Positions 1-64,000 of a stretch of DNA of 64,000 nucleotides are shown here, piece after piece (positions within the stretch are counted from its first letter, which is position 1; each line of letters opens with the position of its first letter). Position numbers and translations under genes: made by a program. The DNA comes from Picochlorum sp. SENEW3. Taxonomy: Eukaryota. Below the pieces are notes generated by a model, which saw only the letters and a list, made by a program, of their open reading frames with translations, ran no database searches and was not told the DNA's origin. The DNA is taken from the NCBI GenBank assembly GCA_034226945.1, contig CP120462.1, positions 806,001 through 870,000 of the forward strand, given 5' to 3'.

Positions 1-1314
1 GAGGAGGAGACGGAATCTGCGTATACTAGAAATCCAGAGGCCAATAGAAGGGCATCTTTGTCCAGTGTGGAGGATGTGTGGGAGGAAGCGTGGAGACCGC
101 TTCGTGAGCCACAGGATGATGCATCTCCATCTAGCAAAGATGACACGGTGGATGAAAAAAAGCCCCGTGTATGGGTAGATGCTGTTGCTGATGAAGAAGT
201 CCATGCTCTATTACATATTAGTATGTCGTATATTGAGGAGCATGTTCGAGGGATTGGGAGTTTGGATGTAGGGATGAATGGTGGCAAGGAGATGATGATT
301 GAGGGACTGCTGTGGAGGGCTGCCAAGGCATCTGCATCCATGTGGCTTGGGTATGTTCCAAGCATACTGCAGTCTATGAGTGCTTTGAAAAGAGCTAGAG
401 AAGATGGAGGGTACCAAATTATTCGCGTCGATACAAAAGTGGCCATGTATTATTCCGTGTTGAGGCTGATGACATCAACTGGGCTTGATAGCTCTCGGGA
501 AACAAATCAGTCTGCTGCTGAACTTCAGGATGTTGGCCAAGCAGGTCTGATAGAATCGTCGCTTTCACTGCGCTCATGGCAGTTGACTCCGAAGCAGAAC
601 ACGATGGAAGATGCGGTAACGCAACAGCTGCAAAGGAAGACTCCTTCTGTTGTTGGGAGTGAATTGCTTTCTGTGGCACCGACTGTTCTGCAAGATATGG
701 CAGTCACCGTTGCTGATATCGTTTGTGCCGCGTATATCAATGATGTCGTGAAAGGATCTCCATCATGTATTCCAAGTTCGTCATACTCGTCGAAGGATGA
801 CGATAAAGAAACAAACCAGTACCCAGTTCTATTGGAAATGTCATTATGGCCATCATTGTTACACAGCAGAATGACATCCACGCGGGACATTCAAAATTTT
901 ACAAACTCTTTATACTTTCATAGATTTCTAGATGAATATATATACCAGATTGCTGCGATATATGAGGATAGATTACCGGTATACATGCTGCAGGTTGGAG
1001 ATGATGCATTGGCAACAATACACAGTACTAATATTCAGATGAGAAGGGCTACCGAATTAGCGCAATTGACCGGTGTGAAATACGCGATAAGTTTAGTCAT
1101 TGAAGCTCTTGATTTTATCCGACCCATGATGGACAAGGCCTTGGTATGGGTAAAATCAGCCGTTGTATGGATTCTCAGGAACATTATTGGCAACGCCATT
1201 GGTCTGGTGCTTGAAGGAATGCAACAGTCCTCGCTTACAAAGAAGAATGCACGTGCAAAGAAAAAGAGTAGGTCTTCAAATAAAACTGATATGAACATTA
1301 TAAAACCCGCCTGA
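1..1314 (+). CDS. DUF3685 / Ycf55-like protein, 5'-truncated by the window edge
   Basis: Frame open from base 1. C-terminal AIYEDR...RRATELAQLTG...EALDFIRP...IIGNAIGLVLEGMQQS matches the recalled DUF3685 C-terminus. Confidence 0.7.
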   Translation, partial: EEETESAYTRNPEANRRASLSSVEDVWEEAWRPLREPQDDASPSSKDDTVDEKKPRVWVDAVADEEVHALLHISMSYIEEHVRGIGSLDVGMNGGKEMMIEGLLWRAAKASASMWLGYVPSILQSMSALKRAREDGGYQIIRVDTKVAMYYSVLRLMTSTGLDSSRETNQSAAELQDVGQAGLIESSLSLRSWQLTPKQNTMEDAVTQQLQRKTPSVVGSELLSVAPTVLQDMAVTVADIVCAAYINDVVKGSPSCIPSSSYSSKDDDKETNQYPVLLEMSLWPSLLHSRMTSTRDIQNFTNSLYFHRFLDEYIYQIAAIYEDRLPVYMLQVGDDALATIHSTNIQMRRATELAQLTGVKYAISLVIEALDFIRPMMDKALVWVKSAVVWILRNIIGNAIGLVLEGMQQSSLTKKNARAKKKSRSSNKTDMNIIKPA

Positions 1315-1360
1315 AGCGTGTTGGATTATTTAATACTGAATACTACTATGTGATTCATCA

Positions 1361-2991
1361 TCATCTGGACGAATACCTCAACACTGCCTCTTCAAAAGCT
1401 GCAGAGGCAGATGATAAAAGCCTTTCATTGAAATTATGTTGCATTCGTGGAAGGGGCAAATCGTTCGGTGGAAAGATGAACGGAGACTCCAAATCGCGTG
1501 CCACCTCATTAAGAGTCCAAAACGTAACCACTGATAAAAGGTCCAACGTCACAGCCAACCACACAGACTCAACCCAGGCAACCATCAGTATAGGAGACGT
1601 CAGCGTATAAATAAGCAAGAAAACCACCATTGCTTGCGCCCATGGAAAAGGAAAGGGCGTGTCAACGAGAGCACGGCATTGTTCAAATGCCTCAAATCCT
1701 TCTGAAAGCGCTCTCCAGACTGCCATTCCTGTTGGAGGAGCAATTGCCTTCCACCCATACTCCTGATCGCTTCGCTGAGAAAGCATCGTCTGGACCCAGG
1801 AAAATGCAGTGTACACTCGCTCCTGAGCACCTATCACGTACATGCCCGTCTGTTGCTGAAACACCCTTCCAATAAGAGAGACTGGCTTGGCAAGTCGAGG
1901 AGACTTTGGCTCGTCTGAATTTGCAATCGAGGCACGAGGACTTTCACCTGCGACCACCCCATTATCCATCGAGGCTAATTCAGATCCCACTTCACTCTCA
2001 TGAAACGCCGACAAGGCATCAACATCGACGCTCTTTCGTCTCTCAAGTGATGACGGTGCATTGGTCATTTGTCGGTCATATCCCCCAAACGTTGTCTCAA
2101 ACTGCTTCTCTGCAAACGCTTCAAACTGATATCCTAGAGAAATCAACTCTTCATGTGTCACGGATCCACCTTTAATCGCCAAATTAGCTCCTGTATCCTC
2201 CTTTGAAGCTCCGGGAATCACAGGAAGTGGTGCCATGGCTGCATATTCCAGTGACTCTTCAGCAGACGCTGGAAGGGCAAAGTAATGCTTCAACGCCCAG
2301 GACCAATTCACTAAAGCCGCCGCATCTTCCGGAGGAGGATCACATCCAGGCTCGTGCGGGTATAGATTCGACAACATCCAATCAACCCTCAAGTGCTGCA
2401 AACACAATGCATGCAACAAACTAAACTTGTGCAACAACATTGTCTTGAACGCTTCATACCGCCGAGTCGCCGCCGTATACGTCCTAGGATCAACAGTCTT
2501 TGGATCAAAACGAATACACGGCGCAAACACCAACTCCTCCATCTCCTCATAATCTCCTGTATGCCTGCCCAACCGAGACGCTGTATCTGCAGCTTCAAAC
2601 GCAAGCATTGTCGAGCAAGCATTTGCCCAACGAGCAGACATTGCTTGCAACTGATTTCTACCCGTCACAAAACGCCCATAGGCAAAGTTTGATCGAAACA
2701 CGAGGATAAATCCAATGATGAAACCTAAATTATTGTACACAAATGGGTGCCCCTTGTTCGCCCAGACCTCGTAAAAGTAATCATGACCAGGAAAGTACCA
2801 CAGCAACGCAGTCAGACCAGCAGAAAACAAACTAAATGGTAATACTCTGGGAAATGCACTCCCAAATAATCTGCTCAGAAACACAAAAGTCTGTTGTTAC
2901 CTTTCTTCAGACCCAGAAAAACGAGAGGACAATTTCAACCATACCGTAGAATCAAATGAAGACCCCAAAATTCTTTGGAATAAATAATCAT
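1361..2991 (-). CDS. Bestrophin-family (RFP-TM/UPF0187) anion channel, 2 exons
   Basis: Motifs GFILVFRSNFAYGRF, TPFPFPWAQ, ARDLESPF..PNDLPL. Exon 1 is 2991-2945 (MIIYSKEFWGLHLILR), followed by a GT-AG intron joined to LFGSAFPR. Confidence 0.85.
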
Positions 2992-3162
2992 TGTTATTCT
3001 GATGGCGATATAACCATCCAATACAATGAAACGATAAAGCACTCTGGGATTTTCACGTATCCAAGTCAACTCGAGTCATGTTTTGACAATATGCTCACTA
3101 CAGTGTACCTGTCTTCTCATCCAACTATCAATGTAATGATTACAAACAAAAATAGACAATGC

Positions 3163-4446
3163 TTAACACTTTGGATCGGGTCTTTGGTCCGAATCTTCAT
3201 CCATAGATTCGAGCATTTCATGCACTTCTGGGGTTCTCTTGTATGAAGTCGTGCCATTGGATGCAGACAGTCCTCTTGGCACCCAGCTTGTCGTACACAT
3301 GTCTGGTGTACATCCTTGAAGGATTTTCATACTTTCATCGCTCAGTTTGTACAGTGCTTTTGTATGAATCCATGTGGCTGGTCCACCTGGGCGGGTGGAA
3401 TCATCTGGTACAATTCTTTCCAACACAATTGGCACAGCATTTGGGGGATTATAGACCCCCATGAATTGGTCGACAGTCCAATGGAACCACCTCATGAGGA
3501 ATATTCGAGAGGCGAGTCCGTGGGTGACCAGGACAAGGGAGGAGTCTCCTGAGAATCTACCAGCATTGATATCCCGCACCAAGTGATCTTCAAACAGCGT
3601 CATCCTATCATACACATCTGCTCCAGATTCACCGTTCGGAAATCTATAGAAAAATCTTCCAAAACGAAGCCTTTCGGCTTTCTCTCGTCGCTTCCCTTCA
3701 GCATCCTGAAAGTTGCCAAAATCTTGCTCTCTGAGCTGTACTTCTTCCTGAACACCAGCAATATTTGATACACCAAATGCTTCTGAGACGCCTTCATACG
3801 TCTGCTTACTCCGTAAATACGGCGACGTATAGAAGAATAATTTGCTATCACTTGCAATATCTTTAATCATCCTTCCTGCGTTGAACGCCTGCCTCCACCC
3901 AGTCTTGGTCAATGGAACCTGAGGATCTGGCAGATAGGTATACGCTTGATTATTCACGTTGCCTTCACTCTCTGCATGCCGTACTAATATAATCTTCTTT
4001 GGCAATATTCTATGATCTCTCGGCGTCGCCCCTGTGGATGTTGAATGATATCGAGCATCAAAAAGACCAACCAACCTTCTGTCATGTATCGCAGCAGTGC
4101 TCATCTGTTTCCGAGCCTCGTCGTCCTGAGCGGCCAACTTGTCCAACACCGGAGACCTATCACGAGTGTCTTTCCCAGGCACCACAGCCTTGGCGAAAGA
4201 CCCCATCACCTCCTGCATCTCTTCAATCATAGCCTGCTGCTTCTCAATCATCTTCTGCTGAGAGTCCACAAGACTCTTCAGCTCCTCCATACCCATCGCA
4301 TCAGCCTTTATAGAATGCGCATGGTGTATCCAAGGGCGTCTTCTGTCAGCAACCCGCACCATCCTACCAGAGTGTACCCTTGGACTTGTGTACAGGTGGG
4401 ACACCGGATGCATTGCATCCGCTCTGTGAGCGCCATGCACCATCAT
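3163..4446 (-). CDS. Histidine phosphatase / phosphoglycerate mutase-like (AT74/Det1 type)
   Basis: IILVRHAESEGN, YTSPYLRSKQT, LREQDFGNFQ, RFPNGESGADVYDR, LVTHG. Start ATG uncertain. Confidence 0.85.
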   Translation of the reverse strand: MMVHGAHRADAMHPVSHLYTSPRVHSGRMVRVADRRRPWIHHAHSIKADAMGMEELKSLVDSQQKMIEKQQAMIEEMQEVMGSFAKAVVPGKDTRDRSPVLDKLAAQDDEARKQMSTAAIHDRRLVGLFDARYHSTSTGATPRDHRILPKKIILVRHAESEGNVNNQAYTYLPDPQVPLTKTGWRQAFNAGRMIKDIASDSKLFFYTSPYLRSKQTYEGVSEAFGVSNIAGVQEEVQLREQDFGNFQDAEGKRREKAERLRFGRFFYRFPNGESGADVYDRMTLFEDHLVRDINAGRFSGDSSLVLVTHGLASRIFLMRWFHWTVDQFMGVYNPPNAVPIVLERIVPDDSTRPGGPATWIHTKALYKLSDESMKILQGCTPDMCTTSWVPRGLSASNGTTSYKRTPEVHEMLESMDEDSDQRPDPKC

Positions 4447-5099
4447 CTTCACCTCCCTCAGTCGATACACCAGTCTATCGACAATACATACACTACTACT
4501 CAAAATCCCACCACAGCTGTGGTATCATGCATGAATGAACACAAAAGCCTCTCACACCAGAATATTCCGTTTCTGTACCCACAACAACACGGCGTCATGT
4601 CCACTCGTTTCACCCATGAATACACACATTGTGATATATATAATCTATAACTCGTGCTATATGGCAAGCAATGGCATCCAAATGGAGAATGCGTTGCCCT
4701 GTTGTTGGAGAACCGAGGGTTAGGGATTGAGCACAGCAGCACACGTACCTCACAGTGGGGTTCTACTATTGTATTTTAAAATGATTTTTATACTCTTCAG
4801 CGCAGATGCATGCGGCATGAATGAAGGTCCAAGGTCTGAATTTTTGTGTTGAATGATCTATTTAACGAGAAAACCCCCCGATGGCCTTCATGCACCGACT
4901 AATATTCCTCACAATGTCTGATCAGAGATCTAAAATTATATCTAAGTAGTACATTCTATCAGAGAATCGCATTGATAACATTACGCGTGTGATCTCTGGA
5001 ATCAGTAGAACGTCGTCATCGTAGTAGAACTGATCGGCCGAGTGTTGTCTATTTCGATCGACACTTTCACCCATATAAACAAATATTTATCAAGTGCTG

Positions 5100-7250
5100 A
5101 TGAGCTTTGGGTTGGTTGCGCGTCATTGGTGCACGAGAAATTTACAGAGGAGTGTTTGTACCCAAAATACGTTTGTCTCGTGTGTGCCTGGTCGATTTCT
5201 TGAAAGCAGGCGTTATAGAGCATCAGGTCCATTTTCTAGGTATTCCTCACGACAGAGTGCACGGTATTCGAGCGGCAGACATTGTGTGGTGACGATGAGT
5301 GCTGTACAAGAGGCAGTGAGTGCCAAACTTGGGGGATTGCGGAATGTGATGAAGGGATTGGGGGTGGATGCGTTCATCATTCCATCTGAGGATCCGCATA
5401 TGAGTGAGTATCCTCCGGATTGTCATGCAAGAAGGGAATTTATTTCAGGGTTTGATGGGTCTGCTGGGACTGCTGTGGTGACTCATGATGTTGCTGCATT
5501 GTGGACAGATGGGAGATACTTCTTGCAGGCTGGGGAGCAGCTGTCTTCTGAATGGACGTTGATGAAGGCAGGAACTCCTGGGGTTCCAGATGTACGTTCT
5601 CTTATAGTAGAATAATAATGTGTATTCGTCAGCTTGATACATACCTCAACCTGAGAATTTATTGTGTTCTGTATGTAGATTAAAGATTGGCTGGTGTCAA
5701 CGCTGAAAGAAGGATCAAAGGTTGGTATTGACCCAACTGTGCATACTATTGATTCTGCAGAAGCTTTGAAGAAGCATTTGGAAGAGTCTGGAATGGAGTT
5801 GGTGTCATTGAGCGAGAACCCAGTTGATCAGGCATGGGGGGCTGAGCGTCCAGCGGCGCCCAAGGCTGGGCTTCGCATTCACGACATGAAATGGGCTGGA
5901 ATGTCTCCAGCTGATAAAATCAGTCAGATGAGGGCAGAGATGAAGGAGGCTGGGGCAGATGCCCTTGCTGTGACCATGCTTGATGAGGTTGCTTGGCTTT
6001 TGAATCTCAGAGGATCTGATGTACCATACAATCCAGTATTTCTATCATACGTTATCATTACAGATTCTGAAGCCATGTTGTTCATTGACGCTGACAAGGT
6101 TGATGACGCAATTTCCAAACATTTGGCAGAGGCCAAGGTGACTGTCAAGCCATATGCTGAGGCATTTGATGCTGTTCTGGCTATTGCTAAGAAAGGTGGA
6201 AAGATCTGGATGGATCCATCAAAAGTTAGTTTTGCTATGAAAGTGTCGGCGTTGGAAGGCGCGGAGAAACAAACCGGCGGGAGAAAGAGGTCTCGTCCAT
6301 CATCTCCCATACTTGCACGAGCATCACCAGTCAGTCAGGCCAAGGGTGTCAAAAATGTGGCAGAGCTCGAGGGCCATAAGGAAGCACATCTGCGCGATGG
6401 TGTGGCTTTGGCCAAATTCTTGTGCTGGCTGGAAAAGACGATTGCATCAGGAAAGACGCTGACCGAGGTGGAGATTGATGAACATCTGACTGGATACAGA
6501 GCTGCTCAGGAAGGATTTGTCGAGCCATCATTCCCAACTATTGCTGGAGCAGGACCGAACGGAGCCATCATTCACTACCGAGCACAACCTGGAACTTGCA
6601 AGACTGTAGAGGCCAACACCTTGCTCTTGGTGGATTCTGGAGGTCAGTATGACTGTGGAACCACAGATATCACCAGAACAATGCACTTTGGAACACCAAC
6701 AGAGCACCAAAAAGCGTGTTTCACTGCAGTGCTGCAGGGGCACATTCAACTGGACCAGGTTGTGTATCCTGAAGGAACGCCAGGATGCGCCCTTGATACG
6801 CTTGCAAGATCTCCCCTGTGGCGCATGGGTCTCAACTACAGACACGGAACAGGCCATGGTGTTGGTGCTGCACTCAACGTGCACGAAGGACCACAATCAA
6901 TCAGCCATCGTTTTGGAAACACACAGCCCCTCCTCCCTGGAATGGTATGCTCCAATGAGCCTGGATATTACGAAGATGGCGCCTTTGGAATCAGAATTGA
7001 AAACCTCTTTGTGATTGTCGAGGCACCAACAACCTTTAGGTTCGCAGGACAGTCGTACTACGGATCTAGCAGACTCACCATGTGTCCTATTCAAAAGAAA
7101 ATGATGAATAAAGAGATGATGTCGCCCTCCGAGATTGAATGGGTGAACACCTATCATCAGCAAGTCTACCAAGCCCTCGCTCCACGGCTTGAGGCTGAGA
7201 ATGCATCAGAGGAATTGGAATGGCTCGCGCAGGCCACCTCTCCATTGTAA
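5100..7250 (+). CDS. Xaa-Pro aminopeptidase P (M24B) with organellar transit peptide, 2 exons
   Basis: PSEDPHMSEY, LWTDGRYFLQA, DSGGQY..GTTDITRT, HGTGHGVG..LNVHEGP, SNEPGYY..GIRIEN. Intron 5592-5678. Confidence 0.93.
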
Positions 7251-7476
7251 TCATCCGCATTATGTAACATAAAGCATCGTCTCACGCTTTCCATTTGTAA
7301 CCGGGGGATTTCCAATCAATAATTGGTACACAAGAGTACTGCTCAGTGGTTGTAGTGCACCCCACATATGTTAGGGTATTTCATCATGATTGATTGTACC
7401 CTAGTCGCCTTCCTGCTTATTATCAAGTCCTAAAATCAATTATACAGTTATTATCGATTAAAATTAACGGTACATC

Positions 7477-8223
7477 ATGTCGGAAGCTTTAACCGAAGCC
7501 TGCACCCAAGGACAAGCCCTTTTGGATGACCTTCTCGGGACTGTTTCAGAGGAAAGCAGCCGTTTTGAAGCAAAGACTATTTCTCCAGCGTTTTTGGTAC
7601 GAATTTGATCATAGTATTTGGAGTTCATGGTTGAAATTATCGTGTCGACCCTGTCGAGCCATGAATGTCAATGTATTTCACTCCACCCTTCGCAGGCAAG
7701 CGCAAAATGCCTTGTATTTCTCAACTCTTGGAGAGCAGGTGTGTTTGCTGGGGGAGCGTATGGCACTGGGTTTGCCATTGCCAAATCCTCGTCTGGGTCA
7801 TGGACAGCACCCTGCTTTGTCACATTGAAAAAGCTCGAACTCGGTGCCTTTTTTGGGTATGAACAGAGTAGAACTCTGATGTCAGCGTTGACCAAATCCT
7901 CCATTCAAAAGTTGATTGATAACGAGTACACAGAGTTTGGATCAGACGTGACTGTTCAATTGTGGCCCGTGGCAGACCATGGCCCTAATGACCAGATATC
8001 TGTATCTCCATCTGACTGGGTGACAGCATCGTGCTCGACAGGAATCATCTTTGATTTCTCTTTATCAGGTGGTGGTATGAGGATTGATGACGAGAAAAAT
8101 CATGCCGTGTATGGAGAAGGGGTTTCAGCTGCAGATTTATTGGGTGGCTCTGTGGATAAGCCAAAGGAAATGATTCCTTTGTATCAAAAGATCACTGCCA
8201 TTTCAAAGATGGCATTGCAGTGA
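7477..8223 (+). CDS. SYLF/Ysc84 lipid-binding domain protein, 2 exons
   Basis: AKCLVFL..RAGVFAGGAYGTGFAIAK..GSWTAP, and N..VYG..V.A.DLL.G.V..P..M..LY. Intron 7597-7695. Confidence 0.8.
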
Positions 8224-8264
8224 TTCTAGTAGTATATATGTACAATATTGGCGTTTTGAATTTG

Positions 8265-9679
8265 TTATAATATTGTTCGAGAGAGGGGTTTGAGTGCGAC
8301 ATCTTGGGGAGCCACAAAGCTCCACGCAAGAGCCCATCGAGAGGTTTTCCCCTGCACAAATTCTGTCGTCCGAACGACTGTTCTCCCAAGGTCGTGAATC
8401 ATCTTGCGAGCCATCTTCATGGTTGACTTTTTCCCGACCATGGATGAGAACCATGTACATGCTGTGGTATGCTTTGCTGAATCCCAAATCATATTCTTGA
8501 TAAATGCTTCCTCACCTCCAGGGTAGACCATTTCCATGGATACCCCACCAAATGCCGTTTTTGGATTCTTCCCTGCTTCTTCCTCTCTGCTGAAGAATGG
8601 TGGGTTGCACATGCATGCATCCAATTCGCCATCACCATCTCTGATACAAGAGCTAATGATTCCCTTTGGGTTCTTCGTCTCACCATCATCAGGCTGTTGT
8701 TGACATGGCTGCATGGATACCAGTCTGAGATGGATGAGGGGAGCAAGATCTGGGTTTGCTTCTCTATTCCTTGCAGCCACTCGAAGCGCATCAGCATTCA
8801 CATCACATCCAATACACCTCCATCCTACATATGAGGCTCCAAGCAATGGATAAATGAGATTTGCACCACATCCAATATCCAAAATACACCGTCTTTCAGT
8901 CCGATGACGACTCCAAAGCGACAAGACATCATCCAACCAACAGATATAGTTGAGTCGGTTTGCCAATGGTGGTACAAGATAGGGTGGATCAAGACTCCAC
9001 TCTATGCCAAAATCATGATGCAGTTGTACTCGAACAAGCTCACGACACGCATCATCGTCCTGAAAATCAATGCTGATTCTTCTGCAACCCTCATCCGAGG
9101 AGGCAGCAGCAGCAGCAGCAGTAGATGTGTTAACTGCTGTCGTCTTTAAAAAGGGCTTTAGGCTGGGATACAGTCGACTCAATTCCACAAAATCAGGCTT
9201 TTCTATGCTATAGATATTTTTAGGATGCATTCTTCTTCTTTTCGGACACCATTCTCTCTCTTGAACATCTAGTTTCCTCTTTTTCTTTTGAATACTCGTC
9301 TCCCCTCGCTGCTGTTGTGAAATTTCTCCTCCTTTTTTGTCTTCTTTGCTTGCTCCAGGAAGAACCGGAGAAGAAGGAGATGATGTTACTTCTAGCAACG
9401 ATTCATATACACGATACCGTATCTACACGCAATGTATATATATACAAACTGATAGAGAAAATGAGAGATCACCTTCCACCTTCCTCCCACGCATACACAC
9501 AAAGAGAGCAGCAGCACAGAGGAAAGAAAAAGTAGTAACACAGAGTCAAAGACACGATAGATACACACCTGTTGCACCTCCTCATTCAATGGATCCTCCC
9601 GAAGAACAGCATGCAACTCGTGCAAACACTCTTTCAACTCCCCTTCCTGCTCTTCTATTCTACTGCCTTCCTTCTGCAT
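8265..9679 (-). CDS. METTL16/FIONA1-like RNA m6A methyltransferase (RlmF family), 2 exons
   Basis: MHPKNIY, LVPPLANRLNYI.W, LDIGCGANLIYPLLG, CMCNPPFF, WFSSMVGKK, QGKTSRWALAWSF. Proposed exon 1 is 9679-9569, intron 9568-9423. Confidence 0.88.
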
Positions 9680-9904
9680 ACTGTATGCCTACTCCATTCG
9701 CACCACACATGCAATCATTACAGATAAATATATATGTGATGAAATGCGTGCATCAAAGCACGCATTTCATGGCAATTGGCCTGTTTTATTCGTAGTATTC
9801 CGTAAATAGTGATATTAAAGAATTTCAAAACAACTGCATCGATTGTTAAAAATTCATCGTGGCTCCCATGACGGTCGCATCACATCTTTAATAAAAAATA
9901 CAGT

Positions 9905-10325
9905 ATGAGAAGAATAGCACAGAGTCTCGGACCCCTCGCCCGTCGAATGACCACACCCAACGGAGGGGGTCTTCGTCGATATGCTGCTGGTGGGTTTCCT
10001 TATTATTCCTTGCCTAATACGAGTACGTAATCAATTAAACTAACATCAATAAGCATATGGTGTATAATGCAGATGCGCATGGAGAGGTCAAGTATAATTG
10101 TTGGGAAAAGCCCACCCAGATTGCTGAATGGAAAGAAGAACACGTACGTGCTTTTTTAACAACACGTATTCATGGATGACTACTTCAACAAAAAACAAAG
10201 AAGCATGTGTGATGCAGATTGTGATTGCGGTATTGGCTGGGTGGGGTATTGGTATTTCGACAGCACTCAAGGTCTTTGGGGGAGAAAAGAAGGAAGAGCC
10301 TGAAGCAGCAGCAGCTCAAGCATGA
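9905..10325 (+). CDS. Small single-TM mitochondrial protein (plant-type WKEEH motif), 3 exons; possible respiratory-complex subunit
   Basis: Spliced product (introns 9990-10072, 10144-10217) is MRRIAQSLG...DAHGEVKYNCWEKPTQIAEWKEEHIVIAVLAGWGIG...; Arg-rich presequence plus one TM helix. Confidence 0.7.
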
Positions 10326-10355
10326 TATTTTTACACACCATGTAATGTCATCGTA

Positions 10356-11795
10356 TCATGAAGCATCATCACCAGCCTGGCGAGGAGGGAATGCCTCTGA
10401 TTTTGGAGGAACGGGCAGGCCTTCTGGGTCCTGCTCCATTTCAAAGGGTGAAATATCCCAATACCGATCAAAGGCTTTGAATTTGACTTCTCCTTTCCAT
10501 ACCTCTTGTGGCTGCAAACGAACAGGTCGTGCTTTTCGAGCAGCGGTAATGCTCATGGCGTTGGCCCCGGGGGTGTGCGACAAGAGGATGTCAGAAAACC
10601 CCGTCTGATTACGAACATCCATGTGATGCTGTGTCCCTGGACAGAAGAGCACTTCTCCATCCTTTGGGCAATCCACATACAATCTATTCATGGTGTTCTT
10701 CCGAGAAGGATCTATTTTAATAAAATGATCATTCTCAATATCCAGCGCAGGCATCATGGGATCTTTGGAGTAATCCAACACATACTTGCCAACCAACCCG
10801 CTCACTTTGATGGTCTCTGCGCACTCCTCCAAGGGCTCCGTCGCAAACCTCGCCATCGCGCCGGAAGTAAATTTCAGTTCATCATTCTCGCTCGTATTCA
10901 TAATAGACAGCTCGTATGTCACCACAAAGGTTGGCCCACACTCGTACACATCCTCCTCATCAGCATCCTCATCACTGCTCCCTGATGATGACCCATCCGC
11001 CTTTTTCTTCTTCGACTTCTTCTTCGCAGCTTCCGCCTCTCCCTCCGCCTCCCGCCTCTCTCGAAGAGCGTCCAGCTTTGTCTGCGCAGCAGCATGCCTC
11101 TTGGCCTCATCCTTCTCATCCAACCCCAAGCTAATACTCAGCACCGCCTGAAACGGATGAGAAAACTCCTCCGTCATCGGAGATTGAGATACATCATCAT
11201 GATCAGCATATAATGTAACAGAAGGACACGGGTCCCCATCGCTATCGTAATAACTCGTCTCCGCAACAGACCAATGCACATGCTGCAACACCCCATTCGC
11301 ACTGGGCAAAGGCCCAGACCCCAGCTGCGGCCATGCCACAGTAATACCCCCAGTTATAGCCATCTCCCCATCATATCTATTCGATCCATCCAATGACAGC
11401 ATCTCAGTCCCACCCGGTCGCTTCCAACTCGTGACAGTGGCCCCATGCAAACAGACCGTCACGCAGGACCCCTCCGGATGCCGCAGTCGTACCACTGGGA
11501 GCTGATCATTACTGCTACTATTTCCATGAAATGATGGGCTATCGGATACAAATCCAAACTCAATGAGCCGAGGAACCGCGTATTCGGCATTGCAATGCTC
11601 GACGTATTCTGCAGGCGATGGTGGCGCCGCATAACACAGTATTCTTCTTCTATATTGACCTACTAAAGTACTATTGCTTGTATCTGGATGAATGCATGGC
11701 ACATTCTTGCTCCATCTGGGGTGGGTGGTCGACAACCCATGCACACCCACGAGAGTGGCTACAGGTCCTCTGCATCCATGATGAAACATCTTCAT
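10356..11795 (-). CDS. Aldose/glucose-6-phosphate 1-epimerase-like plastid protein (NDF5/PnsB2-like, degenerate active site)
   Basis: L.HP.GS...V.LHGATVTSWK, GGITVAWPQLG, PVRLQPQEVWKG; N-terminal transit-like peptide. Confidence 0.7.
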   Translation of the reverse strand: MKMFHHGCRGPVATLVGVHGLSTTHPRWSKNVPCIHPDTSNSTLVGQYRRRILCYAAPPSPAEYVEHCNAEYAVPRLIEFGFVSDSPSFHGNSSSNDQLPVVRLRHPEGSCVTVCLHGATVTSWKRPGGTEMLSLDGSNRYDGEMAITGGITVAWPQLGSGPLPSANGVLQHVHWSVAETSYYDSDGDPCPSVTLYADHDDVSQSPMTEEFSHPFQAVLSISLGLDEKDEAKRHAAAQTKLDALRERREAEGEAEAAKKKSKKKKADGSSSGSSDEDADEEDVYECGPTFVVTYELSIMNTSENDELKFTSGAMARFATEPLEECAETIKVSGLVGKYVLDYSKDPMMPALDIENDHFIKIDPSRKNTMNRLYVDCPKDGEVLFCPGTQHHMDVRNQTGFSDILLSHTPGANAMSITAARKARPVRLQPQEVWKGEVKFKAFDRYWDISPFEMEQDPEGLPVPPKSEAFPPRQAGDDAS

Positions 11796-11905
11796 CTTAC
11801 TACTACTACTACTACTGGTAGTGATTTTACACTATGTACATGTGGAATGAAGTACTTATACGAGTGTGGGACAGACCAATGTCTCTCTCAATTGACTCTA
11901 GAGTA

Positions 11906-11946
11906 AGATCTTGTAGAGAGATCTAGATCTCTCGCTCTAGAGATCT
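11906..11946. promoter_or_regulatory. AGATCT cluster and 18-bp palindrome in the divergent promoter upstream of RPL11
   Basis: Four AGATCT copies; perfect palindrome GAGAGATCTAGATCTCTC at 11916-11933. Confidence 0.35.
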
Positions 11947-12050
11947 GGACAGACATTCGGGAATGCAGCCTCTTATTGCGGCAGAGCAGAAACTCTCCTG
12001 TAATTACCCTCTCATCCATCGTTAAATCATATTATAAATAGAACATCACC

Positions 12051-13011
12051 ATGCCAGACAAGTCTAGTAATTCGATGCGGTACGTTGGGGGAAGAACAAA
12101 GGCAGCCGTCGGGTGAATGGGAGAACACGCGAATGGAAGAATGAGACATTTTTCTACAGAGGACCTCCATATCATACGTATGCTCTCGATTAAAGTGAAC
12201 AGAGAGAAGAGTAGCCTACTATAGTAGTGAGTGAGGAGTCTCTGTGGTGGCTCGTTCTTGATGTCCATGACTGCGTCGCCGGCGACTGCGCCGGAGATGT
12301 CCTTGTGGTTCCATTACGGCAGGATGCCTTTCCTAGTCTTTCCATACTATTATTATACGACTATTTCAGTAATGGAGCAGCGTATTGATGAATCGCTATC
12401 GCCTTGTGCAGGGATATCCGCGTGAGCAAGTTGGTGCTCAATATTGCCGTGGGAGAGTCTGGAGATCGTCTCCAAAAGGCTGCCAAGGTACGCGTGATTT
12501 TTTTAATTCTCCATCTCTTCTTTTTTCTTCCAGTTATAAATGCAGTCCTCACCTCAATCCTTACGATCATATACAGGTGTTGGAACAGCTCACCGGACAG
12601 CAGCCAATTTTTGGAAAGGCCAGATACACTGTCCGTCAGTGGGGTATCCGTCGTAATGAGAAGATTTCCTGCTGCGTCACCATCCGCGGAGAGAAGGCCA
12701 TGCAGCTCTTGGAAGCCGGACTCAAGGTGAAGGAGTATGAGCTTTTGAGAAGAAACTTCTCCTCATCAGGAAACTTTGGATTTGGTATTACAGAGCACAT
12801 TGATCTCGGCATCAAGTATGACCCATCCACAGGTATCTATGGTATGGACTTTTACGTCGTCTTGGACCGCCCAGGATACAGAGTGTCACAGCGCCGCTCT
12901 CGTAAGTCTCGCGTCGGTGTGCAGCATCGCGTGACAAAGGAGGATGCTCAGAAATGGTTTCAGACCAAGTTTGAGGGAGTCCTGTTGAACAAGGCACATG
13001 CTCAGTACTAG
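12051..13011 (+). CDS. RPL11: 60S ribosomal protein L11 (uL5), 3 exons
   Basis: [45 protein letters not shown]...[15 protein letters not shown]. Introns 12080-12411 and 12488-12576. Confidence 0.97.
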
Positions 13012-13187
13012 AACTCCTTCGATAGAGTAGGCTATATATAAATTAGAACGATAATGTTATTATTATTCACTATTACAATCTAATTGTGTGTAATAGAAGA
13101 TACATACATGCCTGTTTATTATTTTGGGAAAGAATTTTCTTCATGAATTCTCCCCATGGCTGAGTGGTCGCGAGGGATTTCTGAAGC

Positions 13188-14573
13188 ATGGCATGGCGAT
13201 GTTGCACACGCCGATATATTGGATATATAAGACAGCGGAGAGGGGATTCGAGTGTCTTGAGTGTTCGGTTTGGAGGGGATCAACAGCATGTCGAGTCGAC
13301 AATTCGGCATCCTGATGTGTCTGTGTCGGTGGTAAACGATGTATCAACACCATATAGTAATACAAAAAAAGGATGGAGAGGTTTTGTGAAGGAATGGCTT
13401 GGGTCGGTGTTTCTACCTGTTGGGTACCCTGAGGCTGTTGGGTCACCACGGTACTTGTCGTATGTGGGGTGGCAAGCATTGCATCATGCCTGTTCTTCTG
13501 CGAATGGGGCTCTTGCGTCTGCTTTTTTACTGTATTCGGCTGGTTTGGGGTCTGCAACGGCTCTTCCAGTTGCTGGCGCTTTTAACTGGATTTTAAAAGA
13601 TGGTCTTGGACAAGGTGCAACACTGATGGTGACGAGACTGGTGTCGAGAGATTTTGATTCATCGACGCGGTTGTGGTATGTGTTGGCGGCGTTGCAGTTG
13701 GATGTGGCGGTTGGTATGGAGATTATGACGTGGTCGTTGCCGCCATGGCTGTTTGTCCCCGTGGCTGCTTCAGCAAACTGCCTGAAAGGTTTAGCGTGGA
13801 TGACTGGAGGTTCGACACGGACAGCGTTTCATGTATCGTTTGCTCGTATGGGAAATATTGGTGATATAACTGCGAAGGCGACGTCGCAGACGATTTGTGC
13901 GTCTCTGGTGGGGACGTGGGGGGGATTGGCGATTGCAGCTGGCGTTCATCAGGATGTGATCTTGGCTGGGCTGGCGTGCGCATGTCTTTCTGGTGTGCAT
14001 ATATTTTCTTCGTATAAAAGTGCGATGTATGCACCGTTACGTACGCTTGATGCATTTCGTTTGAAGCGTATAGCTGAGAGTGTTGTGCGTGGTGAGAAGG
14101 AGATGCCCAGACCTGATGATGTCAAAGATGTCTTGTTTGTTCCTCCTGGGGACGAGCAGTGTCCTCAGTATAAAGTATCTATCGAGCATATTGCTCGATA
14201 TCATAGATTATATCTGTTAGAGTACGGCGATTTGTTTGCGGAGAAGAAGTATCTCGTGATTCCTCGACGGAATCAGAGGCCTTTGGTCTTGTTGCATGAG
14301 ACGTGTCGGATTCATGATTTTGTCGAGGCTGGTATTTGTGTGGTGCATTTGGGAGAGAAGAAGGATCAGATAAACAAAGATGTGTTTGGTGAAGAAGTGA
14401 TACGGAATTCGACGCGAGCTGAGAAGGATTTGGTGGCGGAGGAGGTGAGGGATTCCATCGCATGGGCGCACCACACGACCAAAGCGACGGTGGTTGCTCG
14501 GATGGAGCGCCTTGGATGGGATACGTCGACTGTTATGGAGACCTACATGGCTTCCGCAGCAGAATGGGGATGA
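13188..14573 (+). CDS. RUS (ROOT UVB SENSITIVE, DUF647) family protein
   Basis: FLPVGYPEAV..YL.Y..WQ, NWILKDGLGQ, SFARMGNIGDITAK..SQ. Confidence 0.88.
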   Translation: MAWRCCTRRYIGYIRQRRGDSSVLSVRFGGDQQHVESTIRHPDVSVSVVNDVSTPYSNTKKGWRGFVKEWLGSVFLPVGYPEAVGSPRYLSYVGWQALHHACSSANGALASAFLLYSAGLGSATALPVAGAFNWILKDGLGQGATLMVTRLVSRDFDSSTRLWYVLAALQLDVAVGMEIMTWSLPPWLFVPVAASANCLKGLAWMTGGSTRTAFHVSFARMGNIGDITAKATSQTICASLVGTWGGLAIAAGVHQDVILAGLACACLSGVHIFSSYKSAMYAPLRTLDAFRLKRIAESVVRGEKEMPRPDDVKDVLFVPPGDEQCPQYKVSIEHIARYHRLYLLEYGDLFAEKKYLVIPRRNQRPLVLLHETCRIHDFVEAGICVVHLGEKKDQINKDVFGEEVIRNSTRAEKDLVAEEVRDSIAWAHHTTKATVVARMERLGWDTSTVMETYMASAAEWG

Positions 14574-14656
14574 TGCATATATCATATTCTACGAGATGAA
14601 TGAATCGGTGGAGGAACGTATGTATGTGTTCTTACAATATATATATATGTGTGCTA

Positions 14657-15172
14657 CTATTCCTCTGGTGTCAGTGGCAAATCACCTTCATCTCTCACTC
14701 CCAGGGTCATCAATAAGCCCACGTCACTTACGGCGCCAATAATAGCCCCTGCAAATACAGCTCTTGCTGAGCCTTTGTAGATGGACAGGTTGTTCATTTG
14801 GTACCAGAATGCATTTGCTGTCGCCATCAAAAGGTAGAATACTGGCATCAAGAGTCCAATCATGCCATATCTCCATGTATTCACGCCACCCGACGATACA
14901 ACAACAAACGCAACTATAGCAATAGCGATTTGATAGAATGTAATGAACCATGTAAAGCTAAAATACGTATCACATGGACCAGGTGATAGGTATCCTTGAG
15001 TCAAGGTATCAATGTAGTCCACCACAGTGCTGCCATCAGCCAGCAAAAAGTCCTGCCTGGTCGCCCCGCATTTATTTTGCGATGCGGCGATACCGCCCAA
15101 CAATATGAATCCGGCTGCAAGTCCCAAGGTGGAAAACAAAAAGGCAATGCCTCTAGGTGGCGAACGAGGCAT
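14657..15172 (-). CDS. 4-TM membrane protein, LCI1-like paralog A
   Basis: About 171 aa with four hydrophobic helices. Motifs GIAASQNKC, CDTYFSFTWFITFY, WRYGMIGL, ARAVFAGAII, LG.RDE are shared with the two neighbours. Confidence 0.7.
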   Translation of the reverse strand: MPRSPPRGIAFLFSTLGLAAGFILLGGIAASQNKCGATRQDFLLADGSTVVDYIDTLTQGYLSPGPCDTYFSFTWFITFYQIAIAIVAFVVVSSGGVNTWRYGMIGLLMPVFYLLMATANAFWYQMNNLSIYKGSARAVFAGAIIGAVSDVGLLMTLGVRDEGDLPLTPEE

Positions 15173-15503
15173 CTCGAGGTGCGTGCTTCCCTGTTGAGTT
15201 TTGATAGCGCTGCTTGTCTTCACGGCACACGTGCAGGCAATTGAGTTGGAGAATATACAATGTCCCAGATATTTTGAACAGCTTACAATACGTTTCGAGG
15301 CCATCAGAGTCCACGTTTGATACGGTTTCGCCAGAGGCATGCGTCGATATTCTTGGAAATTGTCTTGGACGAACCAAGCACGAATGCTGACACTGTGCTG
15401 GCTCTGCAAACGTGGACACCGCACCATATAGGACGAGGTTTTTAAAAACTCAGTCTAGTTTACTTTGTGTTTCTGAGATTGGGTGGTGACAAGAAGAGTT
15501 GAA

Positions 15504-16097
15504 ATGGGAATGCTCAAGCACGACATCATCCCATACCTGTTGATATCGTGGGGTCTCGCAGTCTTTGGTTGGATTCTGATTCTCTCTGGGGTCGCAAGTT
15601 TGCAGCAAAATTGCACATCTGGACCAAATGGGTATGCTGTAAATATCAGACAGTTGGCTGGATATTTGGGTATAGCCTCATGCTCCAAGGTTTATGCATA
15701 CACTTGGTTCATCACATTTTATGCCTTTTTCATGTTGGTGCTGACTCCGATACTCGTCGTTACTGGCAAACTGAGTAAATTCAGGGCCGGTTTCATCGGA
15801 CTGCTCGCCCCTTTGATCATGCTCTTGGGAGATATGTCGAGTACTTTCATCTACTACACAGACTTGGACTTCAATTCAACTGCTGTGGCAAGAGCTAGAA
15901 CAACCACTGCGGGAGCCGTCATTACATCAATAGGGGCGTATTTAGTTCTCATATGCTCTGGTATTGTAGACGAGGACAAAGAGAAGAGCGAAAAATCCGG
16001 ACAGCCCACTGGAGCAGTCTACGGAGGTCGCTATGGAGTGATGCCTGACGACGACCAACCCCCGGGGTATTTCAAAAACTATACTGAAAAATCCTGA
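15504..16097 (+). CDS. 4-TM membrane protein, LCI1-like paralog B
   Basis: GVASLQQNC, CSKVYAYTWFITFY, FRAGFIGL, RARTTTAGAVI, SGIVDE. Confidence 0.7.
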   Translation: MGMLKHDIIPYLLISWGLAVFGWILILSGVASLQQNCTSGPNGYAVNIRQLAGYLGIASCSKVYAYTWFITFYAFFMLVLTPILVVTGKLSKFRAGFIGLLAPLIMLLGDMSSTFIYYTDLDFNSTAVARARTTTAGAVITSIGAYLVLICSGIVDEDKEKSEKSGQPTGAVYGGRYGVMPDDDQPPGYFKNYTEKS

Positions 16098-16515
16098 GGG
16101 CAACTATGTACATGTATATATGTATACCGTTCGATGGAGTGTAATACAATGTCTTGAAGACTGATGAATGCCTGTCAAAGTAGAATACAACTACTACTAT
16201 GATACTATGGTGATGATGACTCGCATCGATGCATCCAAGAAACTCCCCAAGAAAGTCTCACAATCCTATGGAATGGCATTCGGCAGAGAGTCATTCCCGC
16301 AGAATGCTACAGAGCAAAACTCACTTGATTTCACTTTGGAGAAATTCAAAACAGGCATTCGTCGTCATACGAACAGCACCAGCAGACGAATATTACTGCA
16401 GTCACAGACACACAGCAAGGTGAGCGACGAGACTACTGCCTGCTGCTGCGTCAGACGGATATTTACATCGCATCGACGTTCGGTTTATACCATCTAGAGA
16501 CCTCGTTCCTTCAAA

Positions 16516-17082
16516 ATGAAGAATGCGAAAACATTTGTCGCGACGACAGGGGCTTGGGGATCAATATGTCTTGATCTCATGGCATGGGTTCTCCTCTTGA
16601 GTGGAACGTCAGCCATGCAGGCATCATGCGGAGGCACAAATGTCCAAAGCGTGGGGGGACTGGCAGGATACAACGCACCAATCTCCTGTGATCATTTCTT
16701 TGGATACACCTGGTGGATTACGTTTTATAATCTGGGCTTTGTGCTCGCGGCCATAGGTACCATGGCTACTGGAAACGTATCTCGATTTAGGCCAGGATTA
16801 ATTGGCTTGGGAGCCATTGCAGCGATGCAGGCCATGGTCTGTGCGAATACATTCCTCAGTCTGAATCAACTCAACATAGATAGTGAAACGTTCAAGACAA
16901 GAGCTCGTGTTACCGTTGCTGGTGCAGTCATCAAGTCTATTGCTACGCTGCTCTTCCTCATTTTTGCAGGCATGAGGGATGAAAAGGACACGTGGGTGGA
17001 AGAAACAACGCAGCCAGCAAAGAAGGAGAAGGGCCCTCTCGGTCCTCCAGCATCGCAGAATCCATTACAAGGTGATGAGTAG
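16516..17082 (+). CDS. 4-TM membrane protein, LCI1-like paralog C
   Basis: GTSAMQASC, CDHFFGYTWWITFY, SRFRPGLIGL, RARVTVAGAVI, AGMRDE. Confidence 0.7.
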   Translation: MKNAKTFVATTGAWGSICLDLMAWVLLLSGTSAMQASCGGTNVQSVGGLAGYNAPISCDHFFGYTWWITFYNLGFVLAAIGTMATGNVSRFRPGLIGLGAIAAMQAMVCANTFLSLNQLNIDSETFKTRARVTVAGAVIKSIATLLFLIFAGMRDEKDTWVEETTQPAKKEKGPLGPPASQNPLQGDE

Positions 17083-17211
17083 AAGATGATGCAGGATCAC
17101 GATACAACAACAAGTTTAAACATAGCAGCAAGAATAATGCTCATATGTGCGAGTGATTGGGTTTCATAATAACAAGTTTGTGTAAGAGCACACACCAGTG
17201 TCTGTTTTTAT

Positions 17212-18930
17212 TCATGTAGCCTTTGGAAATCGAGGTGTAACGATATCATACACCTCTTCAGCATACCCCTTCTTTGCATGAGGCACTTCAGAACGCAACG
17301 AGAAACGAAGTCCACCAAAGTACGGGTCTTTTGGATTGGCAGGAGGCGCATATGGGGGCATATACATGGCAACATCACACCAATTTCTTTGCGCAAGGAG
17401 CTTCTCTGTTGGGTTGTGATACTGACCAAACGCCTTCATCATCTTCTGCTTACTCTTGGCATCGATTACTTTGGAAAAGTTTGTACGCGTCAACGTCGAC
17501 ACGACACCAGAGGGAGGAGGTGAGTTCATGATGGCAGAGCAGATAACTTGATACATGAACAATGGATCCTTTTCCTTCTGAGGACGTGGCTTTGCCCTCG
17601 AGTACACTTCACCAAAGCCTCCAACATGGGCATCGCCAGAGAGAATGGTAACTCGATACTGCTTCTTTGCTGCAGACTTTTGAAGCAACTGTACAAACTT
17701 TTGTTTCTCATATGCATGCACAGAGGCAGCCCATCCATCCAGTAAATCATCCAGAATCTCAGGTTGCTCAAATCTGTCCAAGATGCCAGCCGATTTTCCC
17801 ATGGCTCGAAGGCACGTACTTTTCTTAAACAGCGCCTTCATTCCGGTTAGGATACTCTCACTCAGTGGGATACTGGGAAACACCACCGGGACACCGCTCA
17901 ATGCCACCATATGCTCTACATCATCTGGCATAGAGTCCAATGCCTTTTCAATCAACCCATATGTCTTATCCGGTAAAATCTTTTCCTTTGATCTCTTCGA
18001 CCTCATATCCATGCATAATAAAGCAATCTGGGGACCCATAAATTTCACGCTATGAAATCCCTCAGCCTCCTCTAGAAATTCCCCAGACTTTCGAGCAAAC
18101 TCTTCCGTTGCCTGCAACTGAAACAAGAGATAGAATCTCTTTGCAACCTTGAACAGTCCCTGGAAGAACTCACACTTCTGCAACTTTGGACTATATGATC
18201 CAAACCCATCCCAAATGTCATGATCATCCCAAATCATAATTCCAGGAATGCATGCATATGCTGTAGAGACATGTTCCATCGTGAACGATTCCAAGTAATT
18301 CTTCAGATAAAATTCAGTCGCAGCGTCTTCATGCGCACTCGTCCATTTCGCATCAATTTTATCTGAAAGTCGAGGCATTTCACCCCATTCTTCAAACAAG
18401 TCTACTTTCCACACAGGGTCAGAGTACACCTGATCCCCTCCTCCAACCAATGCATGCAATGGAAACGCATCATGCACCTGCAACATGTCTCTCCACAAAT
18501 ACGTTGGATCCTCCCTAGAATAATGATCTTGTGCAATACTCCCACTGATCCCGTTGCAACTTGTATACCCCCAATGGAAAGGCTGCCCTTTTGCCTGCAA
18601 CCAAAACGTTGCAGAGGATGATGCCCCCTTCTCCGTCGTCACCACATACTGCACCGCTCTTTGCCTCTCAGACAGCATGCGCGTAAAATCAAACCTCCAA
18701 AAAGACCACCCAAGCACCGTATCCAGCCGTGTGGGGGCTCCCACACGAATCGTTCCATCCTTCCCTTTCCCTGGCTCGTCAGGACCATCCACGTCCCGCA
18801 ACACCATAGAAGGCTCCTCTCCCTTTGTCAAATATAAGACTGAACCAGACCATTCATAGTCCACCCCCTTGGGAAGGCAGTTTGTAAACTTGAGAAACGG
18901 ACCAGCCGTATCCTTTGTATATTCTCCCAT
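17212..18930 (-). CDS. PhoD-like metallophosphatase (no signal peptide)
   Basis: YTSCNG, GGGDQVYSD, WDDHDIWDGFGS, DMRS.R, LSGDAHVG. Confidence 0.85.
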   Translation of the reverse strand: MGEYTKDTAGPFLKFTNCLPKGVDYEWSGSVLYLTKGEEPSMVLRDVDGPDEPGKGKDGTIRVGAPTRLDTVLGWSFWRFDFTRMLSERQRAVQYVVTTEKGASSSATFWLQAKGQPFHWGYTSCNGISGSIAQDHYSREDPTYLWRDMLQVHDAFPLHALVGGGDQVYSDPVWKVDLFEEWGEMPRLSDKIDAKWTSAHEDAATEFYLKNYLESFTMEHVSTAYACIPGIMIWDDHDIWDGFGSYSPKLQKCEFFQGLFKVAKRFYLLFQLQATEEFARKSGEFLEEAEGFHSVKFMGPQIALLCMDMRSKRSKEKILPDKTYGLIEKALDSMPDDVEHMVALSGVPVVFPSIPLSESILTGMKALFKKSTCLRAMGKSAGILDRFEQPEILDDLLDGWAASVHAYEKQKFVQLLQKSAAKKQYRVTILSGDAHVGGFGEVYSRAKPRPQKEKDPLFMYQVICSAIMNSPPPSGVVSTLTRTNFSKVIDAKSKQKMMKAFGQYHNPTEKLLAQRNWCDVAMYMPPYAPPANPKDPYFGGLRFSLRSEVPHAKKGYAEEVYDIVTPRFPKAT

Positions 18931-19377
18931 GAGACACCCAAATACTGATTATTTCCTATATGAAGAACACATTTTGAGAGTAATCGAGACAATAGGATGT
19001 ATGAAAGAAGGAAAGATCGCAGACACGGTTCAGTCGTGGAATTCGATCCGTGACCGTGCTCGGTCGACTAAAAACCATATCCAAAGCAATCACCCTATCC
19101 AAAACATACCTGATGATTCAACTATGTATAGAACTGCTACGGTATCGAGGTAGACGACAAGATTCGTACGAAAGAACCATCACACGAGCAATACGGTATT
19201 TCTTGTCCCATCAAATAAACTGTTCAATGGGAGAATTGCTTTGGTCTAAGAGCAATCGTTCGACTACCATTGTTCGTCTGATCCAATATGGGAGCTTACA
19301 TAGAGAGCCCTGGATTGATCATAAATATACGTATAGTTGTAGTACCCAGTGGAGGATAGCGCCAAGAGACGTACGTG

Positions 19378-20409
19378 ATGAGGCTCTCGACGTTTCCAAA
19401 GAGTCTCGTGGAACAGATCAGGACAGCTGTTGCTGGCACGTATAACAAGGGTTTGGACCCTTGCAGCGATACCAATGGATTGATATCGAGTATGATATCT
19501 CGGATGGGGTACTCGACACTGCCCAATCCGGCACCAAACTTGCACAGTCAACTGGAACCTCTTGGTCAGGAGAATGAAGGGATTTTCCTCCTGACACTGA
19601 ATCGGCCCGAGGAGAGGAATAGTATAGGGAAGCAGATGCTTCGGGAGTTGCGGGAGTGCTTGGATCACTTGGCAAGCGAGAGTGTCTCGACAGGGTGTGT
19701 GGTGGTGCGCTCCTGTGTGAATGGGGTATTTTGCCCGGGGATTGATTTCAATGAGAGAGAGAACATGACAATGAGGGAGTACGATGAGTATACCAGAGAT
19801 TTACGGAGTGCTATTACGACGCTTGAGAGCCTTCCCATGCCAACCATTGCAGCGATTGATGGGTATGCTTTGGGGTCTGGAGTAGAGCTTGCGTTGGCGT
19901 GTGATCTGAGGATTGGGGGCCAGAATGCGAAATTTGCCTTTCCAGAGGCTCGATTAGGATTGATACCGAATTGTGGAGGGACGCAGAGGCTGTCGAGGCT
20001 TATAGGTCGGTCACGAGCAAAGCTCATGGTCTTGTCTGGAAGGGGTGTGTGTGCTTCAGAAGCCAAGGAGATTGGACTATTGGACGTGGAGGTGCGTCCA
20101 GATGATATGAAAGAAGATACAAGCAATAAACAGAGCACAAAGACGACGGACGTGGATGGTGATGATGAATGTCAGGAAGACGACCAGGTGATGATGGAGG
20201 CATTGAGTATTGCCAGACAGATCAGCTCCTCTGCCCCATTAGCTCTCCGTGCCATCAAATTAGCCATCAATCTGGGGTCAGAAACAGAACTCTCCACAGC
20301 CCTCAAGATTGAGGAAGCGTGTTATGAGAGCATCAAGCATAGCAGGGACAGAGATGAAGGATTCCATGCTTTTGCCGAGAAAAGGCATCCGTACTTTAAA
20401 GGAGAATAA
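19378..20409 (+). CDS. Enoyl-CoA hydratase / methylglutaconyl-CoA hydratase-like (crotonase family)
   Basis: LTLNRPE.RNSIG, PTIAAIDGYALGSGVELALACDLR, PEARLGLIP..GGTQRL.RLIG, AFAEKR.P.FKGE. The 5' end is uncertain. Confidence 0.88.
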   Translation: MRLSTFPKSLVEQIRTAVAGTYNKGLDPCSDTNGLISSMISRMGYSTLPNPAPNLHSQLEPLGQENEGIFLLTLNRPEERNSIGKQMLRELRECLDHLASESVSTGCVVVRSCVNGVFCPGIDFNERENMTMREYDEYTRDLRSAITTLESLPMPTIAAIDGYALGSGVELALACDLRIGGQNAKFAFPEARLGLIPNCGGTQRLSRLIGRSRAKLMVLSGRGVCASEAKEIGLLDVEVRPDDMKEDTSNKQSTKTTDVDGDDECQEDDQVMMEALSIARQISSSAPLALRAIKLAINLGSETELSTALKIEEACYESIKHSRDRDEGFHAFAEKRHPYFKGE

Positions 20410-20469
20410 TCGCTCATTTTTATTTCATAAAAGTAATATACTGTATATTAAATAAAGGAGAATTGCGTC

Positions 20470-20901
20470 ATGTTTGCGTGGGGAAAGAAGAAGAAGCAAG
20501 GGGACGACCAGGGGTGTGTGCGACCTGTTTCTTTCGTCTGTGACGTGACATGAACGCGATGAGAATGAGTAACTACCCATTAATACAATTATGTGTGTAG
20601 AAATAGTTCTGAAAGGAATGCTGCGGAGAAAACGGAGGGTTCATCTGCACATACAAAAGGTTCTTGCTGTCAGCAGACTGGTGGGTCTTCGACGGCCAAC
20701 GTAGAGCAGCAGCCGGTCGTCTCAGTGTTTGAGTTCTTTACGAGTGGTGAGGGGAACACAAAGGCCAAATCGAAAGGAGGTGAGTCGAGACGAGGAATTT
20801 CAATGTTGGGCAATTGTCAGGTAGTTGAGGGAGGGTTACCAGCATGTGTGTGGCAACCTCACAGTAGCAGTCATGATACTCAGCATAAGATTGTTTTCTA
20901 A
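20470..20901 (+). CDS. Small hypothetical protein, 2 exons
   Basis: MFAWGKKKKQGDDQG joined in frame across a GT-AG intron (about 20514-20600) to the ORF ending at 20901. Confidence 0.5.
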
Positions 20902-21007
20902 ATTTCAGTTTTCTATAATAGTATCATAATGTGTGTGTATAAACAATGATAGATAGATAGATAGATATATACATGGCTATGCACCCATATGGGTAAAGGA
21001 ATCACTA

Positions 21008-22075
21008 CTAACTGGATTCTGCCTTGATCTGCGAAGCCTTGATCTGTTGATACCAATAGAAGGCCGCAATTGACACACCGTATCCAAATATTTGAACCGT
21101 AGATATACTCTCACGAAGCAACACAACCCCAAGGATGACGACAATGGCATTCTTGACGGTACCAATCACTTTGAGCGTCAGTGATGATGCTGACTGAATG
21201 ACAATATATGCCAACAGGTTGACTCCAAATCCCATCGCCGCTGCTGCTAGAAACTTCAATTTGTGGGATAAGATCACAATCAAAACGTTATTTTCCACCA
21301 TTTTGGGAATCTCTGTCATGGCACTCCCGATGGCAAGCCAAAAAGCTGTTGCTGGTGCAAGGTACATCAGGCCCTCAAAGGGATGGAACTTCCTCCCAGT
21401 CAAAAGATATTGGGTCATCACCAGCCGAACAGCTTCGGAACATTCTGCCCCAAACATGATGATGAGACCAATAATGGATGCATCAATCGCTCCAATGGAT
21501 GCCACAGCAGTCCCCAAGGCTATCAGAATGACTGAAATAATCATCTTTTGGGTCGGAGATTCTAATCCGGAAAGAAACAATGCAATCATCGTGATCACGG
21601 GTGTCATACACTTTAGCATTTGAATTAAAGAAACCGACAGGTAGAGGTATACAAGGTTGCCCAGCCACAGCGTCATGGCTCCCAGGAATCCAACAGGCAT
21701 GATATTTTTCAAATAAAACTCCTTGGACACAATCTTACCCTGATCCACGATGCCGTACTGCCAGCATACAATCTGACTTGCCACACCCGAAAATATCATA
21801 CCGAGACCAGAGAGGGCCATGGGATATGGAAATCCGTGCGATAACAAATCCTTGTTCAGCATGATCAGGCCCCCACTAAAACACATCCAGAGAAGACTGG
21901 ACACGCAGGCCACCGCCAGCCTCGACATCCCAAACACTGTGAATGTGTGGCGAGGGGTCTTTGGAGTCTTCGGTGTTGTCGTGAATCGAGGGGTCCCGTC
22001 AGTCGAGGGAGCGTCCCTCGGTTTGTCTCCATCCAACAAGTGAGACCGAGAAGAATCCTGCCGTGATATACTCAT
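21008..22075 (-). CDS. Nucleotide-sugar / triose-phosphate transporter family (TPT, SLC35)
   Basis: LNKDLL..GFPYPMAL, LWLGN.VYLYLSVSLIQMLK..TPV, EA.RLVMTQ, SSLTLKVIGTVKN. Confidence 0.88.
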   Translation of the reverse strand: MSISRQDSSRSHLLDGDKPRDAPSTDGTPRFTTTPKTPKTPRHTFTVFGMSRLAVACVSSLLWMCFSGGLIMLNKDLLSHGFPYPMALSGLGMIFSGVASQIVCWQYGIVDQGKIVSKEFYLKNIMPVGFLGAMTLWLGNLVYLYLSVSLIQMLKCMTPVITMIALFLSGLESPTQKMIISVILIALGTAVASIGAIDASIIGLIIMFGAECSEAVRLVMTQYLLTGRKFHPFEGLMYLAPATAFWLAIGSAMTEIPKMVENNVLIVILSHKLKFLAAAAMGFGVNLLAYIVIQSASSLTLKVIGTVKNAIVVILGVVLLRESISTVQIFGYGVSIAAFYWYQQIKASQIKAESS

Positions 22076-22307
22076 ATTTTCATAATACTTGTTATTCTTA
22101 TGAAAAGATTTCACAGACACTCGAGCGTGAGCAACCGATCGATGAACTGACCGGCTTGAAAACTCTCTTCTCAATGACAACAACAACGTCGCCTCTTTTC
22201 TCTTGAATGATCACTGCGTTTGTTATTATTATTCTTCTTCTCTATGTATCATAAATCATTTATATAATTCTACGGTCACATATATTCTGCTGTATTATCA
22301 TCATGAA

Positions 22308-23093
22308 TCATCCGAGCATTGTAAAACTTTTGAACAGACCCATCATGGGGGCCTGGAAACACAGGAATCCTAGCAGAGCAGCAACAAGAGTTTCCTTGGG
22401 AGTATGATGATACTTTGCTGTGTAGTACACTTCGATGCAGAGTAATACTGACACCATGATGGTGATGGCAGCGAGCAGTTTTAATGCCATTGTGAGTCTT
22501 GTGTGCTTGATGACTGCCCTGCTGACAAGCACAATCACAATTTCACACATCAAACCAGCTACGACACAGGATGCTAGCACAACATGATCAGACATAATAT
22601 GCTCTTCTAAAGTAGAATGAAGTCGATAGAACCATGCCCTGATAAAGCCCTGGAGTCCATAGAGAGCTGCTGGAATCCACACGTGTTCCTCATGGATGAT
22701 GCGTGTTGGAGACAGATTTGAAAACGCACTCGTTCTGATATGGATCAGTGATTTGATAACAAGGCGTATCATCCAGACAATTCCAACAAATAAAGCTCCA
22801 ATGCGCGCAAAGACAAGGTCAAATCGTCTCATGAAGATGAGCCTGGTGCCCCTTTTGGTGGCAGATCCTTCTTGTTGGGAGTACTGCAACATTCCCAGGC
22901 CAAGGCCGAGCCACCATGCTGTAAAGATGATTGAGACGAGAATAAAGGCTATACGTGCATTCGGATGCCGCTTGAATGCGTCATGCGTGTTCCTTTTCTC
23001 TGCAGACAAGGAAGAAGAAGAGAAAAAAGACTTGTTTGTCTTTTTCTTCTTCTTCTTCTTGATGTCTCTCATTGTCAGCGTACTATTCGCCAT
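22308..23093 (-). CDS. Multi-pass membrane protein with FIT/Scs3-like (lipid phosphatase superfamily) His motifs
   Basis: About 6 TM helices; MSDHVVL and YYTAKYHHTPKE resemble the FIT SGH and T..YFHT..EK motifs. Confidence 0.5.
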   Translation of the reverse strand: MANSTLTMRDIKKKKKKKTNKSFFSSSSLSAEKRNTHDAFKRHPNARIAFILVSIIFTAWWLGLGLGMLQYSQQEGSATKRGTRLIFMRRFDLVFARIGALFVGIVWMIRLVIKSLIHIRTSAFSNLSPTRIIHEEHVWIPAALYGLQGFIRAWFYRLHSTLEEHIMSDHVVLASCVVAGLMCEIVIVLVSRAVIKHTRLTMALKLLAAITIMVSVLLCIEVYYTAKYHHTPKETLVAALLGFLCFQAPMMGLFKSFTMLG

Positions 23094-23503
23094 CCATCGC
23101 CCTTTATAATCATTAATACATAGTAATGTAAATTATTTTGATACAGAATGTTCATGCATGAGCGCAAACGCGGCATCAGGCTTGCAAGCCTGCAATTGCA
23201 TCCCGTATTCTTATTTACGGAATACACGGCGTTTTGAATTTGGACTTGGTGCAATTTTTGCACGGAATAACAGTATTTTAATTGTAATTTAACAGAAATC
23301 ACCTTACTATGCATGGAATGATGTGTTACGTGCGAGAAGGAAAAGTCCAGAGGGTCAACAACAATGAGCGAACAACCTCGCAACTGCCACGCCTTTGTGT
23401 GCATACGAGGGGTTGATGTACAAAGAAATATTGGAATAATGATGGATTACATCATGTGAAGGGTATATTTACATGGGATTTCATTTGTGTGTCTGTTGAG
23501 TCG

Positions 23504-26422
23504 ATGGCAAACACATTCCAGGAAGAAGAACGAGTAATGCAGGACGACTATGCGGTGGGATCAACCGAGAATGCTGGTAGGAATGAGGGTGTAAAGAGAT
23601 TTAAATCTATGGGATTAGGAGATGGTGGCGGTGAGAAGAAGATGGAAGAGCGGCGATCCTCGTGGATTTCTGGTGTCCAGAGCAGGTTGGCATTGTTCAT
23701 GAATCTGCCAGGCAACCAAACAGAGGGCAACGCGAAGCAGTGGTGCCAGAATGATACTCCCAATACAGTCGAGCTGGAGAATATTTGTGATATAGAGAGG
23801 CGTGGCGAGTGCTTGGAGGAGGTATGTGACACAAAGAGGCAGTTGTCATTTGGTGGTGGGGGCTGTAGTGGGCACAGCAGAAATGAAGGGTCTCGTCATA
23901 GCGATGGGAAGACTATGGATTCGAATGGACTCTCAAGAGATGTGGCCTGGTATATAGATGACGAAGATATGACCTCTGCTCTCAAAGCAGCGGATGTGCC
24001 ACAGGCACTGTATCCTTGGCAGGCTGAATGCCTTTCTTCTCCTGGTGTATTGGACAGGGGTGAAAATTTGGTGTACTGTGCGCCAACATCTGGAGGCAAG
24101 AGTATGGTGGCCGAGGTGCTGATGCTACGAAGACTGATGAAAATTGGTAGGCCAGCAATGCTTGTGCTCCCTTTTGTATCAATTTGCGCGGAGAAGTCGG
24201 CTCGGTATAAAAAGATTTTTGATATGATGGGTCGGAATGAAGACGTCAGAAAGAAGGGGAAAGTTAAGAAAGTAGTCGAGTTTTATGGGAGTCTGCATAC
24301 CTCGATTGACATTCCTTCTCAGGCAGGGATTATTGTCTGTACAATAGAAAAGGCCAACATACTGGTGAATCAGTGGATGGAAGAGGGAACTGTAGCGAAG
24401 AATGTATCCACTGTCTGCGTCGACGAGCTGCACATGGTTGGAGATTCTGATAGAGGATATTTATTGGAACTCATGCTGACAAAGTTGAGGTATCTGTCAT
24501 CTGGAAACTGTGCCCTGCAGATTATTGGGATGAGTGCAACCATTTCCAATGTGCACATCGTGGCGACGTGGTTGGGTGCCATTTTATTTCAGACTGAGTA
24601 CAGACCTGTTCCTCTCCACGAGTACCTCGTCAAGGGTGATATGGTAACCTCGCCAGATGGAAGGCTGGTTCGAAAGCTCAAGTATGAAGGGGGCATGTCA
24701 GAGTCTAATGTCCTTGCAGCTCTTGTACAGGAAACCATTCAATACAGATTTTCGGTTATCGTCTTTTGCTGCTCAAGAAGAAGTTGTGAGCGAACAGCAG
24801 AATACTTGGCGCGAAAATTGCACTCTATTCCCGAATTTTTGGATCAACAATCCATATCTTCGGATCGGTTACCGCATGTTGGAACATATGAGTTTCTTGA
24901 CGGAGATGTACCTTCTCGTCAGATCATCTCCGAAGCCATAGAGCATCATCAGAATAGCCCGGGAGTGAAGGAAGATTCCCAGAATAATACTCTGAGGGGA
25001 TTGTTAGGAAAGGGGTTTGGTTGGCATCATGCCGGATTGGATTCTGAGGAGCGAGAGCTTGTGGAAGCTGCATTCAAATCAGGATCTGTGTCCGTCCTAT
25101 GTGCGACTTCCACGTTGGCAGCTGGTGTCAATCTTCCTGCGCGGCGAGTCATTTTTCGTCACCCATATGTTGGCAAGCCTGAGAATCTTCTGAACCCGTC
25201 GAAATACAAACAAATGGCAGGGAGGGCTGGTAGAGCTGGTCTTGACACGCTGGGTGAGTCGTTCTTACTGTCGAACAAGGGAATTTCAGACTCCAGATTA
25301 TACGATTTAATGAACCAAACAATAGAGCCAATCACAAGTTGCTTGGATGATGGAAATAAGGGCTTGTATAGGGCAATGCTTGAAGGTATCTCATCCAAAG
25401 CAGTCTCAACACCTGGAGATGTGGACAGATATGTCAAGTCAACCTTGTTGGCACAGATGATACCATACGATGATCTTGTGAGCCATACGAAAGCGGCATT
25501 AACATGGCTGGGTGATCCAAATCGACGCTATATTATGTGGGATTCGAATAACAACATATTTGTCCCCACACATTTCGGTGTTGCAGCTGCAAGCTCTGGG
25601 TTGCCTCCAGAAATCTGTGAGGACATTGTCTCAGATCTATCGAGAGCACGGGAGGCTCTCGTCCTCGCCTCAGACCTCCATCTAACCTACATTTGTGTTC
25701 CGCTAAATGAGGAGATACATGTAGAATGGAATAGGTTCTCTGATATGATGAATCATCTGTCTCCAATTGATCTCAGCATCAGTGAAAAGGTTGGTGTTCA
25801 CAGGGGATTCCTCATTGCAAAAGCACGGGGATACTCGAGTAGCAAACATATGACAGCATCAGGCAATTTGATACATGACAAGAAAACTCAGGACTCACGA
25901 GAACGAATTTCAAAGCGATTTTGGATCGCCTTAATCCTGCGAGATATACTCCAGGAAACACCCTTGTCGCATGTTGAAGAAAAGTTTGGTATTGCACGAG
26001 GCTTGGTGCAAGGTATCCAAGATAGGGCTTCGAGGCACGCGGGCATGCTTGCAACATTTTGCTCGAGAACAGGCTGGAATGATCTAGAGATACTCATCAG
26101 ACAATTTCAATCTAGAGTTCTCCATGGTGTATTGCCAGAAATGCTGGAACTCATGGAAGTACCGCGTGTCAAGTCATACTCTGCGAGGCTGTTGTTCAAA
26201 GCAGGTCTGAGAACACCTGAGCTTCTCGCATCAGCCGACCCGTCTACTGTGGAAAATATACTTTCTGCCGCGTATAAAAAGTCGACACCAAGGAAGAAGA
26301 AGGTCCTTGCACTGCATGCAAAGAGGCTGGTGACAGAAGCCAGGAGGCTTCTCATGAGCAGAGCCGAGTTGCTGCAGCAACAAGCACAGTATGTCATGGA
26401 CACCATGGCCGCGACCACATAG
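23504..26422 (+). CDS. HELQ/POLQ(TEBICHI)-type Ski2-like SF2 DNA helicase with no polymerase domain
   Basis: LYPWQAECL, APTSGGKS, DELHM, GMSAT, HHAGL, TSTLAAGVNLPARRV, QMAGRAGR, VLASDLHL.Y, C-terminal HhH region. Confidence 0.9.
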   Translation: MANTFQEEERVMQDDYAVGSTENAGRNEGVKRFKSMGLGDGGGEKKMEERRSSWISGVQSRLALFMNLPGNQTEGNAKQWCQNDTPNTVELENICDIERRGECLEEVCDTKRQLSFGGGGCSGHSRNEGSRHSDGKTMDSNGLSRDVAWYIDDEDMTSALKAADVPQALYPWQAECLSSPGVLDRGENLVYCAPTSGGKSMVAEVLMLRRLMKIGRPAMLVLPFVSICAEKSARYKKIFDMMGRNEDVRKKGKVKKVVEFYGSLHTSIDIPSQAGIIVCTIEKANILVNQWMEEGTVAKNVSTVCVDELHMVGDSDRGYLLELMLTKLRYLSSGNCALQIIGMSATISNVHIVATWLGAILFQTEYRPVPLHEYLVKGDMVTSPDGRLVRKLKYEGGMSESNVLAALVQETIQYRFSVIVFCCSRRSCERTAEYLARKLHSIPEFLDQQSISSDRLPHVGTYEFLDGDVPSRQIISEAIEHHQNSPGVKEDSQNNTLRGLLGKGFGWHHAGLDSEERELVEAAFKSGSVSVLCATSTLAAGVNLPARRVIFRHPYVGKPENLLNPSKYKQMAGRAGRAGLDTLGESFLLSNKGISDSRLYDLMNQTIEPITSCLDDGNKGLYRAMLEGISSKAVSTPGDVDRYVKSTLLAQMIPYDDLVSHTKAALTWLGDPNRRYIMWDSNNNIFVPTHFGVAAASSGLPPEICEDIVSDLSRAREALVLASDLHLTYICVPLNEEIHVEWNRFSDMMNHLSPIDLSISEKVGVHRGFLIAKARGYSSSKHMTASGNLIHDKKTQDSRERISKRFWIALILRDILQETPLSHVEEKFGIARGLVQGIQDRASRHAGMLATFCSRTGWNDLEILIRQFQSRVLHGVLPEMLELMEVPRVKSYSARLLFKAGLRTPELLASADPSTVENILSAAYKKSTPRKKKVLALHAKRLVTEARRLLMSRAELLQQQAQYVMDTMAATT

Positions 26423-26463
26423 ATATATGTATAGTATGTGTTACAAAATGATGTATATCAAAT

Positions 26464-27209
26464 TTACTGCTTTCCAAAGTACTCCTGACTCTCCTTTGGA
26501 TTTGGCTTGATGGTGTCTGCCCCTGGAGTCCAGTTTGCTGGGCACACTTCACCGTGCTCATCAGTGAACTTGAATGCCTTGATCAACCTCAATGTCTCAT
26601 CAATAGAGCGACCCACTGGCAAATCATTCACTGTAATCTGCCTCAGCACACCCTCTGGATTGATGATGAACAATCCACGAAGAGCAACTCCAGCACCGTC
26701 ACCTTCCTCGATCAACACACCATAGTCCTTGGAGATGGACTTGGTCACATCAGAGACCAATGGGTACTTGAGTCCACCCAATCCTCCCTGCTTGCGTGGA
26801 GTATTGATCCAGTGCAAGTGAGAGAAGTGAGAGTCCACAGACACTCCCAACACCTGGACATCGAGCTCTTCAAACTCTGCAATCCTCTCGCTGAAAGCAA
26901 TGATCTCAGTTGGGCACACGAATGTCCAATCGAGGGGATAGAAGAAGAGCACGACGTATTTTCCCTTGTAGTCGCTGAGGTTTGTCTGCACAAACTCTCC
27001 ATCAACCACAGCCTGAGCTGTGAAGTTTGGGGCTGCATACCAACCAAATCATATTACAACAAATACCATTGATTACATGTCAGCGATATCGCTGATATCC
27101 AATGAATATCTGAAGACATCTGTGATGTGGGTTGAGATGCTGATCAAACAGCCTCAAACTCCCTCGGACCATCAATAGACGCACCTGGCTTTCCGATTGT
27201 TGGTGTCAT
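26464..27209 (-). CDS. Typical 2-Cys peroxiredoxin, cytosolic type, 2 exons
   Basis: [15 protein letters not shown] and GEVCPANW. Exon 1 is MTPTIGKP; intron 27184-27033. Confidence 0.95.
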
Positions 27210-27479
27210 TTTCAATACAAATACAAATATAAAGAATATTAATGGCAATGCACGGCATCCTGTCGGCATTGTTCTCTCTGGCCATGAGACTCCCTTGACC
27301 CCATTGGACAAGCATTCGGGAGTCGCGCGATTTGTCCCAGAACACCATTCGACTTTACCCTTCGATTCACCATATGGCCACCATTCATTCAATTGGACGC
27401 TTCAAAATTACAATTAATGCCATTAAGACGCATGTAAGATTGCATGTAAACGAACGGTGCGTTCTATTGTTGCCGAGGT

Positions 27480-27524
27480 CCACGTCATAAGGTTTGGCGC
27501 CTTCCTGGTGGGCGAGTTGGCGGG
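27480..27524 (+). promoter_or_regulatory. Putative E2F site plus ACGTCA hexamer
   Basis: CCACGTCA at 27480-27487, TTTGGCGC at 27493-27500, TTGGCGGG at about 27517-27524. Confidence 0.35.
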
Positions 27525-28035
27525 TTGCGAGCGAATGTCATTCTGTGCGATACCCAGTCCTCGTGGATACCTCGGAATGTCTTATTTTATTATAATTATA
27601 ATTTGTATTCATTGAAGTGGTAGGGGGAGGTTGTATTCGGTCGGTTCAGATTGACCCTTGGGGTTCGATTGGGGTTGCGCCTGTTTCTCTGCGGAGCGCT
27701 TTGGTCAGTATCTATCGTTTCGGATAGTGCTCCAATATTACTTTTATGTCTGATTCAAGTGCCTCTGGCTGAATATCACCCAGTCCTCTCGGCAATTGTG
27801 CGGTTTCGGCGACCTGACTCTTTTCTTTTGCTCTATGCAGATACAACGCCATCAAAGAGTCTTTGATCAATCGGAGCGATACTGCTCTATATTCTACTAT
27901 CGCACAGATTAACGGATACAGGTTTTGATATACGCGAGTGCTCAACAGTAGAGCTGAACAGATTACAGCATTGATATCAAAACATATTGCAATTTAAAAT
28001 TCATAAGCCCGGTGTATGTCTACTGAAATTGAAGA

Positions 28036-28626
28036 ATGTCTCAGACTGTGAACATACCGACCCTTGGCCTACATGACCTGGCACATGTGAAACTGAGGGA
28101 AGGAAGGAATTCAGACCAATGTGAGCACCCCAATGGGGGGTCCTTGATGAATACCAATGCCATGGGTAGTGCAGGCAATTCTATTGTTTCGACACCGAGG
28201 AGCCCACCCAGCGGGCAAACACCGAGAACCCCCATACCATCGACGTCTTCAACATTCACTGCGATGCATAGCCCATTGAGGATGGTGGGAAGGACATCTC
28301 CTTGCAGTGTCAAGATTAAAGCATCGACCCGTTTGGAAGGGGGGCTCCTTGTTGAGATGCCTTCATCCTCGTGTGCGCCAAAAGCAAAGAATGTGGAGGG
28401 ATCAGCAGATTATTACCCACGAGAGCTCTCATTTGGAAATTTATTGGATAACGAGGGAGTTGAGTCGAGAAACACGGGTCATGCGCAGCACCCAGAACCT
28501 ATTGGGTTCCGCCAGAGTACTGATCATGCACCTGTCAGCGAGTATGGTGATTCATTACCAATCTCTCCGAGAAAAAGATCAAGAAAATGTGCGCCTCTGC
28601 GCTCCTCTTGTGGTGCCGCGTATTGA
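28036..28626 (+). CDS. Hypothetical disordered S/T-P-rich protein
   Basis: 196-aa ATG-initiated ORF in an otherwise empty 2-kb interval; TPRSPP, TPRTP, SPLR, SPRK. Confidence 0.6.
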   Translation: MSQTVNIPTLGLHDLAHVKLREGRNSDQCEHPNGGSLMNTNAMGSAGNSIVSTPRSPPSGQTPRTPIPSTSSTFTAMHSPLRMVGRTSPCSVKIKASTRLEGGLLVEMPSSSCAPKAKNVEGSADYYPRELSFGNLLDNEGVESRNTGHAQHPEPIGFRQSTDHAPVSEYGDSLPISPRKRSRKCAPLRSSCGAAY

Positions 28627-29338
28627 CGTGGCTGATTTACATTTACGAGCCAGATTGATGGCATTTTTGCATCACCACCATTATGGTGATTGATTTGTGG
28701 ATACCTGTACTCATACTAGTGTGGCAATTTTTCAGGTTTGCCACCCGCATACATATGTGTATGCGTATCATTACCATGTCTTATTCTTCCCATATGCCTT
28801 TCGCTGGATCATGTGCCTGGCCTGCGTTGTGTGGAGACCAGTTGCCTGAGATATACATTCATTCCACGAGAGAAGACAACTAATGAACTATTGTGATATC
28901 ATTATGTTTGATTAATACTACATTTGCTGCTACGGCTGCCTTACATTTGTTGTAGTAGTATTTTGACAAGACCAGAGGTCGATTTCAGCAATGTCTTTTT
29001 GTGTTGGCTGGAGTTATTATTGATTTTTGAGATTCCATATTGAAGAAGAGCATACCTGTCTGACACTTGTGAAGACCATATATATACCTATTCAACCGAT
29101 CTTGCATATATCACGATGTAATATCAAACCATCTTTCTTCTACTGTCAGTGTTTTTCATTTTGGTACCTGGTTTATGTCGCCCTTGAATGATTACAGATC
29201 TTTGGAAGCTGATCAGCTTCCATCATGTCTTCGAAGACATGTGTAATGACTGATATCAGATCAAGAAAAGGAGATTATGCACCAGCCTGCTCTCATAATT
29301 TTCCAATTTCTTAATAGCATACTATAACGGGAAAAGGG

Positions 29339-30304
29339 ATGGATACATTGCTTTCAGCATTAGAAAAACTGGGCCTGACGGCAAGAGTCCATGAGCATTC
29401 AGAGTGCTGCGAGCACGACACGCATGTACGCCTTTGTCAATGATACATTTCATACCATCAGACAAATTCAAATTTACATTCGAACGGATACTATACAGGT
29501 TGAAGCGCTCAAAAGCCAGGAGGGAGTCGTCGCGAAAACGATATTGCTCAAAGTACGTTTGATACTTGCGTATGGATACACATTGCGTCTGTAACCATCA
29601 CATTGTTCGTATAGGATAAGAAGAATCGAGCTTATGTGGTCATCGCTCATCCAGACAGTACGATCCAGTCAAAAAACTTGTCCCCCAGGCTTGGGTTGGG
29701 CAAAGGAGGACTTGTAGATGCGTCGCCAGCGTTGGCAGAGGAATTATTTAGTACACCGTCTAGTTCTATGATTACAATGGCATCAATCATTGGATGTCAG
29801 CATCCGCTGGGTATACTGATGGATAGCAGACTCACGACAGAGTTTTGGATTGGGGCTGCACATGGGAAAGGGTCCATTTACCTGGATGCCACACATGTCA
29901 CCCAATTGCTCTCAGATAAAGCCATCATTACTATTGACTTTGAGATCAAACCCAAGATTGATAAGAATAACCCACCAGATCTGAAAGAATTTTCCGAGGG
30001 ATTGGAGCGACTTGCTGATGAGATTGTGGAAGCTGCTGCCTTGAAAGAAGAACATGAGGCATCTGCTGCACCAAAGAAACCCAAGGCTGCCGGGAACAAA
30101 AAGTCGGAATCACGTGCTACTGCATCGTCTGGTGATCCCATGGATGTGAATGCGTTGGCAACATCACTCATCAATGAGATTACGCAGACATGTACTGCAG
30201 ATGCTGAAAGAAAGAGGAGAACACGACAGAATGTCATCATGCAACTCAATATACTGCGTAACTCATCGTACGCATTAGGATTTAGAAGTGGAAAAGATTT
30301 GTGA
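29339..30304 (+). CDS. YbaK/ProXp-ala aminoacyl-tRNA editing domain protein with C-terminal extension, 3 exons
   Basis: Spliced H.H...AKTILLKDKKNRAYVV...RLGLGKGGL corresponds to ProXp-ala KNLFLKDKK. Introns 29426-29498 and 29553-29614. Confidence 0.75.
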
Positions 30305-30450
30305 ATCTGACGTGTGGGTAGAACATTGGAGAGAGAACAAGGTCATGCTTCATGCATGGGAGTCTTCTGTCTGCATGAAGCATGGTGTATTCACCCCGAA
30401 ATAGATGCGTTTTTCATACACGGATACCTATCATTTAAAACAAATACATT

Positions 30451-31417
30451 ATGTTTTGTAATACGTGCTTTACATCCTTAAAAGTAGGAGAACAAGTGAC
30501 GGTCACCACGTGTGGGCACGCGTACTGCCGGTCATGTTTTGGAAAAATCATGGCAAGGAAACAATGCGCTGTGTGCGGCACTGTACGTGAATATTTATTA
30601 TTTATATATCTATATATGGATTGAGAACAGGAGTTGTCTGCAGTCTATGGATGCGATTGCGTTCAGAGACGTGGTCTTGCCAGCAGGGCTCCAAGGGCCA
30701 CAGGATCAGCTCATGCTCGTCGGCATGTCCATGGAGCAATGCATATCTCTCGCTTTGGCTGCGATCCAATTCAAGTTTAGACAAGAGGAGTTGTATGCAA
30801 AGCTGCGATACGACAAGATAACTGAGAAAATGGCAACCATGGATGCACATTACAAAAAGAAGATGAGTCAGATGAATGATGGGTATCGCGATGTCAAATC
30901 TGTCATGGAACGATTGCGAAAAGAAAGGGATGAATTGGAGCAAGACGTGAAGGAGTTGAGGGAAAAGTATGGCCAGAAGGCAAAGGAGGCACATAATCTA
31001 CGGCAGTCTATGGGACAGCAGCAGGCATCAAGGAGCCACGGGACTGGTTCTCATGGATCATCGAGGCAATATACTGAACGGTATACATCTCCATATCTTG
31101 GTGCCAGGCAAGGGCTTTCAGCACCCGCCAGCAATGGAGTTGCTTCTCCAACCTGTTTGCATGGGCATCAGCATTTGGGGCTGCACATGCCACAGCCCAG
31201 AACGTCACCATATCACTCGCCAGGTGCTCCACAGCAGAATAGAATAGAACGTTTTGATTCGCCCATGGAGCTGATGAACCAGCAAATGGGTCCATCGGGA
31301 CCCTACAAAGGGATGACTCCAACCAAGAGAGCCTCCCCACATCATGGTGTGGCAATGCCAGTTGATGGATTGGGTTTGCCAGGCCCATTAAAATCGCCAA
31401 AGTATCGCACAAGATGA
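30451..31417 (+). CDS. HEI10: HEI10/CCNB1IP1 (Zip3/RNF212 family) RING E3 ligase, 2 exons
   Basis: Exon 1 is MFCNTC...TTCGHAYCRSC...CAVCGT; intron 30583-30643; coiled coil ELREKYGQKAKE; S/P-rich tail. Confidence 0.75.
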
Positions 31418-31658
31418 CACCAAAACCTGCTACGAGATATTTGTGCATGAATGTTTGTCTGTAAGAGATTTCAATCAGAGGCATTACCAACGTCGACGTT
31501 GTTCTACTAGAAATTCAAATCGAGAGAGACGACGTTTTCAAATTGTTTTTCAATCCATAGACCAAAAGGCACGCTCCCTCACTTACATTTTTACTTGATG
31601 AAATAAAATTTTCAAATAGAAGCACGAGAGAAGAGAAGAAGAGAAGTGGAACAGTATC

Positions 31659-32627
31659 ATGGAACAAGTTTTCGATGGCTCTTCTTCTGACGAAGACTTG
31701 CCTCTAATCAGACGGCAAGTTGCGAGCGATATCATGGCGAATAATAATAAGTTAATCCAGGATGATAGTTCTGATTCTTCTCTGCCGAGTTGGCTGGAAG
31801 AACAGGGGCGTCAGAAACGAGAGAGAGACGTTGTCTCCAACGGCAAGGACGTTATGATGATTATTGACACAGATAGTGATAGTGAGGAGATTCAAAAACC
31901 ATCGACAAGCATGAAAAGGGATGGACAGATCAAAATAGACGCTGTCAGTGAAGGAAAGATGACGCAGGAGTCAACACCTATGGAAGACTCTCATGCAGCA
32001 GTGTTGTTGACGCAGCCCTCCATAAAGACAAAAGCTGCTGTCACAGGGCCTAAGAATACAGGCACGACAGCAGCGACGCTCAACGATATTGTGGATGCAA
32101 ATTCCGTAACAGTGAGACTCCCGGATAAAATGCCTGTACAAAAGATGCTGATGGAGCTGGAATCACATGATACTCTGGCTGGGACGACAGACTTGTCAGG
32201 AGACTCTGGAGCTATTGGACGGATGCTTCTTCGAAAGACTAGAGAAGGTGACAGCACCGTAGAAAGGATGGAATTGGATTTGAAAGGATGCATTTACAGT
32301 GTGACACCTGTAGAGTACCCTGGCACCATCATGGTGTTGAATTTCACTGGATCAGAAGCCAAGGTGGAAAGCATATCCGACAGGTTCATACAGTTACGAG
32401 AGGATAAACGTTTTTCAAATGAAGAAGATGCTGCAAAGCTGAAAGAGTGGCTTGAAGACGATGAGAATGATTCCCAGACAGAAGGCAATCAGAATGCACA
32501 TCTCGGCACAGAGACTGCATCTGCCTCCCAGAAGAAGGGCGGTGCGAGAAAAAAGCCAGCAGTAAAGAAAGCTGCGCCGCGGAGGAAAACTGCCGCAAAA
32601 CCAAGAGCAAAGGCGAAGAAAAAGTAA
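31659..32627 (+). CDS. BIN4: BIN4/MIDGET, DNA topoisomerase VI accessory subunit
   Basis: DLSGDSGAIGR, LDLKG.IY, EAKVESI.D.FIQL, basic C-terminal tail. Confidence 0.85.
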   Translation: MEQVFDGSSSDEDLPLIRRQVASDIMANNNKLIQDDSSDSSLPSWLEEQGRQKRERDVVSNGKDVMMIIDTDSDSEEIQKPSTSMKRDGQIKIDAVSEGKMTQESTPMEDSHAAVLLTQPSIKTKAAVTGPKNTGTTAATLNDIVDANSVTVRLPDKMPVQKMLMELESHDTLAGTTDLSGDSGAIGRMLLRKTREGDSTVERMELDLKGCIYSVTPVEYPGTIMVLNFTGSEAKVESISDRFIQLREDKRFSNEEDAAKLKEWLEDDENDSQTEGNQNAHLGTETASASQKKGGARKKPAVKKAAPRRKTAAKPRAKAKKK

Positions 32628-32717
32628 ATTACATGTACACGATGTAAACAAAGCAAATAAAAAAAACATGGCAAAGCAGGGTTGGCAACACGTCAATCAG
32701 CACTCGTTATACCATCA

Positions 32718-33377
32718 TCATCCAGGGCCATTCACTTTTGGTGATAGATCCATCAAGACCTTCAAATGCTCTGCAAAGTACTGCTCAAGGAACTCGTGAA
32801 GCCTAATAGGTCCGTCAACAAAATCCACCTCCTCATGAGAATAGTGAAACTCGGCCACGTCCATAGACTCTCCACATCCCCCTCCTGCAACACTTGGCAT
32901 TGCGCACTTCACGATCAAACTCGCCATATGCGGGTGCTTCTCAACAGTCACGGAACCAGAGTGTGGATCTAGATTGAGTCTCAAGCAACCATCCACCATC
33001 TCCACAGTGTATGGGTATGATTCGCCTTCACACTTGCGCAACTGCGACTCAAATCGATTCCAAAGACCCCCAAGATAAATATCTGCAATGTGGTGAAATT
33101 GCTCGGGCGTCATAACAGCACTGCTGTTGTCCACATCCTTTGAATGGCCTACATCTCTGGTGTAATCCTTTGTGCAATAGTCAATGTCCGTGGGATGCAC
33201 AAAATTCTTATTCTCATCCTTTGTACTCGTCACACTCACACCAGGACGCCATTGAGAAACTATAGGAATATCCCCAGCACCCCACACAGCGGGAGTGTCC
33301 ATAACGACACTCCCTTGGACGAGAGCTCTCCGGCACGAAAGTGCACGACACAGCGAATACGCCGCCCTTTTCATCAT
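32718..33377 (-). CDS. Divergent frataxin/CyaY-fold mitochondrial protein
   Basis: Presequence, then MTPEQFHHIADIYL, VEMVDGCLRLNL..GSVTVEK, and LHEFLEQYF, following the frataxin helix-strand pattern. Confidence 0.5.
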   Translation of the reverse strand: MMKRAAYSLCRALSCRRALVQGSVVMDTPAVWGAGDIPIVSQWRPGVSVTSTKDENKNFVHPTDIDYCTKDYTRDVGHSKDVDNSSAVMTPEQFHHIADIYLGGLWNRFESQLRKCEGESYPYTVEMVDGCLRLNLDPHSGSVTVEKHPHMASLIVKCAMPSVAGGGCGESMDVAEFHYSHEEVDFVDGPIRLHEFLEQYFAEHLKVLMDLSPKVNGPG

Positions 33378-33525
33378 AAATGCATTTGAATGCCAATTAC
33401 ATATGAATGTATGAATATGTCTCACTTTTCGTTATGGGTCCAAAGCCAATGCGTGCTTCTCATGAATGCCCGACATGTTCCCACGTTTCGGGCGCCTTGT
33501 TTTGAATCTTGTGCCACGTCAGATT

Positions 33526-33556
33526 TCTCTCTCTCTCTCTCTCTCTGTGTGTCTCT
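33526..33556. repeat. (CT)n/(GT)n microsatellite
   Basis: Run of ct dinucleotides followed by gtgtgt. Confidence 0.8.
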
Positions 33557-34397
33557 CCAGTGTGGTTCCATACTCGTTGTGTACCCATTCAGTCTTCACG
33601 CGCGTATTACATTTATATATTGAGAAAAAAAGATATGAAACGCCAGTCCAGCAATCCATGTTCTGCGTCGCAGTCAGCAGCAATCTCTAGCGAGGAGGAG
33701 CTTTGACATCTCCTTGTCCTTCTGCAACGGCAGCAGGAGTAACGACGACTCAAATGGTATTCAGTGCCACCGCACTTGAATTCATCCATATCCAAGTTCA
33801 ACCGGACGCTTTCAATAGTTGTGTCTGAATCAGGCTTGCGTGCCTGTATCAGGCATCCCTGAACGTGTCCTAGCATGAATATATAAAAGGGTCCTCCTCG
33901 GCTCAGCCCCGGCACTGATCGATGCGGACCGTCGCGACGATGAGCAAACTCATCCCCCGATAGGACAGATAACCAACTCTCTCGCCTATTGTGTTATAGA
34001 ATCATATTTTTAGATATATAGATATCTGTCAAGTGAAATAGAGTACAGTATAGTCCAGTCAAAAATCGAAACGGTGTGGGTGAACATTGTTGCGCTGACG
34101 ACCCAAACAAGTACGGAGATACAAGTGCTTCAGTGCCTATAAGAACAGGCCCTTTCTCCACGAGAGTATTATTTCCGGCCTATAGCCGTGAGAATACAGT
34201 GCGTCGGCGTATTTGAGAAGATACATCCTCGAGGGATTCCACGTCGACGGGGTGGAAATAGAGTTATATTTGGATACTTGACAGTATCTTTTGATTCATA
34301 ACATTCTTATATTCGATTTTTTTGCACGCCTTGCTTGAGAAGGTGGATACATTGGCTTGGAAACGTCACGTGTCTGGTCGTGGAAGAACAATTTAAC

Positions 34398-36035
34398 ATG
34401 CCCAACACACGGAGTGATACACAGGCCCACAGGCTAGCAAATGATAATCAGCAGAATAATGATGTTCCTCCGACTAATTTGGAGATGACGTTTGATCTGA
34501 CAACGCCTGGGGAGGGCGATGGTGATTCGAGGCAGGGGAAAACTCAGACTCCTGGAAAGTCAGTCTCGAAAACTGTGACTGATACCATTGTCGGTGAGCA
34601 TGAACACACTATTGTGGGATATAGCTTGATAAAAGGGATTGGCGATGGTGAGCCTATTGCATCCGAGAGATTTGAGGTGGGGGGCCATGAGTGGGTGTTG
34701 CTGTTTTACCCTGATGGTAAGAGAAGTTCCGCCGAGGTGCAGCATGGACTGAACATGGCTGCATCAGCTCCGAATGCTGCTAATAATAATGCGGTGGGAG
34801 GGACAACGCTTGATGCCAGACGTGCGTCTGGGCAGATGGAAGGGGCTGGGAGAGATCAAGGAGCAGGAGCGGGGGCTGTGGGGCAGCCAGCACCTGTTGC
34901 AACAGCTGCAGGTGGCCAGCCAGAGGAGGTCCTTACACCAGTAATACCTGTGCATAATGTTGGGCATAATGTTGGGAATGATTACTGTGCATTATTTGTC
35001 GCTCTCATAGGAGAAACAGATTCTCCTCAGGGTGTGGTGAGCACATCTGAGGGGCGCGTGGTCAGAGCATTCCACAGATTCACATTGGTGGATCAGACAA
35101 ATCGAAATCTTGATGTTTCGAAGGGGAGAAGGAGGGATCAGGGTGCAGTCAAGATTAGCTGCGCTCGGCAGGATCCAAATGCAAGAAATTGCCATGGGTA
35201 TAGAAAGTTTGTCAAGAAGAGCCTTTTGGAAGATCCAGGAAGAGGGCTCCTGGTCAATGATACTATTGTGATTCGATATCAGATTGAGCTTGTTGTTTCA
35301 ACAGGGGGAGCCTTGTCAAGGCAAGTGCTCCCTGCAAAAACCCCAAAAGCAGTGGTGGTGCCTCCTCCAAATCTGGGAACAAATTTATTGCAGCTGTTTG
35401 AAGAGCACGTGTCCCCAGATGTTGTTTTCAACGTGGACGATTTGAAGATGGAAGCACACAAGATTATACTGTCAGCACGGTCGCCCGTCTTCAAGGCACT
35501 GTTGACAGGTCCTATGAAAGAGGGAAAGCAAGATGTGGTCACCATCAAGGATGTTCGCGCACCAGTCTTTAAGACACTCCTCTATTTCGCATATGCGGAT
35601 GTGCTGCCGCCAGAACTCCAAGACTCAAAGTTGGATGTACCAATGGCCCAGCACCTTTTGGCAGCTGCTGACAGATTTCAGCTGATTCGGTTGCGTTGCA
35701 TCTGCGAGCAGCGACTGTGTGATTCTGTCGCAGTAGAAACGGTGGCAACAACCCTTGCCTTGGCAGAGCAAAATAATGCGAGAGAGCTGAAAAGGGTCTG
35801 TTTGGAGTTTGTATCAAAACACTTGCAAGCAGTCATGGCCACAGAGGGGTATGAGTATTTGATAAAGACATGTCCACAACTCCAGAGCGAGCTTTTGACG
35901 GTCATTGCCACGACACCTCCCACAGTCTCGCATTACAGATCCCGGACACACGTTGGGCAAGTTCATGCCCGCCATGAGGAATCTCCTGTTGGAGATTTAA
36001 TAGTGCACAGAAGGGTCCGTCCAAGGAGGGAATAA
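34398..36035 (+). CDS. MATH-BTB (BPM/SPOP-like) Cullin3 adaptor
   Basis: H...GYSL.KGIG.G..IASERF.VGGH.W...FYPDGK, AHKIILSARSPVF, MAQHLLAAADRF.L.RL...CE. Confidence 0.92.
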   Translation: MPNTRSDTQAHRLANDNQQNNDVPPTNLEMTFDLTTPGEGDGDSRQGKTQTPGKSVSKTVTDTIVGEHEHTIVGYSLIKGIGDGEPIASERFEVGGHEWVLLFYPDGKRSSAEVQHGLNMAASAPNAANNNAVGGTTLDARRASGQMEGAGRDQGAGAGAVGQPAPVATAAGGQPEEVLTPVIPVHNVGHNVGNDYCALFVALIGETDSPQGVVSTSEGRVVRAFHRFTLVDQTNRNLDVSKGRRRDQGAVKISCARQDPNARNCHGYRKFVKKSLLEDPGRGLLVNDTIVIRYQIELVVSTGGALSRQVLPAKTPKAVVVPPPNLGTNLLQLFEEHVSPDVVFNVDDLKMEAHKIILSARSPVFKALLTGPMKEGKQDVVTIKDVRAPVFKTLLYFAYADVLPPELQDSKLDVPMAQHLLAAADRFQLIRLRCICEQRLCDSVAVETVATTLALAEQNNARELKRVCLEFVSKHLQAVMATEGYEYLIKTCPQLQSELLTVIATTPPTVSHYRSRTHVGQVHARHEESPVGDLIVHRRVRPRRE

Positions 36036-36129
36036 GTTGGTTTGATTTTCTAGTTCTATTTGTTTTTTCCATCTCATATACTCATAAATATATATATTAA
36101 GTAGTACAATATAACAACTGGCGCATGCA

Positions 36130-36867
36130 TCATCGAAACCGTGTTTGAGATTTCAAATGGGCAGCTCTCTCAGTCAACTTTGGATCAAGCTGCCTCTTTT
36201 GTTGCTGCTGCTCTCCCTTCTTCGCTGCAGCAGCTGCAGCCTGCTGTGCATACTGCCTATATCGAGCTAATGCGGGATCCAAAGGACTTGGACGTGGGCG
36301 TGCAAATGCCCATCTGCTCAAAACCAGAGCAAGCACCCCAGCAACTGCAATACCACCAGCAGCCCATCGCCTCTCGTGAATTTTTCTATCTACGATGACT
36401 TTACCAAGCGCAAGTATCCCTACAGCAATTGGTATCATCTTGATTGCAGCCCATGTACCCAAATCGCACAGGCCTTGGAAATACATTGAGATTGCCATTG
36501 TTGAGAATGGAAAGCACACAATCAAAATCTTGAGAAATCCAGCCAGGACAAATACCGAGCCCGCTGTCCGTAAACCTTCTGGAATGGCAATTGCATTCTT
36601 GGGCTCTCCCGGAGCCCCATCTTCCCGCGCTCTCGTTACAATAAAAGGCGTTTTCTGCTGAACACACACACAGAAAATTGTCTTAGAAACAGCACAGATC
36701 TCGTACGCACAATGGATGCAGACCAATGTTTCATAACTAAAGTTACATACAGATAGATTTGGTTGGATTACCGTGGGGATTCGTTTCGGGAGCGTTTGAA
36801 ACAAGCCCAAAGTTCGGTTTGTCACGCAATGACAGTGTTTTATTGCAATCATGGCTCTATATGGCAT
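36130..36867 (-). CDS. Hypothetical membrane protein, probably plastid-targeted; likely in-frame intron about 36750-36658
   Basis: Transit-like N-terminus, 3-4 hydrophobic segments, GTATGT...TTCAG intron signals. Confidence 0.55.
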   Translation of the reverse strand: MPYRAMIAIKHCHCVTNRTLGLFQTLPKRIPTVIQPNLSVCNFSYETLVCIHCAYEICAVSKTIFCVCVQQKTPFIVTRAREDGAPGEPKNAIAIPEGLRTAGSVFVLAGFLKILIVCFPFSTMAISMYFQGLCDLGTWAAIKMIPIAVGILALGKVIVDRKIHERRWAAGGIAVAGVLALVLSRWAFARPRPSPLDPALARYRQYAQQAAAAAAKKGEQQQQKRQLDPKLTERAAHLKSQTRFR

Positions 36868-36895
36868 TCATTCATTCAGAAAATATTTTATATTT

Positions 36896-38473
36896 TTATT
36901 CACGTTTCATTGCTGTAAGAAAATTCTTTAGAATGGTTATTTCAGAGTCTCGAAGGATCTTGGCTGCCTCCTGGACCGAATTCATTTCTGCCTGACCATA
37001 TGCCATCAGCCTCCGTTCTGTGGCCTCGATCAATGAGTCTGTAAGATTTTGAGTCATATCAGATACCAGAGAATCAGCGATATGGTGCTGCTTCACGAGG
37101 GAACTCTCGATGTGGGAGAGTGCCCATGACATGGACACTGGCTCTGGGTTGTTGAGTGCCTCTGTGGCATGCGTGGATAGAAACTCTTCCACTGGATCAA
37201 CATCTACTCCACAGAGCCCATGTATCATTGTTATTAGGTATACTAGGATGGAAACGCTAATATGTCCATTTGGATGAAGATGAAATGGCTCGTCGTCGCT
37301 CTCATCTGCAAGCATGGTTTGTTCCACAAGTATCTGCTGAATAGAGTCGTATACATTCTTCCCCTGGATCTTCCGGCGCTTGGCCGTACGTTTGACTAAA
37401 TTTTCAACTGCTGAAAAGACACAGATCTTATCCAGACTGACGAACGTGAAGGGATTTTCAGGTACACAAAAACCATACTTTTTCACCAGCTCTGCATTGC
37501 CAAGTTCTCCATATGTATTGAAGATCTCCTTTCCTCGCTCGATTGGAGAAGCAGCTATTATTTTTAGGGAATTGTTTTCAGTATCATCAATGATAGCTAT
37601 ATGAAGGCGTAATGGAAGCTGATTCGCTTGCTTCATACCACACATGGTGAAGTCTTCATCTTCTTGTGGGCAAGGCAAAAGTTGTAGACCTGCAGTGGAA
37701 TCATCATCATCATCATGTTCTTCTTCCTCTTCTCCTCCTCCTCCTTCTTCTTCTCCACTGTGATATGAGCTGTCGGAAGAAGTGTCTTCGGCTCCATGGA
37801 TTGCATAATCGTCACTCAGTTTCACGATGGACACTTTATGGTTGAATACATCAGCTAGAGGCACCATGCCATCTCCGTGTTCTTCATCCACAGCAAAAGC
37901 CCTTGATGCCACGAGGGATGCCGCATTTTTAAACGCCTCTAGACTCGTATCTGATACATTTCTAAATGCTTCTGGATACTTTTGCATCAGCGGCACCACG
38001 TGCTGCTCGTAATCCTCTTCAATATCCCGTCTATCTGAATCTGTACATCCAAACACCTCTGTCCCTTGGAGCTGTTTCAGCTCCTCCTCCGACCAAAAGA
38101 TTGGCAAGTGCTCCCTCTCTCTCATCGACATGAAATACCCTGACCACTTGGATAGCTTTCCCAATCCTTTCTCATACCACACCGCAATCACCAAGCCAAG
38201 CCCACCTGCCAACCCTTCTTCTGCCAAGATGTCAGTGAGCTCTGTCGTATACACCGTTATGCATGCTTCTTTCGGAATAGTCGCCAACGTTTCTCCTTGA
38301 TCCACATCAGACACAGCCTCAATCAGCATGGCTCCCGGCTGCGATCCAATCACTTTGATGGCTTGGGTGTTGTAAATAATATGCATGGACTCCATCCATG
38401 AGCAAAATACTTTAGCTGTTTTTTTTTGTGCCCCCATGACGCTCAAATGTGCCATGCATGAATTCTCATACAA
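36896..38473 (-). CDS. SET-domain protein lysine methyltransferase (SETD6/Rkm-like)
   Basis: LPIFW..EEL..LQGT, ASLVASRAF, MVPLADVFNH, EIFNTYGELGNAELVKKYGF. Confidence 0.88.
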   Translation of the reverse strand: MYENSCMAHLSVMGAQKKTAKVFCSWMESMHIIYNTQAIKVIGSQPGAMLIEAVSDVDQGETLATIPKEACITVYTTELTDILAEEGLAGGLGLVIAVWYEKGLGKLSKWSGYFMSMREREHLPIFWSEEELKQLQGTEVFGCTDSDRRDIEEDYEQHVVPLMQKYPEAFRNVSDTSLEAFKNAASLVASRAFAVDEEHGDGMVPLADVFNHKVSIVKLSDDYAIHGAEDTSSDSSYHSGEEEGGGGEEEEEHDDDDDSTAGLQLLPCPQEDEDFTMCGMKQANQLPLRLHIAIIDDTENNSLKIIAASPIERGKEIFNTYGELGNAELVKKYGFCVPENPFTFVSLDKICVFSAVENLVKRTAKRRKIQGKNVYDSIQQILVEQTMLADESDDEPFHLHPNGHISVSILVYLITMIHGLCGVDVDPVEEFLSTHATEALNNPEPVSMSWALSHIESSLVKQHHIADSLVSDMTQNLTDSLIEATERRLMAYGQAEMNSVQEAAKILRDSEITILKNFLTAMKRE

Positions 38474-38749
38474 GCCGACACATTATTCCTGATTTTAAGC
38501 TAGTAGATGAAGCCAATCAGCACCATAGTAGGCCAAATGCATGCAATGATTCCTTCGGGGATTGTCAAGGGCATGCGATATGGGCTGGCCTCCCATCAAA
38601 TTGGCATTCGACCGATTGGATCATCGACGGCGGCGAGACCACCCATCTCCATATGGGAATGCATACATGGCAATGCTCAGTTCACCGATACGCCCCTCTT
38701 CGATTAATTAATTAATCTTGAACCAATACTTCAAACATTTTGAATTACT

Positions 38750-40609
<1,860 letters not shown>

Positions 40610-40624
40610 TTCATAGCCAATGTA

Positions 40625-40808
40625 AAACATTATAACCTCCACTCATGTGTCTGTATTTTTCGATATAATTGAATCTTCACATCTTATTTTCGACGGAGGC
40701 TCGCCATCTCTACTTCCTCACCTTTAAAAATTGTTTTTCTGTGAGCAGTCAAACTAGAGCCTATCAACTCCACGATTTCTTCCTGCCAAACAGTATCTGC
40801 AGCAGTGA
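40625..40808 (-). pseudogene. Decayed copy of the 3' end of the METTL21-like gene (44666-44913)
   Basis: Colinear blocks tataattgaatctt, tctacttcctca, agtcaaac..agcctatcaactc and ccaaa...gcagca.tga, with indels. Confidence 0.75.
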
Positions 40809-41188
40809 GGTGTTATGCTCGGGTATGCCAAAATAGTGGAGCTCCTGATCATTAAATAAATTCAAAGTTCCTCATGGGAAGGTAAAAGTCGGTGGGAAAT
40901 CCTTGAGGTCTTGAGTACCTCTCATGGTGCACCACATTATTATTACAAACTCAATAATGTACAGATCTACTGAAATGAGAAATTAGTTCGAATTCGCTAT
41001 TAGATAATTCCCAAAAACTAATGATGAGATAATTCAAGTACATGCAAATTGCACGATGCAACACACTAGTGTGCAGCAGTACTGCTCAGCATGGTCAAGA
41101 TTTCATAGTTAAAATAAACGCGCTAAAAATACTCTACAAGACTTTCGAAATTCGAAAGTATACACGATATCTCTTGAGTTTTCATGCT

Positions 41189-43471
41189 TCAAACAATTCC
41201 AGTTGCATCTCCCTTCTTCACCATGGAGGGATAGCTTATATCCTCCTCCTCGCTCGACTTTCTCTCGGCTTTTGAGTGGCTTGCATCCTCTTCACTAATC
41301 AGGTCATCAACCTTCTCAGCATGGTGCAGACGTACCGCACGTACCGAGACATTGTCTTCTTCACTCACTGGTAATATCAGGTGTAAGAACATGGCAATAA
41401 GAGTTCCAATGGCATATCCTGTCGACAAAATTATGACGACAGTGCTGCGAAGACCCCTCAAGCCAGCACTCATGTTTGGATCCAAAGGCCACAGTCCATT
41501 AGCACTTGCAGCCCATTGGGGGACAATCGTGACACCAACACCAATAGACATTGCCATGGCAATGATGAATCGATTCCGACGGGTAATGAAATTCATGCTG
41601 ATAACACGAATGCCTGATACAAGAACATTAGCAAAAAGGAACCTGCAGCGCAAAAATTGTATTGCATTGAATCATCATGCACTACTCTTTCAGTCGCATT
41701 TTGATTCATCACGGTCAACGTACGTCGTCATTCCACCAAGAACACAATTAGGTATGGACACGAAAAATGCTCCGACCTTGGCAAAGATTCCAGATAGTAT
41801 CAGGAAAAATCCACAAGCATATCCAGCACCACGACTGGCACATCCTGTCAGACTGATCACTCCGTTATTCTGTGAAAAAGTTGTATTTGGAGTACTCATT
41901 CCAAGAGTACTGAAGAGAGTACTCACACCGTCACCAAGAATACCTCCTTGAATTCTCTTGTCATGCTCTTCTCCCTCAGGGAAAAGCCCAGAGGCCTCCT
42001 CTGTTGCTGAAATGTCTCCTATCGACTCGACAGCAGTGATGACGTATGCAATAATGGACGGTATAATCAGAGGCCAATATATCTTCAACGGGAAGGTGGT
42101 GGTCCACAAGAATGTAACCACGGGGGCATTGTCCATGATATCTGTTGTCCAGTAACTGTTGCCATCTACTTTGATGACAGCGGATAGGAAGCAGCTGCAA
42201 AGTCAGTAGCAAAAGCAATGCTCAATTAGAAGAAGCAAAAGTAAAAGTATAAGATTGTCATATGGCTCAAGAAGAGCAAGGTTGAATGGAGATGGTAGGC
42301 AATACACAAAATAAAACCTACCCAAACAAAAGTCCTAAGACAACACTACCATTTCTCATGAATGGAGAACCAAAGAGCTCAATCAGGATCATGAATCCTG
42401 CCACTGCCCATCCCATTCCAAAATAGGCTCCTCGACCGAAAAACTCCACAACATCACCATTTCCAGGGGAGCACTTTGGGATGATTGGGGATGCATAGCA
42501 TGTCCCAACACTTGAGAATCCATCTGGGGCTGTTGCATTTTCAACATAGCATTCATCACCCAATTCCGGAGGAGGTAAAATCCCCCTAAAGTTATCTGCG
42601 CAGAACACACCACCACCCCAATTCTTAATTCCAGAGCCAACAAGACCAATACCAATGAGACTTATAGCAACGCCTGATACAAGAGGAGGAACTGCACGGC
42701 GCATGACACGATGAGGAATGAAGGCGATAGCCATCTCAACAATCGAAAACAGAGCAAACGTTCCCAGAACGTAGCCATAAGCTTCATTCCAGGATCTTCC
42801 GTCTTCGGTTGCTTGCAAAACCAACGCTTCCTGAGCGATGGGAAGCCATGTGAAACTTGTCCCCATGACTGAAAGCAAACCGGTTCCAAGCTGAAATCTC
42901 TTTCCGATCGGAATGCCACTCACTTGAAGCCAGGTGCAAAGCCCAGAGGCAATGAGTGCAGCATTTACAAGGTACGTCGCCACGTCATTGTCTCGCTCTC
43001 CAAATGTTGCAAAAGTTGTGTTGTAAATAAGCAGCGGTGGGGTAATAATTCTGCAATTTGCATGGATACATGATAGGTGAATGAATCGATTGATCATCTA
43101 AGACTGCATCGTCTTCAAACATTTGAATGACAGCAACGAATCAAATGGGGAAACCCGTATGTGCGCTCAAAATGGCAGTGGATCTGGGTGTAATAAACAC
43201 TTCATTGTTGTCATTCACAAGTAGCAAGCATCTCTTGCACGTACCCACCGACACAGGCCATGAAATGCTGCAGACCTGTCACCAATGCCAGCATAAGGCC
43301 CAAAAAATCATCTTTGCCGTATGTCGGTTGAGGTTTGCGGCTGTCCTTGGACCAAGGGTTCAACTTTGGCATGCACAGGAATTTGTAATCATAATCCCCC
43401 AGGAAAATCTCCCTGGTGGGTCTATCAAGAAATTCAGGCTTCTTGAATTCAGGCCTCTTCATGCTGACCAT
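41189..43471 (-). CDS. NCS2/NAT uric acid-xanthine permease (UapA-like), 4 exons
   Basis: GLQHFMACVGGIITPP, GLLSVMGTSF, ESIGDI.AT, NAT signature QNNGVISLTG. Introns 43244-43051, 42321-42195, 41723-41643. Confidence 0.93.
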
Positions 43472-44527
43472 GATCTCGACGCACGATCTGACTCTGCAGA
43501 AGAACAAAAAACAACATCATCCAACATTACATTCGTTTAACTATCGATTGATCCTACGCCTACGCCAGTGCCCCAAGCATTCAGTCAAGACACTATAACG
43601 CTAGGGTTATACCTGCATCTGTATCGACCTGTCGGGAACCGGCCTAGACCGGCATCGGTCGCGGTGGAGTATTCCACAACTGACCAGCTGGTTCAAGTCA
43701 AATGTAACCCTACCCCCATGTTTCTCTCATAATTTTCCATTACAATGACCAAAACACACCTTTTATATGCTTGTATCTTCTTGTGAACGCTTGAGCAAGA
43801 TTCTGAACCTCAAACCTCTAGGGCAAAAAGAGGTGCAGGTACTCCACTGGTTTCGTGTATACCTTGTAGGGATTTGTAATCAATTGGATACTACTATAGT
43901 CCCGTGCAATATATTTATTTTGCAATTCAAATGGTTTGCTTTTCATCAAACTGACACTTTCGGTGTGGGATTGCTACCCTAAACCCTCATGCATCATCAA
44001 GCCCTAACATCAGGGACGTCAGGTGTGTCTTGTACAGGAAAGACACAGGCATACAGCCTGCGATTCGATCCCGGAGAGCGTTTTGAGTTGATACTCGTCG
44101 TACTGTCTTATTTCAAAAGGTTTTTGTAAACGTTCTATCAATTTTTCATCCATCCTCGTGACCGTGGCGATGGATTTTGGTGTGGATATCAACCGATACC
44201 ACAGACAGGTACACAAGCGGTTCTCTAGATGATTGTACACTTTCTGCGCCCCCCGAAAATCCTCCATCATCAGAGTACAGACTGAAATATGACAATACGT
44301 TCTAGTCAAAGATATATACACATGCGTGTATGATCATGGCGCACCATGGTCAGAAGGCACCTTTGGCTTTTGCAGATGCTGGTAGCGCTGAGGGCTCAAA
44401 ATCAGGATGTTCACATTGGCATACTTTGCAATTAAATAGCAAGATCAAGGTGTGGGAATAAAAGGAAAATTCCTGACGATATGCAACGCAGGTGCCAAAA
44501 ATAAAAACCCTATTGGTCAACTTAACT

Positions 44528-44655
44528 GGATGAGGTGTTCATCCAGTACATAATTGTGTAAAGCCCTTGCTCAGTAATAATCCACTGGTGTGAGTGCTGG
44601 TGGTGCCCGAACAGAGTATCGCAGACTGTCAATAAAAATGCATAGCCAATGTAAC
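44528..44655 (+). pseudogene. Decayed copy of the KARI 3' end and 3' UTR
   Basis: Encodes [13 protein letters not shown] versus [17 protein letters not shown], followed by catagccaatgtaa, which is also at 40613-40626. Confidence 0.85.
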
Positions 44656-44665
44656 ACACTGCCAT

Positions 44666-45334
44666 CTATTCATATGTATGTAATCTATATAATTGAATCT
44701 TTTCCCGTGGAGGTTCATCAACGGCCATGTCTACTTCCTCAACGACAAACCTGTTTCGCCTCAAGGAGTCAAACAACAGCCTATCAACTCTTCGAGTCCT
44801 ACTCTGATAGCTCAGGAAAAACACACAAGTGGGATTGTATTTAGCTATAAGTGACATTGTCTTCACAAATGGTTCCACAAGCTCCTCAAGCCAAATACAA
44901 TCCGCAGCAATGACCAAACCAAAAGGTTTCTGTAGCAGGTCAAGCGGAGGACATGTCCAATCACAGGCAGATACAGACACTCGAGAAGTAACCGTTGGGT
45001 TCAAGTGCACATTTCTACTCAGACTATCAAGCGCATCAGGGATATCCGTCAAGCAAACTTTTGCGCTTTCGAATAAGATTGCCAGTCCCAGGCCGGCAAC
45101 TCCACATCCAGCACCCAGCTCAAGGATCCTGTCAGGACATGACGCTGTACCCTGAACAAACGCTGCTTCGAAATGTCGAACAAGCACAATTGATCCATCC
45201 CATACACACCATGCTGTGCCTTGTCTTGTCTCACTACTGCCCTCTTCGTGTACAGTCACACGTTTCCTCCCACCCATAAGGACTAGGCCATTGTCGTACG
45301 TATCTCGATGTTCTGGGCCCGTGAGTAGCAGCAT
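44666..45334 (-). CDS. METTL21 / family-16 protein lysine methyltransferase
   Basis: GTAWCVWDGSIVL, ILELGAGCGVAGL, LTD, DW, VIAADCIW. Confidence 0.88.
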   Translation of the reverse strand: MLLLTGPEHRDTYDNGLVLMGGRKRVTVHEEGSSETRQGTAWCVWDGSIVLVRHFEAAFVQGTASCPDRILELGAGCGVAGLGLAILFESAKVCLTDIPDALDSLSRNVHLNPTVTSRVSVSACDWTCPPLDLLQKPFGLVIAADCIWLEELVEPFVKTMSLIAKYNPTCVFFLSYQSRTRRVDRLLFDSLRRNRFVVEEVDMAVDEPPREKIQLYRLHTYE

Positions 45335-45465
45335 TTTAAATATTTATACAAATTTTAACTGAATCTATCACAATACATACATATTGCTACATTATTGCTC
45401 GCGCAGCCTTCAAACCTGGCTCCACTACTATTAGACGTTGGCAGGCATATGGGAGCGATGTCCGA

Positions 45466-46173
45466 TTAAATTTTCACTTTGACCCATATCTCGTTTAATC
45501 TTGGAGATAAAGAATGCAATGGGCCATACTGCGCTAGTTGAAAATCAATAGAACCAGAGCCATCATCACTTACATCACCTGAGGTTTTGAAGGATGATGC
45601 AACACCCAAGCCATCTTCCTCAAGGTCTTGGAGCAATTCCTTCAGGGTTCTCTCGCATACCTCTTGCGTCGCATTCCCCTCAAATTTTTTAGCAGCGATC
45701 ACCTCACCTCCGGCTATATCGAGGTACACGCTCTGATTTTTTGGCAAAGGAGGGGTCCTGCTGCTCCCATCCAGATACACCTGCATTGTCTTCCTGTACC
45801 CATTCTTCGTTTTCCTGTACGTCATAACGATGGGATGTGTCTCTGGAAATTTTTCGCTGCTATCGTTGTCTCCACTCATATACGCTCCTAATGCCAGATA
45901 TCCATCCCCTCTGGAGCTGTACTGTGTTACTGCCACTGGATGAGGTTGGACCAACCTCAACGTATATCTGTCTTTCTTTTCAATCGGCGTGAAGGGGACC
46001 ATTGAGGTCTCGCATCGTATCGATATACTAGAAGAGTTACCATCAGGTTGCGTTCCTCTTCTCCGTGGCAATCTATGGCCCAGCAGCCGGACTACGTTTG
46101 TGGGTACCTTGCCACATGTTTTGGGCAGTCGCACGGATATGTGCCTCCTGTTCGCGATCCCCCCCAATATCAT
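45466..46173 (-). CDS. SOUL heme-binding family protein, plastid-type
   Basis: Y.LR, GY.ALGAYMSG.N, TMQVYL..PPLP.N..V, LAQYGP, R.NEIWV. Confidence 0.75.
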   Translation of the reverse strand: MILGGIANRRHISVRLPKTCGKVPTNVVRLLGHRLPRRRGTQPDGNSSSISIRCETSMVPFTPIEKKDRYTLRLVQPHPVAVTQYSSRGDGYLALGAYMSGDNDSSEKFPETHPIVMTYRKTKNGYRKTMQVYLDGSSRTPPLPKNQSVYLDIAGGEVIAAKKFEGNATQEVCERTLKELLQDLEEDGLGVASSFKTSGDVSDDGSGSIDFQLAQYGPLHSLSPRLNEIWVKVKI

Positions 46174-46541
46174 TGAGAAAATATATATTACTATTAAATC
46201 AGATTATAAGTACAATCAATGCTATTGATTTGCTGCGGCCATGTTTCAGTTCTGCAGACAATGCTGTCCCTGCTTGTTGGCCAAATGACTTGGAACTGAT
46301 CCACTCTTGGGGAGCAGTTGCTGTAGTCAATGCCATCAATTGTTTCTTTTCTTGAGACCTTACAAATGAACAAAATATCCGAAGTGTATAAAACATATGT
46401 ATATTCCATATCAACGTGTCTTTCATAGATTGATCATCAGCATGTGATGCATCATAATTGGCTTGGGCACATTTCTTGGGTGGGGATATTGATTGATGAG
46501 TGGAGTCTTGATGCGTCAATCAGAGAGAGAAATAGACCACT

Positions 46542-48695
46542 TTAATCCCAACTTGGCCTAAATTCATCAGGTTCATCCATAGGCGCATCTGAAACTGGAT
46601 ATCCATTGGAAAAGAACTGCCTCACATACTCTGAAGATGTTGGGCCACGAGCCGACTTGAGGAACACAGTTCTATTCTCAGAGCTGCGGGTCAAACAGAC
46701 AGTATCTATATTGCAGTTGCATACCCTCGAGCTAGATTCAAATGCCATGGTCATCTTTTCTGGGGAAGAAAGTGCCTCGTCTGACCTTTTGTTGTCGCAG
46801 TTGACCAGAGTTCTCTTTGCTCGAGGATCAATGAACACACAATATGACCCAGGTTTGAAGTTTGAGCATGTATTATTCAGGACAACATTTTCTTCAGCGA
46901 GTCCTTCATGTTTCAAAAGAACTCTAAATCCTTGTCCTCCTGGGAGAGTACCGCTACCTGTATTGTTCACAACAGTATAGTTGTTTCCTTTGATTGCAAC
47001 CCATGCAATTGCCCCGTTCAGCCCAGCTATTGCGGAACCATTGAACGTGTTGTTTGCAACAATCCCTCCACTTGTAAATTCTTTAAGATCAATATTCTCA
47101 GCCGTGATACCTTCCCAGAAATGATTGTATGTTATCTTGTTGAAATCTGATCTATCTTCTGGGAGATTCCTGGCAATACTGTTCTTGGTGCTTGTCCCCA
47201 CGTACATACCCTCTCCAATTCCCACCCACAAAAAGCCTGTATACGAAATGTTGCATCCGGTCACCTCGTTGTACGTCGAGTTGTAACGAACTCTAATGCC
47301 TTCTTGAAGCGTATACCGTGTGGTGATGTTTGAGAATTCTGAGGAGTTTGTCTGCTGTACATCAAGGCCTTTGAGAGCATTTTGCAGTGTGAAACCCTTC
47401 ACCCGTACATGCGATGATCGAATCACCCTCATAGCTGCAGAAGACAGTCCACCATCACCGTTGGAACCATCGAACACTGCTGTCTTTGGGCCACACAGTG
47501 TGATTGGCTCTTCAACAGTTCCATGCAAGTTATCGATAAAGCCTGATGGTGCTACCCACGGGCCTCTGCTTGGACCATCTGGTCTAGGTGAAGGGGGTGG
47601 CTTGGGAGATGTTGGGTCTTGAACAGGAGCTTCTGGATCCAGAACATCTTCGTCCTCATACCTGTCCTCATAGTCCATTTCTGGTACTGGTGCTTCTTCC
47701 TCCTCCTCTATAATAGGTTTTGAAGGGATTTCATCCTTGGTTGGCTCTGGAGCAGGCCCCTTTGCAGGGATTTGATCAGAAGTGGGGCCTGGTTTTGGAG
47801 CTGGTTTTGGAGCCGGATTCGGAGCTGGTTTTGGAGCAGGTTTTGGAGCAGGCTCTGGGGCTGGTTTTGGAGCTGGCTTGGGTGCAGGTTTGGGAGCAGG
47901 CTCTGGGGCTGGCTGTGGCGCTGGCTTGGGTGCAGGTTTGGGAGCAGGCTTGGGAGCAGGTTTTGGAGCAGGCTGTGGCGCTGGCTGTGGCGCTGGCTGT
48001 GGCGCTGGAGCAGGAACAGGTACATCCTCTTCAATTCTGCCGTACCCATACATTTCCAATTCATAATACAAATCCATTAGATCCTCAACTTTATCCCCCT
48101 CAGCATTGACATCCGACAAAATTTTTGATTTAAGGGACTTTTCACGAGGATCAATCCTATTTGCTGTTGCATTTCCCCTCTCGTCAACACTCAAGTCTGG
48201 AGGAATGATGGAAGATTTCCCTGCTCCTGATCCCTGAAAGTAAATGCCTGATTTAACCTCGATCAGATCCCCTGGTTGCGCATTTTTTAACGCAAACTTG
48301 ATTTCTCCAAGACTCTCTGCAAATATGTACCGCTTGTGCGGTATTCCTTGGCACATTTCATACCGCGCCGGATGAGGTGGTGGAGGAGGTGGAGGAGGGC
48401 TACTTGGTGGTGGTGGAGGGCTCTTATTCATTTCGTTTGACATTGCAATAAACTCCTCTATCAGAGGTAGGTGGAATCCAGCTGGGGCATCAGCAATACC
48501 TAAATCTGCATCAAACACCTGGGAAAGAGACCTCTCATGCTGCAATAATTTTCTGGAAGACCATCCAGCTGAGCCAAACGTCAGGCTTTTCTCAAATGAT
48601 GGAGATCCAAGAAGTGACGCTATAGAGCACCCAAGAAATATGAGTGCTCCAGCACAAGCATACAACACAAAATTTGTGTAGATTTTCCTTGTCAT
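46542..48695 (-). CDS. Membrane-anchored/secreted right-handed parallel beta-helix (pectin-lyase-like) protein with Pro-rich insert
   Basis: N-terminal hydrophobic anchor, SPPPP tract, ALKNAQPGDLI, PITLCGP, GEGMYVG, DRSD.N, ENIDLKE, NNTFNG, W..IKGN. Confidence 0.75.
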   Translation of the reverse strand: MTRKIYTNFVLYACAGALIFLGCSIASLLGSPSFEKSLTFGSAGWSSRKLLQHERSLSQVFDADLGIADAPAGFHLPLIEEFIAMSNEMNKSPPPPPSSPPPPPPPPHPARYEMCQGIPHKRYIFAESLGEIKFALKNAQPGDLIEVKSGIYFQGSGAGKSSIIPPDLSVDERGNATANRIDPREKSLKSKILSDVNAEGDKVEDLMDLYYELEMYGYGRIEEDVPVPAPAPQPAPQPAPQPAPKPAPKPAPKPAPKPAPQPAPEPAPKPAPKPAPKPAPEPAPKPAPKPAPNPAPKPAPKPGPTSDQIPAKGPAPEPTKDEIPSKPIIEEEEEAPVPEMDYEDRYEDEDVLDPEAPVQDPTSPKPPPSPRPDGPSRGPWVAPSGFIDNLHGTVEEPITLCGPKTAVFDGSNGDGGLSSAAMRVIRSSHVRVKGFTLQNALKGLDVQQTNSSEFSNITTRYTLQEGIRVRYNSTYNEVTGCNISYTGFLWVGIGEGMYVGTSTKNSIARNLPEDRSDFNKITYNHFWEGITAENIDLKEFTSGGIVANNTFNGSAIAGLNGAIAWVAIKGNNYTVVNNTGSGTLPGGQGFRVLLKHEGLAEENVVLNNTCSNFKPGSYCVFIDPRAKRTLVNCDNKRSDEALSSPEKMTMAFESSSRVCNCNIDTVCLTRSSENRTVFLKSARGPTSSEYVRQFFSNGYPVSDAPMDEPDEFRPSWD
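47785..48015 (-). repeat. Coding 12-bp tandem repeat encoding (PAP[KQEN])n, about 18 units
   Basis: Repeating ggagc.ggtttt / ggcgctggctgt units on the + strand. Confidence 0.9.
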
Positions 48696-49952
48696 TGGAA
48701 GTATGTAGGCACTCGTATCAACCAATAACAGGTTCTGTCGTGTATGATAATGAAAATAATCTTCCTAATCTCGACGTCAAGATGTTTCAAACAGAGGATT
48801 GATTGAGCCACGTCTTCAGTTTTGAGTTTGGATCATCACACCGTTGCCTGCACAATACTTGTACAATTATGAAATGCCATTGTATATCCCAAGAGGCACA
48901 CACGAGATAGAAATCATGTATGTAAGAACAAGGTTTTGACCTGATCAGCGCGTGTGCTGTTCACTGGTCACAAGTGCCCATCACTTGTGAACAAGCTCAT
49001 TTCTGCCCCTCCAACTCAGAGGACCTCACCACAGCACGCCAGCACAAACCCATCCCCGCCCGAGGCGTCCATGTACTCCCCACATGATATGAAATGATGT
49101 TGGCCTATTTGTCCGGCCCAGCGTGGCGCGAAAACATGCTCGGAGCTGTTGCTACCATACGGTCCTTCTCACGCCCCCCTTCCACAGGCTGAGTTGGCAG
49201 CCCCACAAACTGGACGCCACTTTTCCCAAAACCAGTGCTGATTGATGAAAGGACATGACTTTATGTTCTTATAAGAAACCGTATACGATAGTGAGGAGCA
49301 TTGGGCTTCCCACGCATGGAAATATCCAACACGCCAAAGTGTATCCGGAAGAACAATCGATCGCTTTAGTGCACCTACCTTTTCAGCCCCTTTACACCCA
49401 ATCGCCCAAACACACACAAATAGACCCAATTTATACCACTCAAAACATATTTAATGGCCAAAACTCCCAATCGTACCACTCCAGTGGCATTGCTACGCAC
49501 CTTGGCTTTCGAGAACAACAACAAGCCTCCAGCATACAGTGATCAGGCAAATGGCCACTATCAACCGAATGAAACAGGTAAATTTTTAAAATGTGTTCAT
49601 ATCAGTATCAGCCCTTCATTTACCACGATTGCACATCCAAACCTAAAGGCCTTGTTTTTAAGAGCCCAGTAGTTCCGGGCATGCATGACCATGGGCCGTG
49701 ATGATGCCACATATTGGAGCCATGGACATGCGATGCAACCGAATGCCCGACTTGCTTGACCGAGACCTGATACCTTTCTTATTCTTTTCTCGCTTTTTAA
49801 TTAAGAGCAGCTCCTTGCTTGAAAAAAAAAATGGAATTCCTCCGTCATCGTGTATTTTTGAGCAAATTTTGATGTATGGTTTGTATTACCAGAGCTGAAA
49901 ATAGCATGGATGACGACCATCGCGACATGGACTGAATAGCATTTGAAAATCC

Positions 49953-50962
49953 ATGGGCAGCAACGGTGACAACGTCTTCGAGGTATGGACTATTCAGACA
50001 ATATATGCTTGAATCGATGTAAACCATAGATATATGATGATTGAAAACTGCCGTTTCAGCGCTTTGCCTTTGGCTCTCGGCCGACTCGCTGCTCACCTGG
50101 AGACAACAAGAAACCAAAGGAGAAACACTGCAGCACTTCTTCTGAGACAAAGGGGTCTTATGAAGGACACCTAGACACTGCCCAGAAGCACGGTTTTCCT
50201 AGAGTATTGTATAAAAGCGATTGCATAAAAGATGGCAAGGCTGCTCCAATTGCTCTGAGATTATTGATTGTGGGTCACAATCCAAGTGAGACTAGTTGGA
50301 ATCGAGGGCACTATTATGCCAACCCTAATAATTGGATGTGGAGAATTCTACAAGAAACGGAAATAGTGGATACAGATACTGTAATGTCTTGTGAACAGGA
50401 TGTGCAGATGCCTCGCCTGTATGGCATAGGATTTACTGACGTTGGTGGTGGAGTGCAGGGAACACAGAGTAGTACATTTAGCGGAAAACATATATATGAG
50501 AATTGGAGAGGGCCATTTTATAATACATTAAGAGAAATATGTGAAAACACGTGCGAAGAATTAGAGTGCTGCTGTTCAGCCTGTGGATGCCCTAGTCTCT
50601 TGGCGTTTGCTGGAATGAAGCAGTTTGTTCAGCTGTTTGAGTCACGGAAGCGAAAGAAAGGTCGGGACCGAGATGGCAATGGAGAACGACTGAATCAAGA
50701 CAGAAAGGTGACCCTGGCTTCGGTATGTCCAGAAAAGGTGCAATTTGGAAGACAGTTTGTCTTACCAAGAGGGTGGCCGCTTGATACCAGCAAAACAGAG
50801 GTATGGGTTCTCCCTTCCACATCAGGCGCAGCGGCAATGAGTCGATATGCTAGAATAGAGCCTTGGCAGAGACTTGCTCACAGGCTTTCAGAAATTGAAC
50901 ATCCTAGAACATTGGTATGCAAAAACAGAACAAGAAAGAGACGTGCTGGTGAAATACTTTAA
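49953..50962 (+). CDS. MUG/TDG-family mismatch-specific DNA glycosylase, 2 exons
   Basis: LLIVGHNPS...GHYYANPNNWMW, GIGFTD, LAFAG, VWVLPSTSGAA. Exon 1 is MGSNGDNVFE; intron 49983-50059. Confidence 0.85.
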
Positions 50963-52597
50963 TTACCGCTGTATAATAAATCTGTATTTTTCTTTTGATT
51001 CACGATATTTGGATGCTGGAGTGTCATTTCATGACAACCAAACAATATATTGTCTACAGTCTCCACTCCCAGCATGAGACTGTGATCCTGATTTGCCACT
51101 TCATATTTATATGAACCAAATCTCCCTCTGCTCCAAATGCTGTGCTCCCTTAATTTTGGAAGTGCTTGCTCAAGCACGGTATCACGATTCAATGATGGCG
51201 TTGGATATCCATGCTCCAATCTCCTGTGATAAATGGAAACAATTTCGTCATCTGGTGACACAAGGTTGGTGGCAACTGCACCCAGCAAGGTATCCAACAC
51301 CACACGTGGCCATACATTTCCACCCAGAGAGACGTCGCTCTGATCTACAGGCTTCCACTTTGACTCTGATATTTCAAACATCAATGACCAGTACGGCCCT
51401 TCCTTGTCTGCGCCGTCCTCTGCTGCTCTTCCATCTCCCATGCACACTGTTGAGAGCCTCACTGTTTCATTGGGATAATTACCTTCCGCGTAATTGGAAA
51501 ACACCGTTGTTCGATAGAAAGGACAGTTATCCTCAGGGAAATACAACCAGCACTTTTTCCCATGAGGGCACGACCCCCTAATACCCACACCGACAATGTG
51601 GGAAGATGAATATGTCAACCCATCTGCCAATGCTCCATCTCCAGTCCAACGGAGCATGATATCCAGCGGAAGCGTGGAAATAAGATGTCCATATTTAATC
51701 GTAGATCCACCCTTGAAGCTAACGATTTTGTTTTCCTTATCAATAGATACTGCTTCTGCTCCATACAATTGCCGTTCTTTAGGCAACAAATCTGCCACAC
51801 CTTTCCAAATAGCTCCTGTGCCGCCCTTCTTAGGAAACCTGAAGACAGCATTCGGTCCCCAGCCCGCATCCTCTTTCCCATGGATGACATTTGAAATAGC
51901 ACGATCCACGTCCACGGTTGCTACCCTCTCCCCCAACCAATCACACTGCATTTCGGTAGTTGGGACAGCCCACACTTTGAAATTATACGGCCTCATAAAG
52001 ATATTCGCAATCCCTTCCCCCATCACTCGCAAAATCCATTCATCAAAATTATTTGGCTTGGACGTCGCCATGGCATTCGCAACTTTAGCCTCCACCACCC
52101 CACTCAGACACGTCACCTGATCTTCCTTGTCCAATGCAGAGATGTTATTCTGAAATGGGTACGCCACCCACCGATTCTTCAGCCAAACATAACTCACTCT
52201 CTCATGAGTATTCCAAGAATCAGATCCAGACCCCAGTGCTTCATCCAAAAGTTCATCAAAGTACTGGTAGTGAGAGAAAATGACATGCCCTCCCATGTCA
52301 AATAGAAACCCCTCTGGGGTCACATCAGTGCATGCCAATCCACCTGCTTCCCTTTCTTTATCTACTAGTAACCAATCCGTCTTCCCCAGTTGATTCAAAC
52401 GAGTTGCTGCACCCAATCCTGTTGGCCCAGACCCGAGAATAAGCACTCCAACCTCCTGCAACCAAGACATACGCCATATATTACATCCGATGCACTTGTC
52501 TTATCATTAGAACATATATCGCCCTTGAATGCGAAGAATCAAGGTAGTACTGTGAATGTCAGATCACGCAGAAACGGACCGTGTGTCTTTTGGCCAT
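50959..52597 (-). CDS. Eukaryotic UDP-galactopyranose mutase (GlfA/UGM)
   Basis: GSGPTGLGAA, GGLA..D..EGFLFDMGGHVIFSHY, YPFQNN, WLGERVA, SRGRFGSYKYEVANQDHS. Proposed exon 1 is MAKRHT, intron 52579-52456. Confidence 0.93.
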
Positions 52598-52818
52598 ATT
52601 CCCTTGATTGGATCCCTTAAATTATGAATTTGCTTTATTTCAACATATATTTGGAACCTGCAATACGTTTCCTTTTGAGCATGAATGATTCGTGTCTTCG
52701 ATGTGACGCACAAGTCCCTTTCTAGAGCAGATTTCAAAGGTCGATTAGACTCTGATCGAAGGTCTTGATATACGCTACAGTAGCCACTCTCTACAGTTAT
52801 AATTGATAATTTTATGCA

Positions 52819-53780
52819 ATGGGTCGGGAAGATATGAAGAGATCAGGGAAGAAAGGAAGGGCTCCCCTTGTTCCCTCCTTGAAGCTTGGCCCAACTCCGT
52901 CGGAAGGTGGTTTAGGGACAGATGGGGCCAATGAACAGTTTAGGAATTCTCATACGGCTCGTAATATGAATAAAGAGGGGAGCTTTCACCGAAAGAGGGA
53001 GCAAAAGCCAGGCAATAGTGGGGTCATAGAAAGTTCGACCGCGAGAGTTGTCTCCTTCTCTCAGGCATCGGAGGCACAGCCCACGCGAATTGAATACGGA
53101 AGAATAACAGGTATGTAGTACATATAGAAATGTGTCACACGTGTGTGTTGAGCGTGCATGAAATGGCCGGGGTCGGTGTTTGTGCAGGTGGGTCGTACAA
53201 GGATGTCTTGTTGACGCCTCGGTACAATCCAGGGCATGCCAGAGGGATGATGACGTCTAGAGTTTCTCGATTTTCAAATGCACCTGCTGTGAAGAGTCCT
53301 ATGACTGCGCGGGGCAGTGCGCATACACAGCAAACTCCTGAACCAAGCAGGCACAAGCAGATGGATTTGAAAAAGCAAGTTGCTCCGTCCGCCCGAGGTC
53401 GAGTGCATGATACTTCTACCCCTGGATCTGTAGTAGCGGAACTTGCGGATCAGATCAAACGCTTGGAGGGGAGTATGGATTCAGAGGAGCCACAAAAGCT
53501 TGTAGCCATGCTGCACATCTCCAAGGCGATTCAAATTGCAGCAGAATACATAGGAGTACCAGCGGGTATTTTGGAAATGCTGAGACTGCATGAGAATCAA
53601 CGAATTCGCCCGAAACTAGGAAATCAAGCCCAGGTTGTCTCGGCGCCTATTGTGTCACGAAAGACAAACATGCCAAGCACGCCAGAACAAAAGGGGACAA
53701 CTGAAGAGATGGTCACAAGAATCAAATCGATTCGTCTTAAAATATCCAGCATTGAGAAAACATTATTTCCTGATGAATAA
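52819..53780 (+). CDS. Hypothetical basic protein with repeated TAR/SAR motifs, 2 exons
   Basis: Two ORFs joined in frame by GT-AG intron 53111-53187. Confidence 0.6.
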
Positions 53781-53814
53781 ATTTGTACACTGTAATGTAG
53801 AGGAAAAAAAAGGA

Positions 53815-55332
53815 TTAGGCCAATATCTTGTCCACGAGTGGCTCATCACCAGTGATGAATGTGCAAAACTTGTCTGGACCTAGGGGGATTTGCTCCAGTT
53901 CCTCCCCGGTCAATCTAACATCAGGTTCGATCCCCTTCTTATTAATGTCGATACCATTCGGTGTTTGATATTTGGACACGGTAACCGTCACTGCCGAGCC
54001 ATCCGAGAGTTCCACGAGTGTCTGAATCAATCCCTTTCCAAAGGTGTTCTCTCCAACAATGGTGGCTCTCTTGTTGTCCTTCAAAGCACCTGCAAGTACT
54101 TCGCTCGCACTTGCGGTACCTTTGTTCACCAATACAATCATGGGCGTCTTTGTGTCCAAAGCCTCGCCCTCCGCCTCGTACACGTCCCTCACTCCGTCGC
54201 TATCAGCAATAAGTACCAAATCCCCAGTGTCAATCAACATCCTGCCAACCTCAATACCAGCAGCAAACACTCCTCCTCCATTGTTTCTTATATCGAGAAT
54301 GTAGTACTCGACATTTTTATTTTTCAAATCTTCTATGACTTCTCGAACCTTTTCGGCCGTTTTCTTACTAAAACTGGCAATTCTAATATATCCCACTCGT
54401 TTTGATGTTGGCTTGGCAACGCAGTCGCCAAAATCCACCCCCTTGATGTTTATTTTCTCCCTTGTCAACGTTATCTCCTTGACCATATTCAGTTTTGAAC
54501 TACTTTTAACCTTTAAAATAACAGAAGATCCAGAAGCACCCTGCAGTGCATTGCCAGCAGCATACAGAGACATGCTCTCTGTATCCAGACCATCAATCTG
54601 CAGAATTTCATCCCCCGCCTTGATTCCCGCTCGCTCAGCTGGACCGCCGGGGGAAGGAGAAATAACAAGTAAAGGTGCTTTACCGCTTTTATCACGCGCC
54701 GAAGAGGAAGGAAAGGACACCTCCAAACCCACCCCTGTCACATCCCCTCTTGTTGCTCCTTTCAAAGCTTGGTACTGCTCTGGCTCCAGGAACCTGGTGA
54801 ATGGATCATCGAGCGATTTTAACATGGATTTAATTTCTTCATACGTATCCTCTCGTGTCGTAAGCTTTTTTTTCTTGAGCGTATTTTCTCGTACCCGAAA
54901 CCAACTCTGGCCATTGAAGGTTTTGTCCACATAGGCCCTGTCCACTGCCCTCCAGGCCTCCAAATAGAGCAATTGTTCATTCGTCACGGCATGAGCAGGA
55001 AGAGGAGGAATGAAAAGCTGACTAACGACAACACCTTGGCTCAGAATGAGCAACGCCGACAAAGCAAAGCCCGCAACTCGTTTCTTCAAGTCAGTGCACT
55101 GCTCCAGCAGAGAGCCTTCACGTTCACTGACGGACACATCTGCCCTCTTCACAGCATGTATACAGTACATTTCACTCTTTGTATAATTGATATGCCATTG
55201 TTGTGCGCCATCAGAAAAAATCCGACGCGCAACACTGCGGGCAGAGTGCACTGGGTTCCCAAACCTGATATTTCTTCTCTCATGGTGACCGAATCTATCG
55301 ATACCCACAATGCTCCGTGTATGGATATTCAT
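53815..55332 (-). CDS. ctpA: Thylakoid C-terminal processing peptidase (D1 protease, S41, PDZ)
   Basis: LEAWRAVDRAYVDKTFNGQSW, LDDPFTRFL, DIRNNGGG, TASASE, TFGKG.IQ. Confidence 0.93.
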   Translation of the reverse strand: MNIHTRSIVGIDRFGHHERRNIRFGNPVHSARSVARRIFSDGAQQWHINYTKSEMYCIHAVKRADVSVSEREGSLLEQCTDLKKRVAGFALSALLILSQGVVVSQLFIPPLPAHAVTNEQLLYLEAWRAVDRAYVDKTFNGQSWFRVRENTLKKKKLTTREDTYEEIKSMLKSLDDPFTRFLEPEQYQALKGATRGDVTGVGLEVSFPSSSARDKSGKAPLLVISPSPGGPAERAGIKAGDEILQIDGLDTESMSLYAAGNALQGASGSSVILKVKSSSKLNMVKEITLTREKINIKGVDFGDCVAKPTSKRVGYIRIASFSKKTAEKVREVIEDLKNKNVEYYILDIRNNGGGVFAAGIEVGRMLIDTGDLVLIADSDGVRDVYEAEGEALDTKTPMIVLVNKGTASASEVLAGALKDNKRATIVGENTFGKGLIQTLVELSDGSAVTVTVSKYQTPNGIDINKKGIEPDVRLTGEELEQIPLGPDKFCTFITGDEPLVDKILA

Positions 55333-55625
55333 GATGATTCAATCATTGTTTCATTGCCCCCAATCGATGCATGGCCAACTCATATGCATGTACAGCCTCC
55401 TAGTTTCATGTCCATCGGTCAAAGCAAGCCAGTGAAAGGCGCACCCCAAAGCAACACACGTGCCCATGGACAGGCAATCCAGATAAAATCTTGCTGGGGA
55501 CACCCTTGGAATGCCGCATAATCGGGCGCCTACCACGCTCCGTAGCATTTTTTTACAGTAGAAAAGTTATCTCGTGTATTTAGTTCCCTCTATTCGTTTT
55601 GATACTGATCCATTCAAGACGTAGG

Positions 55626-56595
55626 ATGACCATGTCAGCAATCTCTTGTTGTGTTTCTGTATCTGGAGTGCAGCGTACGTTGTATAGTTCCGTTAGTAGA
55701 TTTTGATGCTTTTTACTATAAGTGTATCACTCTCAGAATGGGTTGTGAGGATGCGTTGGGATTTAAGGAACCAACTCGACATGGAGTCCAAAACCCCACA
55801 TGGTCTTCTGCAATACTAAACTGTTCCTGATGTGCAGGCACTGAAGCGACTACGAACAGACAAAATGTCACCAGAGCTGTAGTATCCCGAAACATTGCCT
55901 CTGGTAGAACCAGCAGCAGCTCATCCAAGGTTCTTGTCAGATCTGCCTCGATGCCATCCCAGGGAGGTCCAGCCCCATTTGCTGCTACTCCTGGGAAGGT
56001 TCGCAACGTCCCTGCCTCGGAGTTTTCTAAATTGATTGCTGATGGATGGATTGTGTTGGATGTGAGGCCACCAACCGAAGGCGAGAAGGCTCCACTGCAG
56101 AATGCCCTCGAGGTGCCTCTCTTTGTCCCAGATGAATCCTCTGATATTGGAACCTTGATCAAAAAATCGACTGCTTTTGGAATGGGAGGATGGTGGCTCG
56201 GTGGCACACACATGATTCCCAATCAAGAGTTCCTTGCCACTGTCCAAGCCAGCATTCCAGACAAGGAGAGTGCCAAGATTCTTGTCGTCTGCCAGAAAGG
56301 GCTCAGATCCCTTTCCGCATGCGAGCAGTTAGCACGTGTAGGATACCAGAACATTGCATGGATCAATGGTGGGCTTGACACCGCACGGCCTGGAAACATT
56401 CCAACCAAGAATGGGGTTGATGTCCGTGTCGGAGGCATTGGAGGACTCTCAGAGGTCCTTGGTTGGACAGAAGTGCAGCAAGAAGCTGGAACTGGCTTTG
56501 CTGGAGGATACCAAAATATCTTGAAATTCTTTGCCGTCATCTTGGCTCTGGATTTGGTCTGGTTCGTGTGGACCATAATCAACCCATCAGATTAA
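55626..56595 (+). CDS. Plastid rhodanese-like protein (STR11-like) with C-terminal TM, 2 exons
   Basis: VLDVRP, GGWWLG, VVCQKGLRSLSACEQL, W.NGGL, GIGGLSE.LGWT. Intron 55675-55837. Confidence 0.82.
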
Positions 56596-56905
56596 AAAAA
56601 CACATGAGTTTTCCCTCTGCTGTTCTTTTTCTCCCCCCCCCCCAGCAACCCCACCGTTGCCCCCATCACTATCATCATTGTATTGTGTAATAGTAGCAAT
56701 AGTACCTCGCTCGCCCATGATGATCGAGCGTGCCTCGAATGGTGCGTCGTAACCGTCACACTCACATCCATGCTTCATGTGATGATGGGCCGGCCAGGGT
56801 CGAAATCAGCAAAAATTTGAAATCCTCAAGACCGTGGATGCAGCCGATTTTTCTGCAATAGTAAAAGAATCAAATTAATCCATCCGAATATCAGAAGTAT
56901 AAAGG

Positions 56906-58277
56906 ATGATTGCCACCCAACAGAGACCATCCTGCGCGGTTGGGTCCATCGTTGGCCAGCAAAAGGCCCTTCAACAGAGTTCTTACAGACAATCGATCAG
57001 AAGCAAGGTCTCAGTGTCATCAAAACTGTTTAAGAAAAAAGTATGCCATCGTCAGGACAGGGCTGTCGTCACGTATGCCTCGTATTCAGCAAACAACTAC
57101 GGTCCCATGGGCGGGGACGCTCGGATCAAGGTTATTGGCGTTGGAGGAGGAGGAGGCAATGCTGTCAATCGAATGATTAGTAGTGGTCTTCAGGTATGGG
57201 ATATATCAATCACATCGCCTCTGCCCTCGCGGTGACATGTCCTGCAGTAGAGCGGGACATCCATCTCCCTCGTTGACACCGTATTCAGCATAGATGCTAT
57301 CAATATATGTGTAGGGAGTAGAATTTTGGGCTGTGAATACGGATGCACAGGCTCTTGAAAGCCACCAAGCATTGAACAAACTTCAGATCGGGACCACGCT
57401 GACCCGTGGACTCGGTACAGGTGGTAAGCCAGAGCTTGGGGAAGAAGCTGCGCAGGAAAGTCATCAGGAACTGGCTTCAGCGATGAATGGAGCAGATATG
57501 GTGTTTATTACAGCCGGGATGGGGGGAGGAACGGGAACAGGTGCTGCCCCTGTGGTGGCCCGCCTGTCAAAGGATATGGGTATCTTGACAGTAGGAGTGG
57601 TCACGTTCCCATTCACATTTGAAGGTAGACGCCGAGCTAACCAAGCAACAGATGGAGTTGAAACGCTGAGGAAGAATGTGGACACATTGATTGTGATTCC
57701 AAATGACCGCCTGTTGGATGTTGTTGGAGAGTCAACGCCTCTCCAGGATGCCTTCTTGCTCGCCGATGATGTCTTGAGACAAGGAGTGCAGGGTATTTCC
57801 GACATCATTACCATTCCTGGATTGGTCAACGTTGATTTCGCAGATGTGAAGACCATCATGTGCAACTCTGGTACAGCCATGCTGGGTGTCGGAGTCTCCA
57901 GCGGAAAGAATCGCGCAGAAGAGGCAGCCATCGCGGCCACATCTGCTCCTTTGATCGAACGATCGATCGAGAGGGCTACAGGAATTGTATACAACATCAC
58001 CGGAGGAAAAGACCTCACATTGGCCGAGGTCAACAGAGTCTCCGAGGTGGTCACATCGCTTGCAGACCCTTCTGCCAATGTCATCTTTGGAGCAGTTATT
58101 GATGATCAGTACGAGGGAGAGATCCATGTGACCATCATCGCAACTGGATTCTCTCACACCTTTGAAGAGAATCTGCTGTCTGGAAGAGTCCCAGCAGCCA
58201 CCGAAGAGCCAACCCGTGAAACTGCATCTGATGTTGGTGGCAGTGCTGGTGGGTTCCTGGGACGATCTTGGATGTAG
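56906..58277 (+). CDS. FTSZ1: Plastid division protein FtsZ1, 2 exons
   Basis: [40 protein letters not shown]. No FtsZ2-type C-terminal core peptide is evident. Intron 57194-57314. Confidence 0.93.
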
Positions 58278-58514
58278 ATTTCTCTCTCCTAAAATCAATC
58301 AATGATAGATAGACACACACACACACCGAGTATATAACATCTGTATTCATTTTTATTTTAACATGGTATGCTCAGTGTCATGAAATAGGTGCATACCAAA
58401 CGCCAACGACTTGCGTGACGATCAAGGACACGAATCCAGCCTAGACCCAGTGCATCACATCGCACGCTGTTTATTATTGGATTAAAAAAATAGATATATC
58501 GACTGTGGATAGCA

Positions 58515-58778
58515 ATGACGTTTGAAGTAACCATACAAGAGTGGAAGGCAGTAGCCTCTTGGACCTGGGATGCTGGAGACGATGTATGCGGTATCTGTCG
58601 AGCTCCGTTCGACGGATGTGCTCCAGATGCCAAGTTTCCGGGGGATGATTGCCCGGTGGTGTGGGGTGTATGCTCCCATGCGTTTCATTTACCATGCATC
58701 AACAAGTGGCTTTCTACGCAGGCAGAATCAAAATGCCCCTTCTGCAGACAGGTCTGGGAATTCAAATCTGCCTCGTAG
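58515..58778 (+). CDS. APC11: Anaphase-promoting complex subunit 11 (RING-H2)
   Basis: W.AVASWTWDA.DD.CGICR.PFDGC...K.PGDDCP..WG.C.HAFH..CI.KW...CP.CRQ.W.FK. Confidence 0.95.
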   Translation: MTFEVTIQEWKAVASWTWDAGDDVCGICRAPFDGCAPDAKFPGDDCPVVWGVCSHAFHLPCINKWLSTQAESKCPFCRQVWEFKSAS

Positions 58779-58960
58779 CAATTCATGTATTATTTGATGT
58801 GAACCTTCATAGATACTGAGCTCGGAGAAGAGGATTTCACGCTCACATACGGTGCTGGGAATTCAAATCTGCCTCGTAGCAATTCATGTATTATTTGATG
58901 TGAACCTTCATAGATACTGAGCTCGGAGAAGAGGATTTCACGCTCACATACGGTGCTGGG
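58754..58960. repeat. Perfect 101-bp tandem duplication with CTGGG microhomology
   Basis: 58754-58854 is identical to 58855-58955; CTGGG occurs at 58754, 58855 and 58956. Confidence 0.95.
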
Positions 58961-60008
58961 GTCACAATGTGTGCTTTTCTGTCATTGTTTCTGTAGAAAT
59001 CTGACCAGTAGGAGGACCGCTGAGGCGAATGACCGTCCTTGGTGTCCCATAGCATTATTGGACTCCATCCAAGACCTCCATTGCGCCGGCGCTTCATCTC
59101 CTTTGGGTACCCGAGCGGCCACTGCACAAATCTGGTCTCTGTACCCTGAATCTTTTGGTCTTGTGTAAAATGTGTATGCCCATAAACGTGACAGTCAGGC
59201 TGTAATTCCTCAACCCTTCGTGCAAGATAATCGCTTCCAGCAGCTTTGGCCAAGTTGGGATAGAAGAGCCATCGCTTCTCTGGAAGCAGCTCCTGATGGG
59301 GTAAAAAGTGTGAAAATGACACCACAAACACACCACTCTCCAACCTATCCCTTTTGATTTGATCCAGTGCCTCGACATATTCCCGTCCATTCATGCCATC
59401 GAAATACACTGCCAGAGAATCATCCCCTGATGCCCGTACATGTGGCTGTGATGACCAATCACACGCGTGAAAGTCCATCATGACCCTTTCAATTGGATAG
59501 GCACCAGGGATGTCTGGCTCCTTATCCCACGATGCATGATACCAAGACCACATTGGCACAATCCATACCTGCTCTGACACCTTGGTGGGCCTCGTCTTCA
59601 CTCCCAAATCGTCACAAATCCTGACTATTTCCCTCAACTTGCCCAATGAGTCATAGCGAGTACGATCCTTCTTCCTAACCCATAGCTCATGATTACCCGT
59701 CACAAAGAACACGTGGTGATAGGCAGACACAAGATGCTCGAAAGTCGTCCGAAATATATCCAAATCATCACTCACATCCCCAGCAACAATCAATACGCGC
59801 TCCTCCTGTTCCTGGGAAGTCGACTGGCCAAGGTCAAGACCCCTCACCTCCTGGCAATGACTCTCAATCCTACACGCATTGTTGACTGAGTTATTTTTTA
59901 TATAGTATGGAAGAACAATACGGAATCCATGCATGCCAAAACACCGTACCATGCCAGATTCTCTTTATAATCCGTGTGAACGTCGCTGATTGCAAATACC
60001 TTGACCAT
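58891..60008 (-). CDS. Calcineurin-like metallophosphoesterase, 2 exons
   Basis: AISDVH, VAGDV, TGNHELW, SFSHFLP, HVYGHTH. Intron 59949-59870. Confidence 0.88.
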
Positions 60009-60579
60009 GCCGCACGAGTACTGCTTTTTCTTTGTAAAGAATCTACGTATTCTCTTATTATTACTTTTTATTGTATTCACAGAATGAGCATTCATGCCAT
60101 GCCATGTCATGAGGGCCATGTTTTCTTCTCTTCTTCTTCTTCATTCCCTTGTACTGCATGCAAGGGAGCAATTGCTCGGAAAGAATCCGATCGTAGTCTA
60201 CGTTCATACCCATGCATCATCATCGTCATCATCATCATCATCATATATATGCTGAAACGGAAGAGAAGAAGAAAAAATAAAAAAAAGGACCAGGTGGATT
60301 GATGGATTCGAGGCAACCGTTGACCACTGGAGTCAACGGTTGCCTCGGTCTGCTCTGAATGTGCATCTTCATTGTTTGAACAAACATTCGATCGACCCAT
60401 TCATTCGGTTGATATTCAATAGAAAATGATTTTAAATTGATTTTATTGTATTCGTTGAATATCTGTTTGCAGAAACGTCCATCTACATGGTACAAGAAGA
60501 AGAAGGAACCATGCCGTCCTGGGGTGCGCGTTGCTGAGTCTTGCGACATTTGATTGATTCACACAGACAGCCATCAGCC

Positions 60580-61539
60580 ATGGTTGATGACACAACGAGC
60601 GAGATTAGTCCTCATGGGAATAATGGGGATATGAGTGCAATGCATGGGGCATTCGAATATAGAAGCAAGGTATTGCCGCGGTTGCCTCAGCTGCATCCTG
60701 GGGGTGTTCCTCTAGACTTTCGCGGGCCAACGCCGTGGAGTAACTACATCATACAGGGGAGGGTTCTTGCTGGAGCGTATCCAGCCACTATAAGTGATGA
60801 AGAGACGCATGGGATTCTGCGGGCTCTGCTCAAGGTTGGCGTTACAACGTTTGTTTGTTTACAAGCAGAATATAACAACTCTGTCTCTGACATGTCCTGG
60901 AAAATGGGCAAGACGCTTCGACCATACATAAAGGATGCTCAAAGAATGATTATGGATGCGAAAAAGGCGAGAGAAGGCGATACTGCTGGGAACGATGATT
61001 TGAAAAACATACATCAGACGAGGTTGGATCTGTTGCACCTCCCAATTGTAGATGGAAGTGTCACCAGCGATGGTGCCATTTCAGATTTAGCAGATGACTG
61101 TTGTCAACGGATATTACGCGGAGAGAGATTGTATATACACTGCTGGGGTGGACACGGTCGGACTGGATCATTAGTAGCACTCATTTTGTCCAGGCTGTAT
61201 GGGTTGACTGCCCTTGATGCATTGCACTACACCCAAAAGATGCACGATGTTCGGGTTGCGAGCCAGAACACGGCATCTCCGCAGACTCGGGCTCAAATCT
61301 TACAGGTTCTTCGAATCATATCACAGTCAGACCCGAAGGAATATTCTGAGAAATTTTCATGGCCACATTGCACTCTTTTGCCTTTTACAGCTCTGGAAGA
61401 GCAACGCTGGTTGAAAAAGATTCAACAGGATCCTGCCATGCTTTCACGGGGCATTCTCAAAAGTAGCCAGAATATTCATCATGATAATGAAAACAATGAA
61501 GATGATTCAAAACTGATTAAATCTGTCAGTATAGTATGA
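60580..61539 (+). CDS. Cys-based (PTP/dual-specificity-like) phosphatase
   Basis: LAGAYP, GVTTFVCLQ, HLPIVD, YIHCWGGHGRTG, SPQT..Q. Confidence 0.85.
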   Translation: MVDDTTSEISPHGNNGDMSAMHGAFEYRSKVLPRLPQLHPGGVPLDFRGPTPWSNYIIQGRVLAGAYPATISDEETHGILRALLKVGVTTFVCLQAEYNNSVSDMSWKMGKTLRPYIKDAQRMIMDAKKAREGDTAGNDDLKNIHQTRLDLLHLPIVDGSVTSDGAISDLADDCCQRILRGERLYIHCWGGHGRTGSLVALILSRLYGLTALDALHYTQKMHDVRVASQNTASPQTRAQILQVLRIISQSDPKEYSEKFSWPHCTLLPFTALEEQRWLKKIQQDPAMLSRGILKSSQNIHHDNENNEDDSKLIKSVSIV

Positions 61540-61641
61540 TACTACTATTACTTTTGTGTTCATTTCATTTCATACCCAATCATAATATAGGTATAGGGTA
61601 TTTTCTTCTGCCAAAAAGGCAAGTATATATACAGATGTTTG

Positions 61642-62520
61642 TCATTCCTTGCTGAACATATGTAATGATAAATCATTAAAAGCCCCTGATACGGGGAATC
61701 CGTATTCTGGCAATGCTATTTCTCTGACACGAGAAACACATGCCGCAACCAGATAGGCCACATGTTCATCATCCCTCCGAATACCCATCTCACCCCGCTC
61801 CTTGTATGTCTTGAGAGAATTACCTAGCATGATGACATTATGTAACGTATCAGATTCTATATTCCTTCGGAGCAGATGCGCTGTGAGGCATGCTTCGCAA
61901 TGAGGCATGAAGAAGAGCGTAGGCACTGTGGCAACCACCTTGCCATCTGATGCATCTGCCACATGGAACCCGTACGACTCGTGCACGAGACGATCAACTC
62001 GGGAATATATGGGGTCGTACGTTTCTGAGCATTCAGGAGAAAAGGTGCGATGTAAAAGCACCGCCATAGCCACCTGATACCGAATATGAACAGCGCCAGG
62101 CTGTTCCACTGACCCAAGTCCCCACACATACATGCATTGTATGTGTCCATCCATATTCACCATGTGATCACGCAATGCCTGAAGAGTACTCTTGAAGTAC
62201 ATGGAATCCTGAACTTCAGAGATGGCAGATTCAACGAGAACAGTGTAGTGCGCAATGACCCGCTCAGACGGAGCAGGGTCCTTGTCTTCTGACAACCTCT
62301 GTCGACCAACCCCGCCGCCCATCTGCTCGCCTTCTTCTACAGATGCGTCATAATAGTAGTATAATATCTTATAGAAATAGCAATGGCGATGATGATTCAG
62401 TGGATCCGTACCCATCGTGAGATGCTTCCGCATGCTGTGCATGTTCCTCTTCTTCTTCTTATTTCTCCGAGAAGAGGACCCGACAGTGGTCCAACCACCG
62501 TTTTCGTTATTGGTAGACAT
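61642..62520 (-). CDS. SRR1: SRR1 (SENSITIVITY TO RED LIGHT REDUCED 1)-like protein
   Basis: WGLGS, RYQVA, YDP, PTLFFMPHCE, LGNS, AFND. Likely in-frame 75-nt intron 62411-62337. Confidence 0.85.
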   Translation of the reverse strand: MSTNNENGGWTTVGSSSRRNKKKKRNMHSMRKHLTMGTDPLNHHRHCYFYKILYYYYDASVEEGEQMGGGVGRQRLSEDKDPAPSERVIAHYTVLVESAISEVQDSMYFKSTLQALRDHMVNMDGHIQCMYVWGLGSVEQPGAVHIRYQVAMAVLLHRTFSPECSETYDPIYSRVDRLVHESYGFHVADASDGKVVATVPTLFFMPHCEACLTAHLLRRNIESDTLHNVIMLGNSLKTYKERGEMGIRRDDEHVAYLVAACVSRVREIALPEYGFPVSGAFNDLSLHMFSKE

Positions 62521-62531
62521 TATATATTACA

Positions 62532-64000
62532 TTATGATTTTTTAAGTAGAGACAGGGCTCTGTTTTTCTGTTCTACAAGGGTGGCATTCTCACGTTCTAA
62601 TTCCTGGATTCGAGCCTGCAGTTGTTCCTGGACATTTTCCTGCTCTTGCCCCGGCATGGGCTGCGTCATGCCTTGTGATTCCATCATGGATGTGATTGTA
62701 TACTCGTCAGATACTCTATATAGGGTACTATTGCTGCTGCTAGAATCAATGAGGACCATGGTTTGTTGCCATGGTTTGAGCGGGACACCTGAGGATCCTG
62801 CAACCTTGGCAAAGTTTCCTAAAGGCATCATACGAAGGCTTGATTCGGGCACCTGCCCACGTCCTCGCCCCGACATGCCGAGTGGGTACTTCAACACGAG
62901 AACAGTTGCGACTGGTGCACCGATTGAAGACTTGCGAATATGCTGACCTGTGACAGTGTCCCACGTGATTACTGATCCATCCTCTGTTCCAGCAACCAAG
63001 GTTGCGCCATCTCTCGATAACGCCAATGAGGTCACTCCACCGCACTGGGTTTTGAATTTTTTAATCATGTTTCTACTAATATGAGTATTTGACTGCTGCG
63101 CATCACTGGCTGCTTCTATAAAAGACACACTGAAAATGTTCCCACTACTTGATCCAACATACACACAGTACTCCAATGGATCGAGAGCTATGCTCATCAA
63201 AGCACAAGGTAATGTTACCTTTTGCAACAGTCGTCCTGACAGGAGGGACCTCACCGAGATTGTATGATCCAAACTGCAGACAAACACGTATGGATCAGTC
63301 ACCCCTGCCCCGACGCAAACCTGACTGATCGGCATCGTATGGTCGCTCCACGTGTGCAAACTCCCCTGTTGATTCTCTTGTGATAGAACACCTGCAACAG
63401 ACCACACAGTGACCAGACTATCCTCGCTCCCAGCCACAATCTCTGTCCCTTTGTCACTGAATGCAATCGTTGTCACCCTTTTGTGATGCGCCTTCCATGA
63501 CAGGAGAAGCTTGCCCACGCTGGCATCCCATATATGAATATTTCCTGAATCACCTCCAGTAGCGCAGAGAATCCCATCCTTGCTGCACGCAATACTCCAG
63601 CATTTCTCTGGAACAAAACTCTTCTGAAGTATCTGTTCCTGCACACATCAACAACAAAACGATACATATCAGCCTGATCTGATCTAGGGCAAAATACAAA
63701 GCCTATATCTTCATCATACCTTTCTCCAGTCCCAAAAGTGTAGAATCGGCTTTTGATGCTGGCAGCTTGCGAAATAATCCCTCCCAATTGTACATGCAGC
63801 TCTCAAAGCGTTCGAGTTTCCTTTAAAACTACACAGCGATGTACCCGTAGCAAGGTCCCTGAAATATTCATGAAATATGCATTGCACTCAGATGTCCCAA
63901 TAGCAGGATGATGCAGAAAGTATGGATCGTACCATGCATGGACCATGCCACTCGAAGCAGCTGGAAACACAAGGATGATATCATCATCCTGAGTAGCCAT
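62532..64000 (-). CDS. WD40 protein WDR18/Ipi3/RID3 (rixosome), 3 exons
   Basis: ATG at 64000; spliced WDL.TG....FK, KSFVPE, SGNIHIWD..GKLL..W.AH.KRVT, WSDHTMP, C-terminal coiled coil. Confidence 0.85.

Follow-up and report, generated by a model that had tools for sequence, protein, structure and literature searches.

Three adjacent genes of Picochlorum sp. SENEW3, called A, B and C here, raise the question whether this small marine green alga harbors relatives of LCI1, a protein usually treated as a near-orphan of Chlamydomonas, and what such relatives would do. The genes lie in a stretch of 64,000 nucleotides (contig CP120462.1, positions 806,001 to 870,000; hereafter the window), and an earlier note on this DNA had read them as a cluster of LCI1-like channels. 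In the available text of the literature, LCI1 is described as a low-CO2-induced plasma-membrane protein and a proposed gated CO2 channel (PMC10096703, PMC11637766). The same text reports that lci1-1 mutants display no significant loss of inorganic-carbon affinity (PMC11637766), leaving the role of LCI1 itself unsettled. As for its distribution, the available passages state that LCI1 homologues are absent from diatom genomes (PMC5853954), that Ulva has no LCI1 orthologue (preprint 10.64898/2026.07.16.738900) and that LCI1-like genes are noted solely in green algae and bryophytes (PMC7027989). The Picochlorum CO2-concentrating mechanism (CCM) is termed rudimentary in the available text of a CO2 study of P. 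celeri, in which the term LCI1 was not found (preprint 10.64898/2026.09.27.753040).

Gene structure, probable transcription and conservation of the locus

Genes A and B have divergent start codons with 331 bp between them, and gene C starts 418 bp past the stop of gene B on the same strand (Table 1). No introns, which would appear as joints, were found across 14400-17300 in contigs from four public runs. The open reading frames and these contigs thus agree with the initial description of three adjacent intronless genes of 171-197 aa with an A-B gap of about 330 bp. The flanking genes encode RUS/UVB_sens, a PhoD-like phosphatase, an enoyl-CoA hydratase and a TPT transporter, and no CCM genes are present among these neighbors. 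None of the three proteins has a Pfam match.

Table 1. Features of the A/B/C locus, in window coordinates
Feature	Position	Strand	Description
Gene A	14657-15172	minus	171-aa CDS + stop; A-lineage gene with Gln as the polar TM2 residue, W-R-Y-G in loop 2 and a short C-terminus
Gene B	15504-16097	plus	197-aa CDS + stop; B-lineage gene with Ala as the polar TM2 residue and an acidic C-terminal tail ending YTEKS
Gene C	16516-17082	plus	188-aa CDS + stop; C-lineage gene with Asn as the polar TM2 residue and F-R-P-G in loop 2
Candidate 5' UTR of gene A	15173-15266	minus	contigs of three probable RNA runs stop at 15265, 15266 and 15256; X1 (probable DNA) goes on
Probable 5' UTR of gene C	16363-16515	plus	probable RNA contigs begin at 16324 (X2), 16363 (X6) and 16373 (X8)
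Conserved block between A and B, within their divergent promoter region	15255-15402	none	130/148 identical to L001; flanks 51/82 and 57/101
TCCAAGAA word in the A-B spacer	15350-15357	minus	found post hoc
Tandem CCAAGAAAC / CCAAGAAAG words upstream of gene C, TCCAAGAA among them	16234-16257	plus	repeat family D2; a lead

The three proteins are paralogues, with 29-38% identity in a three-way alignment (29% and 38% to A) and 35 invariant columns. In the numbering of A, these include G27, Q32, C35, C67, T74-W75, I77-T78-F79-Y80, R101, G103, I105-G106-L107, A136-R137, A141-G142-A143, I145, G158 and D161-E162, reproducing the shared motif pattern that had been noticed before. The C-terminal tails comprise 13-44 residues. 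When the family profile was compared with the 902 stop-to-stop frames of the window, the frames of A, B and C alone were recovered, all three being part of the profile; the frame of gene A matched at E = 5.3e-46 (with A itself in the profile), and the next frame at E = 0.24.

A, B and C are probably transcribed separately. Three probable RNA runs, each from a different study (X2, X6 and X8), yield contigs that form three separate blocks and leave both spacers uncovered, while a probable DNA run (X1) spans the spacers. That X2, X6 and X8 are RNA is a guess made by the tool, none of them being recorded as RNA, and the pattern is based on contig coverage, not on depth. Gene A is represented by contigs at 14660-15266 (X6) and 14675-15256 (X8), the gene B contigs of all three runs begin at 15493, and the X6 contigs leave gaps at 15267-15492 and 16122-16362. 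The RNA contigs of gene C cross an in-frame stop at 16495-16497 without a joint. Proteins B and C are also present in a transcriptome collection (mmetsp). The full open reading frame of gene A spans 14657-15427 on the minus strand, and the 171-aa form begins at the ATG at 15172. The ends of the gene A contigs give a weak hint that the stretch ahead of this ATG is a 5' UTR, which would rule out a start at the in-frame ATGs further upstream (15304, 15340 and 15427).

Conservation of the locus is seen in coding sequence and in gene order. A metagenome scan gave two loci. Compared with L001, a relative at ~90% identity, dN/dS is 0.084 for gene A (170 codons) and 0.067 for gene B (111 codons), with a synonymous-site difference of 0.44-0.51 in the genes, and both genes A and B are under purifying selection. 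In L002, whose proteins are ~44-53% identical to those of the window, the gene order is A(-), B(+), C(+), PhoD(-), with the orthologue of C at the same place.

The conserved block between A and B is a candidate for a regulatory element shared by the two genes, as judged from the two sequences compared. L002 has the word TCCAAGAA in the same orientations in both of its spacers, A-B and B-C, and this word might be a promoter word shared across the cluster; having been found post hoc, it serves as a lead only. An 11-nt perfect inverted repeat in the A-B spacer (15309-15319 / 15407-15417) was discarded, as its first arm alone, and not the pair, is conserved in L001.

A large family marked by a cysteine pair

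A, B and C belong to a family of 306 representative clusters for which there is no Pfam model. Its named members come from Trebouxiophyceae and Chlamydomonadales, among them Chlorella variabilis, C. vulgaris, Parachlorella kessleri, Apatococcus fuscideae, Pleodorina starrii, Edaphochlamys debaryana and Polytomella parva. All are named "hypothetical" or "uncharacterized" except one, which carries the JGI name "chloride channel 7". The genes had been called undescribed, and these names, together with the lack of a Pfam family, bear this out. The family is widespread among core green algae and has no name. Within the 90% clusters that contain the window proteins, the named members are Picochlorum proteins, as expected for a trebouxiophyte host. 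Word-indexed protein searches gave 5 and 11 matches, and a search for viral relatives with a B-type alignment gave 87 pattern matches and 0 relatives.

An alignment of 82 sequences, A, B and C among them, displays the marks of the family. The Gln that ends helix 1, the Trp of helix 2 and a Gly of helix 4 are invariant (Q34, W68 and G137, each in 82/82), and a pair of cysteines bracketing loop 1 is nearly so (C37 in 75/82, C60 in 76/82). An Arg follows helix 2 (R94, 67/82), further Arg residues lie where helix 4 begins (R130 in 61/82, R132 in 51/82), and an acidic D-E comes after this helix. The polar position within TM2 is mostly Glu or Gln (E 36, Q 25, N 4 and D 4 among the 82). With every invariant and near-invariant column present, A, B and C are ordinary members of the family.

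Compared by hhalign, the trebouxiophyte half of the family matches the chlamydomonad half at E = 5.3e-39. In the tree, A, B and C fall into three different subclades with supports of 95, 100 and 97, respectively; C groups with P0010 and P0011 (support 97), and a Chlorella variabilis protein falls within the wider A clade (support 99). On this topology, the three genes represent three separate old lineages kept in one conserved cluster.

Relationship to LCI1

We compared the family with LCI1 at the level of sequence profiles. The profile of the 82 sequences finds the LCI1 chain 6bhp_A among PDB chains at E = 1.7e-22, with profile positions 8-175 aligned to chain positions 9-191, and the next chain follows at E = 0.56. 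With a profile of the trebouxiophyte half, 6bhp_A is the sole match at E <= 1 (E = 3.1e-19). Single sequences carry less of this signal: 6bhp_A is the top match of C (E = 0.0016) and the sole match of B at E <= 10 (E = 3.7), and A has no LCI1 match at E <= 10. The strings of LCI1 that had been given in the earlier note are visible in the 6BHP alignment, and LCI1's own strings occur in 0 of the 157 proteins collected up to that point, so LCI1 did not seed the profiles.

The predicted structures lead in the same direction. The AlphaFold model of B (pLDDT 82.9) has helices at 9-38, 60-87, 94-120 and 125-153, and that of A reaches a pLDDT of 83.4. With the model of B, Foldseek returns 6bhp_A as the sole match at E <= 0.001 (E = 2.3e-4, TM-scores 0.65 and 0.75). 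VIA aligns the model of B to 6bhp_A with Z 17.4 (rmsd 2.0 A, 152 residues), with the next chain at 13.1, and the model of A with Z 18.9 (rmsd 2.0 A, 160 residues), with the next chain at 13.5. These values are to be read against the fact that the four-helix bundle is a common arrangement, in which unrelated bundles reach Z ~13.

Taken together, A, B and C almost certainly belong to the LCI1 superfamily. The link to LCI1 proposed in the earlier note thus stands for homology and fold, and it had to be corrected in one respect: the three proteins belong to a broader Cys-pair family and are not orthologues of LCI1. We rejected orthology because LCI1 is equidistant from the trebouxiophyte and chlamydomonad halves (E = 3e-19 each), being an outlier to the Cys-pair family; the tree was built without the LCI1 sequence. 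At the columns of the Cys pair, LCI1 has Ala and Pro.

Function and alternative explanations

The functional assignment of A, B and C rests on homology to one distant relative, LCI1. The explanation that we propose is that of LCI1-like, separately transcribed four-helix proteins that would let CO2 or inorganic carbon pass passively and in this way feed a weak CCM, and as a whole we consider its chances to be evenly balanced. The narrower assignment as a channel for CO2 or inorganic carbon, drawn by analogy, is tentative and somewhat short of even. The Cys pair would form a disulfide, placing loop 1 outside the cytosol, and a disulfide at this point would imply that the proteins reside in the plasma membrane or in a membrane of the secretory pathway. 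B has sequons at N36 and N124 and A has one at N128, all in predicted outer loops, and together with the Cys pair they hint at a plasma-membrane location. LCI1 is a trimer, and A, B and C would likewise form oligomers (6BHP has three chains). Through each bundle, CO2 or another small species of inorganic carbon could pass passively, and this flow may supply the alga's weak CCM.

That the three proteins act together as one hetero-oligomer is improbable. Co-folding of A 1-165 and B 1-165 with C 1-160 as the partner scored 0.24 and 0.23 (mark, 0.34), values that do not bear on homo- or hetero-oligomers either way. The Ala of B, at a position where most members have Glu or Gln, suggests that the three proteins may not work alike. 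A more far-reaching reading combines these elements: the cluster would encode one hetero-oligomeric channel with unlike pores (Gln, Ala and Asn) under a shared promoter element, constituting the missing plasma-membrane entry step of the Picochlorum CCM, with the Cys-pair family as the ancestral, general type of a green-algal small-solute channel and LCI1 as a derived offshoot of the Chlamydomonas line. We regard this reading as distinctly improbable.

Since Polytomella is colorless and non-photosynthetic, the member found in Polytomella parva means that the family cannot serve photosynthetic carbon uptake alone, which argues against a strictly CCM-bound function. It would agree with two other readings. 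A, B and C might be organizers or accessory subunits in the style of MARVEL proteins, tetraspanins, claudins or TARPs that position transporters or pumps and are not channels themselves. After 6BHP, the next structural neighbors include sarcospan of the dystrophin complex (Z 13.1-13.5), the Fc-epsilon-RI beta chain, uroplakin, claudins and TARPs, and the Atlas look-alikes include MARVEL clusters (score 0.82, TM 0.56 and 0.73). An accessory role would also suit the complex of LCI1 with HLA3 and the ACA4 ATPase described in the available text of PMC10096703, and the lack of a clear lci1 mutant phenotype in that of PMC11637766. However, tetraspan matches at Z ~13 are at a level common for helical bundles, the family displays no Pfam MARVEL or claudin match, and the invariant polar residues within helices (Q34, the Glu or Gln of TM2) would better suit a lined path than a plain scaffold. 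We therefore rate an accessory role as unlikely, although it carries some weight. Somewhat less likely still, the proteins would be channels or carriers not for CO2 but for a different small solute, for example ammonia, another neutral molecule, or an anion such as bicarbonate. The conserved Arg residues (R130, R132 and R94) and the acidic or amide residue of TM2 are suggestive of a polar or charged ligand, and LCI1 is called a bicarbonate transporter in the available text of some papers (PMC5853954; 10.1101/2020.11.05.369421). The one family label that names such a function, "chloride channel 7", however, has no Pfam backing.

An osmosensing module akin to the membrane domain of fungal Sho1, which the earlier note had also raised on the basis of a weak pattern similarity, is highly improbable. 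Picochlorum is described as halotolerant in the literature available, and the Atlas holds two Ascomycota clusters of unnamed small proteins (scores 0.85 and 0.83), rated as leads. However, an SH3 or any other signaling domain occurs in 0 of the 14 longer family members, A, B and C contain no Pfam domain, and the named relatives are all green algae, so that, at the level of domain content and taxonomy, the link to Sho1 found no support.

Under the preferred reading, that of LCI1-like paths for CO2 or inorganic carbon, A, B and C become specific candidates for the entry of carbon across the plasma membrane of Picochlorum, a fast-growing production alga. LCI1 is now placed inside a much larger, wholly uncharacterized family that lacks a Pfam model and has its own signature in the Cys pair of loop 1. 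This gives reason to seek Cys-pair paralogues in Chlamydomonas, which might mask a weak lci1 phenotype. The occurrence in Polytomella calls for caution in this respect, as the basic role of the family may not be photosynthetic. Should the true function be ordinary membrane organization, the outcome would be a routine annotation upgrade from "hypothetical" to "LCI1-like".

Comparison with known systems

Claudins also have cysteines in their first outer loop. Tetraspan proteins in general (MARVEL, claudin/PMP22/TARP, MS4A/CD20, sarcospan) are likewise four-helix membrane bundles of similar size, but they display no sequence-family match to A, B and C, and their structural scores lie 4-5 Z units under that of LCI1. 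The features on record for LCI1 are low-CO2 induction, plasma-membrane location and a trimeric assembly. LCI1 of Chlamydomonas reinhardtii (PDB 6BHP, "LCI1 channel") and A, B and C are of similar size (170-200 aa), the models of A and B have the same order and packing of the four helices as LCI1, and the profile match to the family is full-length and colinear. LCI1 and the family have in common the Gln at the end of helix 1, the Trp at the start of helix 2, the Arg after helix 2, the A-G of helix 4 and the D/E after helix 4. In contrast, identity of LCI1 to A and B is just 18-20%, and LCI1 has a longer loop 1 without the Cys pair of the three proteins. Where LCI1 has Glu, at the polar position of TM2, A, B and C have Gln, Ala and Asn, respectively, exactly as had been read from the sequence before and as the alignments now confirm.

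Gene layout and coding evidence

The three neighbouring genes A, B and C lie in a window of gene-dense eukaryotic sequence (~46% G+C), with A and B divergent, their start codons 331 bp apart, and C placed 418 bp downstream of B. When the proteins are aligned three ways, identities to A are 29% and 38% with the entire membrane part aligned, and 35 invariant columns reproduce the shared motif pattern that the earlier note had described. In a search of the 902 stop-to-stop frames of the window with a family profile that already contained A, B and C, these three were the sole matches.

Coordinates of the genes and other features discussed (window, or L002, a metagenome contig of a distant relative)
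Feature	Sequence	Position	Strand	Remarks
Gene A	window	14657-15172	minus	171 aa, start ATG at 15172
Gene B	window	15504-16097	plus	open frame, 197 aa
Gene C	window	16516-17082	plus	open frame, 188 aa
Contig blocks of run X6	window	14660-15266; 15493-16121; 16363-17172		probable RNA run
Middle of A-B spacer	window	15255-15402		
Inverted repeat arms	window	15309-15319; 15407-15417		A-B spacer
RUS/UVB_sens gene	window	13188-14573		
PhoD-like gene	window	17212-18930		counterpart of L002 gene
Bestrophin-like ORF	window	1361-2641	minus	
Ketol-acid reductoisomerase ORF	window	39266-40609	plus	
FtsZ-like ORF	window	57483-58277	plus	
CAP-domain gene	L002	4131-4994	minus	upstream of A orthologue
A orthologue	L002	5212-5694	minus	
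B orthologue	L002	5977-6576	plus	
C orthologue	L002	inside 6646-7383	plus	
PhoD-like gene	L002	7386-9299	minus	

Comparison with L001, a relative at about 90% identity, gives dN/dS values of 0.084 over 170 codons of A and 0.067 over 111 codons of B, which establish selection on both and count as a sign of real genes. Contigs from X2, X6 and X8, public runs from three studies whose RNA nature is a software guess, form three separate blocks over the locus and leave the A-B and B-C spacers uncovered; X1, judged probably DNA, runs across the A-B spacer and the greater part of the B-C one. Coverage of B starts at 15493 in all three probable RNA runs, and that of A ends at 15256-15266. These boundaries are a weak hint at transcript ends, falling short of proof of expression, and they favour the start codons that give A 171 aa and C 188 aa. 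The presence of the B and C proteins in the mmetsp transcriptome collection points independently to transcription, which is probable for the three genes. No joints were seen in the contigs searched over A, B and C, which therefore have no introns.

For gene C, the public model P0166 gives 286 aa by extending upstream (16168-16515) and splicing out 15 nt at 16483-16497 (GT..AG) containing an in-frame stop. Because contigs cross this segment without a joint and those of the C block begin only at 16324-16373, the 188-aa form is more likely to be the product than the 286-aa form.

Elsewhere in the window, the FtsZ-like ORF matches Pfam Tubulin only from profile position 104 and the ketol-acid reductoisomerase ORF matches KARI_N only from position 28. 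Such internal starts make an upstream exon probable in both, so the genes of the window are not all intronless. Some 12 kb separate the cluster from the bestrophin-like ORF (Pfam Bestrophin_2, E = 4.7e-12), a proximity that is probably due to chance in a gene-dense genome. Reviews name bestrophin-like proteins as candidates for thylakoid bicarbonate channels in the Chlamydomonas CCM.

Relationship to LCI1

Searches of Pfam returned no matching family for A, B and C or for the 82 aligned relatives. Searched singly against the PDB, B had the LCI1 crystal structure (6BHP, chain 6bhp_A) as its sole match at E = 3.7, C ranked it top at E = 0.0016, and A did not match it at E <= 10. An exhaustive profile search collected 306 representative proteins at E <= 0.001, 126 of them at E <= 1e-10 and 22 at E <= 1e-30. 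From these, an 82-sequence alignment was built of A, B, C and the 79 of 150 listed matches that cover most of the profile, leaving out the remaining listed ones as fragments or fused models. Its profile aligns with almost the whole of 6bhp_A at E = 1.7e-22, the second-best chain being at E = 0.56. As LCI1's own sequence strings occur in none of 157 collected proteins, LCI1 itself did not seed the profile.

The B model from AlphaFold2, whose training cut-off precedes the release of 6BHP, displays four long helices (pLDDT 82.9, pTM 0.77), and Foldseek against the PDB yields 6bhp_A as the only match at E <= 0.001 (E = 2.3e-4, TM-scores 0.65 and 0.75). VIA-align superposes the same model on 6BHP with Z 17.4 and rmsd 2.0 A over 152 residues (runner-up entry Z 13.1), and the A model (pLDDT 83.4) with Z 18.9 and rmsd 2.0 A over 160 residues (runner-up Z 13.5). 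A Z of ~13 is commonly reached by unrelated helical bundles; hence, the case for kinship relies on the Z margin and the sequence evidence jointly, not on the fold alone. The structural comparison that the earlier note had called for thus returned the LCI1 fold, and together with the profile matches it bears out the relationship suggested there: A, B and C belong to the LCI1 superfamily.

Place in the family and gene order

In a quick maximum-likelihood tree of 82 sequences, from which the B-type proteins P0006-P0008 are absent, A clusters with P0019, P0045 and P0021 (support 95) inside an eight-member clade containing a Chlorella variabilis protein (support 99), B with P0005 (support 100), and C with P0010 and P0011 (support 97). 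A, B and C are thus three old lineages, as opposed to recent tandem copies. The trebouxiophyte-side half of the family (42 sequences) and the other half (43 sequences) match 6bhp_A at E = 3.1e-19 and 3e-19, and each other at E = 5.3e-39 (hhalign). LCI1, equidistant from both halves, is therefore not an ortholog of A, B and C and is an outlier of a wider family.

Species names were obtained for a minority of relatives only. Picochlorum sp. entries named 'hypothetical protein' fall in the same 90% clusters as B and C; in the tree, the near half includes C. variabilis, C. vulgaris, Parachlorella kessleri and Apatococcus fuscideae, and the far half Polytomella parva, Chlamydomonas leiostraca, Pleodorina starrii and Edaphochlamys debaryana. 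All named relatives are labelled 'hypothetical' or 'uncharacterized' except P0094, a 165-aa member called 'chloride channel 7' in its JGI/IMG source, a name backed by no Pfam match. The P. parva protein (P0084, UniRef name) is a typical member with both cysteines and a Glu at the TM2 position. Polytomella is a colourless, non-photosynthetic green alga, so the family is not bound to photosynthesis. P0009 (429 aa), P0083 (322 aa) and P0066 (430 aa) carry two or three family domains in series and are probably gene models fusing tandem copies, suggesting tandem arrays in other green algae too. P0050 ends in a Ysc84 domain, probably a fused neighbour.

The A-B-C order is conserved in L002, where proteins 44-53% identical to the three lie in the same order and on the same strands, followed by the PhoD-like gene. 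Aldose-epimerase and RNA-methyltransferase genes further upstream are also common to both sequences, and with general synteny this high, selection for clustering is not required to account for the retained cluster. Local order breaks where the window has RUS/UVB_sens and L002 a CAP (cysteine-rich secretory protein) domain gene. P0019 (A-type), P0007 (B-type) and P0011 (C-type) are each tabulated with a longest contig of 66,858, which hints at a third instance of the cluster.

Spacer sequences

The middle of the A-B spacer is identical to L001 at 130 of 148 positions, its flanks at 51/82 and 57/101, at a synonymous difference in the genes of 0.44-0.51. The word TCCAAGAA, chosen post hoc from shared k-mers and thus not a test, occurs five times in the 64-kb window, with one copy on the minus strand of the A-B spacer and one on the plus strand of the B-C spacer; two of the three L002 copies occupy the corresponding spacers in the same orientations. 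The conserved block and the word are candidate regulatory elements, as leads only. A further feature of the A-B spacer is an inverted repeat, GTCCACGTTTG / CAAACGTGGAC, with perfectly matching 11-nt arms and an ACGT core. Its arms are the sole two exact copies in the window; L001 keeps only the first.

Possible function

By analogy with LCI1, we propose that A, B and C would assemble into oligomers that give CO2 or another small inorganic-carbon species a passive path, and that they would sit in the plasma membrane as LCI1 does. PMC10096703, PMC11637766 and PMC13159521 describe LCI1 as a plasma-membrane protein induced by low CO2, put forward as a gated CO2 channel and found complexed with HLA3 and ACA4. 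A CO2 or inorganic-carbon channel is the leading reading, though short of a probable one: against it stand the non-orthologous relationship at just 18-20% identity to LCI1, the family member in Polytomella, the unrelated neighbouring genes and the finding that lci1 mutants have a weak phenotype (PMC11637766). That the three proteins serve as scaffold or accessory proteins is unlikely, that they channel or carry another solute is quite unlikely, and a Sho1-like sensor is very improbable.

LCI1 homologues outside Chlamydomonas are already on record in general terms. The hornwort genome paper (PMC7027989) confines LCI1-like genes to bryophytes and green algae; the term LCI1 is absent from the accessible part of its supplements, and no other paper naming both LCI1 and Picochlorum was found in the searchable literature. 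Text that speaks of an LCI1 homologue or orthologue by that name was limited, in the same literature, to a preprint (10.64898/2026.07.16.738900), which states that Ulva lacks an LCI1 orthologue. Among papers that mention LCI1 together with Trebouxiophyceae, those consulted describe no such genes. Outside subscription journals and closed supplements, we found in print neither the Cys-pair family as such, nor the outlier position of LCI1, nor the conserved three-lineage cluster.

Family signature and comparison with LCI1

In B numbering, Q34, W68 and G137 are invariant among the 82 sequences, followed by G153 (78), C60 and L107 (76 each), C37 (75), R94 (67), R130 (61) and R132 (51). As the cysteine pair brackets loop 1, we infer that it forms a disulfide and that loop 1 lies outside the cytosol. 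Sequons (N36 and N124 in B, N128 in A) fall in loops predicted on the loop-1 side. At the helix-2 position facing the LCI1 Glu, 36 sequences have E and 25 have Q, while N and D occur in 4 each. The alignments place there Q in A, Ala in B and N in C, just as the earlier note had assigned them, the Ala of B being among the 13/82 with none of these four residues. LCI1 keeps the family's Gln, Trp, Arg after helix 2, A-G and acidic end, but carries Ala and Pro in place of the cysteine pair.
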